IMG/VR virus record: IMGVR_UViG_3300042741_000094
Coordinates: 1-41,958 of that record
Origin: a virus
Lineage: Duplodnaviria; Caudoviricetes
DNA: 41,958 nt
Strand: one strand, 5' to 3'
Shown: positions 1-41,958 of the stretch, one piece after another
How positions within the stretch are numbered: position 1 is the first letter of the stretch
How the letters are laid out: the number at the start of each line of letters is the position of its first letter
Translations under genes and position numbers: made by a program
Notes under the pieces: model-generated
Told to the model about the DNA's origin: nothing
The model's database searches: none
Seen by the model: the letters and a program-made list of their open reading frames with translations, nothing else

Positions 1-127
1 TGTAATAAGGTAACGACGTGTTACCACTTATCACATTCACTTTTATCCCGTACGCAGGGCTGAAATTAGCTATGTGCTGCATGATGTATTCACGCCCTTC
101 ATTACGTACAATCAATTCAGTTACGTC
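1..127. repeat. Terminal direct repeat, left copy (circular assembly overlap)
   Basis: 1-127 is identical to 41832-41958; 127 bp is a common assembler k-mer, so the genome is about 41831 bp and circular or permuted. Confidence 0.95.
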
Positions 128-259
128 TATCTCCTGAACACTTACCTCGCTTGCTGTTTGACCCGCTGTAACATCGTCAGGAAACACACTCTTAAATGAT
201 AGGCTTCGATTGTTGGATATCGGGAAATTAAACCCGTCATCTGTGGCTATTCTGATCAT
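1..259 (-). CDS. N-terminal part of the origin-spanning tail protein (continues in 40375-41958)
   Basis: ATG at 259 overlaps the tape-measure TGA (ATGA); open frame MIRIATDDGFNF...EIDVTELIVRNEGREY runs into the 523-aa ORF, giving about 571 aa. Confidence 0.85.
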   Translation of the reverse strand, partial: MIRIATDDGFNFPISNNRSLSFKSVFPDDVTAGQTASEVSVQEIDVTELIVRNEGREYIMQHIANFSPAYGIKVNVISGNTSLPYY

Positions 260-3200
260 GGTAGTAGGAATTTATCGCGTTTGGTTTGGGTCAGATTGCC
301 TTGTTTTACCCGCGAAACAAGCGTAAAACCCTCTCTTACCACTTCATCAATTCCAAATCCGTATTCAGGTTTGTTTTCGATAACCCTTGTCAATTGCTCT
401 AACTTGCGATTAGTTTCTATCAGGTGTTGGGTATTATCCACCTGCTTCATGGTGTAAACTGGCTTTTCATCAACTAATTGCCCTGTTCTCCATTTGTAGC
501 TGACATCCGCGATCTGATCCGTGGTCATGCCTCCTGTTTTCTGTGAATTGGTAGGGTCAAGTATCTTCTCGTTACCATGCGCTCTTATCAGGTATCCATC
601 TGTTCCGGGAATCAAAGGATTTCCGAAGGCATCCGCTACCGTGGTATTTGTTCCCGAATGAAATCCGCGAACGCCAGCCATTAACGCTTGTAAAGTCGCA
701 ATGTCAACGCCTGTTTTAGCGATGGCTTTGGATGGTGGTGAAATGGTTTCAATGTTTTTCAGCGCAATATTGTACGCTGTTTCAACTTGCTTTAATCGTT
801 CGATTCGCTTTTGAGCGGCTATTTTTTTCTCCGTGGCCGCATCAATTTTAGCTTGTTGATCTGCTAATGATTCATCCGCTTTTATATTCCCGTTTTCAGC
901 CAGTTTTTGAAGGTAATTGAAATTGTTTTGAGCCGCGTTGCGCTCATCTTCATACATTTGAATTAAACGTTCATTTACCCGAATGCGCTCATCTAAGATC
1001 ACTTTCATTCCCGTTTTAGCCAAATCCCCTACCTGTTTCCAAAGTTCTTTTTGTTTGTCTTTGTCTTTTTTATCCAGTTCGTTTTTCTTCTCGTAATAGT
1101 CAATCTGAGCATCAATTAATTCGTTGTTTCTGCTTCTCAAATCATCTAAACGCTGTTGATCCAATTCGGATAAATCCTTGTTTTTTTCAAGTTCGAGTAT
1201 GGCAATTTTGTTACCTGTGATTTCAGACTGCCTTACTCTTTCTTCGTTGAGTTTTTCAAGTTCAATCTGATATTTTTTTTCTATTTCTTCGCGATCTTTT
1301 GCTGTTAATTTGGATTGCTTTAACTCTTCAATTCGAGCTAAATCCTCCATGGTTTTTTTTTCTTTTATTTCAAGACGCTTTAACTGCCTTTGCTCACTTA
1401 CAGTTAATTCCCCTTGCTTTAATTGTTCATCACGCTTCTCCTTCAGTTCTTTTTTCGCGTTCGTAAAATCTTCATCAGCCTTCCTTTTCTCGGAAGCAAC
1501 ATCATCAATAAATTGCTGTTCACGCGCTTTTCGCTTCATGTCTTGCTCCTTATTAATCAATTCATCCAATAAGTCCGTTTTTATCTGTCCTGTTTCAGAA
1601 GCAAGGCGCAACTGTTCCGTCATTTCAGCATCAACAGCATCCTTTGCCGCTCTCACTTGTTCATCAAATTGAAGTCTTTTTCTTGCCCCTTGTAAATCAG
1701 CAATGTTTTCTAAATTCAAATGAACGGATTCAATTTCTGTGTTTACTTGACGAATAATATCCCTTTGATTTTTCGTGTTCTCATTAATTTGGATTTGATT
1801 CCTTATAATATCTGAATCAATGTCTTTATAAGTTTGTCGTAATTCATTAATAATAGCCTGACTTTCTGCCATGCTTCGTTTGGCAACGTCAATACGCGCA
1901 AACCTTCGTGTAATCAAGTCGTTATTGTCAGATATACCTTGTTCACGAAGTGCTTTTATTTCGGATGCCGCTTGTTGCGCTCTTTGTTTGGCTATTTTAT
2001 AATCATTCTGATATTCCTGAATTTGAAATTGCAGCTTTACTTTAGCAAGGTTGTTTAGCCGCTTAATTTCCTTATCATATTCGGTCTGACTTATTTTGCC
2101 TTTTGACTTTGCGAGTTCCAATTGCTGTTTTTCTGCTTCAAGAGCTTCGATTAATACTTTTACATATTTACTCCCGTATTCAGTGCCCTCATTTATTGAT
2201 TTTTGAAGGGCTTCGTGTTGCTCTCTTGCTGCCTCTGCTCCACTTGCGACATCCCAAAACTTTAATGCTAATTCAGTCAAGGCGGTTATCAGTAAAGTGA
2301 TGCCTATCCCTTTTAAAGCGTTTCCAAACGCCTTTCCTTTTTTAGCTGCTTCCCCTGTTGCTTCGCCACTTTCTTTGACTGCCTGTCCGTATTTCCGCCA
2401 TAAATCGTAATTTTCACGAAGTTTAAGCGTAGCCTGAACACCTTTATAAATTAAAAAAGCCTTCCCTAATTCATAAACTGATTTTATGATTGTGGTGAAA
2501 TTGTCGGCTAAAAAATTAATTCCTGATGCTAATTTTTGAGTGATTCCGTTTGCATTATTGAAATCATTTACACTTTCTGAAATCACATTTTTTAAACGAT
2601 TCCACGCCCCGCCAACTGTTTCAATATTCTTTTGTGCGCTTGCCCCGTATGTTTTTTCAAGTTGTTCGGCAAGTTTTGGCAGCGCATCCACGGCTAAAAC
2701 CTCGCCTTTTTGAAGCATTTTGTTTAATTCACGAGTTGTAACTCCAAGACCTTTAGCCATTAAATCAAATGCTTGAGGTAAGCGTTCTGCAAGCTGCCCC
2801 CTTAATTCCTCTGCCTGTACAGTTCCTTTTGAAAACATTTGGTTAATAGAAAGTAAAGCCCCTTGCGTTTGATCTGTTGACAATCCAAGTGCAGAAGACG
2901 ATTTGATAACGCTTTCGTATATCTTATTCAAGCCGCCAAGTGCCAGTCCACTTGTTTTTGACGAGGCAATAAACGATTTGTATGTGTCAGTTATAACAAG
3001 CAAATCCTGCCCGTATTTATCTGATAATTCACGGGTATATCGAATTGCTTTATTATATTGGTTGGTGCTATCTGTTACGTTTTTCAGTGCCAATTGAAGC
3101 CTTTGTAATTGAACCTCGCGGCCTGCTACAAATCGAATCGTTTCCATTAATCCAAATGCAGCCGCCACACGAACAACCATTCCACGAAGTCCGCTTAATG

Positions 3201-3783
3201 CCTTTTCGTACATCCCCACTTTACGGAAATTATCACCTACATTGCTATCCAGTTTCTTTAGTTGTTTATCCAGTTTTGATGCTTCTCTCGTTGTTTCTTT
3301 GTACTGCCGTTCAAGTTTCTTATACTCAGTTGTAGCCCCTTTTCCTGATTCTTCTAATGCTATCATTTCAGCCCCCAAACGCTTACTTTCATTTTTCAAA
3401 TCCCTTGTCCTGTCGGAAAGTTCTTTATACGCATTGCTTTGGTTCTTAATGCTTTTAGCTTGCCGTTCTGTTTCATCTGTACTTAATCTTTGAGCCTTCG
3501 CAAGCCTCGTTTGAATTTCAATTTCACGGGCTTGAATTGACTGAGCTTCGAGATATGCTTTATTTACGTCATTGATCGCCTTTTCAGTCGCGGCCAGTTC
3601 TTTTGCTGTGCTTGTTGACATGGGCTTATTAAGCATTTTCCGGCTCGTTTCGGCAACTTTAGCCATCAACTTATCAGATTCGTGAAGCCGTTCGATTAGA
3701 TCATCAAATTGCTTTATAGCTGGGTTTAGAAAGCCTGATTCAACTACTTCACTCCCTTTTATTGCCTTACCTTCTGCTGCCAT
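256..3783 (-). CDS. Tail tape measure protein
   Basis: 1175 aa, long coiled coils, tape-measure motif QMFSKGTVQAEELRGQLAERLP, hydrophobic segment, position downstream of tail genes. Confidence 0.92.
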   Translation of the reverse strand: MAAEGKAIKGSEVVESGFLNPAIKQFDDLIERLHESDKLMAKVAETSRKMLNKPMSTSTAKELAATEKAINDVNKAYLEAQSIQAREIEIQTRLAKAQRLSTDETERQAKSIKNQSNAYKELSDRTRDLKNESKRLGAEMIALEESGKGATTEYKKLERQYKETTREASKLDKQLKKLDSNVGDNFRKVGMYEKALSGLRGMVVRVAAAFGLMETIRFVAGREVQLQRLQLALKNVTDSTNQYNKAIRYTRELSDKYGQDLLVITDTYKSFIASSKTSGLALGGLNKIYESVIKSSSALGLSTDQTQGALLSINQMFSKGTVQAEELRGQLAERLPQAFDLMAKGLGVTTRELNKMLQKGEVLAVDALPKLAEQLEKTYGASAQKNIETVGGAWNRLKNVISESVNDFNNANGITQKLASGINFLADNFTTIIKSVYELGKAFLIYKGVQATLKLRENYDLWRKYGQAVKESGEATGEAAKKGKAFGNALKGIGITLLITALTELALKFWDVASGAEAAREQHEALQKSINEGTEYGSKYVKVLIEALEAEKQQLELAKSKGKISQTEYDKEIKRLNNLAKVKLQFQIQEYQNDYKIAKQRAQQAASEIKALREQGISDNNDLITRRFARIDVAKRSMAESQAIINELRQTYKDIDSDIIRNQIQINENTKNQRDIIRQVNTEIESVHLNLENIADLQGARKRLQFDEQVRAAKDAVDAEMTEQLRLASETGQIKTDLLDELINKEQDMKRKAREQQFIDDVASEKRKADEDFTNAKKELKEKRDEQLKQGELTVSEQRQLKRLEIKEKKTMEDLARIEELKQSKLTAKDREEIEKKYQIELEKLNEERVRQSEITGNKIAILELEKNKDLSELDQQRLDDLRSRNNELIDAQIDYYEKKNELDKKDKDKQKELWKQVGDLAKTGMKVILDERIRVNERLIQMYEDERNAAQNNFNYLQKLAENGNIKADESLADQQAKIDAATEKKIAAQKRIERLKQVETAYNIALKNIETISPPSKAIAKTGVDIATLQALMAGVRGFHSGTNTTVADAFGNPLIPGTDGYLIRAHGNEKILDPTNSQKTGGMTTDQIADVSYKWRTGQLVDEKPVYTMKQVDNTQHLIETNRKLEQLTRVIENKPEYGFGIDEVVREGFTLVSRVKQGNLTQTKRDKFLLP

Positions 3784-4328
3784 TATGCTGATGCTTTATG
3801 TTGTTGTTCAATGTCGTTTAAGATACTCTTATAGTCGTAAACGGTTATTTCTTTTGGATTTACATGGAATCCCTGTGCTTTGTCGATGTGCCGTTTCAGG
3901 TCAATTAAAGCCACTCCTTTATTGCTGTTTAACTCATCTTCAATCTGCTTTTGCAACTCGTTGATTATCGGAGTTAATGATTCGTCACGACTGATCACCT
4001 CAACCCATTCACCTTCAATTTCAATGTGTTTTCGACTTGATGAAAGGATGTAATCATTTTGAATCCGGGCTAATTGAATCCTTAATCCCAGGATTCTTTG
4101 ATAACTCTCAGACAGCCCAAATTCATCAATATAGCTATCCTGAATTTCTTTCCATGCATGCATGTCCTCTTCATTCGGCTCATCGCTTTCGGTTGCCTTC
4201 ATGCGCGCATATTGGTAATTACCCTTGCTCATCATATCCCATGCAAACAAGGTGCAATCACGCACCGACAAATAGCGTTTTACTGATGATGTCAATGTAT
4301 CTGTTTTTGATTCGCTTCCTGAGTTCAT
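3783..4328 (-). CDS. Putative tail assembly chaperone-like protein
   Basis: Immediately upstream of and coupled (TAATG) to the tape measure; helical; function from position only. Confidence 0.5.
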   Translation of the reverse strand: MNSGSESKTDTLTSSVKRYLSVRDCTLFAWDMMSKGNYQYARMKATESDEPNEEDMHAWKEIQDSYIDEFGLSESYQRILGLRIQLARIQNDYILSSSRKHIEIEGEWVEVISRDESLTPIINELQKQIEDELNSNKGVALIDLKRHIDKAQGFHVNPKEITVYDYKSILNDIEQQHKASA

Positions 4329-4713
4329 TTAGTTCCTTTTGATTCAATGATATGATGTCTTTGCCGTATTTGTCGAATAGGTTAACTTCCCTTTTATTGC
4401 CGTCCGCTTTGATGAATATTTCATCACGGAAAACTAAAACAATTATTGACCTTTGAAAGTCTCCGGTGTCGAATAAGGTGTAAGGTGTTCCGGCTTTTTT
4501 GTGACCGTTTGTCAGCCAATCAGTATAATATGAATAATAACCTATAACATTTCCGTTGCCATCTTCTCCTGTTGTAATTAGCCGTTTTCTGATCCACTTT
4601 ACGATGTCCTGTTTTGTTGCCTGATCAAACGCCTCAAACCACATTAACTCCTCATTAAGAAGTGTCGCTCCTCTTTTAGCGATCATTGCCAAACGTGTAT
4701 TTATAAACGGCAT
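4258..4713 (-). CDS. Putative neck/tail completion protein
   Basis: TLFDTGDFQRSI resembles the HK97 gp10-like DTG-L-SI motif; start moved to 4713 because the ATG at 4743 lies inside a terminator. Confidence 0.55.
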   Translation of the reverse strand: MPFINTRLAMIAKRGATLLNEELMWFEAFDQATKQDIVKWIRKRLITTGEDGNGNVIGYYSYYTDWLTNGHKKAGTPYTLFDTGDFQRSIIVLVFRDEIFIKADGNKREVNLFDKYGKDIISLNQKELNELRKRIKNRYIDIISKTLFVGA

Positions 4714-4725
4714 ATCCGGCGTATT

Positions 4726-4760
4726 AAAAAAGGGGAAGGGCATTGACTACCGTTCCCCTT
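4726..4760 (-). terminator. Rho-independent terminator after the major-tail region
   Basis: Minus strand AAGGGGAACGG-loop-CCCTTCCCCTT followed by a T run. Confidence 0.7.
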
Positions 4761-4785
4761 AATTGTTTGTTGTTAGAGTTGTTTT

Positions 4786-4989
4786 TTACTTTCCTTCTAC
4801 GGGTTCTGCCTTTGGTTTTGCTTCAACCGTTGGTTTCTTTGGGTTGCAGAGTTCCCACGCTTTGGTGATCACTTTGTCATCCAGTTTCAACCGTGGAAAC
4901 TTTGCTTTCGCCTCTTCCAGCGTTATACCTTTCAGCGCGTCTTTACGCACTTCAAAATTCCCTACTTTTACTGTTTCTAAACTTTCCAT
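4786..4989 (-). CDS. Hypothetical protein (tail region)
   Basis: 67-aa ORF co-oriented in the structural operon. Confidence 0.7.
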   Translation of the reverse strand: MESLETVKVGNFEVRKDALKGITLEEAKAKFPRLKLDDKVITKAWELCNPKKPTVEAKPKAEPVEGK

Positions 4990-4999
4990 GATTTACGAA

Positions 5000-6001
5000 T
5001 TAAGGTTCAACATTAAAAGTAACACTACCAAGGTAGTTAACCGCCTGTGATGAATCAATGGTAAGATTCAAAGTAATCAAGTCACCTGTATCCCAATCAT
5101 CCGCTATATCAATAGCAATGTCGTAAACTCCGGTGGTTGATGAAGTAACACCTTGGGGTCCGCCTGTCGGAATAGACAGGTTGCTATGGTTTTCCCAATT
5201 CCAACGAGCGATGGCATCAAGCCCGATAACATCGCCTTGATTGTCAAACGGTGTGATTGCCCCTTGGCGGTGAATTGTGTTCACGACAACGGTAGCTGAA
5301 ACGGAGTCACTTCCATTAACATTCAGGTTACAGTGTACGATTTTAGGGGGGTTAATGAAGTCAAACACCACCGGTGTAGAATCTGAAACAGAAGCATGAA
5401 GATTATTTCCATTTACGATGTAGAAGTCCTCCGGTTTCGCTGTCTGTCCAAATTGGATTTCAATCGCAATTTTTCCGGTTGCTGCACTGTTCGCGAACGA
5501 AAATAATCCGTCAGTTCCGCGTGAGTTGATAGGGATTCCGCCCCATTCGTAAGTGACGTTACCGAATGCGTCAACGGTAGCGAATTTCTGACCCACCGCT
5601 TGATTGTTGATGTCAAAACCGATAATTGACCAATCGTTACATTGCAAGTTGTGGATTTGACCAAAAAGCCCGAATTGTGCTTCGCGTTCCCAAAATTCAG
5701 CCGTAACCATCATGGGATTTGTACGGGTTTTGTACCGATAACCAGCATCATTTTCAACGAACGTAGAGGCTACCCCGTCAATCATAATGTTTTGAAGTGT
5801 TGGGAGCGCGTAGATTCTAGTTTCAGGATCATTCGATAGGTATCCTGAAGCGAATGTGGTTCGGTAAATCGCGTTAACTGGAACACGAAAAGAACTTGGC
5901 ACGATTGCAAAACCGTGCATTTTTTTCATAAACGAAACGCAATCCGGAATCCCTAAATTTTGCCGCTGGCAATGATCGTCTAAACAAATTTGTTCTGCCA
6001 T
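5000..6001 (-). CDS. Putative major tail (tube) protein
   Basis: 333 aa, beta-rich, between head-tail joining genes and tape measure; possible Ig-like C-terminal domain. Confidence 0.6.
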   Translation of the reverse strand: MAEQICLDDHCQRQNLGIPDCVSFMKKMHGFAIVPSSFRVPVNAIYRTTFASGYLSNDPETRIYALPTLQNIMIDGVASTFVENDAGYRYKTRTNPMMVTAEFWEREAQFGLFGQIHNLQCNDWSIIGFDINNQAVGQKFATVDAFGNVTYEWGGIPINSRGTDGLFSFANSAATGKIAIEIQFGQTAKPEDFYIVNGNNLHASVSDSTPVVFDFINPPKIVHCNLNVNGSDSVSATVVVNTIHRQGAITPFDNQGDVIGLDAIARWNWENHSNLSIPTGGPQGVTSSTTGVYDIAIDIADDWDTGDLITLNLTIDSSQAVNYLGSVTFNVEP

Positions 6002-6022
6002 TTTTTCTATTTTTTTAGTTTG

Positions 6023-6742
6023 TTAACAAATAATACATTCATCCCCTCTTTTAAAAACGGCAAGGGAAAACCGTGTTTGGATGCCTCCGAGGTTACTGTC
6101 AATGATGGCTTTTTGCTCACCGTTTTTATCATACTCACTGAATCTCGTGAGCGTGGTGTCCTCATAACTAACTACTGATCCGTTGACCCATGGAGTGCGC
6201 TCAACTGTTGTTTTGAACTCTTGAACCATTGCCATGATTGGCGGGACAATAACGGTGTTAATGTGTTCTTCTGTTACTAAGTTGTAATCCACTTGATTCA
6301 GGAAGTACATAAGGCACTGCATTTCAGTTTCAACGCTGCTCCCCGCGAACGGCTTAGATTGTGGTGTTGGAGTGGCTAAGATGATGATTGGGAGCTTGTT
6401 TGACCATAAACTACCCCGTTTATCCCATTCATCTGTCACCACATTCTTAGTGCCCGACTGATAATTAGTCATTATCTCAGGTAGGTAGTTCGTCCAGTCA
6501 AATACGGCTGATTTATCAACCGAAACAACCTGACCAAATATCGAGGTAACTAAACCGAAAACCTGATCCCTGCCTGATAATCCATGATACAAACGACTGC
6601 CAACAGTGAGCCATTTTAATGACCCGCAAATGGTTAAATCAGCCGTTGCGATGTTGTCAACAATTGAAGCCACCTTCACTGTTTTATTCATCATTGTGAC
6701 CAATTCACTTATCGTATTCGCTGCGTTTACTATCATGGTCAA
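6023..6742 (-). CDS. Putative tail terminator / head-tail joining protein
   Basis: Position between adaptor and major tail; ATGA-coupled to the upstream gene. Confidence 0.5.
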   Translation of the reverse strand: MTMIVNAANTISELVTMMNKTVKVASIVDNIATADLTICGSLKWLTVGSRLYHGLSGRDQVFGLVTSIFGQVVSVDKSAVFDWTNYLPEIMTNYQSGTKNVVTDEWDKRGSLWSNKLPIIILATPTPQSKPFAGSSVETEMQCLMYFLNQVDYNLVTEEHINTVIVPPIMAMVQEFKTTVERTPWVNGSVVSYEDTTLTRFSEYDKNGEQKAIIDSNLGGIQTRFSLAVFKRGDECIIC

Positions 6743-7218
6743 AAAATCATGTAACCAAGGTCAAGACCTTTAAACTCAGGGAACAAATCGGCTTTATCCA
6801 TGCAATAGGCTTGAATAGCCTTGTATGTATCGATTGCCTCGTTGTATCTATCCCTGATGAAAATCGGGCTTATCGGTTTTGTGTTAGAAGTTTGAACCTC
6901 TCTATTTCCCGATGCAGTAGCCACTAAAAGCGCATCCTTTTGATAGTTGTAGTAGATCAACCCTTTCAACATTTCATGCACCCCTTTACTCTCGAATTGC
7001 TCGCATCCTATCACAACTGTAAATGGATCGGTAATCTGATCGTAAGGGGACGCATCAATGTCAGCTGACCAAGCATCAAACAATTCGATCCCAAGCAACT
7101 TCCTTAAGTAGTTATCTTGATACGTTGTGATGTAGCTTGTCAGTTTAGCGGTGTCGCCAATCTTCTGAGCAATCTCAAAACGATCTTTAAAATCGAAACT
7201 TGTTATTATGTTGGTCAT
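6739..7218 (-). CDS. Putative head-tail adaptor
   Basis: 159 aa helical protein just downstream of the capsid; position-based. Confidence 0.55.
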   Translation of the reverse strand: MTNIITSFDFKDRFEIAQKIGDTAKLTSYITTYQDNYLRKLLGIELFDAWSADIDASPYDQITDPFTVVIGCEQFESKGVHEMLKGLIYYNYQKDALLVATASGNREVQTSNTKPISPIFIRDRYNEAIDTYKAIQAYCMDKADLFPEFKGLDLGYMIF

Positions 7219-7224
7219 TTCGGG

Positions 7225-7515
7225 TTAATCTGCTTTTCGTTCGTAGTCCGGAAAGTAAGCCGCTAAAAATTGGTTTTGCTTTTCGGTTTTATCACCGGAC
7301 AAGTCAATTCCTTTTTCGTTAGCCAACTTCTCGAGGTCTGCAATTTTCATCCCAAGTACTGATTCAGGGGTTAACTCTGCCCTGAGTTCTTCATCCAAAA
7401 ACTCAACGATACCCCTTGCTTTAAGGCTTGTCGCTGCCGAGTGATCAATACGAGGCGAAACGTCGCCCTTTTTATACCCCGCAAAGTCTTTTAAGAATTT
7501 AACTGTCTTAGCCAT
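7225..7515 (-). CDS. Small head-associated protein with HeH/Rho-N-like C-terminus
   Basis: Follows the capsid gene; MKIADLEKLANEKGIDL resembles HeH/Rho-N-type motifs seen in post-capsid genes. Confidence 0.5.
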   Translation of the reverse strand: MAKTVKFLKDFAGYKKGDVSPRIDHSAATSLKARGIVEFLDEELRAELTPESVLGMKIADLEKLANEKGIDLSGDKTEKQNQFLAAYFPDYERKAD

Positions 7516-7519
7516 GGTG

Positions 7520-8812
7520 TTATGATGCTAAAATTAACAATGCAGCGTCAATGTCATCACAATGCAAAAAGCCTTTCTGGTCACAATTTCGGATGAGGAA
7601 AAGCATTCGTTTGCGCGCCTTGATCATCATGGTGTCCTCGATAAAGTTTGCGTCGATTTGACCGCGAGAAATTACAATACCCGTCTTTTCGTAGATACGC
7701 ATGAAACGGCTGTCGCCTACAACAATTTCATTGTTAGCCATGTCGTTGTTTTCAAGCACGGTCATTTGATCAATTACCTGCCCGTCACGGCTAACAAAAG
7801 GCGGCATGATGTAGTTATCGTTTGCATCCTTTTTCAGCTTCATTCGGTTGATGGTGTTTGTGTTTGCCGAAATCATATTAGGGCTAAACTTGCTCCCGTA
7901 AGGAACAGTAATGTCCTCGCGCATTTTCACGATCAAATCGTAAATTGAAGCGTCTTGAATAGCAGATGCCGTTGCGGTGTACGGTGTGCTTAGATTAAGT
8001 AAGCCGGTAAGGTTTTGACCTGTTCCGTCACCATTTGTTAATTGGTCACTGATAACCAACTCAACGTTGGTTTGCAAGAAGACCTCGAGCTCAGCTGCGA
8101 ACATTTCAGAATCCTCAAGCATTTCCTCAGTAACCGGAATGGTGTCACCTATTTTCTTGAATGTTGCTTGGTATTCCTTCCATTTAGCTGTTGATTCAGG
8201 AAATGTAGCGCCCTCCGCAACCATTGCTGCTGCTCTTGTTATGGTCGCCTCGTCCCAGTCGTAATAACGAATTACACCGTTATTATTATTGTCGTTGACG
8301 CGGATTTTGGTAGCAAAATCGTAAAGCGTAAGCCTACGGTGCGCTAATTGTCCGATTTCCGAAAGCGTGGTGGCGTTTTCGTTATCGGTCACGCTTGCAC
8401 GATTGGTCATTGCTTTTACAACAACCTCTTTTTGATCTCCAGGCATGAGTGCTTTAATAGCCTCTTTATTAGCCTTCAATTGACCTTCCAAGGTGTCTTT
8501 TTTGTTGTTGTCTTGGGTTTTACCCTCGCTTTTTGCTTCGATTTCTGCATACAAAGTATTGACTGATTTTGTCAATTCTTTAAGTTCAGAAGTTTGTTTT
8601 GCGATAAGGGCTGCGTGCGCCTCTTTTTCTGATTCAGCTTTTTCAATCTGCTCATCAAGTGATTTTTGAAGATTGGCCGAAACTGTGTTTGAATGAGAAA
8701 TTGCCAATGCAAGTTGCTCTGATTTTTCGAGCGATTCCCATTTTTCTTTTGCTTTTTCTTTGTCTGTTATTTGGAAATGATCCATAACAAACTTTTCAAG
8801 TGCTTCGTTCAT
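7520..8812 (-). CDS. Major capsid protein, HK97 fold, with N-terminal delta (scaffold) domain
   Basis: Motifs AAMVAEGATFPES, VTEEMLEDS, NGDGTGQNLTGLL, LKKDANDNYIMP, VVGD; coiled-coil N-terminus. Confidence 0.93.
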   Translation of the reverse strand: MNEALEKFVMDHFQITDKEKAKEKWESLEKSEQLALAISHSNTVSANLQKSLDEQIEKAESEKEAHAALIAKQTSELKELTKSVNTLYAEIEAKSEGKTQDNNKKDTLEGQLKANKEAIKALMPGDQKEVVVKAMTNRASVTDNENATTLSEIGQLAHRRLTLYDFATKIRVNDNNNNGVIRYYDWDEATITRAAAMVAEGATFPESTAKWKEYQATFKKIGDTIPVTEEMLEDSEMFAAELEVFLQTNVELVISDQLTNGDGTGQNLTGLLNLSTPYTATASAIQDASIYDLIVKMREDITVPYGSKFSPNMISANTNTINRMKLKKDANDNYIMPPFVSRDGQVIDQMTVLENNDMANNEIVVGDSRFMRIYEKTGIVISRGQIDANFIEDTMMIKARKRMLFLIRNCDQKGFLHCDDIDAALLILAS

Positions 8813-8821
8813 TTTGTGTTT

Positions 8822-9640
8822 TTAAAAAAGATTAAACAATGGTGTGTTTTTCGTTTGAGTGTCGTTTGACGGCTCGTTTTTATTGGAAGTGTCCGTTTCG
8901 GACGGCTTGTAATCTTTGACCCAAATGGTTGGGGTGTATGGATTTGATGCTAATACAACTGGTGATCCTTCGAGTTTTTTTGCTTCGTGAATACCCCAAA
9001 AATAGCCGTATTCATCTGCTACTTCGGGGTTAATGGCTTTTGATCGGTATTCGTTGTAATTAGCCATCATTACTGGATCATCCTCATCAGCATAGAGAAA
9101 TGAAAGCGATACGTAAAGCATTCCGACGCTGTGCATCTTCACTTTTCCATCTACATAAGCATCGAACATTACCGGATTATCTTTTCGTTTGATCACGGCC
9201 TCGTTAATATTGGCTTGACCTACAATGTCTGTTGCGATCCCGTAGTCCGAAAACTTGAATTTCTCATTGTATTGTTTGGCGTTTGCGTCGAGTAACTTGT
9301 TGAACTCTCGCGTATGGCTCTCAAGATGTAATGTTGTCGGGTTGTCGGTTACTGTTTTATTCCAGATTTTAGGCAAATGCAGGTCTAAATGGCTATCAAT
9401 TACATTAGTGGTATTTATCGCTGTTTTTACAAGTATAATGTCACTTGTGACATTGATTTTTGGTGTAAAATCAAGCATTGATTTGTTTTGAAACATGAAT
9501 TGAGAAGAATCCTTATCAGATTTCATTTCCAATCGCTTTAAGCGTATCAATTCACTTTGATTTTCCTTCAAAAACTGAATGAAATCCATTTTATGCGCAA
9601 AACGCTTGTCAGGTGCTTGTTTTATTACGAATCCGCTCAT
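8822..9640 (-). CDS. Prohead maturation protease (HK97-like)
   Basis: Directly upstream of the capsid; DSHLD, H, HSVG, LEGSPV..ASNP pattern matches HK97-type proteases. Confidence 0.75.
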   Translation of the reverse strand: MSGFVIKQAPDKRFAHKMDFIQFLKENQSELIRLKRLEMKSDKDSSQFMFQNKSMLDFTPKINVTSDIILVKTAINTTNVIDSHLDLHLPKIWNKTVTDNPTTLHLESHTREFNKLLDANAKQYNEKFKFSDYGIATDIVGQANINEAVIKRKDNPVMFDAYVDGKVKMHSVGMLYVSLSFLYADEDDPVMMANYNEYRSKAINPEVADEYGYFWGIHEAKKLEGSPVVLASNPYTPTIWVKDYKPSETDTSNKNEPSNDTQTKNTPLFNLF

Positions 9641-9732
9641 TTCTTAACCACTTTACCGTCATTAACTGCCTTCAAACGATCCTTTTTGATAGCTTCTAAT
9701 TGCTCTTTTGTCGGTTGTTTGCTTTTTGACAT
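9637..9732 (-). CDS. Small basic 31-aa protein (not in the ORF track)
   Basis: MSKSKQPTKEQLEAIKKDRLKAVNDGKVVKK*; follows a promoter and is ATGA-coupled to the protease. Confidence 0.65.
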   Translation of the reverse strand: MSKSKQPTKEQLEAIKKDRLKAVNDGKVVKK

Positions 9733-9748
9733 CGCGTTAATTTTACAA

Positions 9749-9786
9749 CAAAACTATGTCTTTTTAATTAAAAACCGATAAATTTG
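9749..9786. promoter_or_regulatory. Back-to-back Bacteroidota-type promoters (head-tail operon leftward, portal rightward)
   Basis: TAGTTTTG on minus (9749-9756) and TAAATTTG on plus (9779-9786) match TAnnTTTG. Confidence 0.65.
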
Positions 9787-9810
9787 AACAAAAAAATTAA
9801 ATTTTAACAG

Positions 9811-11076
9811 ATGGGAAGCATTGACGGGCGTAATTTCTTTGGGTTTACATGGGGTACAGGACGGGGCAGGAATGACTACATGAAGACCCCGCGGGTTGAT
9901 AATGGTATTTTTACCCGCGCATGGGCGCAAATGACAGGCAAGCAATCGCCAAAATGGTTAAGCCCAACAGGAAAAGAGGCTTCAATCTTCAATACAACCC
10001 CTGAATTGAATGCGGTGATCAGTACTAAAGCGGACATGTACTCAAACGGCATTTATCGGCATCAAAAACAGAATAAGGCCGGTGAATGGGAAGACATTCC
10101 ATTTAAAGACAGCGAGGTTTTACAGTTGTTGAACAAACCAAACGCGCTACAATCAAAGGCTGATGCGATGAAGTATGATTCGGTTTGTATGGATGTTTTC
10201 GGCTGCTCAATTCGCTGGAAACGAAAGGCTACTCTTGGTGAATTGCCGTTATCCATAACGCCTTTTCCCATCGAACGAATGAAGATCGTCGAAACGGGTA
10301 AATGGTTCATGGCTACTAAGCCATCTGAAATATATGAAAGATTCATCTATTCGTATGATGATCGAAATGAAGAGAAGTTCGATCCAAATGAAATCATCTA
10401 CAAAAAAGCAATTAATCTAAGTGACTTGCGTAATGGATCACAACCCATTGCTGATCTATATATGCCAATCAGTAATATTCGTGAGGCTTACGGGTTCAGA
10501 AATGTAATCTTAGCTGAACATGGTGCTTTGGGTATTATTTCGGGTATGAAAAAAGATGATCAAGGTGTTTTGCCTATGCCTCCTGAAGATCGAAAGAAAC
10601 TTGAAAATCAATATCAAAAAGGATACGGAACTCACGACGGACAAAGCCGGACAATTTATGTTGATGGTGAATTGAAGTTCACGCCAACGACTTACAAAAC
10701 CAAAGACATGATGTTGTTTGAGGAAATTGACGCGGATATGAACATCATCATTGACTACTACCGGATGAACAAGAATATATTCAGTAAGGAGAAAAATAGC
10801 ACATTTGACAACGTGAACGAAGGGCGTAAAGCAACTTATGAAAACGCCATTATCCCTTTTGCTAATCAGGAGGCTGAGATATTGACCGCTGAATTGTTAC
10901 CGAATAATCCTACCGAAAGAATAATCATAGACTACTCCCATATCGCTGTTTTACAGGAAAACCGCAAAGAAAATGCTGAAACCGAAAAACTGAAAGCAGA
11001 GGCTTATTCAACGCTGATCGCTTCCGGAAAATCTGCACATGAAGCTGAGTTAGTGGTTTATGGGGTTAAGGCGTAA
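9811..11076 (+). CDS. Portal protein (HK97 family)
   Basis: 421 aa with portal-like motifs LLNKPNALQS, VFGCS, RNGSQPIADL, HGALGII, STFDNVNEG, YENAIIP. Confidence 0.88.
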   Translation: MGSIDGRNFFGFTWGTGRGRNDYMKTPRVDNGIFTRAWAQMTGKQSPKWLSPTGKEASIFNTTPELNAVISTKADMYSNGIYRHQKQNKAGEWEDIPFKDSEVLQLLNKPNALQSKADAMKYDSVCMDVFGCSIRWKRKATLGELPLSITPFPIERMKIVETGKWFMATKPSEIYERFIYSYDDRNEEKFDPNEIIYKKAINLSDLRNGSQPIADLYMPISNIREAYGFRNVILAEHGALGIISGMKKDDQGVLPMPPEDRKKLENQYQKGYGTHDGQSRTIYVDGELKFTPTTYKTKDMMLFEEIDADMNIIIDYYRMNKNIFSKEKNSTFDNVNEGRKATYENAIIPFANQEAEILTAELLPNNPTERIIIDYSHIAVLQENRKENAETEKLKAEAYSTLIASGKSAHEAELVVYGVKA

Positions 11077-11280
11077 GCGCGATGTCAATAACACCAAGAT
11101 TATTTTACGTATCAATGTGTAAATTGCTATTAAGCGAATAGCGTAACCAATAGCCATTAAAGCATTCGGGATAGGGTCTTTTTCAGCCAATTTAACATGG
11201 TGATTTATCGCCAAATCAATCAATATACACTCGTTTCGCAGTGCTTGGAAATCAAGTGTTATAACGGTTATATTACTCAT
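11050..11280 (-). CDS. Hypothetical protein
   Basis: ATGA-coupled to the upstream ORF; overlaps the portal 3' end by 27 nt. Confidence 0.45.
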   Translation of the reverse strand: MSNITVITLDFQALRNECILIDLAINHHVKLAEKDPIPNALMAIGYAIRLIAIYTLIRKIILVLLTSRLRLNPINH

Positions 11281-11675
11281 AAATCAAAAATTAATTCTTC
11301 ACCCGTGAGAGCGTGGTACAGGTTTTGGAGGCTGTGTAGGTATTCACACGGAAAAGAAGCTATTGGAGTTCCGTGTAATAACATCAAAGCCTTGCCTGAA
11401 TTAGCGTATCGCGGCTGTTCAGGTAGGCAGATGTAAATTCTATTTACGTTCCACAAAAAGTGATAATCATCAGACAAATCATTTCCGATGTCTTGTTTTT
11501 TTGCACCCAACATCAAAAGGATTTCTTCGGTTAATGGGATTGGTTCTAAGTACACGCTGTTAGCTATATCAGACTGATGTTGTTCAAAAATCATCCGTGC
11601 TGTTATCTCCCATGTTTTACTGAGTAAAGTTGCGTAATTCCCGATCCTCAGATCGCTTGCTTTTAGTTTGTTCAT
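11277..11675 (-). CDS. Hypothetical phage protein
   Basis: 132 aa; N-terminal ASDLRIGN, central EPIPLTEEILL and C-terminal LHSLQNLYHALTGEEL, typical of Bacteroidota phage accessory proteins. Confidence 0.8.
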   Translation of the reverse strand: MNKLKASDLRIGNYATLLSKTWEITARMIFEQHQSDIANSVYLEPIPLTEEILLMLGAKKQDIGNDLSDDYHFLWNVNRIYICLPEQPRYANSGKALMLLHGTPIASFPCEYLHSLQNLYHALTGEELIFDL

Positions 11676-11684
11676 TTCTTAAAT

Positions 11685-11960
11685 TTAAAATTCTTGTTCT
11701 TGTCGATTTTTTCCGTATCGTTCAGACATCGCGGCAACGTATTGTTTTCCCGTTTTAGGCTTCAAACAACGCTCTTTAGGTTTGCAATAGAATGCCCAGT
11801 AATCCCCATTACTATATCTGCCATGTGTGGCTTTTTTACCGAGTTGCTCCAATTTAAATCCTAAAGAACATGAGCCCTCCCTAAAGCCAATAGATGAGTA
11901 AGCGAAACATCCATGGCAATTACGAGCTTTTATCAAAGAAAGTGGTGGAATTTGGCTCAT
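11685..11960 (-). CDS. Cys-rich hypothetical protein
   Basis: CxxC...C...C pattern; AT-rich leader. Confidence 0.7.
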   Translation of the reverse strand: MSQIPPLSLIKARNCHGCFAYSSIGFREGSCSLGFKLEQLGKKATHGRYSNGDYWAFYCKPKERCLKPKTGKQYVAAMSERYGKNRQEQEF

Positions 11961-12082
11961 TTTCTTAAATTTAAAGTGTGTACTGGATTACGTTGGCTTG
12001 ATCAATCATTACCGATTTAACGTCGTGCTGCTCTTTGATTTGGTTTGTTATTTCTATTATCCACTCAGAAAATGACACGGCA

Positions 12083-12349
12083 TTACAGAAGAATGTTTTT
12101 GATACACATTACTAAACAATCTTCAATAGTTTCAATTCCGTATCGACAATAATCACCACCGAAGCCACCTTGAACAGCATACATTCCTGTTTTATCTGTT
12201 ACGGTTACATAGTAGTCATTTGTCGCTTCCTGTTTAGCAATGCAAATACGATGTTCTTTGTAAATGCATTCTAAATCATTTTCAGTTTGGTAATGGATAT
12301 GCTTATCACGAATTACCCTTGTTTTTCCTTCGACTGTTACTTTTATCAT
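12083..12349 (-). CDS. Hypothetical protein
   Basis: 88-aa ORF with A-rich leader, downstream of structured RNA copy 1. Confidence 0.7.
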   Translation of the reverse strand: MIKVTVEGKTRVIRDKHIHYQTENDLECIYKEHRICIAKQEATNDYYVTVTDKTGMYAVQGGFGGDYCRYGIETIEDCLVMCIKNILL

Positions 12350-12370
12350 TGTTTTAAAATTTAGATTTAA

Positions 12371-12466
12371 TTAAAAAAGCCCGCCTAATTCCATCGGGGT
12401 CTGACTTCCAACTTCATTAAACGGGCTTAATAAGCTCTTTGGTTCACATTGTCAGACCGAACCTGT
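12371..12466 (-). ncRNA. Structured leader RNA/sRNA, copy 1 (two hairpins, kissing loop)
   Basis: After TATCTTTG (12470-12477): hairpin GGTTC..GAACC with loop GGTCTGAC, then hairpin AAGCCCGTTTAAT..ATTAGGCGGGCTT plus T run whose loop is GTCAGACC; homologous copy at 25568-25665. Confidence 0.75.
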
Positions 12467-12625
12467 AGGCAAAGATAACGATATTTATTTGATGCTGCAA
12501 AAAATGTGATGAACGGTTCGGATCAGGGATAAAACAAAAATCCGGAACAAAGCCCCGGATTAATGAAAAAAGTTGAGTATGAAAATAACAAGGTCAAAGA
12601 TAGGGATTTTTTTCGGTTTTACAAT

Positions 12626-12655
12626 AAAAAAGGAGTGGATAATAAATCCACTCCT
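12626..12655 (-). terminator. Rho-independent terminator
   Basis: Perfect 10-bp stem AGGAGTGGAT/ATCCACTCCT followed by a T run on minus. Confidence 0.8.
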
Positions 12656-12878
12656 AATTTCCCTGCGCATCCATGAGGGTGTGTACATGATTACGTCTTT
12701 TGGGTAACGTTGGGTTTTTTGTATTTCATCTGAAATTTTTGTTCCCCTATCTTTTTCACGGTCAACCGATACGACACCATACTGATAGTTACCCTTTTGC
12801 GGTGAAGGGATATCCTTCTACTTCTATCAGCCCGATTGACTGTCACGTTTTCTAAGGTCAAAACGCATAAGCCTTATT

Positions 12879-12965
12879 TTAAATTGACCGTGACCGTGAC
12901 TGTGACTGTGACCGTGACCATGACCGTGACCGATCATAGCCCTCTCTAAGAAGGGACGCGTTCAT
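12879..12965 (-). CDS. 28-aa Arg/Ser dipeptide-repeat peptide (not in the ORF track)
   Basis: MNASLLREGYDRSRSWSRSQSQSRSRSI*; TAATG-coupled to 12965-13312. Confidence 0.7.
   Translation of the reverse strand: MNASLLREGYDRSRSWSRSQSQSRSRSI
12885..12932. repeat. Hexamer tandem repeat, 8 units (TGACCG/TGACTG/TGACCA)
   Basis: tgaccg tgaccg tgactg tgactg tgaccg tgacca tgaccg tgaccg. Confidence 0.95.
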
Positions 12966-13312
12966 TATTTTGTGCTTTTAGGTAATTCATGTATCCACAG
13001 ATCAAAGTCAATTATTCCGCCAAAGTGAACGCCTTTTCCGTCAGGACATTTCTCCACCTCGTTCAGTGTCCCTTTTTCGAGTGCCTCAGAGTAACGTCCA
13101 GTGTCAGCTACCCAGCAACATTCATCAAGGATCATTCCCATTTGCGTGATTTTTCGTACCCTTCCTAAGACAATCATTGTGACTGTGCGTATTAGGTATG
13201 CTTTTCCGATTTCATAAAGGCATTCGTCACCATTAAGCATGATTACCTTTGTTTGCTCCAATCCCTTCGGGACATAAGTAACGTCTCCGATTTTTACTTC
13301 TAATTCTTCCAT
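12965..13312 (-). CDS. Hypothetical protein, possible Sm/SH3-like barrel
   Basis: 115 aa, IGKAYLIRTVTM..LGRV beta pattern; own promoter at 13355-13362. Confidence 0.75.
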   Translation of the reverse strand: MEELEVKIGDVTYVPKGLEQTKVIMLNGDECLYEIGKAYLIRTVTMIVLGRVRKITQMGMILDECCWVADTGRYSEALEKGTLNEVEKCPDGKGVHFGGIIDFDLWIHELPKSTK

Positions 13313-13438
13313 TTATTTTGATTTTAATTGATTGCGTTCTTATCGTTTACAAAGCAAAGGTATCCACTACCTATCTAACAAAACAATCAAATGTGATGAG
13401 CGGCAAAAATAATGGTGTAAGTGGTTCAATCATGATTT

Positions 13439-13654
13439 TTAGCGACCATTTCTCCTCCTGACTTCATTTGCCGTGAACACAGCCCCCTTCCGAATGATAC
13501 ACTTCCTATTCTCAAAGTGCTTTTCATCAAACGGGAACTTTTGTAATTTCGATTCAGAAACCCCAATGTTGTGACCTGCTTCGATCAACGCAGAGAGGCC
13601 ACCGTAGTAGTGATGACCCCCTGGTTTTAGTTCTATGTGGAAAATTGTTGTCAT
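13439..13654 (-). CDS. Hypothetical protein
   Basis: 71-aa ORF, ATGA-coupled. Confidence 0.7.
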   Translation of the reverse strand: MTTIFHIELKPGGHHYYGGLSALIEAGHNIGVSESKLQKFPFDEKHFENRKCIIRKGAVFTANEVRRRNGR

Positions 13655-13794
13655 GGTTTGGTGAAACTTTTCATGTAATAATAATGCTGAACCTCATATT
13701 TATGCTTCAAATCGTTCGTCATAAAATATAACAGGCTGTGTTTTATAATCCTACGCCACCTGATTATAAAGTCGTTTGTTATTAGTGATTTCAT
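13651..13794 (-). CDS. 47-aa hypothetical protein (not in the ORF track)
   Basis: MKSLITNDF...SFTKP*; ATGA overlaps at both ends. Confidence 0.6.
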   Translation of the reverse strand: MKSLITNDFIIRWRRIIKHSLLYFMTNDLKHKYEVQHYYYMKSFTKP

Positions 13795-14018
13795 ACCAAT
13801 TTACCCGTGTCAATTTTTCCGTCTTCATTTAGTTCGCCGTCCCATAATTCAAAAGTATGATCAAAAAAATCCTTGTTGTAGTCATCTTCATTAGCTGAAT
13901 CACCCCCCAAGACAAGTTCACCTTTAAAAGTCCCTATCTTTGCGATGCCGAAATAACCTGAGTTAAACTCTACTACTTCGTATTCTGACTTGTTAACCTT
14001 TGTTGTAATTGCTTCCAT
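13791..14018 (-). CDS. Acidic hypothetical protein
   Basis: 75 aa, D/E-rich; promoter TATATTTG at 14047-14054. Confidence 0.7.
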   Translation of the reverse strand: MEAITTKVNKSEYEVVEFNSGYFGIAKIGTFKGELVLGGDSANEDDYNKDFFDHTFELWDGELNEDGKIDTGKLV

Positions 14019-14163
14019 GTTTTCTACTTGTTTATCGTTTGTTTGACAAATATATGGCGTTTTTTTGAATCCACCAAATAAAAATGCAAATATTTCTGAT
14101 TATTTTGCATAATAGTTTGTAAGTTGTTGATAATCAATGATGGTTAAATCATGGTTTTTTTGC

Positions 14164-15669
14164 CTACTGCTTCATTATTTCAGGCAGAATATCCGGCCAT
14201 GATCCCGGATAAAGGCCGTAAAAGAAGTAAGCAAGCCCCACGACTGAATCCGGCACATCATCCACTTTACTACTGCCGTCTTTGCGATAAGTGGTTAAGA
14301 ACTTCATTGCAATGTCGTAATGGCTTCCTGGTTCGTAATCTGTTCGGAAAACAAAGTGCTTACGAACGAAGGGCGACATGGATAGAATGCGCTGATGCTT
14401 ATTGCCTTTTGATATACACGGGTAAAGCGGGCTATTGATTAGGGTTGAGAACTGCTTACGAAACATAGACCCTAATCCATTTGTTTCAATTCGGCTGCTG
14501 ATCGGCTTCAATTCATTTACCAGTAAAGATAGTTCTGCTAACGTGATCTCACTGAAATCCTGACTAAGATAGAAGTCTCGAATAAATATCTTACCATTAG
14601 GCAATAGATCACCGAAAGGAGCGGATAGATAGTCTTTACCATCATCTTTAGGATCAATGTACCCATGTCTCGCTATAATGCCTGTGATCTCCTTTCTTTC
14701 TATACGGTTAAGTTCTTCCATTGGAAAAACCAACCCTTCTTTATTATTCGGGTTTTGCTGGTATTGGCAATCCCATACCCCTGATGTTTCATGGTTATCC
14801 CGGAGCAACTTAACCTGATCCCATCCTAATTTATTCTCCCAAAGCAAAACGCCATCGTCGCTTACAGCTGGAAACACCATGAACTTTGTTTTTAGGGTTT
14901 GATCAGGTAAACCGACCTTGTAATAATCAAGGAAAAACGCGGTCGCATCACTCATTCCGGCTCGTTGCTGAATATGGATAACAGGCGTTTCTTTCCTGTT
15001 CTTACGACTTAGTACCGTGTTTGTTATAACGCGCACTACTTTATCATTGGTAGCGTTCTCAACAGCCGAATCGTCTGTTTTATTGACATCATCAAGTATG
15101 ATTGATCCGTCAAAATCTTGGATCAGGTTGATCAATTCCCGATTAGCCCCTAACTTGCTTGCATCCACCATTCGACCCGCCCCAAATCCGGTGATTTGCC
15201 CAAATATGGTTGCTGTTTTCAGTCCTCCGCCTTGATCAGTTCGCCACAGGTTTTTTGCGTTTTGATCCTTACGCATCTTAACCCCGAACAACGTGTAAAA
15301 GTATGGATGACTAACAATGTTTCGGATTTCAACAGACGTTTGAGAGCGCAATTCATCCGATGCAGATATGTACAGGTTATTACCCTTCGGATTGATCGCA
15401 ATTGATGCCGCGATAAACATGACAGCCGCTAACTCTGTTTTACTCATCCGGGGCGGCATATTGATGTTTAAATGCTCTGTTTGGAATAACTGTACCTTCC
15501 TGAGTTCGTTTGCGATTTCTCGGTGATGCCAATTGACTAAGAAGTCTGTATTATGGATCACCTTATACCAAAACTGAGCGAAAAAAATCAGATCGTAATC
15601 ACGACTGACCCATCCACCGTACCACGCCTTTAATTGGTTTCGGCTTAAATTATTGTAATCCCATGCCAT
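14164..15669 (-). CDS. terL: Terminase large subunit
   Basis: Walker A-like NMPPRMSKTE, ITGFGAG, Walker B IILDD, IQQR, QYQQNP, nuclease YIDP...D and DDVPDS. Confidence 0.93.
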   Translation of the reverse strand: MAWDYNNLSRNQLKAWYGGWVSRDYDLIFFAQFWYKVIHNTDFLVNWHHREIANELRKVQLFQTEHLNINMPPRMSKTELAAVMFIAASIAINPKGNNLYISASDELRSQTSVEIRNIVSHPYFYTLFGVKMRKDQNAKNLWRTDQGGGLKTATIFGQITGFGAGRMVDASKLGANRELINLIQDFDGSIILDDVNKTDDSAVENATNDKVVRVITNTVLSRKNRKETPVIHIQQRAGMSDATAFFLDYYKVGLPDQTLKTKFMVFPAVSDDGVLLWENKLGWDQVKLLRDNHETSGVWDCQYQQNPNNKEGLVFPMEELNRIERKEITGIIARHGYIDPKDDGKDYLSAPFGDLLPNGKIFIRDFYLSQDFSEITLAELSLLVNELKPISSRIETNGLGSMFRKQFSTLINSPLYPCISKGNKHQRILSMSPFVRKHFVFRTDYEPGSHYDIAMKFLTTYRKDGSSKVDDVPDSVVGLAYFFYGLYPGSWPDILPEIMKQ

Positions 15670-15729
15670 TGAGGCAAAGGTAATGAAAGTTTAAGCGCAA
15701 TAAGATAAAGTTCACTTGATCGCAAAACC

Positions 15730-15753
15730 GCTGGGTACTATTTGGTACCCAGC
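15730..15753. terminator. Stem-loop / probable terminator upstream of terL
   Basis: GCTGGGTAC-tatttg-GTACCCAGC perfect 9-bp stem. Confidence 0.55.
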
Positions 15754-15769
15754 ATAATTTTGATTGCTT

Positions 15770-16039
15770 TTATGCTTGTTTGATTCTAATCGCGTAGGCA
15801 TCCCATATTAATAATTTTCCGAGCGTGGTATCCTTTAATTTTGGAAGTGAAAATTCTCTCAATCTTGAAAATATTTCCATTTCTGTTTTAGCAGACGAAA
15901 GTGGTTTGAAGGATATGTCTTTGTGATCCATCATTACCTTTCCTTTATTCATTGTGTCTCGCATTACCCTTGCTATTTCCAATTTGTCTGCATTCGCTTT
16001 TATGAGCCAAAACTTGTTTTCAAAATCCTGAATTTTCAT
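15770..16039 (-). CDS. Hypothetical protein
   Basis: 89 aa; own promoter at 16065-16072. Confidence 0.7.
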   Translation of the reverse strand: MKIQDFENKFWLIKANADKLEIARVMRDTMNKGKVMMDHKDISFKPLSSAKTEMEIFSRLREFSLPKLKDTTLGKLLIWDAYAIRIKQA

Positions 16040-16147
16040 AACTCTTTATTTATCGTTTACAAAGCAAAGGTAGCCCACTTATTCCGGCAATCAATGTGAA
16101 TTATGATGAGTGGTTTGGATTAAGGATGAGTGGTTAATCAAGCTTCT

Positions 16148-16357
16148 TTATAATGCTTTAAACGTGATGATCGTGCCGTCAGCAAATGAGCCGTTATTAT
16201 AAATAACCTTGAGAGTTATTCCGTCGTAAAATATAACATCACCAACTAACCGATTGCTTTCGTAACACTTACCCTCTTTAAATGAATAGCTTCGTTTTGG
16301 CATAACAATTGGCTTGCATTCTTTTGGCATATCACCATTCCAGTTATCACAACTCAT
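16148..16357 (-). CDS. Hypothetical protein
   Basis: 69 aa directly after terS. Confidence 0.6.
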   Translation of the reverse strand: MSCDNWNGDMPKECKPIVMPKRSYSFKEGKCYESNRLVGDVIFYDGITLKVIYNNGSFADGTIITFKAL

Positions 16358-16362
16358 ATCCC

Positions 16363-16902
16363 TTATTTATCAAAGTTCTTGAACTCTTCCTCTGCCTCTT
16401 TCTTCTCCTCATCTGTCAGCGGCTTGATCTCATGGTTCATGTTTAAGTTTGTCACCTGATCAATCCAACCCATGTTTTTAAGCACAAAAATAGCCCCTGT
16501 AACGTTGCCCGCTTGGGTCTGCTCTTCGTAGTATTGCTCGATGGAAAAACGTGCTCTTTTTACAATGTAAGAAAATTCTTCCCTTTTTTCGTAGTCGTAG
16601 AATGACTGACGGGATTCAAACCCAAGGTAAAAGGCTAATCCTGAGATTGTTGGTAATTCAACATCTATTGTTTGGGCGTTTTCACCTTTACCGATAACGA
16701 TGGTTCGTTTTTTCATCCCGTTGTTGAAGTACTCGTTTGTCTTTTGGATCAACTTTTCGGGTGATGAGAAAACAGGCGGTCGGCCAGCTCCTATGTAATC
16801 AACAAGAGGTTTTTCGGGTAACTCCGTAACTTCATCATCCGGATGCTCGTTGTACTCTCGGTACTTGCCTTTCTGATTAACTGTACTTTCCTTTTTCGCC
16901 AT
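16363..16902 (-). CDS. terS: Terminase small subunit (P22 gp3-like DNA-packaging protein)
   Basis: GRPPVFSSPE..., PTISGLAFYLGF.SRQSFYDY, GAIFVLKNMGW.D motifs. Confidence 0.85.
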   Translation of the reverse strand: MAKKESTVNQKGKYREYNEHPDDEVTELPEKPLVDYIGAGRPPVFSSPEKLIQKTNEYFNNGMKKRTIVIGKGENAQTIDVELPTISGLAFYLGFESRQSFYDYEKREEFSYIVKRARFSIEQYYEEQTQAGNVTGAIFVLKNMGWIDQVTNLNMNHEIKPLTDEEKKEAEEEFKNFDK

Positions 16903-16939
16903 GCTGTTAATTTTTAAACAAAGTTAGTGAAAATTTAAC

Positions 16940-17200
16940 TTAGATTTTCCATCCTTTCTTGATCAAATCTTCTTTCATTGCTTGAATTGCGTCGGTGAAT
17001 GTTGGCTCAAACAAACACCGCAAAAACATATCCGCGTTATAATTTAATTCGAGCATGATCATCCGATTCTTTGCTTTTCGGTACAAGTTATCAATCCTAG
17101 TTATCCCTAATGTTTCGGACGCGTCAACCTCATTATTAATCCGATTCAAGGCATCCTCGCAAGCGGCTTTGTAATCGTAATTTATTTCAAGCTGTTTCAT
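16940..17200 (-). CDS. Hypothetical protein
   Basis: 86-aa ORF upstream of terS. Confidence 0.7.
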   Translation of the reverse strand: MKQLEINYDYKAACEDALNRINNEVDASETLGITRIDNLYRKAKNRMIMLELNYNADMFLRCLFEPTFTDAIQAMKEDLIKKGWKI

Positions 17201-17201
17201 T

Positions 17202-17295
17202 TCAATCGGTTATTGAGGTTAAAATATCAAGAGCCAATACCCCTGCTTTTTCAGCAACTTTTTTAAATTCGTCTTTAGTTATCTGAATTCGGCAA
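17202..17295 (-). pseudogene. 3' fragment of the IS-interrupted gene
   Basis: Removing the IS and one TSD joins ...HLGICR to IQITKDEFKKVAEKAGVLALDILTSITD* in frame. Confidence 0.85.
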
Positions 17296-17360
17296 GGTAA
17301 CTATATACCTGTTTACAGTAAAACATCAAAAATAGTTAACCATATATCTGTTTACATATA

Positions 17361-17585
17361 TTATTTATGTAGCCTGACATAAAACAAAAGTACATCAAAT
17401 TTCGAGGCTTCACAAAATCTTAGAATCCAAAACAGACTTGGGCATCTTTCACCCCTTTCGTAGCTTGAAACGTTCTGCGGATTGATATTCATTAATGCAG
17501 AAACATCAACCTGTGTTAAACCGTTCTCTTCACGGATTTTCTTTAGCAAAATCCCTATTTTTGTGTTATAAGTTTTCTTGTCCAT
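17361..17585 (-). CDS. XRE-family helix-turn-helix regulator (IS passenger)
   Basis: LKKIREENGLTQVDVS...NVSSYERGERCPS; start could be further upstream (17627). Confidence 0.85.
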   Translation of the reverse strand: MDKKTYNTKIGILLKKIREENGLTQVDVSALMNINPQNVSSYERGERCPSLFWILRFCEASKFDVLLFYVRLHK

Positions 17586-17673
17586 GAACACAAATTCAAG
17601 TTTTTTTCGCTCAATTGTGTAACACAATTGTATTAGTCATATATTTGTTGAGTAATTATTAAATTTTTTTTGT

Positions 17674-18246
17674 ATGAAAATTAAAACATTAACGGCAATC
17701 TTAATTTTGTTTAGCACATGTTTATCATGTGATAAAAAAGAAGACTCTCCACCAACCAATACAGAGCCGCCATCAGGAAGTGTAGCCGACGGAACGTGTG
17801 TGTTTTATGTTGACGGAGTAAAAAGTAATGCTACAACAACAGTTATATCACTACAGGCTGTCGTCAATCAAGCCGGAAAATATTCAATGTCATTTAATGC
17901 TTTTACACATCCAGATGGTAATATTGCCAACAGTGTATCATTTAGCATTCTAAACGATATGGTGATTCAGCCAATTGACTTTGTCGTTGAAAACAAAATA
18001 ACCTCTAATAATCCGGTTTTAAACTATTTTAAAACTGCATCATCCGTATATAATAACCAAGGATGTGACCAATCTTTTAATGGGGGCGGAATTTATGGCC
18101 AAGATGGTGAAATTAAAATCACATACATTGACAAATCGACAAAAAAAATATCAGGATCATTTAAAATGAATTTGTGTATATCAGATGTTGATCATGTTTT
18201 TGTTGAAGGTAGTTTTACTAAAATGGATTTTTTACTAATTGAATAA
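17674..18246 (+). CDS. Lipoprotein (IS passenger)
   Basis: Signal peptide with lipobox CLSC followed by DKKED; promoter TATATTTG at 17640-17647. Confidence 0.8.
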   Translation: MKIKTLTAILILFSTCLSCDKKEDSPPTNTEPPSGSVADGTCVFYVDGVKSNATTTVISLQAVVNQAGKYSMSFNAFTHPDGNIANSVSFSILNDMVIQPIDFVVENKITSNNPVLNYFKTASSVYNNQGCDQSFNGGGIYGQDGEIKITYIDKSTKKISGSFKMNLCISDVDHVFVEGSFTKMDFLLIE

Positions 18247-18266
18247 AAATAAAGAAGAGGCTTTAA

Positions 18267-19271
18267 TTAAAGCCTCTTCTTAGGTTTGTAATCCAATGCT
18301 TTTTTGAGGTTTTGATTGAATTTTGATAATGGCTCTTGTTTTGTTTGTTTTGGTGTTTCAGGTGCGCTATCTAATTCTTCAAGGTCTGTAAATGGTATTT
18401 CTGTTTGTCCATATTTTTCATTCATCAACCTTTCAAATTGTCTTTTATCTTTTGAAATTGAAGCCAACGCTTCAACCGAATACAAAACCTTTTTTAACGA
18501 CTCCCTGCCAACATCCTCCGTTAATGATTGATGTAAACGATATTTATAATTTCCAGCTCCTGTTTTAGGTGTCTTTGATTTAAGTTTATCAAGAATAAAC
18601 ACGCCTTTAGGAAGATTAGAATAAACGAATTTGTTTGTTAAATGCCCTATAAATTGTGGTTTTCTTTTTATGTTTTCGGGTGTAAATGGGATATTCCAAA
18701 GTCTGAATATTTCTTTATAAAATGAAATCTGAAACTGTTGTTGATAAGCTAATATTTCATCTGAAACAAAAAGCTTCATAATTGAAGCTAACTCAAACTT
18801 TTCACGCTCATATTGATATCCTGTTGCCTCATCAATAAGCGCAATCAAACCAACCTTAGCAAAGCTTCTAACCAATATTTCGCATTGATCGGCTATTAAT
18901 GTTTGCCTAGCTGATAGCTTTATTTCTTTACGCGCCTGTAAAAAAGCATCACAAATATCAATCAAAATTGTAGCTTCATAACCGTTTATCTTTTTTTCTC
19001 CTTTATAGCAGATTATCGGATTAAAGTGGTCCATGTCTTTACCTTTGTAAATAAAGGGAAGTAGCGATTTTTGGTTTAAATGTCTAACTAATCTGGTCCC
19101 TGCCGTTTTACTTGATTCTTCGTTTTCTTCAACCATGTTTAATGCTCTTTGCATTTCGCGGCCAGAAAGAACTCTTGTTCCATTCTCTAAAACATAGCAA
19201 TCTATTTTAACGTTATTCCCTAATTCAAGAACCCCTGAATATTTTACCGTATTTTCTTTTTCATTTTCCAT
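18267..19271 (-). CDS. P63C-domain protein (IS passenger)
   Basis: IDCYVLENGTRVLS, GYEATILIDICDAFL, GLIALIDEATGYQYERE, RKPQFIGHLTNKFVY. Confidence 0.85.
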   Translation of the reverse strand: MENEKENTVKYSGVLELGNNVKIDCYVLENGTRVLSGREMQRALNMVEENEESSKTAGTRLVRHLNQKSLLPFIYKGKDMDHFNPIICYKGEKKINGYEATILIDICDAFLQARKEIKLSARQTLIADQCEILVRSFAKVGLIALIDEATGYQYEREKFELASIMKLFVSDEILAYQQQFQISFYKEIFRLWNIPFTPENIKRKPQFIGHLTNKFVYSNLPKGVFILDKLKSKTPKTGAGNYKYRLHQSLTEDVGRESLKKVLYSVEALASISKDKRQFERLMNEKYGQTEIPFTDLEELDSAPETPKQTKQEPLSKFNQNLKKALDYKPKKRL

Positions 19272-20181
19272 TGATCAACATTTTATAAGTTAAGCGATTT
19301 TCTAGATTAGTCAAAAAATGGTTGAATCGTTGTCCTTCAAATTGTCCGCGCGTGTTATAGCGGAAGACAAATTCATCAACGTATTTTTGTAAGTGTTTTT
19401 TGCTTGTGAAATGGTAGATACCAACGATGCCACGTTTAAGGAGTGACCAAAAGCCTTCAATTGTATTTGTGTGGATTGCTCCTTTTACGTATTCGCCTTG
19501 ATTGTGCTTTACATAGTGGTGGTCATAAATGCGTTTCAGAGCGTTATATCCAAGCCATTCGTCTGTATAGATAGTAGTTGCTTCTTTTACTGATTTAATA
19601 GCTTCAAGAGTCAATGTTTCAATCTTAACATCTGAAACCAAGTTAGCGTTGAGTTTGCCGCCACGCTGAACAAAACCGACAACAGGTGTTTTATCTTTTG
19701 CGCTACGACCTTGTGAGCCTTCGACTTTTTTATCAGCATGACGATTTTTGTTTTTTCCACCTACGTATGTTTCATCAGCTTCAACAACATTTTCAAGTTC
19801 ATTATTGTTTTCGATTCCAAAACAATTACGGATTCTTTGCAGCATAAACCAAGCGGTTTTTTGGGTAACATCAATGTCACGACCCAATTGCAAGCTACTG
19901 ATACCTTTTTTGTGTGAAGTAACCAAATATATCGCTAAAAACCACTTTCGGAGCGGAACTTTTGTATTATCGAAAAGCGTATTTGTCTTAACGTTAAAGT
20001 ACTTTTTTGTGTTGTGGCAGTGATATTTATTACCTTTGCATTTATAGACTTTAGATTTGGGATCAAATGGAGAGGTAACGATAACATCCCAGCGTAAAGC
20101 CTCCAAATGATCAATGCAAGTTTGTTCATCTTTGAACTCTTTAAGTAGGTCTAAAATTGATTTGAAATTTGTATTAATCAT
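19261..20181 (-). CDS. tnp: IS1595-family DDE transposase
   Basis: VEADETYVGG, YTDEW..Y, HTNTIEGFWSLLKR, YVDEFVFRYN; degenerate Zn-ribbon N-terminus. Confidence 0.95.
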   Translation of the reverse strand: MINTNFKSILDLLKEFKDEQTCIDHLEALRWDVIVTSPFDPKSKVYKCKGNKYHCHNTKKYFNVKTNTLFDNTKVPLRKWFLAIYLVTSHKKGISSLQLGRDIDVTQKTAWFMLQRIRNCFGIENNNELENVVEADETYVGGKNKNRHADKKVEGSQGRSAKDKTPVVGFVQRGGKLNANLVSDVKIETLTLEAIKSVKEATTIYTDEWLGYNALKRIYDHHYVKHNQGEYVKGAIHTNTIEGFWSLLKRGIVGIYHFTSKKHLQKYVDEFVFRYNTRGQFEGQRFNHFLTNLENRLTYKMLINGK

Positions 20182-20276
20182 GTCGTATATTTTTAACTAC
20201 ACGACAAATATAAGAAGTTAATTACAGAAAAACAAATATTTTTTTATGTTTTTCTGTAAAGTGATATATAGTTACC

Positions 20277-20550
20277 TTCGGCAAATACCAAGGTGTACTT
20301 CTGGACTTGCTAATGGAGTAATTTCTATCCCTTTAAACGAAAAGTAAATCAAACAGCTTTCATTTCTTTCGTTAATAATAAAAAAACGATCGTTTTCTTT
20401 GTTTTTGCAAAAAAACGGGGTCACAATGTTGCTTTCTACTCCTGTGTCGTATTCTTTAGTTGCCCAACTTCTGTTTTCAATGTCTTTGATCCCTTCAACG
20501 ATCAGACATGCCCACGGTTGCTTTATTGTTATTGCTTTTTCTGTTTTCAT
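20277..20550 (-). pseudogene. 5' fragment of the IS-interrupted gene with ASCH-like N-terminus
   Basis: MKTEKAITIKQPWACLIVEGIKDIENRSW is the ASCH signature; truncated by the IS. Confidence 0.8.
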
Positions 20551-20625
20551 GTGTTCGCTTTTTAAATAATTAATACATTGAAATTGCGGTGATCTTCGCA
20601 TATCTTGAAGTTAGCAGTAATACTA

Positions 20626-21591
20626 CTACATTCCATCTCCGAATAGAGTTTCTGCTTGTAAATCTTTTTCTTTTCTTTTTTTCTCCACCCTTTTTTTAGA
20701 TACATCAAAATAATTAAAATGTTTTTCAATACCTATAAAATTTCGGTTTGTATTCATACAAGCAATAGCAGTTGAGCCACTACCCATAGTTAAATCTACT
20801 ACTAAATCATTTTCATTGCTAAAAGTTTTAAGTAAATCTTCTAAAAGCAATATCGGTTTTTGTGTTGGATGCAATCCTTCATAATCTTTTTTATATTCTA
20901 AAATATTGCTTTTAAACTTCCCGCCTTCCCATAAATTAAAAGTGCTTGTAAGTCCATCGCTTTCATTAGATATACTTTCAAATGTTCTAAAACCTTGCAT
21001 TTTATCAATTCCGTAAATTTCAATAAGTTTGTTATATGTTTTTTCAGTACAAAGTGAAAACTGCGAACTATCAACTCTAAAACAATGGTCTGCGCTTTGT
21101 CCAATAGCCTCTACAATAGTTTTTTTATTCAAACCTATAAATTCAAGCACCATTTTAAAATATGGTCTTAATGGGTGTATTTCCTCAAAATCGTGAGTTT
21201 TACTAAAAACCAAAACATCTTCATAATAATTTAATGGTGCTTTTTTAGCAATCAAACTATTCGCAAAATGGTCTTTCTTCCAAATCATACTATAATTAAA
21301 TGGTAGGTTTGGTATTTGCTTACTTATCAATTCAGTTGTAAATGGTTGTTGAGCAAATAAAACCATTTTACCATTTTTGCGAAGTATCCGATTTGCTATT
21401 TCATAAATCTTTTCGGTTTCAATAACACAATCCCAATTAGTTTTATTTTTCATACCGTGTTTTACAGTATCACTACTTGCAATATTGGTTACAGTTCCAT
21501 AAGGCAAGTCTGTCAATATCAAATCTACACTTCCATCTTTTATTGCTTTATGTTCAAAGGTGCAATCTCCTTCTAATAACTCTATATTCAT
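20626..21591 (-). CDS. DNA methyltransferase, N6A/N4C beta class
   Basis: LILTDLPYG (motif IV) precedes HPTQKP and VVDLTMGSGSTAIA (motif I); probable start MNIELLEGD. Confidence 0.92.
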   Translation of the reverse strand: MNIELLEGDCTFEHKAIKDGSVDLILTDLPYGTVTNIASSDTVKHGMKNKTNWDCVIETEKIYEIANRILRKNGKMVLFAQQPFTTELISKQIPNLPFNYSMIWKKDHFANSLIAKKAPLNYYEDVLVFSKTHDFEEIHPLRPYFKMVLEFIGLNKKTIVEAIGQSADHCFRVDSSQFSLCTEKTYNKLIEIYGIDKMQGFRTFESISNESDGLTSTFNLWEGGKFKSNILEYKKDYEGLHPTQKPILLLEDLLKTFSNENDLVVDLTMGSGSTAIACMNTNRNFIGIEKHFNYFDVSKKRVEKKRKEKDLQAETLFGDGM

Positions 21592-21695
21592 ATTCTTAAT
21601 TTTTTCAAAATTATTTTTGCCATCGCTCAAAAAAAGAAAAGAAAAAGGTTCAGTTCTCCGAATGAGCATTTGCGGTTTAAATCCGTACTACTGCT

Positions 21696-21754
21696 AACAC
21701 CACCTATACGCAAGTTTTGTGAAAAACAAAACCTGACGTATAGCTGTAACCGTT
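21696..21754 (-). other. attC-like recombination site (59 bp from AAC to GTT)
   Basis: AAC-ggttacag-CTATACG(T)CAGGTTTTGT-tttc loop-ACAAAACTTGCGTATAG-gtggt-GTT; imperfect palindrome with an extrahelical base, right after a stop codon. Confidence 0.7.
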
Positions 21755-21764
21755 ACCTGCAAGG

Positions 21765-21998
21765 CTACGAACCGAGCAACTGATTAAACCCTCGCTCCTT
21801 AACATCTAAATAAACCTTGTAATATTTACCATCGTTATCAAACTCTAAATAGGCTTCTAAGAAATTACCACCTATCCATTGTTTTGAGTGTTTCATTTTA
21901 TTGATAACATCTTCAACGGTTGTTTCAAATACATCGTGCCAAGTGGTAATTTCGCCATCTGCACGTTCACAAATCAATTTTAATCCTGTTGCTTTCAT
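21765..21998 (-). CDS. Hypothetical protein (cassette-borne)
   Basis: MKATGLKLIC...; frame is also open upstream across the GTT site to 22139. Confidence 0.7.
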   Translation of the reverse strand: MKATGLKLICERADGEITTWHDVFETTVEDVINKMKHSKQWIGGNFLEAYLEFDNDGKYYKVYLDVKERGFNQLLGS

Positions 21999-22220
21999 TT
22001 TATTGTTATTTAAAGTTCCTACTGATAATCCGACCAGCAGGTAACAGCGGTTTGTAGCAAAAAGGGTTGATGCGCTACATTCATCATTTGTGGTTCTAAT
22101 CGGCAGTAGTGCAAGGTTGAAACATCGTGCTTTGCTCAATGCAGGGTTCTTGTTTTCTAAATTTGCGTTTTTTTTATGAATTATTCAAACTTGTTGCGTC
22201 AATTTTGGTATAGTGGGCAA

Positions 22221-22481
22221 TTAAAGGCTTAAAAAATCGTCTACAAATTCAGATAAATCTTTATTACCGTCTTCCCATATTCTTGTTTGAACGTAATCGG
22301 AAAAAGCCTTTAACATTTCGCTTCGCCCCATAACAGCGTGTATACGTAAGGATTCATTTGCGTAATCATTCATCATTCTTATAACCTCTGATTCAAAGTA
22401 TAATTTTTCTCCTCCTGGTGATTTGTCAAACCAATCGGACTTTTCGGTTAAAAATTGTTCTGCTGTTGGTCTATTTTCCAT
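22221..22481 (-). CDS. Hypothetical protein read across a GTT crossover site
   Basis: 86 aa; LRIHAVMGRSE encodes ...GCT-GTT-ATGGGGCGAA; TTGCCCA follows the stop. Confidence 0.7.
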   Translation of the reverse strand: MENRPTAEQFLTEKSDWFDKSPGGEKLYFESEVIRMMNDYANESLRIHAVMGRSEMLKAFSDYVQTRIWEDGNKDLSEFVDDFLSL

Positions 22482-22489
22482 AATATCAA

Positions 22490-22592
22490 CTTTTGTTTAG
22501 AGAACCATCCCCCCGTCGGGTGTGTGCGAAGGATAACGGGGGAAGGTTCAACCTAAACGATAAAAATTCAAAACTTGGCCACACACACACTG
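22490..22592 (-). ncRNA. Candidate structured leader RNA (pseudoknot-like)
   Basis: After TATATTTG (22593-22600): 5' GTGTGTGT can pair with loop GCACACAC of a long hairpin GTTTAG..GAACC..CCCCCG / CGGGGG..GGTTC..CTAAAC. Confidence 0.5.
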
Positions 22593-22618
22593 CAAATATA
22601 GCGATTATTTACGCTTGA

Positions 22619-23398
22619 TTATAGCAATTGTGATGAGCGGTTTGGTGCTGGTTTATAAGGATCAAATGTTACACTTACTTTTATTCTGTTGTTTTGCCCC
22701 CATCGTTGACAAAGATCGACCAATTCGTGCATCGTTATTTCTTTGGATTGATCGCATTCTTTTGGCTCAAGATTCATAAACTCATTTTCGGGTTGATGTA
22801 TCTCGGATTTGAGTTCAAATTTTTCAGGCATAACCAATTGTCCGGGTGATACGAATGGAAGGTGTCTAACTGAATGTGTGTGAAAATCGCGGGTTAATGT
22901 TCCCTCGTTCATCCAATAAAAAAATTTCCTGGGTTTATATGGATTTCCAAGTCTTAAAAATTCAACAATCTTGTTGCTATCGGATGAATAAACAGAGCCA
23001 GTATTATCAATAACAAATAAGCCCTTTTTGAAGTTTTCCAAGGTGTATTCGAGTTTTACTGCTTCCTGAATCACTGATTTATCAAGTGTTTCATTAAGAA
23101 ATTCCGCGTACTGATTCGCATACATCTCCATGCCTTTAGGGAATATCACAACCTCCTTACTGTTTGCGTCCAAAACAGCCCTCATTTGCCTTCTACCAAC
23201 CCTGAATGGCGGATCAAAAGACGGTGATAAACTTTTGTTTTCGGTTGTTTTTATCGCTTCTTTAGGTGTCCGATAATGCGCTGTGATTTTAAAATCTGCG
23301 TTTATAAGCACCCCGCCTTGAAAAAGTTGTTCATCTATAACCACATTGAAAAACCCATTGCTTTCCAATATTTGCATAATTTTTTCCTGTTCATTCAT
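22619..23398 (-). CDS. Hypothetical protein (probably mosaic)
   Basis: 259-aa ORF with A-rich leader. Confidence 0.7.
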   Translation of the reverse strand: MNEQEKIMQILESNGFFNVVIDEQLFQGGVLINADFKITAHYRTPKEAIKTTENKSLSPSFDPPFRVGRRQMRAVLDANSKEVVIFPKGMEMYANQYAEFLNETLDKSVIQEAVKLEYTLENFKKGLFVIDNTGSVYSSDSNKIVEFLRLGNPYKPRKFFYWMNEGTLTRDFHTHSVRHLPFVSPGQLVMPEKFELKSEIHQPENEFMNLEPKECDQSKEITMHELVDLCQRWGQNNRIKVSVTFDPYKPAPNRSSQLL

Positions 23399-23524
23399 AA
23401 CTCTTTGTTTTTTAATTATCCATTTTAAAGCGATTTCCCGCGCTTTCTCGGTTGGTTTGGTGTAACGGTATTATTTGATGGTTAAGTTTCGTTAAATCGC
23501 ATCAGAGATACGTTAAATCAAATT

Positions 23525-24376
23525 TTACCTGTGATTAAATATGGAAGGCTTTTCTCTTGCTGTTTGTGGACTAAATCTTTCGTACCTCGGTTCGGCAACT
23601 TCATTAAACAAATATAATCCGTAAAGCATCCGGTAAGTCCATGCCATTGGTTCAAGCTGATGAGGACTAACTTCGGGATATATTCCGGCTGACAATTCAG
23701 ATATGCTTTTAACCTGATTTGACCGCTTGTTCTCATTTTGTCGGCTTGCATGGACAAGGTTCAGATACCTTTGCGCTCCAGCTACGTTATCTTTAGCTAA
23801 GTCAGCAATCATTTCTGTGTTTTCGATCTTATCTTCAAAATACTGACCAATGGCTGATCTTTGATAAATGTTGATCGGCTCGCCATTACTGTAACTCCGC
23901 AGCGCTTTTTGCAAATAGGCGTACTCCTGTTGGCGTTCCTCCGCTGTTTGCTGATCTTTGCGAAATTCTTTGAAAAATTCCCGTCGAAAATTCGCCTTTT
24001 CAACATCGTAATAACTCAAAACACGTATCACCTCTGAGGCTGTGTAAAATGGCTTGATGTCGGTCTTGCTATCAATGATGTTTTCAAAAACATGGTCAAT
24101 ATCGGCCAAATTCAAGTTCTTAAACTTCCGCTTGATTTCTCTTGCTAACGTCTTGCTGTCTAATTCGTTTTGACGTGAAAAGAAAGTAACCAGTAGGCGG
24201 TCACACTTTGTAATCAATTCCAGTTCAGCCCTCGGAATGTCGGGGAATACCGGATGATCCAAAAGCATTGTTTGCGCTTCGTTCATGCTGTAGAGCGAGT
24301 TGTTCCTCTTCCTGCATTTCCTTAGCAAGTCGTTCAAGACGTTCTGTTTTTGATTCATTGGGGTTTCTGCTTCCAT
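23525..24376 (-). CDS. Putative replication accessory protein
   Basis: Directly downstream of and overlapping the initiator; true start may be 24286; function from position only. Confidence 0.5.
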   Translation of the reverse strand: MEAETPMNQKQNVLNDLLRKCRKRNNSLYSMNEAQTMLLDHPVFPDIPRAELELITKCDRLLVTFFSRQNELDSKTLAREIKRKFKNLNLADIDHVFENIIDSKTDIKPFYTASEVIRVLSYYDVEKANFRREFFKEFRKDQQTAEERQQEYAYLQKALRSYSNGEPINIYQRSAIGQYFEDKIENTEMIADLAKDNVAGAQRYLNLVHASRQNENKRSNQVKSISELSAGIYPEVSPHQLEPMAWTYRMLYGLYLFNEVAEPRYERFSPQTAREKPSIFNHR

Positions 24377-25139
24377 TTCCTGATTGTGTTTGATTTGTTG
24401 TGGTGTTTTGCTTGAATTTATATTCGTTTTTCATCCATGTGCTTAACCTTCGCTTTAAGTCCCAAGTACTTTCCATTTCAAATTTCATCTTCGATTTGGA
24501 TTTGTTAGGCTCAGTCCAGTACAGGATAAAACTTTCACGGGTTTCCGGTGGTATGTCAATTTCCTGATTAACCTGATACATGAATTTCAATTCTCTTTCT
24601 TTCAATAAATCAATTTTTGATTTTTGTGGTTGTGGTTGGGATTCGGATTTTTCCGAATCACCAACAAATAACACGTTAGTGTTATTATTATTTATATCAT
24701 TATCATTATCATTACCATTATCTGTATCATTACCTTTATCAGCGATTTTCGCGATAGGGGGCGATAGCAAAACATCGGGGGGCGATACTTTGCGACGTTT
24801 CGCGATTTTTTCAGCTTCTTCAATGGTCATTGTTTCGGTTATTACGGAATTATAAAGGTCAATGTTCCAACGCTTTAAGTTTCCGATTCTGCCGTTCTCA
24901 CTGTTTGCAACTTTTTTGTTTTCGTACTTTTTTAGATCGCGTTTTAGTTGCATCTTGATTGATTGAAACGCTAAATTAACCATCGGGTCAGGATGTGATG
25001 AATCTAAATCTGTTTCAAATTCATCATTAACGTAACGGTAAACGTGTTTAAAAAGTAGTCCGGCTTGCTCATCTGAAAGCAATCCAACTATTGCCGATTG
25101 GTCAGCGTATAATATAAAACCTTTTTTGTCCTCTGCCAT
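24225..25139 (-). CDS. Phage replication initiator (DUF6291-like N-terminus)
   Basis: KGFILY...LSDEQAGLLFK..Y N-domain, DN-rich linker, C-domain FILYWTE...FEMESTWDLKRRLSTW. Confidence 0.78.
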   Translation of the reverse strand: MAEDKKGFILYADQSAIVGLLSDEQAGLLFKHVYRYVNDEFETDLDSSHPDPMVNLAFQSIKMQLKRDLKKYENKKVANSENGRIGNLKRWNIDLYNSVITETMTIEEAEKIAKRRKVSPPDVLLSPPIAKIADKGNDTDNGNDNDNDINNNNTNVLFVGDSEKSESQPQPQKSKIDLLKERELKFMYQVNQEIDIPPETRESFILYWTEPNKSKSKMKFEMESTWDLKRRLSTWMKNEYKFKQNTTTNQTQSGNGSRNPNESKTERLERLAKEMQEEEQLALQHERSANNAFGSSGIPRHSEG

Positions 25140-25141
25140 GG

Positions 25142-25558
25142 TTAATTCGTTTCTGAAAAAATATCAGTAATGCCTTTATTCTTACGTCTATTCGCTTTTC
25201 TGAAAGAAACATCATGCCTATTATGGCATCGTTGACAAAGTGCCTTTAAGTTGCTGTAATCGTTGTTCTTTACGTTGTGATCTAAATGAGCGATTGTAAG
25301 CACTATTTTAACAAGTTTATTTTTTCCTGATTGATCAACTTCACCAAGGTAATCGCTGCCAATATGATCGGAATTTTTAGCATTAAATATTTCACCGTTT
25401 TCGTCTTGATAGGCTTCGATTCCACAGTAAACACCACGTAAAACGATAGCGTAATTCGGGATATTGCATTTTTCGCACTTATGTTGAGCGCGGGTCAATA
25501 TTTCCGGCCTGATCCGTGTTTTCCAATCCGCAGGATAATTTTTATAATCAATTGGCAT
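25142..25558 (-). CDS. HNH endonuclease
   Basis: CEKC...LTIAHLDHN..NN..SNLKALCQRCHNRHD; start MPIDYKNYP because the upstream in-frame stretch is the RNA motif. Confidence 0.88.
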   Translation of the reverse strand: MPIDYKNYPADWKTRIRPEILTRAQHKCEKCNIPNYAIVLRGVYCGIEAYQDENGEIFNAKNSDHIGSDYLGEVDQSGKNKLVKIVLTIAHLDHNVKNNDYSNLKALCQRCHNRHDVSFRKANRRKNKGITDIFSETN

Positions 25559-25567
25559 ATTGTTGAA

Positions 25568-25665
25568 TAAAAAAACGTCTTTAAAATCCGCAGGGGCTTC
25601 ACTACCTGCTTCATTCAAAGACGTTTAATAACTTCTTTTGGTTCTAATTGTGAAGCCGAACCGTT
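25568..25665 (-). ncRNA. Structured leader RNA/sRNA, copy 2 (two hairpins, kissing loop)
   Basis: After TATATTTG (25669-25676): GGTTC-GGCTTCAC-aatta-GAACC, then AAACGTCTTTGAA..GCAGG-ta-GTGAAGCC-CCTGC..TTTAAAGACGTTT plus T run. Confidence 0.75.
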
Positions 25666-25685
25666 GTACAAATATAGCGATTAAT

Positions 25686-26039
25686 CTAATTCGGAAACAA
25701 TTTTGCAAGCAAATTATCCACAAATCCGTCATTCTCAGATTGAACCGTTTTACTAAGTTGTAATTCCAACGCCTTTAATAAATTTCGGCACTCAATAATC
25801 GAATGGATTTCAAGGCGTTTTGCGGTGAATTCCATGGTCTTTTTGTTTAATTTATACGCTTCTGCTGTTTCGGATAAAAAGCGCGGATTTTGAGATAAAA
25901 TCTCACTCAGTTCTGATTTCCATTCATCAGGGCTGCACATTGCCCTGTATGCCGTCAACTCAATGATTGATTGCAGTTCGTAAGTCCTAATATAAACACG
26001 GCAAGTATCTATTTGCTCCTGTAAATGCTGTTTTTTCAT
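25686..26039 (-). CDS. Hypothetical protein
   Basis: 117 aa in a tightly coupled operon. Confidence 0.7.
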   Translation of the reverse strand: MKKQHLQEQIDTCRVYIRTYELQSIIELTAYRAMCSPDEWKSELSEILSQNPRFLSETAEAYKLNKKTMEFTAKRLEIHSIIECRNLLKALELQLSKTVQSENDGFVDNLLAKLFPN

Positions 26040-26353
26040 AACCCTTTTATTTGATTTTTACTGCCCACACATTCCGATGGTGACGGCTCGGATTTGTGCG
26101 CTAATTTACAGACTAAAATTCGATTATTCGACGTAACAAATACATATTCATAACCATTTGAAACATGGAGAAACGCGACATCAGCGGGGTAATTGATCAA
26201 CTCCCTTTGCGTGTGCCGGCATTTACTCCCGTTGTAATCGTTGGTCACAATGAAGTGTTTATCTTCATGGATTGGCGGTAAAATGCGTTTGAATTCAGGC
26301 TTTACGCGCTTTGGCGGGTTGTGTCCTGTTTTTATGAAGTGGTAAGGCATCAC
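26036..26353 (-). CDS. Hypothetical protein
   Basis: Start/stop overlaps on both sides. Confidence 0.65.
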   Translation of the reverse strand: MMPYHFIKTGHNPPKRVKPEFKRILPPIHEDKHFIVTNDYNGSKCRHTQRELINYPADVAFLHVSNGYEYVFVTSNNRILVCKLAHKSEPSPSECVGSKNQIKGL

Positions 26354-26583
26354 GCTCCGTATTTAAATTGAATATCCCTTCTCCATTTCAACAGCTGTTG
26401 AAACGTTTTGATGCGCTCGGGAACAGCGATAATCATTTTCTTTACCTTTATTGATCTGTTGATCTTAGGTGAATGAATGCCTTTTTTTAGCAGCATTTGA
26501 GCCGTTTTATTGCCGTTGAATGCTTCGACTGTTGAGCCCGTAATATCGGCCACGTGGTCGCGTGTTTTGTTTGGTTTTCTCAT
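26350..26583 (-). CDS. Basic hypothetical protein
   Basis: 77 aa, coupled overlaps. Confidence 0.65.
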   Translation of the reverse strand: MRKPNKTRDHVADITGSTVEAFNGNKTAQMLLKKGIHSPKINRSIKVKKMIIAVPERIKTFQQLLKWRRDIQFKYGA

Positions 26584-26787
26584 GGATTCTCAATTAATTT
26601 TCTTAACTCAATCTTTTCGGCTAAAAGATCGCGCTCCAGTTTTTCGATGTGTTCATAAAGATCACCTCCCGATGTGTTAGGGATGTTTTTAACCCTGTTT
26701 TTTTCCTGCAAAAGCGTAAAACTCGTTTATTTTGCCGCGTGTTTTTTGACAGCTAATGGCTGCTTTAATTATTTTTTCGTAATTCAT
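26580..26787 (-). pseudogene. Frameshifted ~68-aa ORF
   Basis: Coupled start (TAATG at 26787) and coupled stop (ATGA at 26580), but the span is 208 nt, one base too many. Confidence 0.55.
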
Positions 26788-26921
26788 TACTCTGTATTTT
26801 TTAATTCAACTTTCTTTTCAAATTGTGACTGTTGATAGTCGTTAATAGGTGGCGGGTATTTAACCCGCTCCTGTTTAGATGTGCAGGATGTTAGGATGAG
26901 TATCAGGATGATGCGGGTCAT
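26787..26921 (-). CDS. Small lipoprotein-like peptide
   Basis: MTRIILILILTSC has a short hydrophobic stretch and a lipobox; alternative start at 26969. Confidence 0.5.
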   Translation of the reverse strand: MTRIILILILTSCTSKQERVKYPPPINDYQQSQFEKKVELKNTE

Positions 26922-26937
26922 TTGTCTTGACAAGCGG

Positions 26938-27153
26938 TTAATCCGTCCGATCCGCTTCGTGCTGATCATCTGTTTTCATTACCTCCATAACCGAAGCCAT
27001 ATCTATAAGGTGGCAAACAATCTGTTTTGCAAGTTCAGGGCTTAACCCTGATGCCGATTTGTCACCGTGAATAACTGTGATACCCGGCTTGTTCATTCCT
27101 TTATTGTTTGTTCCTATGTTTGATTCGGAAAACTTTATTATGATGTCATTCAT
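26938..27153 (-). CDS. Hypothetical protein
   Basis: 71-aa ORF with A-rich leader. Confidence 0.6.
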   Translation of the reverse strand: MNDIIIKFSESNIGTNNKGMNKPGITVIHGDKSASGLSPELAKQIVCHLIDMASVMEVMKTDDQHEADRTD

Positions 27154-27266
27154 TGTTTTAACTGTTAATTTAATTCCTGCTTCAAAATCCCGATGCTTCG
27201 CGCGATCATTCGCATTCGTTTACGGCCTTCCGTTGCATGGTGCGCCTTCTGTTAGTTCTTCGGGGA

Positions 27267-27509
27267 TCATATTTCTTCGGGATTATTCCTGTGCAGCATT
27301 TCGTAATTAAGATACGATTCGCCTAAATAAAATATTTGACAATTTCGGATTAAATACCACCGGCTTGTTCTGTCATCATCTGATTGTTCAAACAACAAGT
27401 CACCGCTTTTCACTCCCTTGTAATAATTGTTATTATAGCTAGATATTGATTCAACGTGTTCAAATTGCTCCATATCCAGGCCGTTTGGATAGTCATTTTC
27501 ATGCATCAT
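27267..27509 (-). CDS. Hypothetical protein
   Basis: ATGA-coupled to the exonuclease. Confidence 0.65.
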   Translation of the reverse strand: MMHENDYPNGLDMEQFEHVESISSYNNNYYKGVKSGDLLFEQSDDDRTSRWYLIRNCQIFYLGESYLNYEMLHRNNPEEI

Positions 27510-28372
27510 AACTCAAATTTAATGTTTCGTTTTTCGGTCGCTTCCTTGTTCAGTTCTTCCCAGTATTCGCGGGATAATTCTACGGCTTTTTTCATGATTA
27601 AAATGTCGTGGTCGGTTAAGTCGTAAACCATCACCGACGTGCGCTCCTGAATGGAATAACGGCTTTCAAAGTCGTACATATCTACCACGGATTGTTTAAA
27701 ATCTTCTGTTGGTCTGCCTTCTTCTTTCGATTCCTCCCATAATGACCAAATAACGCCATTTAACAGGTGTTCAGGGCAAGACATAAGGATTCGGGCTAAA
27801 TACCATTTATCTTTAAGTGTGAGCCATGAATAACCCTTACATTGCCATCTATACATTGGATCGTCACGGTCTTTATCATCATTGAACAGCTTTAACCCTT
27901 TTGGTTTGAATGGTGCTTTGCAATCAAGACCTACGGGGTTAATTAAATCAGGCGTACCCTGAATAAAGTCGTTTTGAAGCCATAATTCATTGCGCTGAAT
28001 GAACTTGCTGCCTTTATAACCCATGTATTCGCAAATCTGCCTAATCCCGCGCATTTCAACCTCATTGCCTTTTTTGGTTTCCTTGGTTGAAAACGACCCT
28101 TCAAAATCAAAGAAGTTATTGTAATGCTGTTCACGTATGTATGTCTTTGCGCCAGTTGTCAATTGGCACTGTTCAAGTTCGCCTTTTTGGATTCGGTCAA
28201 ACTTCTCTTTCAGAGCTAAATAGTCCTTTGAAGACGATTCTTTGGTTATTGCTTGAAACTTTGCCCAGCGCTCGGATTCGCTTTCGGTAAAAGCCACGGG
28301 TTGACCTAATTTTAACCCGTGGCAGATGTTACCGAGTGCAGAACAGCGTATTTTAAGATTTTCCGCTTGCAT
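27506..28372 (-). CDS. YqaJ/lambda-exonuclease-like PD-(D/E)XK nuclease
   Basis: IRCS..G, KGNEVE, GTPDL...DCK, YRWQCKGY motifs; adjacent to the RecT-like gene. Confidence 0.8.
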   Translation of the reverse strand: MQAENLKIRCSALGNICHGLKLGQPVAFTESESERWAKFQAITKESSSKDYLALKEKFDRIQKGELEQCQLTTGAKTYIREQHYNNFFDFEGSFSTKETKKGNEVEMRGIRQICEYMGYKGSKFIQRNELWLQNDFIQGTPDLINPVGLDCKAPFKPKGLKLFNDDKDRDDPMYRWQCKGYSWLTLKDKWYLARILMSCPEHLLNGVIWSLWEESKEEGRPTEDFKQSVVDMYDFESRYSIQERTSVMVYDLTDHDILIMKKAVELSREYWEELNKEATEKRNIKFEL

Positions 28373-29414
28373 TCTCCAGTCCGTTGATAATTTCGGCTCG
28401 TTGCTCCGATGTTACGATGTACTCAGATTCGACGGCCTCTAAGGTGGTTGAATTACCCTTGATTAGATCAATAATATTTTCAATATCACCAATTCCGAGA
28501 GGCTTTTTTTCCGGCAATTCCTTTGACTTTACCACCGTATGTGTTACATCAATTGTGTGGGCTACCATGTCGGCATTTTCAACAACTGAAAGTGGTAAAT
28601 CAATTTTTTCACTGTCAATAGTAATTGAATTGTAGGCTGCTCGGTAGATTGTTTTCCAAAGCATTTCATCACGCCATCCCGGAACAACTTCCTTTTTCCC
28701 TGTTTTATTTCCGTCTGCTCCATACTCATCTTTTTCACCCCCCCAAAATTCAGCAGAAGCATGTTTAGGCTTACGTTTTTCAAGGTCTGAAAGCGTGAGG
28801 TAGACAAGTTTGTTTTTTGCGGGATTTTCGATAAATTCATGGAAGTAGAACCCTCCTATCACATGACCTCGATCCAACACGTTGCCCCATTTGAAGCGAT
28901 AATTATCCGAAGGGTTATCAACATCTTTTTTGATCGGATCAAAAACGTCGTTTAATCGAATAAGTTCAACCACGACGTTATCAGGTATATCAAGCCCGTA
29001 TTTACGTGCCTTCAATTCAATGCCTCGATATTCCGGCATAAGTGCGACGTCAATTTTACCAGTGGATGAATTGGCGAATGGAACTAATGCAACATGGTTC
29101 TTTTGCAATGGGTCAAGTCCGACAAGGGCAAATGAAGCGCAATCCATAGCAAGTGCATTCATGTTGACATTTTTCCATGCAAACTCCATTTTTTCACGGT
29201 ATTTTTCCGATTTTCTCAATCGCTTTGCTTCCCACTGGAATAAGGATTGATCCAGCTTGATAAAGTAGTTTTGGATCAGTCTTTTTTGCCGATCACTTAC
29301 CTTTAGACCCGCTCCGATTGAATCAACTTCTTTCATTACGCTTGCGACAAATCGCTGCGATAAAGCCGCTTTTTCTTCTTGTGGCGCAAGGCTCTGTGTG
29401 TTTGTTGTTGTCAT
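28353..29414 (-). CDS. recT: RecT-like single-strand annealing protein
   Basis: VGLDPL..HVALVPF, YRG, VVVELI..ND.F, W..EM..KT..R motifs; paired with the exonuclease. Confidence 0.8.
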   Translation of the reverse strand: MTTTNTQSLAPQEEKAALSQRFVASVMKEVDSIGAGLKVSDRQKRLIQNYFIKLDQSLFQWEAKRLRKSEKYREKMEFAWKNVNMNALAMDCASFALVGLDPLQKNHVALVPFANSSTGKIDVALMPEYRGIELKARKYGLDIPDNVVVELIRLNDVFDPIKKDVDNPSDNYRFKWGNVLDRGHVIGGFYFHEFIENPAKNKLVYLTLSDLEKRKPKHASAEFWGGEKDEYGADGNKTGKKEVVPGWRDEMLWKTIYRAAYNSITIDSEKIDLPLSVVENADMVAHTIDVTHTVVKSKELPEKKPLGIGDIENIIDLIKGNSTTLEAVESEYIVTSEQRAEIINGLENASGKS

Positions 29415-29432
29415 TTATTTTGATTTATTTAT

Positions 29433-29852
29433 TTACAATTCCTCATTCATTCGGTCGCAAATGCGCTCTGCTTCTACGTTTAACTCCATAGCAATATAAT
29501 CACCCAGGGGCACGTTATCAATGTCGCATCGTTTGTAAAAACCGCTTTTAATGATTATCATGCGAATGCCCCAAGTGTCGGGATCATCCTCAATTGGCGT
29601 AGCTACTACTGGAGAAAGAACGAATTTAGGATGAAACTCAAAAGTCGGGCGCGTGTCCGTGTCTGTGACAAACATCGCTTTGATGATTGCATCTTCGCCT
29701 TCTCCTGTGGTTAGGATTTCGTGATACTCAATCTCGATATGAGGCAATTCCTGAATGTTTTCAATCCCAACTGTTAGAACAGCTAAATCGCGGTTGTTGG
29801 TGGTTGTTAGATTGCCCGTGGCTGGGTCGGTGAATAAGTATGATGTTTTCAT
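29433..29852 (-). CDS. Hypothetical protein
   Basis: 139 aa, ATGA-coupled. Confidence 0.7.
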   Translation of the reverse strand: MKTSYLFTDPATGNLTTTNNRDLAVLTVGIENIQELPHIEIEYHEILTTGEGEDAIIKAMFVTDTDTRPTFEFHPKFVLSPVVATPIEDDPDTWGIRMIIIKSGFYKRCDIDNVPLGDYIAMELNVEAERICDRMNEEL

Positions 29853-30148
29853 TCTGTGGCTTCTCTGATTAATTTTTGAATTTCTTTTGATTTTGTTATC
29901 AACGCCAAATGAGTATCAATGCCTCTACCGTAATTATCCGCTTGTAAGTCAACAACGCTTTGAAGCATTTCAAGCATTTCAGGGGCTTTTGAAATAAGTT
30001 TGGCATTCGCTTCAGTTTCAATAGTTGTTTCGCCCAAGTATCTTTTATCTGTGACTTCGCAAACTTTATCCATGTACTCACTCCATATAGACAAATCGCC
30101 TTCATCAAAATGATTCCATTTTCCTTTTGTGCCTTTAAAATCTTTCAT
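29849..30148 (-). CDS. Hypothetical phage protein
   Basis: FKGTKGKW...ANAKLISKAPEMLEML, a common phage accessory family pattern. Confidence 0.8.
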   Translation of the reverse strand: MKDFKGTKGKWNHFDEGDLSIWSEYMDKVCEVTDKRYLGETTIETEANAKLISKAPEMLEMLQSVVDLQADNYGRGIDTHLALITKSKEIQKLIREATE

Positions 30149-30265
30149 GCCTCTGTTTTTTTACCAAATTTACGTTGATTGATTTAGGTTTTGCTTGCAA
30201 TTATGATGAAAGGCGGTAGGTTAGGATGATTGGTTAGGTTATTGTTAGGTTTCACATAAAATTCC

Positions 30266-30562
30266 CTAAAAATTAAACGTTGCCACATGAACCATGCCGT
30301 TCAAATTGAAATATCCCGTTATTTGTTTGGGTTGTTTTAGCAATTCAGCATGGTCTAAAATGTCTTGTTTTAGTTGACCTTGGATTTTCATAAAATTGGA
30401 ATCCTTAATGCTGTTGGATAGGTCAATCACGTATTGATCATATTTATCTGAATCGTTGGTATCTAATGCGTTTTTGATCGCGATTAATGACCAATATGTC
30501 TCATTCATTAACAGCTGCTCAACAGCTACTAAAATGCCCTTTGAAATGATTTGCTTGTTCAT
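30266..30562 (-). CDS. Hypothetical protein
   Basis: 98 aa; own promoter at 30586-30593. Confidence 0.7.
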   Translation of the reverse strand: MNKQIISKGILVAVEQLLMNETYWSLIAIKNALDTNDSDKYDQYVIDLSNSIKDSNFMKIQGQLKQDILDHAELLKQPKQITGYFNLNGMVHVATFNF

Positions 30563-30636
30563 ACCTTTTATTTTTATCGTTTCAACAAAGGTAGGTTAAT
30601 GCGCTCGGTGTTTTATCACAATTGTGATGAACGGTT

Positions 30637-31206
30637 TTAAGGCTTGATGGATGGTTTATGCCGTACTATTGCCATTGGCCTACTGTTTATTTCTCCGAAA
30701 ACATCATCAGCAGCAATAGCGTTTTGAATGGCGTGAATATGAAATCTAAACTCATTCATTGCATCAGGATGACTAAAATTACAATTTACAAGTGATGCCC
30801 ACAATGTAACAGTATTGTCCAATGCTTGCTGTTTAGGCGTTGGTTTTTGAGGCGGTGGCGGCACTGGTTGACCTGATGGAAATCTAACCGGATCACCATT
30901 TTTTAAGAAATGATACCTTGGAGGTAACAACGATAATTCGTGCTTCTTGATTAGATTGTCAATGTATTTTTCGGATTTTTCCTTTGATTTAAAAGGCTTT
31001 AAGCCATTTACATAACTACCCTCTATGCGTATTATACCTATTGTTTGATTTCTTGCTATACCCCCAAGGTAGTTTATTCTACACCAATCACCTCGTTCTG
31101 TTGTTTTTTTCCACCACAAATAACCCTTCGTTTCCGTCCACTTGAAAAAGCGTTCGATTCTGAATTGTCCGCTGGATTCTTTAATCCTAAAGTCTGATTT
31201 TTTCAT
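30637..31206 (-). CDS. Hypothetical protein with Pro-rich linker
   Basis: Probable start MKKSDF (ATGA overlap); QPVPPPPQKP. Confidence 0.65.
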   Translation of the reverse strand: MKKSDFRIKESSGQFRIERFFKWTETKGYLWWKKTTERGDWCRINYLGGIARNQTIGIIRIEGSYVNGLKPFKSKEKSEKYIDNLIKKHELSLLPPRYHFLKNGDPVRFPSGQPVPPPPQKPTPKQQALDNTVTLWASLVNCNFSHPDAMNEFRFHIHAIQNAIAADDVFGEINSRPMAIVRHKPSIKP

Positions 31207-31487
31207 TCTGCTTCTTTTGATTGTTTGTAATTCATTATTTGATCCAGTGAATAACCCGGAGAATTTTTCCAAATTGATAATCTAATCGACCTCCAAAACT
31301 CATCCAATAATTCCGTTTCCGTGAGAAAGAAATCCATAGGATCGCACTCGCTGATTTTCACCCAATAAGGAATAAATAGGAATCTTTTTTTTATGTACAG
31401 TTCGTATCTGTTTACGTTGCCCAATCCTGTTTTGATTGGTCTGTTTACCATCCTGAAATCAGGGCAGTTTACCTTTTGTTTTTTCAT
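31203..31487 (-). CDS. Hypothetical protein
   Basis: Coupled overlaps. Confidence 0.65.
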   Translation of the reverse strand: MKKQKVNCPDFRMVNRPIKTGLGNVNRYELYIKKRFLFIPYWVKISECDPMDFFLTETELLDEFWRSIRLSIWKNSPGYSLDQIMNYKQSKEAE

Positions 31488-31669
31488 TTCCGGTATTTAT
31501 TTTTGTTTATCTGTTCATCTAAATAATTCATGGAGTGTTCAACGTCTTTCACAATTGATTCAAGTCGTTGTATTTCGTCTATTAAAGATTGTATGGCTTG
31601 TTTGTTACCTTTTTCTGCTGATTGTTTAAGCACTATCTTTTCGGTGATGCTCATGTACTTTATTTTCAT
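31484..31669 (-). CDS. Coiled-coil hypothetical protein
   Basis: Coupled overlaps. Confidence 0.65.
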   Translation of the reverse strand: MKIKYMSITEKIVLKQSAEKGNKQAIQSLIDEIQRLESIVKDVEHSMNYLDEQINKNKYRK

Positions 31670-32100
31670 GGCTTAATTTTTTTGATTGCGTTTTCAGATT
31701 CACGGAGTAGGTAGGACATAAACTCGGCCTCATCCTCATGTTCAAAAGGGGTGTCCATAGGATATTTGAAAAGAGATTGATTTTTCACGATCATTTCAGC
31801 TATTTTAAGCAACTCATCGCGCTGCTCCAATAACTGACGGGGCGTTAGTCCTGTTTCCGTTGCTACATTGAAGGTTTGAGCGATCAAAACAGCGTTTTCC
31901 TTAAGCTCATCATTTTTCATGTGATAAATATCGTTTGTCGGGTAATAATCGTAAGGCGTTACTGTGTATATATTAATAGACTTGTTTTTATCCAAAAGAA
32001 GCCTAACAGATATACAATCAAAAGCCGCTGCTTTACTCGTGGAAGACAAATAAACCACATTAAACTTACCTTTTGTGCCTTTAAAATCTTTCATACTCAT
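31666..32100 (-). CDS. Hypothetical phage protein
   Basis: MSMKDFKGTKGK...FNVATETGLTPRQLLEQRDELL; promoter TAATTTTG at 32116-32123 favours the 32100 or 32094 start. Confidence 0.75.
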   Translation of the reverse strand: MSMKDFKGTKGKFNVVYLSSTSKAAAFDCISVRLLLDKNKSINIYTVTPYDYYPTNDIYHMKNDELKENAVLIAQTFNVATETGLTPRQLLEQRDELLKIAEMIVKNQSLFKYPMDTPFEHEDEAEFMSYLLRESENAIKKIKP

Positions 32101-32197
32101 AACCTTTATTTTCCACAAAATTAGCATATTTTCAGGTTTAAACAAACTTTTTTAAATATTTTTTATATTTTTTTATTGCTAATTAAAAAATAGTTTG

Positions 32198-32205
32198 TAT
32201 GTTTG
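32198..32205 (+). promoter_or_regulatory. Rightward promoter (-7 box) for the tRNA-led operon
   Basis: TATGTTTG in the AT-rich divergent intergenic region. Confidence 0.6.
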
Positions 32206-32273
32206 CAGTCATAGTGTTTTAATTAGGTAGTGAGGCAGCCCGGGTAATGATAGCGATTGTTATCCGGGCAAAC

Positions 32274-32345
32274 GCTCCGATAGACAAGTGGTTAAGTCAT
32301 TGCCTTTTCACGGCAAAGTCACGGGTTCGATCCCCGTTCGGAGTG
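32274..32345 (+). tRNA. tRNA-Glu (anticodon TTC)
   Basis: Acceptor GCTCCGA/TCGGAGT, D-arm GAC..GTC with TGG, anticodon stem TTGCC/GGCAA with loop TTTTCAC, T-arm ACGGG-TTCGATC-CCCGT; CCA not encoded. Confidence 0.93.
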
Positions 32346-32516
32346 CAAATAAAAGAATCCGGCCTTCACGGATAAATGAAGGGTTATATGCTTAGTGCTT
32401 TGATAATGGCAATAGGCAGATAAAGGATCTCCCCGCCCTGATAGATGGGAGCAAGTTATTACAAGCGGTCAATGCCTGAACGGTTCAAACGGGGTTGACC
32501 GCTTAAATTTTGGAGT

Positions 32517-32720
32517 ATGGAAATAGATGAATTACAGTTAGAAAAAACAATAAACGAAACTTTTGATTTAGCTATCTCCTTTGGTCTTGAAAAAACGACT
32601 GCAGTTGAGCAATTAATGTTTATGCAAATGTTGAGACAAATAGCGAGGGATTCATTTGATTTAGCTCAACAAGCTTCTTCTAGGCCTATTCGCGAATTGT
32701 CCCGCAAGTTTTCAAGATAA
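32517..32720 (+). CDS. Hypothetical protein
   Basis: 67-aa ORF after the structured region. Confidence 0.6.
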   Translation: MEIDELQLEKTINETFDLAISFGLEKTTAVEQLMFMQMLRQIARDSFDLAQQASSRPIRELSRKFSR

Positions 32721-32750
32721 TTTTACAGACGATAACACTGAACTATTAAA

Positions 32751-32834
32751 ATGATCCCACTAATAACCATATCATTATCAATTGTCGCGGGTATATTCGT
32801 GGGAGTTGCAACCGATTTAATTACGGAGCGATGA
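32751..32834 (+). CDS. 27-aa hydrophobic peptide (not in the ORF track)
   Basis: MIPLITISLSIVAGIFVGVATDLITER*; A-rich leader. Confidence 0.45.
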   Translation: MIPLITISLSIVAGIFVGVATDLITER

Positions 32835-32881
32835 GAAATGCTCCGAATGGACACACCAATATAATTAATTAATCAATAAAA

Positions 32882-33043
32882 ATGGCAGAAAAAAAGAAAA
32901 TCGGAAGGCCGGAAGAGCCGCCAAAAGGAAAGATTAGCGTTTCAGTTGATAAACGGGTCATTGGTGAAATTCGGGCTGATGCGGCTGCGGCTGTGAGGCG
33001 TTTGGAACGAGCGGCATTAAAGGAATATGGATTTATTAAATAA
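32882..33043 (+). CDS. 53-aa putative DNA-binding protein, ribbon-helix-helix-like (not in the ORF track)
   Basis: MAEKKKIGRPEEPPKGKISVSVDKRVIGEIRA...; GRP arm, alternating beta strand, then helices. Confidence 0.6.
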   Translation: MAEKKKIGRPEEPPKGKISVSVDKRVIGEIRADAAAAVRRLERAALKEYGFIK

Positions 33044-33052
33044 TAAAAAGCC

Positions 33053-33334
33053 ATGAAAAAACTAAAATCGCCAAAATTTCTAAACATTGCAAGCGTTTTT
33101 TTGATCTTATGGGCTGCTTGCGTTGTTTGGATTGTCGCGGCTATCTGCTGCCTGATGTTCGGAATAGATTTACTCATTGGGTGGGCAACTATTTCAGCAT
33201 TTCTAAGTGGCGGACTTTACTTCCTGTTCTTTTTCCTGTTTAAACACGCTGAAAATGCAGAGTTCCTTGATTTGGTGTTTAAAAAACCAACTAAAGAATT
33301 TATGGATAACGTGGTTAATAAGGGAAAAAAGTAA
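33053..33334 (+). CDS. Membrane protein (2 TM segments)
   Basis: Two long hydrophobic stretches with basic termini. Confidence 0.75.
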   Translation: MKKLKSPKFLNIASVFLILWAACVVWIVAAICCLMFGIDLLIGWATISAFLSGGLYFLFFFLFKHAENAEFLDLVFKKPTKEFMDNVVNKGKK

Positions 33335-33399
33335 GTAAATCGGCAAGTGTTTTGAAATACTTACTCGATTGAATTTTAAACAATTAAAACAAACATAAC

Positions 33400-34005
33400 A
33401 TGAACAATTGGTTTGAAGTTAAGGTGAAATACACCAAACAATTAGACAATGGCGCATTCAAACGGGTTTCAGAACCTTATTTGCTTGCCGCCATGACTTT
33501 CACGGATGCCGAGGCGCGCATCTATGAGGAATTAGGATCGGTTATCCGTGGCGAATTTCGGGTGACGAATATCGCGCCAAAGGAATACCACGACATATTT
33601 CCTTATGACGATTCGGATGAATGGTTCAAATGCAAGGTGGTTTATAGCGCACATGATGGTGATTCTGAAAGGAAGAAAATTGTGCAGTATTTTCTTGTCG
33701 GAGCGCACACAGTTGAGGAAGCGACCGCGCGTTTGAAAGAAAACCTTAAAGACCTGTTGGCTGACTTCGATGTTCCAAAGGTGGAGTTATCGCCTATCGT
33801 GGATGTTTATCCGGTTAAGGAAGTAATTGATGGAGCGGATGAAGAATTCATAAGTATATCAAAACAAAAGTATGAAGGTGTTTTGGGCGCGCTAAAATCA
33901 ATTAGGAATTCAGTCAATGTTCATCCCGACTGTGAAGCGGATTCAGAATTTGAGGACATGGTTTCCATGTGTGACGAAGTAATTAAGGAAGCGGATGAAG
34001 TTTGA
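33400..34005 (+). CDS. DUF4494-like protein with C-terminal extension
   Basis: WFEVKVKY...VSEPYL..A.TFTDAEARI.EE; second repeat WFKCKV. Confidence 0.82.
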   Translation: MNNWFEVKVKYTKQLDNGAFKRVSEPYLLAAMTFTDAEARIYEELGSVIRGEFRVTNIAPKEYHDIFPYDDSDEWFKCKVVYSAHDGDSERKKIVQYFLVGAHTVEEATARLKENLKDLLADFDVPKVELSPIVDVYPVKEVIDGADEEFISISKQKYEGVLGALKSIRNSVNVHPDCEADSEFEDMVSMCDEVIKEADEV

Positions 34006-34219
34006 AGAGATATTTAATGAAGATGGTCTTTATTCTTCGGATGACTTTGTTGAAGGTTTTTGCTTTGAAATAAGTAATGGGTCTTTGTTTGGCGTCCAAT
34101 ACAGATGTGCAAATGATTTATTGCCTGAAAAAGATAACTTTCACACATACAAAGGATTGTTTGCCAAAGATTACAAAAAGGTATATACGATACAATCTCT
34201 GTTTAAGGATTCCGATTAA
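33995..34219 (+). CDS. Hypothetical protein
   Basis: 74 aa, overlaps the upstream stop. Confidence 0.7.
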   Translation: MKFEEIFNEDGLYSSDDFVEGFCFEISNGSLFGVQYRCANDLLPEKDNFHTYKGLFAKDYKKVYTIQSLFKDSD

Positions 34220-34227
34220 CCCATCAA

Positions 34228-34261
34228 ACCCCGGCCTAATCAGTCGGGGTATTTGTTTTTT
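34228..34261 (+). terminator. Terminator between convergent genes
   Basis: ACCCCGGC/GTCGGGGT stem followed by ATTTGTTTTTT. Confidence 0.6.
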
Positions 34262-34575
34262 GCTAAAATGCGCTCAAACCTCTCAATATGGTCTGTGTTT
34301 CGTTGGATCACGGCTGATTGATTCTTAACTAACTCGATCAGGGTGCTCTGTACCATTATCTCGAGCTGCTCTATCTTCTTATCTTGTTTTGCGACAACAA
34401 TAGCATTGTCGTTCCTTTGGAAGAAAACAACAGCGCACAAGACAATAATAGCCAGCCCCCCTTTGATTACCTCGTTAATCAGCTTGTCTTTAGCTTCTAT
34501 TGTCATTGTTGTTTTTTCAACAAATATAAGATAATTTTGATTTGCCGCTTGTCCGTTTTTGAAACCGTATGTCAT
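34240..34575 (-). CDS. Putative holin-like membrane protein
   Basis: One TM segment plus coiled coil; co-oriented with the tail genes; true start may be 34506 (MTIEAK). Confidence 0.5.
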   Translation of the reverse strand: MTYGFKNGQAANQNYLIFVEKTTMTIEAKDKLINEVIKGGLAIIVLCAVVFFQRNDNAIVVAKQDKKIEQLEIMVQSTLIELVKNQSAVIQRNTDHIERFERILAKNKYPD

Positions 34576-34605
34576 AATTTGGTGGTTTGGATCAGTGGAA
34601 GTGGG

Positions 34606-34613
34606 TATATTTG
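34606..34613 (+). promoter_or_regulatory. Promoter facing cassette array 2
   Basis: TATATTTG followed by the AACGATAA leader motif, about 60 nt before the first attC-like site. Confidence 0.55.
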
Positions 34614-34847
34614 GGGTGTAATTAACGATAAAAATTTAATAGCATGGACGAACAGAAACTAAGCCTTGCCGATAACGGCATCTGCTTTGCGAAGTGACGG
34701 TTTTCAAGGCACAAATGTTCATTAAAGCACTAAATTTTATTCAAGGCACAAGGGTTTAAATTAGCACTTCACCCGCCATTTTGCAAAGCAAGTGTTAGCG
34801 GTTCGGGCTTCTCCGCTTTTAGAAGTCCAAAGTTTAATAACAAGAAA

Positions 34848-35150
34848 ATGAACGCAAAAGAGTATTACGAAGAAATGAGAAAAGCAGGTTTAACGGAAGA
34901 TATTACTTCAAATGACGAACCTGATTACAAGCAACCTTTTTACCAAAACATTTTTAGACTAATGGAAGGTTTTTCACAAAAAAGAAAAATCACACCTGTA
35001 ACAGAATTTGAGGATGTTGTAAGACCTGTAATTAAATACCTGTGTGAAAATCATCACCCACACGTAACAGTAATTGTCACACCTACAAATGCAGAATTAT
35101 TGGAAGGTCAAAAGTCAACTGGTCAAATTATGGATTACGTTGTCGATTAG
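34848..35150 (+). CDS. Hypothetical protein (cassette 1)
   Basis: 100 aa; stop directly before CCTGACCGCTAAC. Confidence 0.8.
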   Translation: MNAKEYYEEMRKAGLTEDITSNDEPDYKQPFYQNIFRLMEGFSQKRKITPVTEFEDVVRPVIKYLCENHHPHVTVIVTPTNAELLEGQKSTGQIMDYVVD

Positions 35151-35249
35151 CCTGACCGCTAACGGATTCGGGGTTTGTGATAGTTTTATTTTGCTCTCAC
35201 AAATGCTCATTCAAAGAACTGAACTAAATTATTAAAAACAAATCTCAAT

Positions 35250-35543
35250 ATGGAAACTGAACGGCAAAATAAAATTTCATCAAACCCTCGTGTTAGGCGT
35301 AGTGCCACTCTCGGAATACACTTCGGAGCATTGGCAGACCCAATAGCAAAGCAATTAAAGAAGCAAGGGTTTAAGTATAAGGTAGAAGATGTAATGCACT
35401 TTGAAAAACAATTAGATGCTATTACACGACTGAAATTTGCTTCTTTAATTGCGGATAATGTGGCGAAGAAAGCCTATGATAAACTATACAAGAATATTCA
35501 GCGACACGTTATGAAGGTGAACAAACTTACGAAGGTGGCATAG
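35250..35543 (+). CDS. Hypothetical protein (cassette 2, start inside the attC-like loop)
   Basis: 97 aa; reads through the GTT at 35292. Confidence 0.75.
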   Translation: METERQNKISSNPRVRRSATLGIHFGALADPIAKQLKKQGFKYKVEDVMHFEKQLDAITRLKFASLIADNVAKKAYDKLYKNIQRHVMKVNKLTKVA

Positions 35544-35581
35544 GCATTACCGCTAACGTTGAATATAAATGCAGTAGCGAT

Positions 35582-35854
35582 ATGAACGAACGAATATTAG
35601 AAATACTTGAAAACCTCCTGAAACACGAAATAAGCAAGAGTGAAGCAGAAAGCCAGCTATTGCATTTATATAGTGTTGTAGGTTGTAAGCCTGATGCAAA
35701 GGCTGCCTTGAATGCAAGTGTAAGTGCGATTTACTTCTCGGATAGTAGTGATTACAGAAGCTATCATTACAAGGTAATTCGCAGCCTTACTGGATTAGAA
35801 GAAGTAACTGAGATAAACATCAATAAGTTGTTTAATGAGCTGAACCCTGAATAG
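35582..35854 (+). CDS. Hypothetical protein (cassette 3, start inside the attC-like loop)
   Basis: 90 aa; reads through the GTT at 35675 (LLHLYSVVGC). Confidence 0.75.
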   Translation: MNERILEILENLLKHEISKSEAESQLLHLYSVVGCKPDAKAALNASVSAIYFSDSSDYRSYHYKVIRSLTGLEEVTEININKLFNELNPE

Positions 35855-35927
35855 GCTTATTACCTACAACTTCGATATATGCGAAGTTCACGGGATTTCA
35901 GGATAATAATTATTAAAAAAACGAACA

Positions 35928-36221
35928 TCACTCACTAAGCAAATCCACGCAGTAGTCCTTTGCTGTTTGATCCATAAAGGGTAGTTCAGAGGCTTGTATT
36001 TTGGATTTTAACGGCTCAGTAAGGCCGAGAATATAAAGAACCAACAAGTCTTTAATTTCAATACTCAGCATTCCTATGTTAGATCGGCTTTCAAAATCAG
36101 TATATCCGACTGAGATGAAATAATCAATCAACAATTGAGTAGATTGCATTATCTTCATTGACCTTGCGTTTACTTTGCCTTGAAACAAAGCTGTTCTTTC
36201 ATCTGAAAACTGTACTTGCAT
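35928..36221 (-). CDS. Hypothetical protein, possible tail-fibre chaperone
   Basis: Starts 1 nt after the fibre gene stop; position-based. Confidence 0.55.
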   Translation of the reverse strand: MQVQFSDERTALFQGKVNARSMKIMQSTQLLIDYFISVGYTDFESRSNIGMLSIEIKDLLVLYILGLTEPLKSKIQASELPFMDQTAKDYCVDLLSE

Positions 36222-36222
36222 T

Positions 36223-37017
36223 TTAAATTACGTTTGGTTTATATTCGACGTTATTCAGGTAAACATCAAAAGTTGCCGATGCCGCTGTTGTTGTGATTGA
36301 TAGCCTCATTGTAAATTTTTTATTCACACCCCAATAAGCATTTGCCGGCACATCAACAACAAATGTTTCAAAGGTGTTTAGAGCTGTCGGATTAACGCTA
36401 ATATTTGATCCTATTTGAGCCCCTGTATTGTCCAAAAACTGCAGAACAAATGTAGTTGCTGTGGCTGACCTTCTCGTTTCAATTGAAACAGCTCCTGTCG
36501 GCCACGATCCAAAATCAGAGCCAAGTGTTGAATTCCATCGTGCCGTGGCTGTTTTAGACGATCCTCCTGATCCGGTTGTCCATCTGTAAATCGTAAATCC
36601 ATTAACTTGCGGTAAACTCCAACTTCCTGACGACGGCTGATCACCAATAACAGAAGCCATGTATATCAATATGCGAGGCCTCGCATTCGCGTTAATTATC
36701 GCTTGAAGGCTTGCTAGTGTTTCATCGCCTGTATTCGTTCCTGAACTACTACCTGAGAAAGTACCGTTTTGAGTTGCTAATGTACCTAATCCTAAATTGC
36801 TTCGCGCTGTGCCTGTGCTTGTTACATCGGATAGATTATTACTCGCTTGAAGGAATCCCGATGTGACAACTGGAGCGCCTGTTGATTCAACAATATAAGC
36901 CGTGCCATTCCATTTGTAAAGTTCTCCGGTTGACCTCAATTGGTACTTGGTAAATTCATTGCCAACATCAGGAATTTCGTCAACGATAAATGTAATTATC
37001 TCGCCAAAAGCACTCAT
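36223..37017 (-). CDS. Putative tail fibre / receptor-binding protein
   Basis: NNLSDV...ARSNLGLGTLATQ fibre motif; Ser/Thr/Gly-rich beta-sandwich C-terminus. Confidence 0.7.
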   Translation of the reverse strand: MSAFGEIITFIVDEIPDVGNEFTKYQLRSTGELYKWNGTAYIVESTGAPVVTSGFLQASNNLSDVTSTGTARSNLGLGTLATQNGTFSGSSSGTNTGDETLASLQAIINANARPRILIYMASVIGDQPSSGSWSLPQVNGFTIYRWTTGSGGSSKTATARWNSTLGSDFGSWPTGAVSIETRRSATATTFVLQFLDNTGAQIGSNISVNPTALNTFETFVVDVPANAYWGVNKKFTMRLSITTTAASATFDVYLNNVEYKPNVI

Positions 37018-37019
37018 AA

Positions 37020-40000
37020 TTAATAGATAGTTCGTTGGTTTGTTTCTTTATCTCCGTATATCAGCACGCAAGATGCCAATGATCCTCCTGTGTGGTAATC
37101 CGGTTTTTCCGTCCTCAAATGAGCCACCCTTTGATTCCTGTACTGCTCATGCTGCTTATTGATGCAGCTAACATAGGTATCTGTTTCGCTCAGTCCAAAC
37201 AGATCAATCAAACGCTTTGTAAACCACAATTGTACGGGATCGGTTTTCAATTCGTATTCATTCACGTTTTCTCGCTTTGTCGGGGCAACAATTCGGGTGT
37301 TCAACGTCGTGTTGATAACCTCTGTTTTCGGATCGCGTTTACCGAAAAACCCCGGTACATTCAAGCAGTCAATTACTGCTGAATTACGGAAATTGATCCC
37401 TTCAATAAATTGGTTGTTATTGAACGTTGACCGCAAACGCACTAATCCGAATGCTGCCGAATCTGAATAATGAGTTAGGTTATATTTGCCCCAAATCGTT
37501 TCAATTGGATCAGCACCGAATGGCGGGGTATATTTAGCGACAAGCGTGTAAACTCCTGCCCCGTCACCCGAAAGCACTTGTACCCACGGAATCGAGGCAT
37601 AAACAGCCGTGCTTTGTTCAGGAAAGGTAATGTTTGTTGGCTGATATGCGGCTAATTGGCAATTTGATTTGTATAATTCAAATTGAATAGTATCGCCACC
37701 AATAAGTGGCCACCATGCCGTCGTTATGTTGTTCTTATCGGTGTCATCAGAGGTTAAGTCTGCAAAAACCTTCATAATATCACAGCATTTATCCTCATCA
37801 ATCGTGAATCCGAATTGCGGATAAGGCAGAACGGTTGTTTGAAAACTTAAACGCACTTGCTCAACGACAATAACGTTATTAATGAAATGTTTAAGGTAGA
37901 TTGTTTGCGATCCTGATTGCAACTTAGTGCAGTCAATCAGTGATTCATAGGTGATTTGGGAAGGCGTGTCAACCGTTGAATACAGCCGCGTTTCACCTGT
38001 AACTGGATATATCGGGCTTGACGGGTTGTTATCGTGATCGTAATTGGTTGATAGCATAAATAAAGGGCTTGATTGATATGGTTCAATTGCCATTTGACCC
38101 CAATAAAAGCCCGGAGCGTACACAATTGCTGGTCCCGCAGTAACCACCACTTTAACACGCATTATCTCACCTTTTATCAAGCCAGTTACCTGCTGCCCTG
38201 TTGATTCAATGTAATATTCAATTGCTGCCGATCCTTGCCACTGGTCTAATCCGGCACGCACCTCGTTGAAATCGTAAAGATCGCCAATTTTAAAGAAATA
38301 TTCGTAGTTGACCGTTTCTGCCTCTAAGAATGTTCTGAGATAAATACCGTAACCATTTGAAAAATAATTCAGCCAGTTCTTTTTTTGGTTAGGATAAAAC
38401 AGGTTCGGTGCATTGGGTTCAGTTAGCCATTGCCGCCAATTGAATTGAACCGGATAATACAGATCGACACCAAATTGGTTAACCTGATCAGGATTAGCCC
38501 CTAATCTCGTAACACGAATGTCATTCATCCCGCTTGTGGTGGGTAATCCGTCGTTCTTAGGCTGGCTAACGTTGATTTGAGTTATTCCGGAACTGTCAAT
38601 ATATGGCTGATCAGTTAGGCTGATCGTTCTATTTTCCAATACGAAATAGTTCGAATTATCGACAATTTCAGCCGCCACAACTTCAAATGTGATCTGATTG
38701 TAACGTCTGTTTTTAAGTAACAACAACTCCGCTTTCAGTAGTGCATTATCTTGTGATGAAAAGAACCCGCCTTGACCTGCATTTGTGCCATCCTGAATCA
38801 ACGTAGGATCGTCAGCTATCCAATTAGCCCATTCAGGAATAGCTTGTACCGTGTCGAGTGAAACGGTTGCGTTTGGCGTTTTTTCGAGTTGGCCGGAAAA
38901 TAACAATTGATTTACATTTCCTGACTGTGACCAAATTTTAAAGTAACGATCATCATCAGCACGTCCGGCCATGAATATTTCAAAGTCAGGATTGGGAACA
39001 AAATCGAAATCAACGGTGTAAACGCCTAACGCGTAAACAACTGAATTGATAATAATGTCATAACCCGCCCCGTTATTATTCTGAATGCTTGTGTATGTGT
39101 TGGGAATAATTACCCCGCCAATTTCCCAAGCAAGGTTTAGTATTCCGTGAACTGCCTGAGAAAAATAGTTTTGATAAAAATACGTTTGATCGTTCGATGT
39201 GTAAACAGACCCTAATGCTAATTCGCTGCTTGTGCTTTGTATTTGAACGACATGATTTGTTGTGCTATCGTAATAGATCGACCCTTCCGATATGCCTTGT
39301 ATAACCTCGCTATCAGGCTGTTGATTTAAGAACGCTTGACCAAACCAACCACTATAAGACGGGTTAAAATTCCATTGATAAACGGTTGGATTAAGTGTTA
39401 CTCCTTGCTTGCTGTACCATTCAACATCAAAGTAGAAATTCAAAGGACGCTCATCATTATGGAAGCAAGTGGGGTTAATCGTTTCAATTACAATTGAATA
39501 TTGACGGGTATTATTGAAATCAGCGTTTCGGCTCATTAAAACGTTAAAGAAATCAAACATTCCGCTTTTCTTTCCGATCTGTGTCAATGTAATTGATCCA
39601 CCAACCCCCACACCTGTTGCGTCGCCTCCGAATCGGGTAAATGATCCGTCAATGGTTGAGGCTCTATATGCTCCGGTAGCTGCTGTGAATTGTCCTTGTG
39701 TTTTTGAGGCGTTGTAATCGTAAAGATTTGAAAGATTTATATCCGTGAAATTCACGTTTAAAATAAGTTCAGCCCTCAAGTCTGTTTGCCTTATTAACAC
39801 CCTGTCTGATCCGCTGTAATATGTCTTAATAAATGAAGGTGACAACGTGGCGATAGATGCTACTTTTACAGTGAACAGGTTGTAATTTATCGCGGTAATC
39901 GTTGTTGTTTGCGTGTCTGTAGTGCCGCCTGATAGCGTTACTTCGATAAAAATATTTCCGTTTAAAGCGAATCCATTCAATGATTCGTAGTCGAAAAACT

Positions 40001-40184
40001 GAAAAGTCAAACTGTTTTTATCAAAGAAAACGGGTTTTAAATCGCTCGAAGCAATGGATATATCCTCTTCTATATCAAACGACAAACGGACAATGCTACC
40101 CGCGTTGCCCGTCGGAATATCTGTTACCGCATTACCGTAAACATCATTACATACCAGTGTTCCGGGCTTGATTAAAATTGGCAT
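37020..40184 (-). CDS. Large virion structural (tail tip/baseplate) protein
   Basis: 1054 aa, beta-rich with N/Y/F bias, downstream of the tape measure region. Confidence 0.65.
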   Translation of the reverse strand: MPILIKPGTLVCNDVYGNAVTDIPTGNAGSIVRLSFDIEEDISIASSDLKPVFFDKNSLTFQFFDYESLNGFALNGNIFIEVTLSGGTTDTQTTTITAINYNLFTVKVASIATLSPSFIKTYYSGSDRVLIRQTDLRAELILNVNFTDINLSNLYDYNASKTQGQFTAATGAYRASTIDGSFTRFGGDATGVGVGGSITLTQIGKKSGMFDFFNVLMSRNADFNNTRQYSIVIETINPTCFHNDERPLNFYFDVEWYSKQGVTLNPTVYQWNFNPSYSGWFGQAFLNQQPDSEVIQGISEGSIYYDSTTNHVVQIQSTSSELALGSVYTSNDQTYFYQNYFSQAVHGILNLAWEIGGVIIPNTYTSIQNNNGAGYDIIINSVVYALGVYTVDFDFVPNPDFEIFMAGRADDDRYFKIWSQSGNVNQLLFSGQLEKTPNATVSLDTVQAIPEWANWIADDPTLIQDGTNAGQGGFFSSQDNALLKAELLLLKNRRYNQITFEVVAAEIVDNSNYFVLENRTISLTDQPYIDSSGITQINVSQPKNDGLPTTSGMNDIRVTRLGANPDQVNQFGVDLYYPVQFNWRQWLTEPNAPNLFYPNQKKNWLNYFSNGYGIYLRTFLEAETVNYEYFFKIGDLYDFNEVRAGLDQWQGSAAIEYYIESTGQQVTGLIKGEIMRVKVVVTAGPAIVYAPGFYWGQMAIEPYQSSPLFMLSTNYDHDNNPSSPIYPVTGETRLYSTVDTPSQITYESLIDCTKLQSGSQTIYLKHFINNVIVVEQVRLSFQTTVLPYPQFGFTIDEDKCCDIMKVFADLTSDDTDKNNITTAWWPLIGGDTIQFELYKSNCQLAAYQPTNITFPEQSTAVYASIPWVQVLSGDGAGVYTLVAKYTPPFGADPIETIWGKYNLTHYSDSAAFGLVRLRSTFNNNQFIEGINFRNSAVIDCLNVPGFFGKRDPKTEVINTTLNTRIVAPTKRENVNEYELKTDPVQLWFTKRLIDLFGLSETDTYVSCINKQHEQYRNQRVAHLRTEKPDYHTGGSLASCVLIYGDKETNQRTIY

Positions 40185-40371
40185 ATTCTTGTATGTTTTT
40201 TTTCAATTCATTCATTGGTTCGTTCGCCATCTTCATTAGGCGTTGAACGCTTTCTGTCTCTTCGGGGTTGTCTTGGATCATTTTGTTTAATCCATGATTT
40301 AGCGTTGCAGATGCTTTATCTATTTCAGACATCATATTACTTAAATCAGGCATTTTCATGATTTCACACAA
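40147..40371 (-). CDS. Hypothetical protein
   Basis: Small helical Met-rich ORF within the tail operon. Confidence 0.6.
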   Translation of the reverse strand: MCEIMKMPDLSNMMSEIDKASATLNHGLNKMIQDNPEETESVQRLMKMANEPMNELKKNIQEYANFNQARNTGM

Positions 40372-40374
40372 TGT

Positions 40375-41958
40375 TTAATTTATAACAAAGGTATCAATTT
40401 TGCCGAATGTCCAATCAAATGGCTCATTGTAATTCACAATCGCAAGGCTATCGTCTTCCTGATAAATCATTGACAGAACCGGGCAATTTTTGCCGTCAAT
40501 AGTTAAATGTCTTGTCTGAACTGTTTGCTCGTATTCAGCCAGCGTCATAGGAATAGGCACGTTTTCACGAACTTTCGCGGCCTGATTTAAAATGTTTTCG
40601 ATTGAATAATAATTGACTCTTAATGCGGTTGCGGAAATCTTACTCAGGTAGTTATCCGTCTGTTTGTATGTGTTGGTTTCGCAATATAAAACCTTTGGTT
40701 TTGCAAAGAATTGTTGGCTAATTTGTAGTGCGCCAATATGATTTTGAAGCCCTTGCGAAACATTCGTTAAAAATCCAGCGTCAATAGCCTCTAGTACTAA
40801 TAAGGCGTTTCTTTGAATTTCCGTTAGTTGCTCTTTGCGTGTGCCCAATGCGAACGGTACTTCAATCTTTTGCAGTCCTTTTGATAGGTCAAGACTTGGA
40901 TCGGATGCGAAATTCAGCTTAGTACCTACCTCGGTATCGTTCGGGTTGTTATTGTCCAAGGTATTAATGTCAGATTCATCCGTTTGATATTGGATATACT
41001 GCCTCTTATTAAGCTTCTCAGTGTTATAAGTGTATTCGTCTTCACGGGTAGATTGATTGGCAAGCCCAGGCGTTACCGTTACGCCTGACACGTTATCGAA
41101 GTAATCCCGCCTTTCTGTTCTCACAACCCCGTCAATTACCGTTGTTTTCCCGTTGATCATCATTTCAAACGCCCGTAAAAACACCCCTAAAAAGGCCATG
41201 TTGCCATCGTAATCTGTCGGATAACCCTTGGTGTAAAATTGGCCTTTCAACTCATTTTGAAGGTTCTGAAATATGCTTTTAGCTTCCTTTTGAACAGGTG
41301 TGCCTAAAAAAACCAATCCCGGCAGCGCATCCAATGTATCTGATTCAAATGTAAATCCGATAGCGCTACAAGCTGTTGAGATCAGGTCTTTAAATCTGAT
41401 CCCGTTGAAATATCTAAGCCTTGGAAATAGCAATTCAATTAGCTTGTTTGCAAGTAATAGGAATGCAAGTATCAAAGCCGCTGTGAATGCGATTTGAGCC
41501 GCCAATATAATACCCGCTGCAATAGCGTGTGACGGGCTTATATCCAATGCTGCGACAAATGCTGCGCTTACTTCTGCCAACGCTTTAACCTGCCTTACAA
41601 TTTCAACGCTAACATTAAATAACATAATGGATAAATTCAGCACATAGATTCCCGCATTTGGATCGTGTATTTCATAAGGTATTTTAACGACCGGAAAATT
41701 AACGCCATTGTCGGCCAAACGTGAAAACGAGGTGGCATCAGCAATATCAAAGAAATGATCCCGTCCTTTATATCGCTTGATCTTTACCCTACATTCGGAT
41801 TCGGCAAAAAGCGGCCTATCCAGTAGGTCAATGTAATAAGGTAACGACGTGTTACCACTTATCACATTCACTTTTATCCCGTACGCAGGGCTGAAATTAG
41901 CTATGTGCTGCATGATGTATTCACGCCCTTCATTACGTACAATCAATTCAGTTACGTC
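40375..41958 (-). CDS. Tail hub-like protein with hydrophobic segment (true start at 259 across the origin)
   Basis: First gene after the tape measure on the circle; hydrophobic run AIAAGIILAAQIAFTAALILAFLLLA. Confidence 0.65.
   Translation of the reverse strand, partial: DVTELIVRNEGREYIMQHIANFSPAYGIKVNVISGNTSLPYYIDLLDRPLFAESECRVKIKRYKGRDHFFDIADATSFSRLADNGVNFPVVKIPYEIHDPNAGIYVLNLSIMLFNVSVEIVRQVKALAEVSAAFVAALDISPSHAIAAGIILAAQIAFTAALILAFLLLANKLIELLFPRLRYFNGIRFKDLISTACSAIGFTFESDTLDALPGLVFLGTPVQKEAKSIFQNLQNELKGQFYTKGYPTDYDGNMAFLGVFLRAFEMMINGKTTVIDGVVRTERRDYFDNVSGVTVTPGLANQSTREDEYTYNTEKLNKRQYIQYQTDESDINTLDNNNPNDTEVGTKLNFASDPSLDLSKGLQKIEVPFALGTRKEQLTEIQRNALLVLEAIDAGFLTNVSQGLQNHIGALQISQQFFAKPKVLYCETNTYKQTDNYLSKISATALRVNYYSIENILNQAAKVRENVPIPMTLAEYEQTVQTRHLTIDGKNCPVLSMIYQEDDSLAIVNYNEPFDWTFGKIDTFVIN
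41832..41958. repeat. Terminal direct repeat, right copy
   Basis: Identical to 1-127. Confidence 0.95.

Follow-up and report, generated by a model that had tools for sequence, protein, structure and literature searches.

Array Ends in Described Systems

The integron site attI1 carries L and R boxes together with the direct repeats DR1 and DR2, as given in the legend to Figure 4 of PMC9892861. PMC4889954 states that the attI of most integrons has yet to be identified and that standard tools do not look for it, and poses the origin of integrase-less arrays as an open question. An integrase transcribed toward attI is described for Treponema (PMC3607928, PMC4889954), and the IntI-specific domain is described in the latter source. 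Insertion of cassettes away from the integrase gene is reported for attG, where a GWT consensus is accompanied by short flanking motifs (bioRxiv 10.1101/2022.09.11.507474), and attI-derived sites within arrays are reported as delta-attI cassettes (PMC12901181). The CALIN of Polaribacter phage P12002L (PMC9892861) resembles the locus described here in that integrase-less cassette arrays with DNA methyltransferases and a duplicated non-hairpin end are found in a Bacteroidota phage. The end site is termed a divergent attC in that paper and the layout is ascribed to mosaicism; no attI, duplicate end, or inverted gene layout is named in sections 2.2 and 3.4 or in the supplement rows. In the literature searched, which lay mostly outside subscription journals, no description was found of Bacteroidota phages with orphan attI ends or with inverted-gene arrays.

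The window analyzed here (41,958 nucleotides) is the whole of an IMG/VR phage record, IMGVR_UViG_3300042741_000094, which is circular (41.8 kb) with a 127-nt terminal repeat. Two cassette arrays of this phage close in related sites of about 60 bp. The end site shares with an integron attI its position as the one site at the boundary of the array that forms no hairpin, its GTT core, the spacing of 5 bp between core and second box, and its approximate length; possible accessory repeats are present but weak. Unlike an integron attI, the phage end has neither an adjacent intI nor an internal Pc, the cassette genes point toward it, and the enzymes that are candidates to act on it are without the insertion specific to IntI and score below the TIGR02249 cut-off. 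The end site would work like an integron attI, yet the arrays do not belong to the classical integrons on three tested features: an adjacent intI, an IntI-domain integrase (TIGR02249), and genes reading away from attI via Pc. We consider it likely that the 61-bp end is an attI-type docking site without an integrase of its own, and that a host Bacteroidota integron-like recombinase probably acts there.

The Two Arrays and Their End Sites

Terminase, portal, capsid, and tail genes were identified in the phage by a PHROG scan. No tyrosine recombinase was found in the phage by the PHROG scan, by a search with the recombinase P0001 (see below), or with PF00589, and 14/14 genomes were matched in the positive control for the recombinase search. 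The CheckV completeness of the record is 66%, the terminal repeats notwithstanding, so the absence of a recombinase carries a completeness caveat. The sole real Rfam match in the window is a tRNA-Glu; the attC-like sites were unmatched. This tRNA-Glu(TTC) lies at 32274–32346, where the minus operon switches to the plus operon.

Array 1 is read from the minus strand and contains one intact short hairpin and two hairpins without left arms, with a methyltransferase last. In the segment 22214–22481, the hairpin of a cassette core (GTT at 22334) is missing its left arm and an 86-aa gene begins upstream of that core; the segment is likely a fixed former cassette. It is followed by the degenerate site at 22162–22213 discussed below and by a hairpin remnant without a left arm (GTT at 22045) with a cassette encoding a 77-aa gene (21998–21765), the two spanning 21756–22161. 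The intact attC-like hairpin at 21695–21755 (fold z −7.35) heads the last cassette (20614–21694), which encodes an N6/N4 DNA methyltransferase (ORF 21669/21591–20626, PF01555).

Array 2 is read from the plus strand. Its first attC-like site (34673–34797) has complementary arms and a whole-site fold z of 0.83, which is not above shuffles, and is followed by a cassette (34798–35159) with a 100-aa gene (34848–35150) of no assigned function. The second and third attC-like hairpins appear at 35160–35295 and 35554–35678, and in each case the next gene begins within the hairpin, at 35250 and 35582, respectively. The corresponding cassette bodies are 35296–35553, with a 97-aa gene (35250–35543), and 35679–35866, the last of the array, with a 90-aa gene (35582–35854). 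The phage qualifies as carrying a CALIN (at least two attC and no nearby intI), with three attC-like sites in array 2 and one intact in array 1; the sites were called by a custom detector and not by IntegronFinder. The genes at 35250, 35582, and 22481 begin in the hairpin loop of their own site or upstream of its GTT core. A 25-nt segment is 92% alike between the leader of an array 1 cassette (21648–21672) and a hairpin loop of array 2 (35200–35224), and in about 40 viral loci the same segment is a hallmark of methyltransferase-type cassettes.

Promoter-like motifs sit at the end of each array that is far from the end site. TAnnTTTG is the Bacteroidota −7 promoter consensus, and matches appear upstream of array 1 at 22593–22600 (minus) and upstream of array 2 at 34606–34613 (plus); both are weak assignments, as the window contains 66 such matches.

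End site 1 (20552–20613, minus) is an orphan attI-like site consisting of a YAAC core, a 5-nt spacer, and the box GATATGCG, with CG at +15 in the box, at +25 in a weak inverted box, and at +56 in a weak repeat about 40 nt on. In the orphan attI-like end site 2 (35867–35927, plus), CG appears at +15, +24, and +55. On the strand opposite the genes, the end sites read box, 5 bp, GTT. The ends had been described in the first-pass annotation as beginning after the last AAC, and each AAC is indeed the inverse core of the last cassette, complementing its GTT. The core pairs of the last cassettes are GTTAGCAGTA.../...TACTGCTAAC and GTTGTAGGT.../...ACCTACAAC, and the end-site and last-cassette cores show 0 and 1 mismatches, with A/G and C/T counted half.

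Global alignment of 20612–20552 (minus) with 35868–35927 (plus) reproduces the identity reported earlier, with 49 identities in 61 columns, and the copies differ at 12/61 positions (about 20% divergence). Copy 1 scores 32 against copy 2 and at most 6 against any other YAAC-starting site in the window. This one-against-all comparison was relied upon, because the random-pair nulls held outliers (34 and 46) that are probably overlapping or repeated sites. The flanks of the copies are unrelated, with scores of −10 for the 40 nt upstream and −11 for the 60 nt downstream. The similarity ends at CGAACA at gene boundaries, as had been noted: it stops 1 base before the ATG of the ASCH gene (20550) at end site 1 and abuts the stop codon of a convergent gene (35928–35930) at end site 2. 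The latter gene belongs to the tail region, and no relative of it was found. The CG at +55/56 may account for the point at which the similarity ends, though the repeat in which it lies is weak (8/12 at +41 and 6/12 at +40 in the two copies; 14% of the background reaches 8). Of the earlier description of the ends as non-palindromic, the overall statement stands, with fold z values of −0.02 to −1.92 against shuffles, none of which reaches −2, and the exception is a 7-bp inverted repeat in copy 2. The end sites lack a partner arm, and the inverted AAC...GTT cores closing a folded stem that define an attC are absent.

The position of copy 1 one base before an ATG bears on the reading of the copies as a chance secondary insertion site, similar to attG, in a duplicated gene leader or promoter. 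The paired ends of two other phage loci (L141 and L269) likewise reach a start codon, and attG requires little beyond GWT. Copy 2, however, has no downstream gene on its strand; TAnnTTTG and terminators are absent from copies 1 and 2, and the sole sigma-70-like match is at chance level. The CG box is common to chromosomal sites, and the identity of 49/61 over about 60 bp with a family-wide box does not agree with little conservation beyond GWT. This reading is regarded as highly improbable.

The copies also form an inverted repeat (I3), and the segment between them starts with TG and ends with CA, as would outward-facing inverted repeats (TG...CA) bounding a 15.4-kb element that is mobile or can invert. 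Against this, no target duplication is present at 20551/35928, the scan of ORFs within the segment revealed no transposase, the early region of the phage itself makes up the enclosed DNA, and the paired ends of L141, L269, and P12002L have direct orientation. The mobile-element end proposed in the first-pass annotation as a second possibility was therefore dropped, and its probability is negligible. Promoter, terminator, and transposon-end readings of the end sites were rejected in the absence of a motif, a terminator, a duplication, or a transposase.

A third copy had been reported at about 22162–22211. A degenerate copy does exist, and its start is 22213 rather than 22211 (22162–22213, minus). 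Its core is damaged (CTAT for YAAC) and CG appears at +15 and +46. The match to copy 2 is fair (0/775 other sites score as high) and the match to copy 1 is poor (22/775 other sites score as high). The site is likely inactive, and its place within the array can be compared with the delta-attI cassettes.

Strict pattern scans for the exact end site gave 0 viral and 0 genome matches, together with 2 metagenome matches that are both the same phage. Because the exact site was seen in no second genome, turnover and empty sites are unseen for these two copies. BLAST of the end site against phages returned chance matches only, and a profile built from the copies (two-sequence HMM) gave nothing significant in 46 array loci. 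A loose terminus pattern was discarded: of its 120 viral loci nearly all are chance matches, with AAC in register in 3 and none of these site-like.

Chromosomal and Phage Integrases and Their Sites

In one phage contig group, the array closes in a similar site that is followed by a 274-aa recombinase frame, P0001. This protein matches PF00589 and PF13495 and scores 161 bits on TIGR02249, below the cut-off of 265. Among 80 phage loci with relatives, the motif YAAC-N6-RTA appears upstream of the recombinase gene in 78, the other 2 being too short. Relatives of the integrase were identified at 80 genome loci, mostly in Bacteroidota, and the family is present in 102/301 Bacteroidota genomes searched. 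Five chromosomal enzymes score 178–243 bits on TIGR02249, and the TIGR02249 alignments of the phage and chromosomal enzymes are all split around the missing IntI insertion.

The chromosomal layout is integrase, end site, and then cassettes co-oriented in the classical orientation (41/43 cassettes). In phages the orientation with respect to these sites is reversed, and 369/404 cassettes read toward the site. Four opposite-strand phage calls and 23 cassettes on genome contigs of phage layout (19 forward) lie outside these two counts. In the orientation of the chromosomal intI toward attI and in the co-oriented cassettes, the Bacteroidota loci resemble the inverted-integrase integrons of Treponema as presented in PMC3607928 and PMC4889954; they differ in that the Bacteroidota enzymes lack the IntI domain of about 35 residues, and the phage sites further differ in standing alone with inverted genes. 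The chromosomal loci L296–L367 and L449–L507 are such Treponema-like integrons in Bacteroidota.

The Bacteroidota chromosomal attI resembles the ends in the window. The second box, 5 bp from the core, is conserved, ends in CG at +15, and recurs in chromosomal sites. When the 783 YAAC sites of the window were scored with a profile of 26 Bacteroidota chromosomal attI sites (positions +4 to +18, sites picked without regard to CG), the copies ranked 4 and 6, and the third copy would rank 12. With a profile of 61 phage integrase-linked sites the copies ranked 2 and 5, with negative absolute scores, and with a profile of 404 hairpin arms they ranked 611 and 751. The ranks were 121 and 128 under a chromosomal profile from which the CG columns had been dropped; most of the chromosomal-profile signal of the copies comes from CG.

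CG at +15 was detected in 7/14 chromosomal end sites and in 15/26 of an independent set, both picked by the cassette core. The latter set derives from 58 chromosomal loci, 13 of which were too short and 19 of the 45 testable ones had no cassette end site. The dinucleotide appears at this position in 1/404 hairpin arms, in 3.3% of background YAAC sites, and in 2/33 and 0/13 phage integrase-linked sites (5 of the 13 repeat earlier contigs). Fisher p values for the chromosomal against the phage integrase-linked sites are about 2e-5 to 3e-5, which is optimistic because the sites are related. A separate set of 22 chromosomal sites was picked by CG and integrase proximity, so that their CG at +15 is circular. 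In this set an inverted box with CG at +23 to +29 was found in 17/22 sites and an accessory repeat of at least 9/12 in 6/22, compared with 2.7% of the background. The repeat lies 36–41 nt on in some chromosomal end sites. Enrichment of CG at +50 to +58 was not found among orphan ends (5/27).

Judged by the CG at +15, the sites in the window are nearer to the chromosomal than to the phage integrase-linked sites, which makes the action of a host enzyme in trans likely. The same sites could alternatively be served in trans by a short Xer-like cassette recombinase from a co-infecting large phage, given that recombinases, with the upstream YAAC-N6-RTA motif noted above, are common in phages. A window hairpin is 96% identical to a hairpin of the recombinase-bearing phage L177, none of the window hairpins and cassettes matched a chromosomal locus, the phage-linked profile ranks the copies 2 and 5 of the 783 sites, and gene orientation differs between phage and chromosomal cassettes. 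This source of the enzyme is nevertheless considered unlikely, because the CG box shared by these ends and the chromosomal sites is rare in phage integrase-linked sites and the phage profile gives the copies negative absolute scores.

The proposed mechanism with a host enzyme would proceed as follows. The AAC/GTT triplet would be the point at which the recombinase inserts and excises cassettes, each headed by a hairpin that is followed by the gene and each cut at A|AC. The enzyme, we infer, would bind the core together with the box whose last two bases are the CG at +15; the inverted box, and likewise the weak repeat some 40 nt farther along, would be accessory binding sites that set the length of 60 bp. 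The gene-sense strand would act as the integron "bottom" strand. Given the reversed orientation of the phage genes with respect to the sites, new cassettes would join the promoter-distal end of the phage operon and be read through from the phage promoter. Promoter-distal entry and an enzyme without the IntI domain would challenge the usual definition of an integron.

Cassette Exchange in Other Phages and the Ends of P12002L

A search with the cassette-leader motif returned 46 viral loci. Where phage arrays lack a recombinase, the closing site often forms no hairpin and has CG at +15; this CG was present in 12/20 terminal cassette ends with no recombinase match next to them. These 20 were what was left of 34 ends after exclusion of 11 with a hairpin downstream and 3 with insufficient flank, and miscalled sites are probably among them. 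A pattern for this class of ends matched 33 loci with 28 distinct matches, 16 of which have a matching cassette core; some of the matches are unconfirmed cassette ends. No recombinase motif was found within 3 kb of the matches. Within the 33 records, of which only 9 are at least 90% complete, there were 0 close relatives of P0001 and distant tyrosine recombinases in 3. Occurrence of the motif independent of arrays, as a generic promoter or leader, was tested and is not what was observed, though 12/28 of the distinct matches have no cassette core within one mismatch.

Three records (L255, L257, and L272) have a common end site and common downstream DNA with three different last cassettes, and the homology breaks at TAAC. 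Likewise, L254 and L275 have one end and different last cassettes with a break at TAAC. The recombinase was not found in any of these records. Contigs from other samples part from the methyltransferase cassette of the window at 20610; for cassette 1 of array 2, the points at which they join or part from it are 34673 and 35164. Among 11 cross-locus pairs of one cassette, the upstream neighbor differs in 7; the upstream hairpin is kept in 5/7 of these and the downstream site in 1/7, which are small numbers. One short hairpin occurs with unlike flanks on both sides, and, as evidence against the docking-site reading, short hairpins are also reused with different downstream cassettes. The description of the end as an attI-like anchor in the first-pass annotation is supported: the site closes arrays, forms no hairpin, has attI geometry, and matches chromosomal integrase-side sites, and the last cassettes are swapped at AAC in related phages.

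Two end sites are also present in L141 (524 and 4019), L269 (3008 and 4501), and L253/L264. When ranked by similarity, the same-record pairs are 1, 3, 6 (the pair in the window), and 18 of 465, which suggests duplication within a lineage. The copies in the window would have arisen by such duplication within the phage lineage.

The ends might instead be frozen relics, in which an attI left behind after the loss of a phage integrase is decaying and now serves as intergenic or leader DNA. Arrays that close in an end site and a broken or truncated recombinase gene are found in L134 and L136. The divergence of the copies, the dead core of the third copy, and the two hairpins of array 1 without left arms fit decay, and the first two of these stand as evidence against a working docking site; the source contig also shows one arrangement only. 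Opposed to this are the absence of an integrase remnant after either copy, a box class unlike that of the phage integrase-linked sites, and the different last cassettes at otherwise near-identical orphan ends. P12002L, moreover, retains two copies that are identical over 69 nt. The ends are quite unlikely to be relics.

The arrays of P12002L (NC_028924, L447) are of the same build as those in the window. Two of them close in the identical 69-nt site (29240 and 37266, minus; regions 29173–29243 and 37198–37266), and a further end at 15194 shares the ATAAAACA box. No PF00589 match was found in P12002L. The 69-nt end does not fold, with z values of −0.87 and −0.82. Its reverse complement is the forward oligonucleotide "P12002L_attC2" in the supplement of PMC9892861, which was searched by phage name and accession only, and "attC1" of that paper is the last true hairpin. 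By its sequence, the published "P12002L_attC2" is a duplicated non-hairpin array end and not a hairpin attC.

In the experiments reported in PMC9892861, attC2 was recombined into attI1 by IntI1 with the correct G|TTRRRY junction and from the bottom strand only, and no verified junction was obtained with attC1 and IntI1. The result with attC2 supports cutting at the predicted triplet, and the bottom strand of attC2 would correspond to the gene-sense strand. An attI is expected to be strand-neutral, whereas this end recombined from one strand only; where the foreign IntI1 is concerned, at any rate, this bias speaks against a simple double-stranded attI. The strand bias and the prediction of this end as an attC in the part of PMC9892861 cited above would agree with an attC-like site at the terminus that is single-stranded and unusually structured, as would the inverted box of the chromosomal ends and the 7-bp inverted repeat in copy 2. 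We judge such a site very unlikely, because neither the window ends nor the P12002L end folds significantly and because in chromosomes one such site adjoins the integrase, the place expected of attI.

A docking site of the attI type remains the likely reading, and the wider proposal built on it is one that we hold as evenly balanced: small Bacteroidota phages would carry stand-alone mimics of the host attI, hijack a host integrase without the IntI domain, and append inverted-gene cassettes, often anti-restriction methyltransferases, distally in their operons, and one such end would already have been recombined in the laboratory under the wrong name. Integrase-less phage arrays that retain a recognizable host-type docking site would be live gene-capture platforms in trans and not debris. 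In P12002L, a phage in culture, and its Polaribacter host the idea is directly testable.

Three further features were observed in the window. An IS1595-family element at 17294–20278, with 39-nt terminal inverted repeats (87%), truncates the ASCH gene (20550–20272) that follows end site 1; its cargo comprises a transposase, a P63C-domain gene, a possible lipoprotein, and an HTH gene. The portal gene (9811–11076) is on the plus strand, and all of the neighboring structural genes are on the opposite strand. At 12885–12930, between small genes, a 6-nt unit (GACCGT-like) is repeated in a short tandem array.

Follow-up and report, generated by a model that had tools for sequence, protein, structure and literature searches.

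The region between positions 34606 and 35927 of the phage genome analysed here most likely holds three mobile cassettes, each made of a site and the gene behind it, on which a short IntI-related recombinase would act in trans at the AAC of a gene-strand hairpin, with entry at 35868. The window, by which we mean the whole stretch of DNA that was analysed, is a 41,958-base virus record carrying direct terminal repeats. The same genome was found as a circular contig in one sequencing run, and its completeness is 66% according to CheckV. Genes for the tape measure, capsid, portal and terminase (Pfam, PHROGs) identify it as a tailed phage. The host is probably of the Bacteroidota type, since cultured Flavobacterium phages, 6H among them, contain a 73% match to the site S1, and most of the related recombinases come from Bacteroidota genomes.

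The array occupies the plus strand and is set between minus-strand genes. On one flank, a minus-strand gene encodes 111 amino acids with a single hydrophobic stretch. A preliminary description of this DNA had labelled it holin-like; neither Pfam nor PHROGs holds a family match for it, and the label finds no support there. On the other flank, a minus-strand gene encoding 97 amino acids lies between the array and a fibre-like gene (phrog_2282 match, E 3e-8). A search of viral loci with the 97-aa gene gave no match, and the sole match of the fibre-like gene was a 100% identical contig; these two queries thus yielded neither an independent relative of the window phage nor an empty-site allele. Elsewhere in the window, the minus strand carries a gene with an ISXO2-like (IS1595) transposase domain and then a P63C-domain gene (18267-20181), and the portal gene (9811-11076) is encoded on the plus strand, unlike the genes for terminase, capsid and tail.

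Table 1. Features of the array and of a second array of the same kind (positions in the window).
Feature	Position	Strand	Remarks
Possible Bacteroidetes -7 promoter element TATATTTG	34606..34613	+	Far end of the array; weak; fits TAHHTTTG
Leftover cassette 3' end	34660..34676	+	Left border of the array; body-end form
Site S1, 123 nt	34674..34796	+	Left spacer 3 nt longer than right; pattern matches 65 viral stretches
Body B1	34794..35163	+	Leader 34794-34850; ORF1 34848-35150 (100 aa); shell end 35148-35163
Site S2, 134 nt	35161..35294	+	Contains the ORF2 start codon (35250) and first 14 codons
Body B2	35292..35557	+	Remainder of ORF2 (35250-35543, 97 aa)
Site S3, 123 nt	35555..35677	+	Contains the ORF3 start codon (35582) and first 31 codons
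Body B3	35675..35870	+	Remainder of ORF3 (35582-35854, 90 aa)
Terminal element T	35868..35927	+	AAC-T, docking-like (attI/attG-like), without right arm; homologous to the end of array 2
Array 2	20553..22340	-	Same kind; degenerate modules 22340-22046, body 22045-21752
Array 2, site, 59 nt	21754..21696	-	
Array 2, N6/N4 DNA methylase body	21698..20610	-	
Array 2, terminal element	20612..20553	-	

The array is an alternation of three sites running AAC...GTT and three bodies running GTT...AAC. All six modules lie where the preliminary description had placed them, the arms and body ends that it cited are exact, and each module shares its AAC or GTT with the next one (Table 1). The spacer offset is 3, 3 and 2 in S1, S2 and S3, respectively. 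The frames of ORF2 and ORF3 open within S2 and S3, respectively, and continue across the GTT. Each TAG stop (35148-50, 35541-43 and 35852-54) shares bases with its right repeat, at the inner edge of the latter. ORF1-3 match no Pfam family, ORF1 and ORF2 fall into PHROGs families without an assigned function, and a query with ORF2 matched no viral locus. A complementary GTT start was sought upstream of the leftover end and none was found. Between 34624 and 34676, an AAC is followed by AT-rich sequence and, immediately 5' of the leftover end, by an ATG (34644); this may represent a collapsed cassette.

A promoter had also been proposed at 34606. The element there does fit the Bacteroidetes -7 pattern given in PMC6847099, yet the pattern occurs 47 times in the window, while shuffles predict 38 occurrences. 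A sigma-70 scan, with a model ill-suited to Bacteroidota, returned fewer matches than shuffles.

Could such a pattern arise from chance repeats in AT-rich DNA? S1 as a whole folds no better than shuffles, and the minimum free energy z-scores of single sites (plus/minus strand) were +0.8/0.0 for S1, -2.3/-2.5 for S2 and -2.5/-0.8 for S3; the folding energy of a whole site is a poor test. A strict, ungapped chain test was also weak, with a chain of 2 that was equalled in 4 of 300 shuffles. Against this, a looser test with thresholds chosen after the data were seen gave a chain of 6, compared to a maximum of 4 in 600 shuffles, and among 61 tiles of the window only the two covering the array exceeded a chain of 3. 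By this looser measure, the complementarity stands above shuffled controls, as had been proposed. Stronger proof of the array comes from the same modules, found again in dozens of other phages, where they break at these boundaries. Chance, practically devoid of probability, is already refuted by the sharing with an unrelated contig, the flank-group counts and the linkage of sites and bodies, as detailed in the following paragraph.

L001, a contig of an unrelated phage, shares S1 and B1 with the window exactly over 34667-35162, and nothing else. When the S1-type sites with full flanks were compared (64 from the 65 viral stretches, window included, duplicate loci excluded), their left flanks fell into 59 groups and their right flanks into 12. 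Contigs from other samples break at 34665-72, 35164-5, 35557-8, 34793, 35291 and 34850-4; among the loose ends listed, 8 of 12 and 12 of 19 lay at the AACs or at most 9 nt from them, at the GTTs, or just past the ORF1 start codon. A site detector returned 537 sites in 145 phage loci (1.1 Mb), or 482 per Mb against 65 per Mb in shuffles, the loci having been chosen via S1 or the recombinase and duplicates dropped. In pairs drawn from these 145 loci, which are not independent events, the same body end was followed by the same next site in 3 of 79 cases, while the same body start was preceded by the same arm in 607 of 716. By groups, more than one partner was found for 25 of 27 body ends and for 11 of 31 body starts. 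The linkage counts and the contig breaks indicate that the usual unit is a site with its downstream body. The proposed exchange of modules among phages is thus borne out, and its proposed position at G/TT holds in part: the main crossover falls at the AAC of the gene strand, which is the G/TT of the opposite strand, whereas exchange at the GTT of the plus strand is real but in the minority. As the main crossover is at AAC, each site moves with the gene behind it, and the gene therefore lies on the folding strand.

The minority exchange bears on a different reading, in which bodies and sites are two independent mobile units and the GTT...AAC body moves between sites. B2 was found by itself, from GTT to AAC (35291-35557/8), in the sequencing runs X8 and X9, in X8 behind a different site. 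Similarly, 10 of the 29 B1 leaders lie behind a site other than S1, and the 11 body-start groups with several preceding arms point in the same direction. The ORF2 homologues differ in their site-encoded N-terminus, and in 3 of the 17 aligned ORF3 homologues (out of 28 found) another N-terminus is joined at the GTT valine. However, a site is strongly linked to the body that follows it and a body hardly to the site that follows (the 607 of 716 and 3 of 79 pairs above), and most ORF3 homologues retain the site-encoded N-terminus. Independent movement of the two module types is therefore quite improbable, and we prefer the site with its downstream gene as the unit, even though exchange on the GTT side, as seen with the B1 leaders, is common for a minor route. 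A homologue of S3 and B3 in another phage locus, L097, stops at 35870. The contigs of other samples contained no excised circle or joint.

The first cassette appears to be a reusable container. Its shell consists of a 54-nt leader and a 16-nt end. In 14 loci, S1 and the 54-nt leader precede different proteins (12 distinct by blastp), and all 14 close with the same 11-16 nt end, which is the source of the stop. A scan with the leader only found 28 loci; together with the window this gives 29 loci in 24 blastp groups with proteins of 54-165 aa, although in L273 the leader is divergent and the frame no longer than 10 aa, and the L254 entry is truncated. The shell end is present in 27 of the 29, and the contents are fitted from start codon to stop codon. 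The C-terminal half of ORF1 has homologues in 9 loci; in 8 of these they terminate at the same position, including four loci (L002, L007, L008 and L009) in which no site was detected. On the Pseudopedobacter beijingensis chromosome (L232), the same shell ends surround a 1.3-kb body with an antisense gene, the product of which appears to be a MerT-type transporter. The methylase shell of array 2 also holds different methylases in other phages.

Divergence of the shell contents from one ancestral frame is unlikely, because unrelated proteins follow a non-coding leader that is near-identical. Some cases, such as the locus L260, can be put down to recombination between shells, but this moves cargo and leaves the first entry unexplained. 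With less support, we infer that a cassette could arise when a ready shell takes up an open frame from its start to its stop codon. For integrons, PMC4792948 states that there is no reliable model of cassette creation. More than 20 unrelated genes in one shell, along with free homologues ending at the same residue, provide a natural series for gene-capture models. ORF1 itself looks like a chimera, with residues 1-44 matching a frame within a 264-nt site of L006 (2923-3186) and the last 50 residues matching a body of L005 (3001-3144) and free genes elsewhere. The B1 leader contains, in the region 34811-34827, an 8-bp hairpin (one G-T, on the gene strand) that is kept in nearly all cassettes with the B1 shell.

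The sites have a polarity, the spacer after AAC being 2-4 nt longer than the one before GTT in 75 of 89 other sites, compared to 4 of 14 shuffled ones. Mismatches also distinguish the strands. On the gene strand, they are G-T rather than A-C in the arms (461 vs 77) and in the body ends (249 vs 12), where position 11 is a fixed G-T. Of 11 positions, 8.0 match between the two ends of one body and 4.3 between ends taken from different bodies (338 bodies). The body ends had been described as a second, nested set of repeats; given that they pair with each other, they would constitute an outer stem formed when the two ends of a cassette meet, rather than another type of site.

Of 247 phage bodies, 222 have their gene on the folding strand, as do all three bodies here. 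This is in favour of stems that act in RNA, in processing or translation control, with the genes moving by homologous or micro-homologous recombination and no site-specific enzyme. The common shell ends would provide the homology, and L260 carries the C-terminal half of ORF1 with another N-terminus within the same shell. On chromosomes, however, G-T exceeds A-C (79 vs 16) on the strand of the same polarity, and the genes are on the other strand in 29 of 31 cases. Since the bias follows the polarity despite the opposite gene strand, the fold belongs to the DNA site and not to the message. Moreover, AAC and GTT breaks occur where the partners have few bases in common, and arrays flank a tyrosine recombinase gene on a single side. 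An RNA function combined with enzyme-free exchange thus has a low probability. In integrons, recombination of the bottom strand is favoured roughly a thousandfold (PMC5371416); by analogy, the gene strand would be the recombining, or bottom, strand here. A first orientation test on chromosomes required a stop codon within a 450-nt window and left one flank ambiguous (10 vs 8); the chromosome counts above come from a later test on whole bodies. In phage arrays of the L081 type, headed by a recombinase, the opposite polarity is found in a minority of sites; these are perhaps inverted or chromosome-derived cassettes.

Which enzyme could act on such DNA hairpins? The genome contains no PF00589 match at E<=1, in agreement with the array having been called integrase-less. 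A tyrosine recombinase is present in 5 of 50 site-bearing records tested (of 66), and among those examined in the five records only one is of a short type located at an array end: in G011, a 267-aa recombinase (P0001) directly follows a long array. A 362-aa recombinase 2.3 kb from S1 in the L001 contig was set aside as unlike the short family. P0001 has a SAM_4 domain and a catalytic domain and scores 154.7 bits against the IntI model TIGR02249, for which the cut-off is 265. Its insert region has 34 residues, 48 fewer than the 82 of IntI4 (2A3V); in IntI this region contains I2 (PMC4792948). The K-to-H spacing is 58-63 in all of 80 phage relatives and 59-68 in 78 of 80 chromosomal relatives. 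The enzyme tied to such arrays is thus not IntI, which the preliminary description had named as the integron recombinase, but a shorter relative without the IntI insert.

Around the phage recombinase genes (counts refer to the best 80 of 228 viral relatives), 199 sites of the same polarity lie in 310 kb upstream, against 3 in 423 kb downstream. A conserved AAC-T motif, with variable sequence to its left, is found about 55 nt 5' of the gene in 76 of 80. The arrangement is reversed in chromosomal relatives (80 of at least 538, most in Bacteroidota genomes), in which 74 of 76 detected sites are downstream of the recombinase and of opposite polarity, and a like motif lies just 3' of the gene in 17 of 70. 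Chromosomes thus do carry a tyrosine recombinase next to such sites, for which the preliminary description had suggested looking in host genomes. From gene position in these other genomes, the short recombinase family would be the cognate enzyme of the window array and serve it in trans.

The array ends suggest where cassettes enter. Internal sites start with AAC-G in 388 of 421 cases, whereas array ends away from recombinases start with AAC-T in 28 of 48. With a matrix built from 28 other array ends, T ranks second and the end of array 2, a 60-nt element beginning at 20612, ranks third of 171 candidates. The top match, at 31014 of the window (plus strand), lies in an antisense frame with no cassette beside it, and may be a chance match or an unused target. 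On a matrix of recombinase-adjacent motifs, T and the array 2 end take ranks 9 and 6 of 1836, but T scores only 3.5, while nearly all training sites reach at least 12, and the array 2 end is likewise far below. T resembles the primary sites of L218 and L211. We consider, with moderate confidence, that T is a docking site and the likely entry for new cassettes. Searching for the exact T motif returned two matches, both of which lie inside long frames and are attributed to chance. Over 70 nt, the 59-nt site of array 2 shows no difference from L144, and the terminal element of this array runs on into a gene with an ASCH domain.

In the mechanism that we regard as likely, the gene-coding strand would fold into a hairpin whose AAC is the point of excision and insertion, catalysed by a short IntI-related tyrosine recombinase that the host or another phage would supply. 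In an excised circle, the body ends would pair and lengthen the site stem across an internal loop of 5-7 by 2-3 nt. New cassettes would join at the terminal AAC-T site, 35868. If the other strand were used, as would happen less often, a body would receive a different preceding site and its protein a different N-terminus. The genes point towards T, so a promoter at T could not read them; transcription would come from the opposite end of the array, which would make the newest cassette the last.

The array works like an integron array, yet it is neither an integron nor a canonical CALIN. The notion of an integron-like cassette array accordingly stands as regards mobility and the absence of an own tyrosine recombinase, and fails on IntI and on attC geometry. 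As in integrons, there is one favoured folding strand, a crossover at AAC/GTT cores and complementary cassette ends, and the recombinase has an IntI-like N-terminus and a gene whose 5' end faces the array, with a primary site beside it. Unlike in integrons, the recombinase lacks the I2-bearing insert, the spacer loop is lopsided by 2-4 nt, the outer stem has about 11-15 bp with its fixed G-T at position 11, the phage genes occupy the folding strand and follow a site that is often translated, and exchange at the second core is frequent. Sedentary integrons have lineage-specific attC families, VCR for example, with near-identical sites beside unrelated genes. What is conserved here differs in that it also includes the 54-nt translation leader and the stop-bearing end, and surrounds a gene in the opposite orientation on the P. 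beijingensis chromosome.

SALINs (bioRxiv 2022.09.11.507474) are similar in having cassettes inserted, without an integrase gene nearby, at short attG targets, given there as GWT; many S1-type loci contain a single detected site ending in AAC-T, and the AGTT of the other strand fits GWT. They differ from the case described here, with its longer shared target motif, two arrays ending in homologous 60-nt elements and an enzyme that is likely not IntI. The closest known case is the Polaribacter phage P12002L (Qi et al. 2023, PMC9892861), a Bacteroidota phage with integrase-less AAC...GTT clusters that hold small genes or DNA methylases. It is presented among phage CALINs with two attC sites of "divergent directions", of which attC1 is printed with the gene strand as the bottom strand. 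We find that P12002L carries sites and paired body ends of the window's type. The accessible part of Qi et al. treats the sites as attC of the IntI type and makes no mention of reversed gene orientation, a short recombinase, docking sites or reused shells.

This brings up the reading of the array as an ordinary CALIN, with canonical attC cassettes, antisense genes and a host IntI. Cores of the form RYYYAAC...GTTRRRY, complementary cassette ends, at least two sites and no intI gene or other integrase in the element (PF00589, E<=1) are all found here, as are site size classes of 85 and 123 nt, a single preferred strand and, as it appears, crossover at the G/TT of one strand. In PMC9892861, one P12002L site of this type was identified as an attC by HattCI, and 5 of 6 phage sites proved to be substrates of IntI1. 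The sixth, which IntI1 left unrecombined, is P12002L_attC1, the sole site of this type. The attC rule of a site downstream of the gene, with a folding strand antisense to it, does not hold, the site here being upstream; nor does the canonical spacer and extrahelical geometry, the offset being +2 to +4 (in 75 of 89 sites) against 0 in the other sites of PMC9892861 (Table S3, judged by eye). Furthermore, the array-linked recombinase lacks the insert, and complete integrons are rare in Bacteroidetes, IntegronFinder 2.0 naming a single one in the available text (PMC9024848). An Rfam search returned nothing better than E=1.1. We judge an ordinary CALIN to be unlikely and retain the short recombinase as the probable enzyme.

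It is possible, if somewhat doubtful, that a second cassette system, having diverged before the IntI insert arose, operates in Bacteroidota and their phages, with a fixed shell loaded start-to-stop and exchange at both cores. Taken as a whole, that tentative picture would have loading proceed forwards in phages and backwards on chromosomes, and exchange at both cores would shuffle genes and site-encoded N-termini. The literature search, with subscription papers mostly outside it, returned no description of the short recombinase, the reversed cassettes or the reused shells. A recombinase of folded-strand sites without I2 would bear on the origin of single-strand recombination. The system seems common, judging from the site density in the selected phage loci and the recombinase relatives on many Bacteroidota chromosomes; standard surveys nonetheless report few Bacteroidetes integrons. 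It could be a main route by which small genes and DNA methylases are swapped in these phages, and it is testable, since the cultured phages 6H and P12002L carry it. In Flavobacterium phage 6H, a row of at least 5 sites of the same polarity with paired body ends was observed. Empty bodies of 29 nt with paired ends were seen in L001 (2799-2827), just before the recombinase in L081 and L084, and in L108; their shared core also forms the loop of P12002L attC1.

Follow-up and report, generated by a model that had tools for sequence, protein, structure and literature searches.

An integron-like, integrase-less cassette array in a phage contig, with genes of reversed polarity and protein fronts and backs re-paired at a valine codon

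Results

The contig and its two arrays

We begin by considering the window, that is, the whole stretch of 41,958 nt that was analysed. It is a circular phage contig with a 127-nt terminal repeat and carries terminase, portal, head and tape-measure genes. A motif scan finds no tyrosine-recombinase motif within these 41,958 nt, and the contig holds no gene for an integron integrase with the IntI-specific insert. The sole Rfam match on the contig is a tRNA; a tRNA-Glu(TTC) lies at 32274-32346 (+). The host is probably one of the Bacteroidota, because the array matches Flavobacterium phages in seven of eight records and because matches to the motif of its site family, among the 80 titles listed, are almost confined to Bacteroidota genomes.

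The contig contains two cassette arrays. Each full site has a left arm with an AAC, a loop, and a right arm with a GTT; we call the stretch from one GTT to the next AAC a body, and the part of an ORF that lies in the loop before the GTT its head. Array A (34667-35897, +) has three full hairpin sites, and its features are as follows.

34606-34613 (+): TAnnTTTG element upstream of array A
34667-34803 (+): site A0; AAC 34674-34676, 117-nt loop, GTT 34794-34796; no head reaching the junction
34794-35163 (+): body A1; 54-nt leader and ORF 34848-35150 with its own ATG
35154-35301 (+): site A1; AAC 35161-35163, 128-nt loop with ATG 35250 and a 14-codon head, GTT 35292-35294
35250-35543 (+): 97-aa ORF; head of residues 1-14 (predicted disordered), Val15, predicted three-helix body
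35292-35557 (+): body A2; ends complementary to each other
35548-35684 (+): site A2; AAC 35555-35557, 117-nt loop with ATG 35582 and a 31-codon head, GTT 35675-35677
35582-35854 (+): 90-aa ORF; predicted two-helix head, Val32, predicted three-helix body
35675-35870 (+): body A3; closes with AAC 35868-35870
35871-35897 (+): terminal half-site of array A; no right arm

Array B (22481-20585, -) is partly decayed and has one full site.

22221-22481 (-): 86-aa ORF; Val50 at GTT 22334-22332; right arm only; degenerate body end near 22208
21752-22045 (-): body B2; ORF 21998-21765 with its own start; only a right arm in front
21690-21762 (-): site B2; 53-nt non-coding loop
20610-21698 (-): body B3; N6/N4 DNA methyltransferase gene with its own start, followed by a terminal half-site

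TAnnTTTG elements lie upstream of both arrays; we take them to be a possible Bacteroidota -7 promoter box, with a -33 spacing that misfits. Several smaller features accompany the arrays. An IS1595-family transposase gene followed by a P63C-domain gene (18267-20181, -) adjoins array B, and a short hexamer tandem repeat is intergenic at 12885-12930. A 25-nt motif occurs once in loop A1 (35200-35224) and once, 92% alike, in the leader of the methyltransferase body (21648-21672). A short ORF (34645-34698, +) runs through the first AAC of array A, which it reads as Asn, and ends within loop A0.

The initial annotation of this DNA had two ORFs starting inside the loops of attC-like sites, and they do so, ATG 35250 in the 128-nt loop and ATG 35582 in the 117-nt loop. 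The GTT is an in-frame Val in both, codon 15 of the first and codon 32 of the second. The bodies of the second and third cassettes had been said to lack a start at their 5' ends. Body A3 indeed offers no ATG in frame and just two TTGs, as codons 12 and 52; in body A2 the first ATG is codon 35, and the TTG at codon 14 falls inside a motif conserved in six of six aligned homologues. The other cassettes of the two arrays (34848, 21998 and the methyltransferase) have their own starts. A third gene (22221-22481) had been added as a junction of the same phase; its GTT is codon 50 and does keep the Val phase, but the left arm is absent here and the body has ATGs at codons 2 and 7. Arm pairing at this site scores 11 at best, whereas the four full sites of the contig reach 23.5-35.5. 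Its head occurs in a complete 182-nt loop at locus L001, where the two heads are 83% identical and the bodies 46%.

Each array ends in a terminal half-site (35871-35897, +, and 20609-20585, -), and the two are similar, both beginning with AAC-T. Of the 47 non-cellular half-sites at array ends, 24 start with this T; of the 712 full loops, 10 do. We regard these half-sites as candidate attI-like or secondary targets. The loop of site B2 is common to 30 viral loci, where it stands between varied flanks.

The site family and its polarity

We turn our attention to the sites. They were called by a detector that combines a weight matrix with arm pairing, built from 156 seed sites, which replaced a too permissive first detector based on pairing only. 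It makes 290 calls on real loci versus 3 on codon-shuffled copies and finds 712 sites over all loci. Copies of the contig (L003, L004, L139) are excluded from the counts; L270, a contig of 5.7 kb assigned to an archaeal MAG, is counted apart or with the phages, and 11 of its 12 bodies are phage-like. One of two pattern scans was noisy, most of its matches not being sites.

As in attC, an imperfect inverted repeat lies between AAC and GTT R boxes. The two ends of a body pair well in 84% of 202 bodies, compared with 6% of mismatched ends, and this pairing spans 13-18 bases. On one strand the sites read AAC-G...T-GTT, which is also how the published bottom strand of aadA7 reads in a table of Qi et al. 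(PMC9892861, Table S3), and it is the AAC of the attC bottom strand that the integrase is described as cutting (PMC5027507). The coding strand of the phage has this bottom-strand form; likewise, the bottom strand of P12002L_attC1 is the coding strand of phage P12002L. Genes lie on the attC-bottom-like strand in 133 of 136 viral bodies, 11 of 11 from GenBank phages, 8 of 10 from metagenomes and 3 of 100 from cells (L270 apart). The classical arrangement, a gene upstream of attC on the top strand, is therefore reversed in the 133 viral bodies and kept in 97 of the 100 cellular ones.

The attC-bottom-like strand is the better-folding one in 91% of 388 phage sites; site A0, whose non-coding strand folds better, is an exception. 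The sites thus combine a polar unpaired spacer with a better-folding recombinogenic strand, in the G/T versus A/C polarity of aadA7, the central spacer being longer by 2-4 nt on the AAC arm, an asymmetry that exceeds that of aadA7. Extrahelical bases, which attC carries on the arm opposite the AAC, are mostly absent: of 253 phage sites, 166 have no bulge in the first 16 stem positions and 34 have one in the right arm, the corresponding numbers for 234 cellular sites being 151 and 48; within the contig, site A1 alone has a right-arm bulge there. With three full sites in array A and no recombinase motif on the contig, the locus corresponds to a CALIN (at least two attC-like sites with no integrase nearby), subject to this scarcity of extrahelical bases. 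Adjacent sites of opposite polarity are rare, 3 of 269 pairs in phages (with weak scores, two of them duplicates) and 0 of 165 in cells. At L146 and L147, cassettes in the host orientation stand within arrays that also hold cassettes in the phage orientation, site polarity being unchanged, so that the phage and host cassette pools can apparently mix.

The unit of movement

The next question is which segment moves. Since the phage genes are on the attC-bottom-like strand, the canonical cut would fall at the left arm, before the loop. When pairs of loci with the same loop share one flank, it is the downstream flank in 59 phage pairs and the upstream flank in 1 (13 versus 1 families); in cells the numbers are 29 and 1. 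Pairs sharing neither flank number 435 in phages and 941 in cells, the phage figure being inflated by a pattern scan whose query was a single loop, last bases included; for the same reason the scan cannot place the right breakpoint of that loop. Under a stricter 120-nt test, 9 of 12 body families retain their upstream loop and 1 of 7 retains the downstream one. Between the cultured phages 6H and FPSV-D15, full identity falls to none at TAAC|G, and other near-identical pairs behave likewise. Contigs matched to the window end at 34671-34672, 35161-35165, 35557-35558 and 35870, again placing the crossover, by comparison, at the AAC. Loci L140-L143 retain head and body together with new neighbours on both sides. 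A search for joints of an excised form, in 8 runs compared with the array, all of them consisting of contigs, found none.

From the joint travel of loop and body and from the breakpoints at AAC, it follows that the mobile cassette is, on this comparative evidence, the loop together with its downstream body: an entire ORF whose attC polarity is reversed. The initial annotation had made GTT the crossover point and had set these cassettes apart from classical ones as not carrying whole ORFs. Neither idea is supported: the loops follow the downstream body, the breakpoints are at the left-arm AAC, and what moves is a complete ORF, with its polarity reversed.

A further boundary is present in cassette A1. 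Contigs related to site A0 have loose ends at 34671-34672 and 34793, and those related to body A1 break at 34851-34852 and 35164-35165. The 54-nt leader of this body (34794-34852) is found before different genes, with breakpoints at the ATG (contig, L145, L220 and two runs). These comparisons add the junction of leader and ATG to AAC and GTT as a third place where modules meet. Leaders of 90-110 nt that resemble loop interiors are common to L029 and L195, and to L209 and L232.

Heads and bodies are re-paired at the Val

Under the exchange proposed at first, the halves before and after the Val should occur with different partners, and when they are compared separately this is what is found, with the junction at the GTT. 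The head of ORF 35250 as it stands in the window is present in none of five homologues: in three a different head leads up to the Val, the fourth has its own start and the fifth an unrelated front. The body (35291-35557) stands behind the head type of homologue P0096 in contigs of two studies, with 14 differences (about 95% identity) and breaks at both ends; one of these contigs is probably the source of P0096, in which case this DNA match is not independent of the homologue comparison. One further contig has the head (35259-35296) fused in frame to a different body. Each half of ORF 35250 is thus found with other partners, joined at T|GTT.

For ORF 35582 the head family is kept in 24 of 28 close homologues and lost in 4. 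Among 83 proteins with its body, 24 have its own head and the Val, 23 its own head without the Val, 16 another head with the Val, 14 another head without it, and 6 are headless, a few of the Val calls being possibly due to chance. As the 23 proteins that keep the head without the Val indicate, the pairing is preferred rather than free. Two pairs of proteins (P0021/P0001 and P0028/P0012) have bodies identical over 50 columns of the body tree and unrelated heads; that tree has low resolution, with 11 of its 78 branches starred, and serves here for identical bodies alone. Other heads precede the GTT of this body at L130, L151, L152 and L154. One protein, P0056, contains two junction-type motifs, which suggests a three-part fusion.

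Taking all 98 junction ORFs together, near-identical heads precede unrelated bodies in 10 pairs. Exchange at T|GTT is seen in 3 of the 12 phage body families and in 1 of the 14 cellular ones, with sharp edges in these small samples, and bodies that are complete and whose two ends still pair acquire a different loop while remaining 90-97% identical. Among the six same-body pairs that align best, five share sequence from just 1-2 bases before the GTT onwards, and one swap pair shares 8 extra bases there. Some of the swapped proteins come from short metagenome contigs and may be chimeras. We hold the pattern of reassorted heads and bodies with high confidence. The proposal that recombination at GTT swaps N- and C-terminal parts therefore survives in its sharp edges at T|GTT, but not in making GTT the usual crossover; on the comparisons above, the Val swaps are a second, rarer layer beside whole-ORF movement.

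Reading phase and translation of the heads

Of 162 non-redundant phage bodies, 46 depend on an ATG in the loop. Their phases are 37 with GTT as Val, none in the third phase and 9 with G-TTA as Leu, compared with 23/18/24 for bodies with their own start. Stop codons in the consensus of the site account for part of the gap in the third phase, so that the fair contrast is Val against Leu. In loci found without a protein query the phases are 24/0/6 versus 21/13/20 for own-start bodies, and the Val to Leu ratio is 24:6 versus 21:20 (Fisher p 0.015). ATG runs of at least 10 codons that reach the junction number 81/23/30 over the three phases in 194 phage loops, versus 24/21/17 when the loop interiors are shuffled, the maximum in the Val phase over 300 shuffles being 37; in 234 cellular loops there is no excess of such runs over the shuffle null. 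The frame had been described as fixed. Mostly it is one phase, but the Leu cases make it a preferred frame and not a fixed one.

In five copies of the ORF 35582 head we count 10 synonymous and 4 replacement variants, whereas shifted frames give 1:14 and 0:15. From the ratio in the real frame, this head is under purifying selection and is likely translated.

What the heads and bodies do

In the structure models, the head of ORF 35250 is predicted to be disordered (pLDDT below 50 for residues 1-22) and its body folded (alignment of 6). The ORF 35582 model (mean pLDDT 88.9) consists of five helices, the second of which ends at the Val. Pfam gives no above-threshold family for the three junction ORFs, and a Foldseek search of viral models no match at E 0.001 for the 35250 or 35582 model; single-protein scans of viral contigs return no match for either ORF. 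The body of ORF 35250 matches PHROG 25508 (E 1e-4).

The heads could be nothing but interchangeable donors of a start codon, the fusions adding no new activity, and we consider this quite possible, if somewhat short of probable. It would agree with the disordered head of ORF 35250, with the three other heads or none that its body takes, and with the shortness of heads in general (median 23 aa over the 98 junction ORFs; leaders of 13-20 aa in methyltransferase bodies). It agrees less with the 44 of 98 heads that have at least 25 residues, up to 88, or with the 35582 head, which is predicted to be folded, is conserved and stays with its body at 40-60% identity. By eye, that pairing persists even at L153 and L156, which have no visible site. 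Domain shuffling, as proposed at first, would thus describe the predicted two-helix head of ORF 35582 but not the predicted disordered one of ORF 35250. Judging from the models, what many heads supply is likely no more than a start codon, while some would be folded modules.

Host arrays and a candidate recombinase

Arrays of the same sites occur in 46 cellular loci with at least two sites. Eight of these have a tyrosine-recombinase motif, six of them co-oriented at the array end and two otherwise placed, while none is found within the fetched flanks of 61 viral loci with at least two sites. All eight candidates score 193-219 on TIGR02249, below the cut-off of 265. The one that was aligned, from L259, misses about 45 residues of VchIntIA (2A3V), a region taken to hold I2. 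According to the integron literature, I2 reads the extrahelical bases that set strand choice (PMC4792948), and deleting these bases relaxes strand choice in IntI1 assays (PMC5027507). The chromosomal arrays of Bacteroidota at L259 (11194-12168), L274, L282, L305, L310 and L313 have up to 20 called sites per 20 kb, and their recombinases are Xer-like, co-oriented and below the integron-integrase cut-off. We infer the tie between such host enzymes and the phage arrays from position only.

Discussion

A model for cassette movement and head exchange

We lean towards a model in which the phage array, itself integrase-less, is acted on by a host recombinase, whole genes being cut at the left-arm AAC and a rarer exchange at the right-arm GTT re-pairing fronts and backs in frame. 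Its comparative basis, shown at the level of DNA sequence, is the reversed polarity, the joint inheritance of loop and body, the breakpoints at TAAC and T|GTT, the Val-phase excess and one head under purifying selection. Phage genes run opposite to those of host arrays, which would place the hairpin loop before the gene, where it often encodes the start. The enzyme would be a host tyrosine recombinase, as found beside the chromosomal arrays of Bacteroidota, acting in trans, and its substrate would be single strands folded during phage replication. With no IntI insert in the enzyme and few extrahelical bases in the hairpins, strand choice would be lax, so that 5'-AAC-3' of either strand could be cut. 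One host enzyme would then cut mostly the AAC of the coding strand and sometimes that of the opposite strand, which is the Val codon. A GTT exchange between two sites would keep orientation, and, the GTT being at once junction and Val codon, Val-phase heads would stay in frame; selection would remove out-of-phase products.

The weak point of cutting on either strand is that inverted cassettes would be expected, yet opposite pairs are nearly absent, which the next two explanations account for more easily. Nor do cuts at AAC or GTT account for the class of breakpoints at a start codon (34851-34852). IntI1 has been tried on one member of the site family, P12002L_attC1, and the reported results (PMC9892861) include no verified recombinants. 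A loop swap through a second strand exchange at the L box was also considered and is not favoured: it predicts that the 2-3 bases before T-GTT follow the body, and these differ in most same-body pairs.

Whole-ORF movement could be site-specific and the Val swaps the work of short-homology recombination by the phage's own annealing system, in the manner of boundary sequences or the PeSLs of T4. The contig does have an exonuclease gene (27506-28372, by match), and the gene beside it (28353-29414) is presumably RecT-like. Such recombination keeps orientation and fits the lack of inverted sites, the arms of many sites have short motifs in common, and the swap pair with 8 extra shared bases would be expected of it. 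We nevertheless think it unlikely, as the other best-aligned pairs share only 1-2 bases before the GTT and as PeSL crossovers are described as spread over a zone (PMC2839356).

Comparably improbable, in our view, is that the GTT junction is the point where cassettes are assembled, a genesis step joining a loop to a gene body, with head swaps as its by-product rather than as errors of strand choice. The many same-loop pairs that share neither flank (most of them, even if the phage count is inflated), the body ends tailored to pair, the 6 of 83 bodies that stand free without a head and the absence of inversions would suit it; finished bodies that change their loops at such high identity resemble instead an exchange between existing cassettes, and no genesis enzyme was found in the material analysed here. 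A classical polarity, with GTT as the normal crossover and a new head-body fusion at every move, would give sharp swaps at T|GTT and a dominant Val phase, but it is largely refuted, and very improbable, given the 59:1 ratio, the retention of upstream rather than downstream loops (9/12 against 1/7) and the intact head-body pairs of L140-L143.

Relation to known systems

Returning to the preferred model of a host recombinase with two uses of the arms, we compare it with what is already in print, namely phage CALINs, read-through of att sites and engineered in-frame attC linkers. The phage CALINs of Qi et al. (2023, PMC9892861) are likewise integrase-less phage arrays with methyltransferase cargo, and their P12002L_attC1 belongs to the present family; phage P12002L has 11 sites of this family on the coding strand, and at least three of its annotated genes cross the Val. 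The passages of that paper that were consulted give no description of bottom-strand genes, starts in loops or head-body exchange. P12002L_attC2 (L212, minus strand near 37260), reported there to recombine with IntI1, resembles a reversed terminal half-site and not a full hairpin of this family, which may explain the 'divergent' attC directions reported.

Classical integrons (PMC5027507, PMC4792948) share the AAC...GTT hairpins, the polar spacer, the better-folding strand, the pairing cassette ends and a crossover mapped to AAC, and the host arrays, with classically oriented genes beside a tyrosine recombinase, resemble them further. They differ from the present case in gene orientation, in extrahelical bases, in the 2-4 nt spacer asymmetry, in the I2-containing insert that the host enzyme lacks, and in the exchange, without inversion, at the second R box. 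Translation of att sites is known from attI1 (ORF-11, ORF-17 and ORF-18), from short attC ORFs and fused cassettes (PMC8876359) and from GCUF1-OXA-28 (PMC3375312), where a site also supplies ribosomes or is read through; these are coupling peptides or single fusions, mostly by loss of attC, whereas phage read-through of an intact arm is systematic (46/162 bodies), phase-biased and conserved. Synthetic attC sites in peptide linkers have been proposed as in-frame joints for shuffling modules (Nivina et al. 2020, PMC7439510). Those are engineered and use the canonical AAC crossover; the phage case is natural and has its protein joint at the other arm. In the PeSL cassettes of T4-type phages (Arbiol et al. 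2010, PMC2839356), repeated intergenic elements also shuffle small phage ORFs through circles, but the exchange takes place between genes, in homologous zones, with chimeric ORFs avoided, unlike the base-precise breakpoints here. The array does not behave as a PeSL or boundary sequence would, with an intergenic crossover in a shared homologous zone: most junctions share 4-5 bases, and one is intragenic.

The array works like a set of integron cassettes, and we call it integron-like; the scarcity of extrahelical bases, the orientation of the genes and the absence of an IntI insert are the reasons why it is not filed as an integron. In the open-access literature we found no description of reversed polarity or of systematic in-frame exchange of heads.

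Implications

In the host arrays, hairpins that mostly lack extrahelical bases stand beside recombinases without the IntI insert; this bears on the chicken-and-egg problem, stated in the literature (PMC4792948), of how I2 and attC co-evolved, and on the origin of cassettes. Surveys in the style of IntegronFinder have almost no integrons in Bacteroidetes (PMC9024848), which contrasts with the arrays in 46 cellular loci here. More speculatively, and with considerable doubt, we entertain the idea of a pre-integron in Bacteroidota and their phages: its recombinase, without the I2 insert, would cut hairpins without extrahelical bases at both R boxes, phages would use the reverse strand as a form of exon shuffling at the DNA level with Val as the splice point, and exchange at the second arm would be cassette genesis.

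Gene families built from these ORFs would be chimeric at the Val. For the phages, the arrays would offer a route by which the small orphan genes of variable regions are made, whole-gene moves using one arm and in-frame re-pairing the other.
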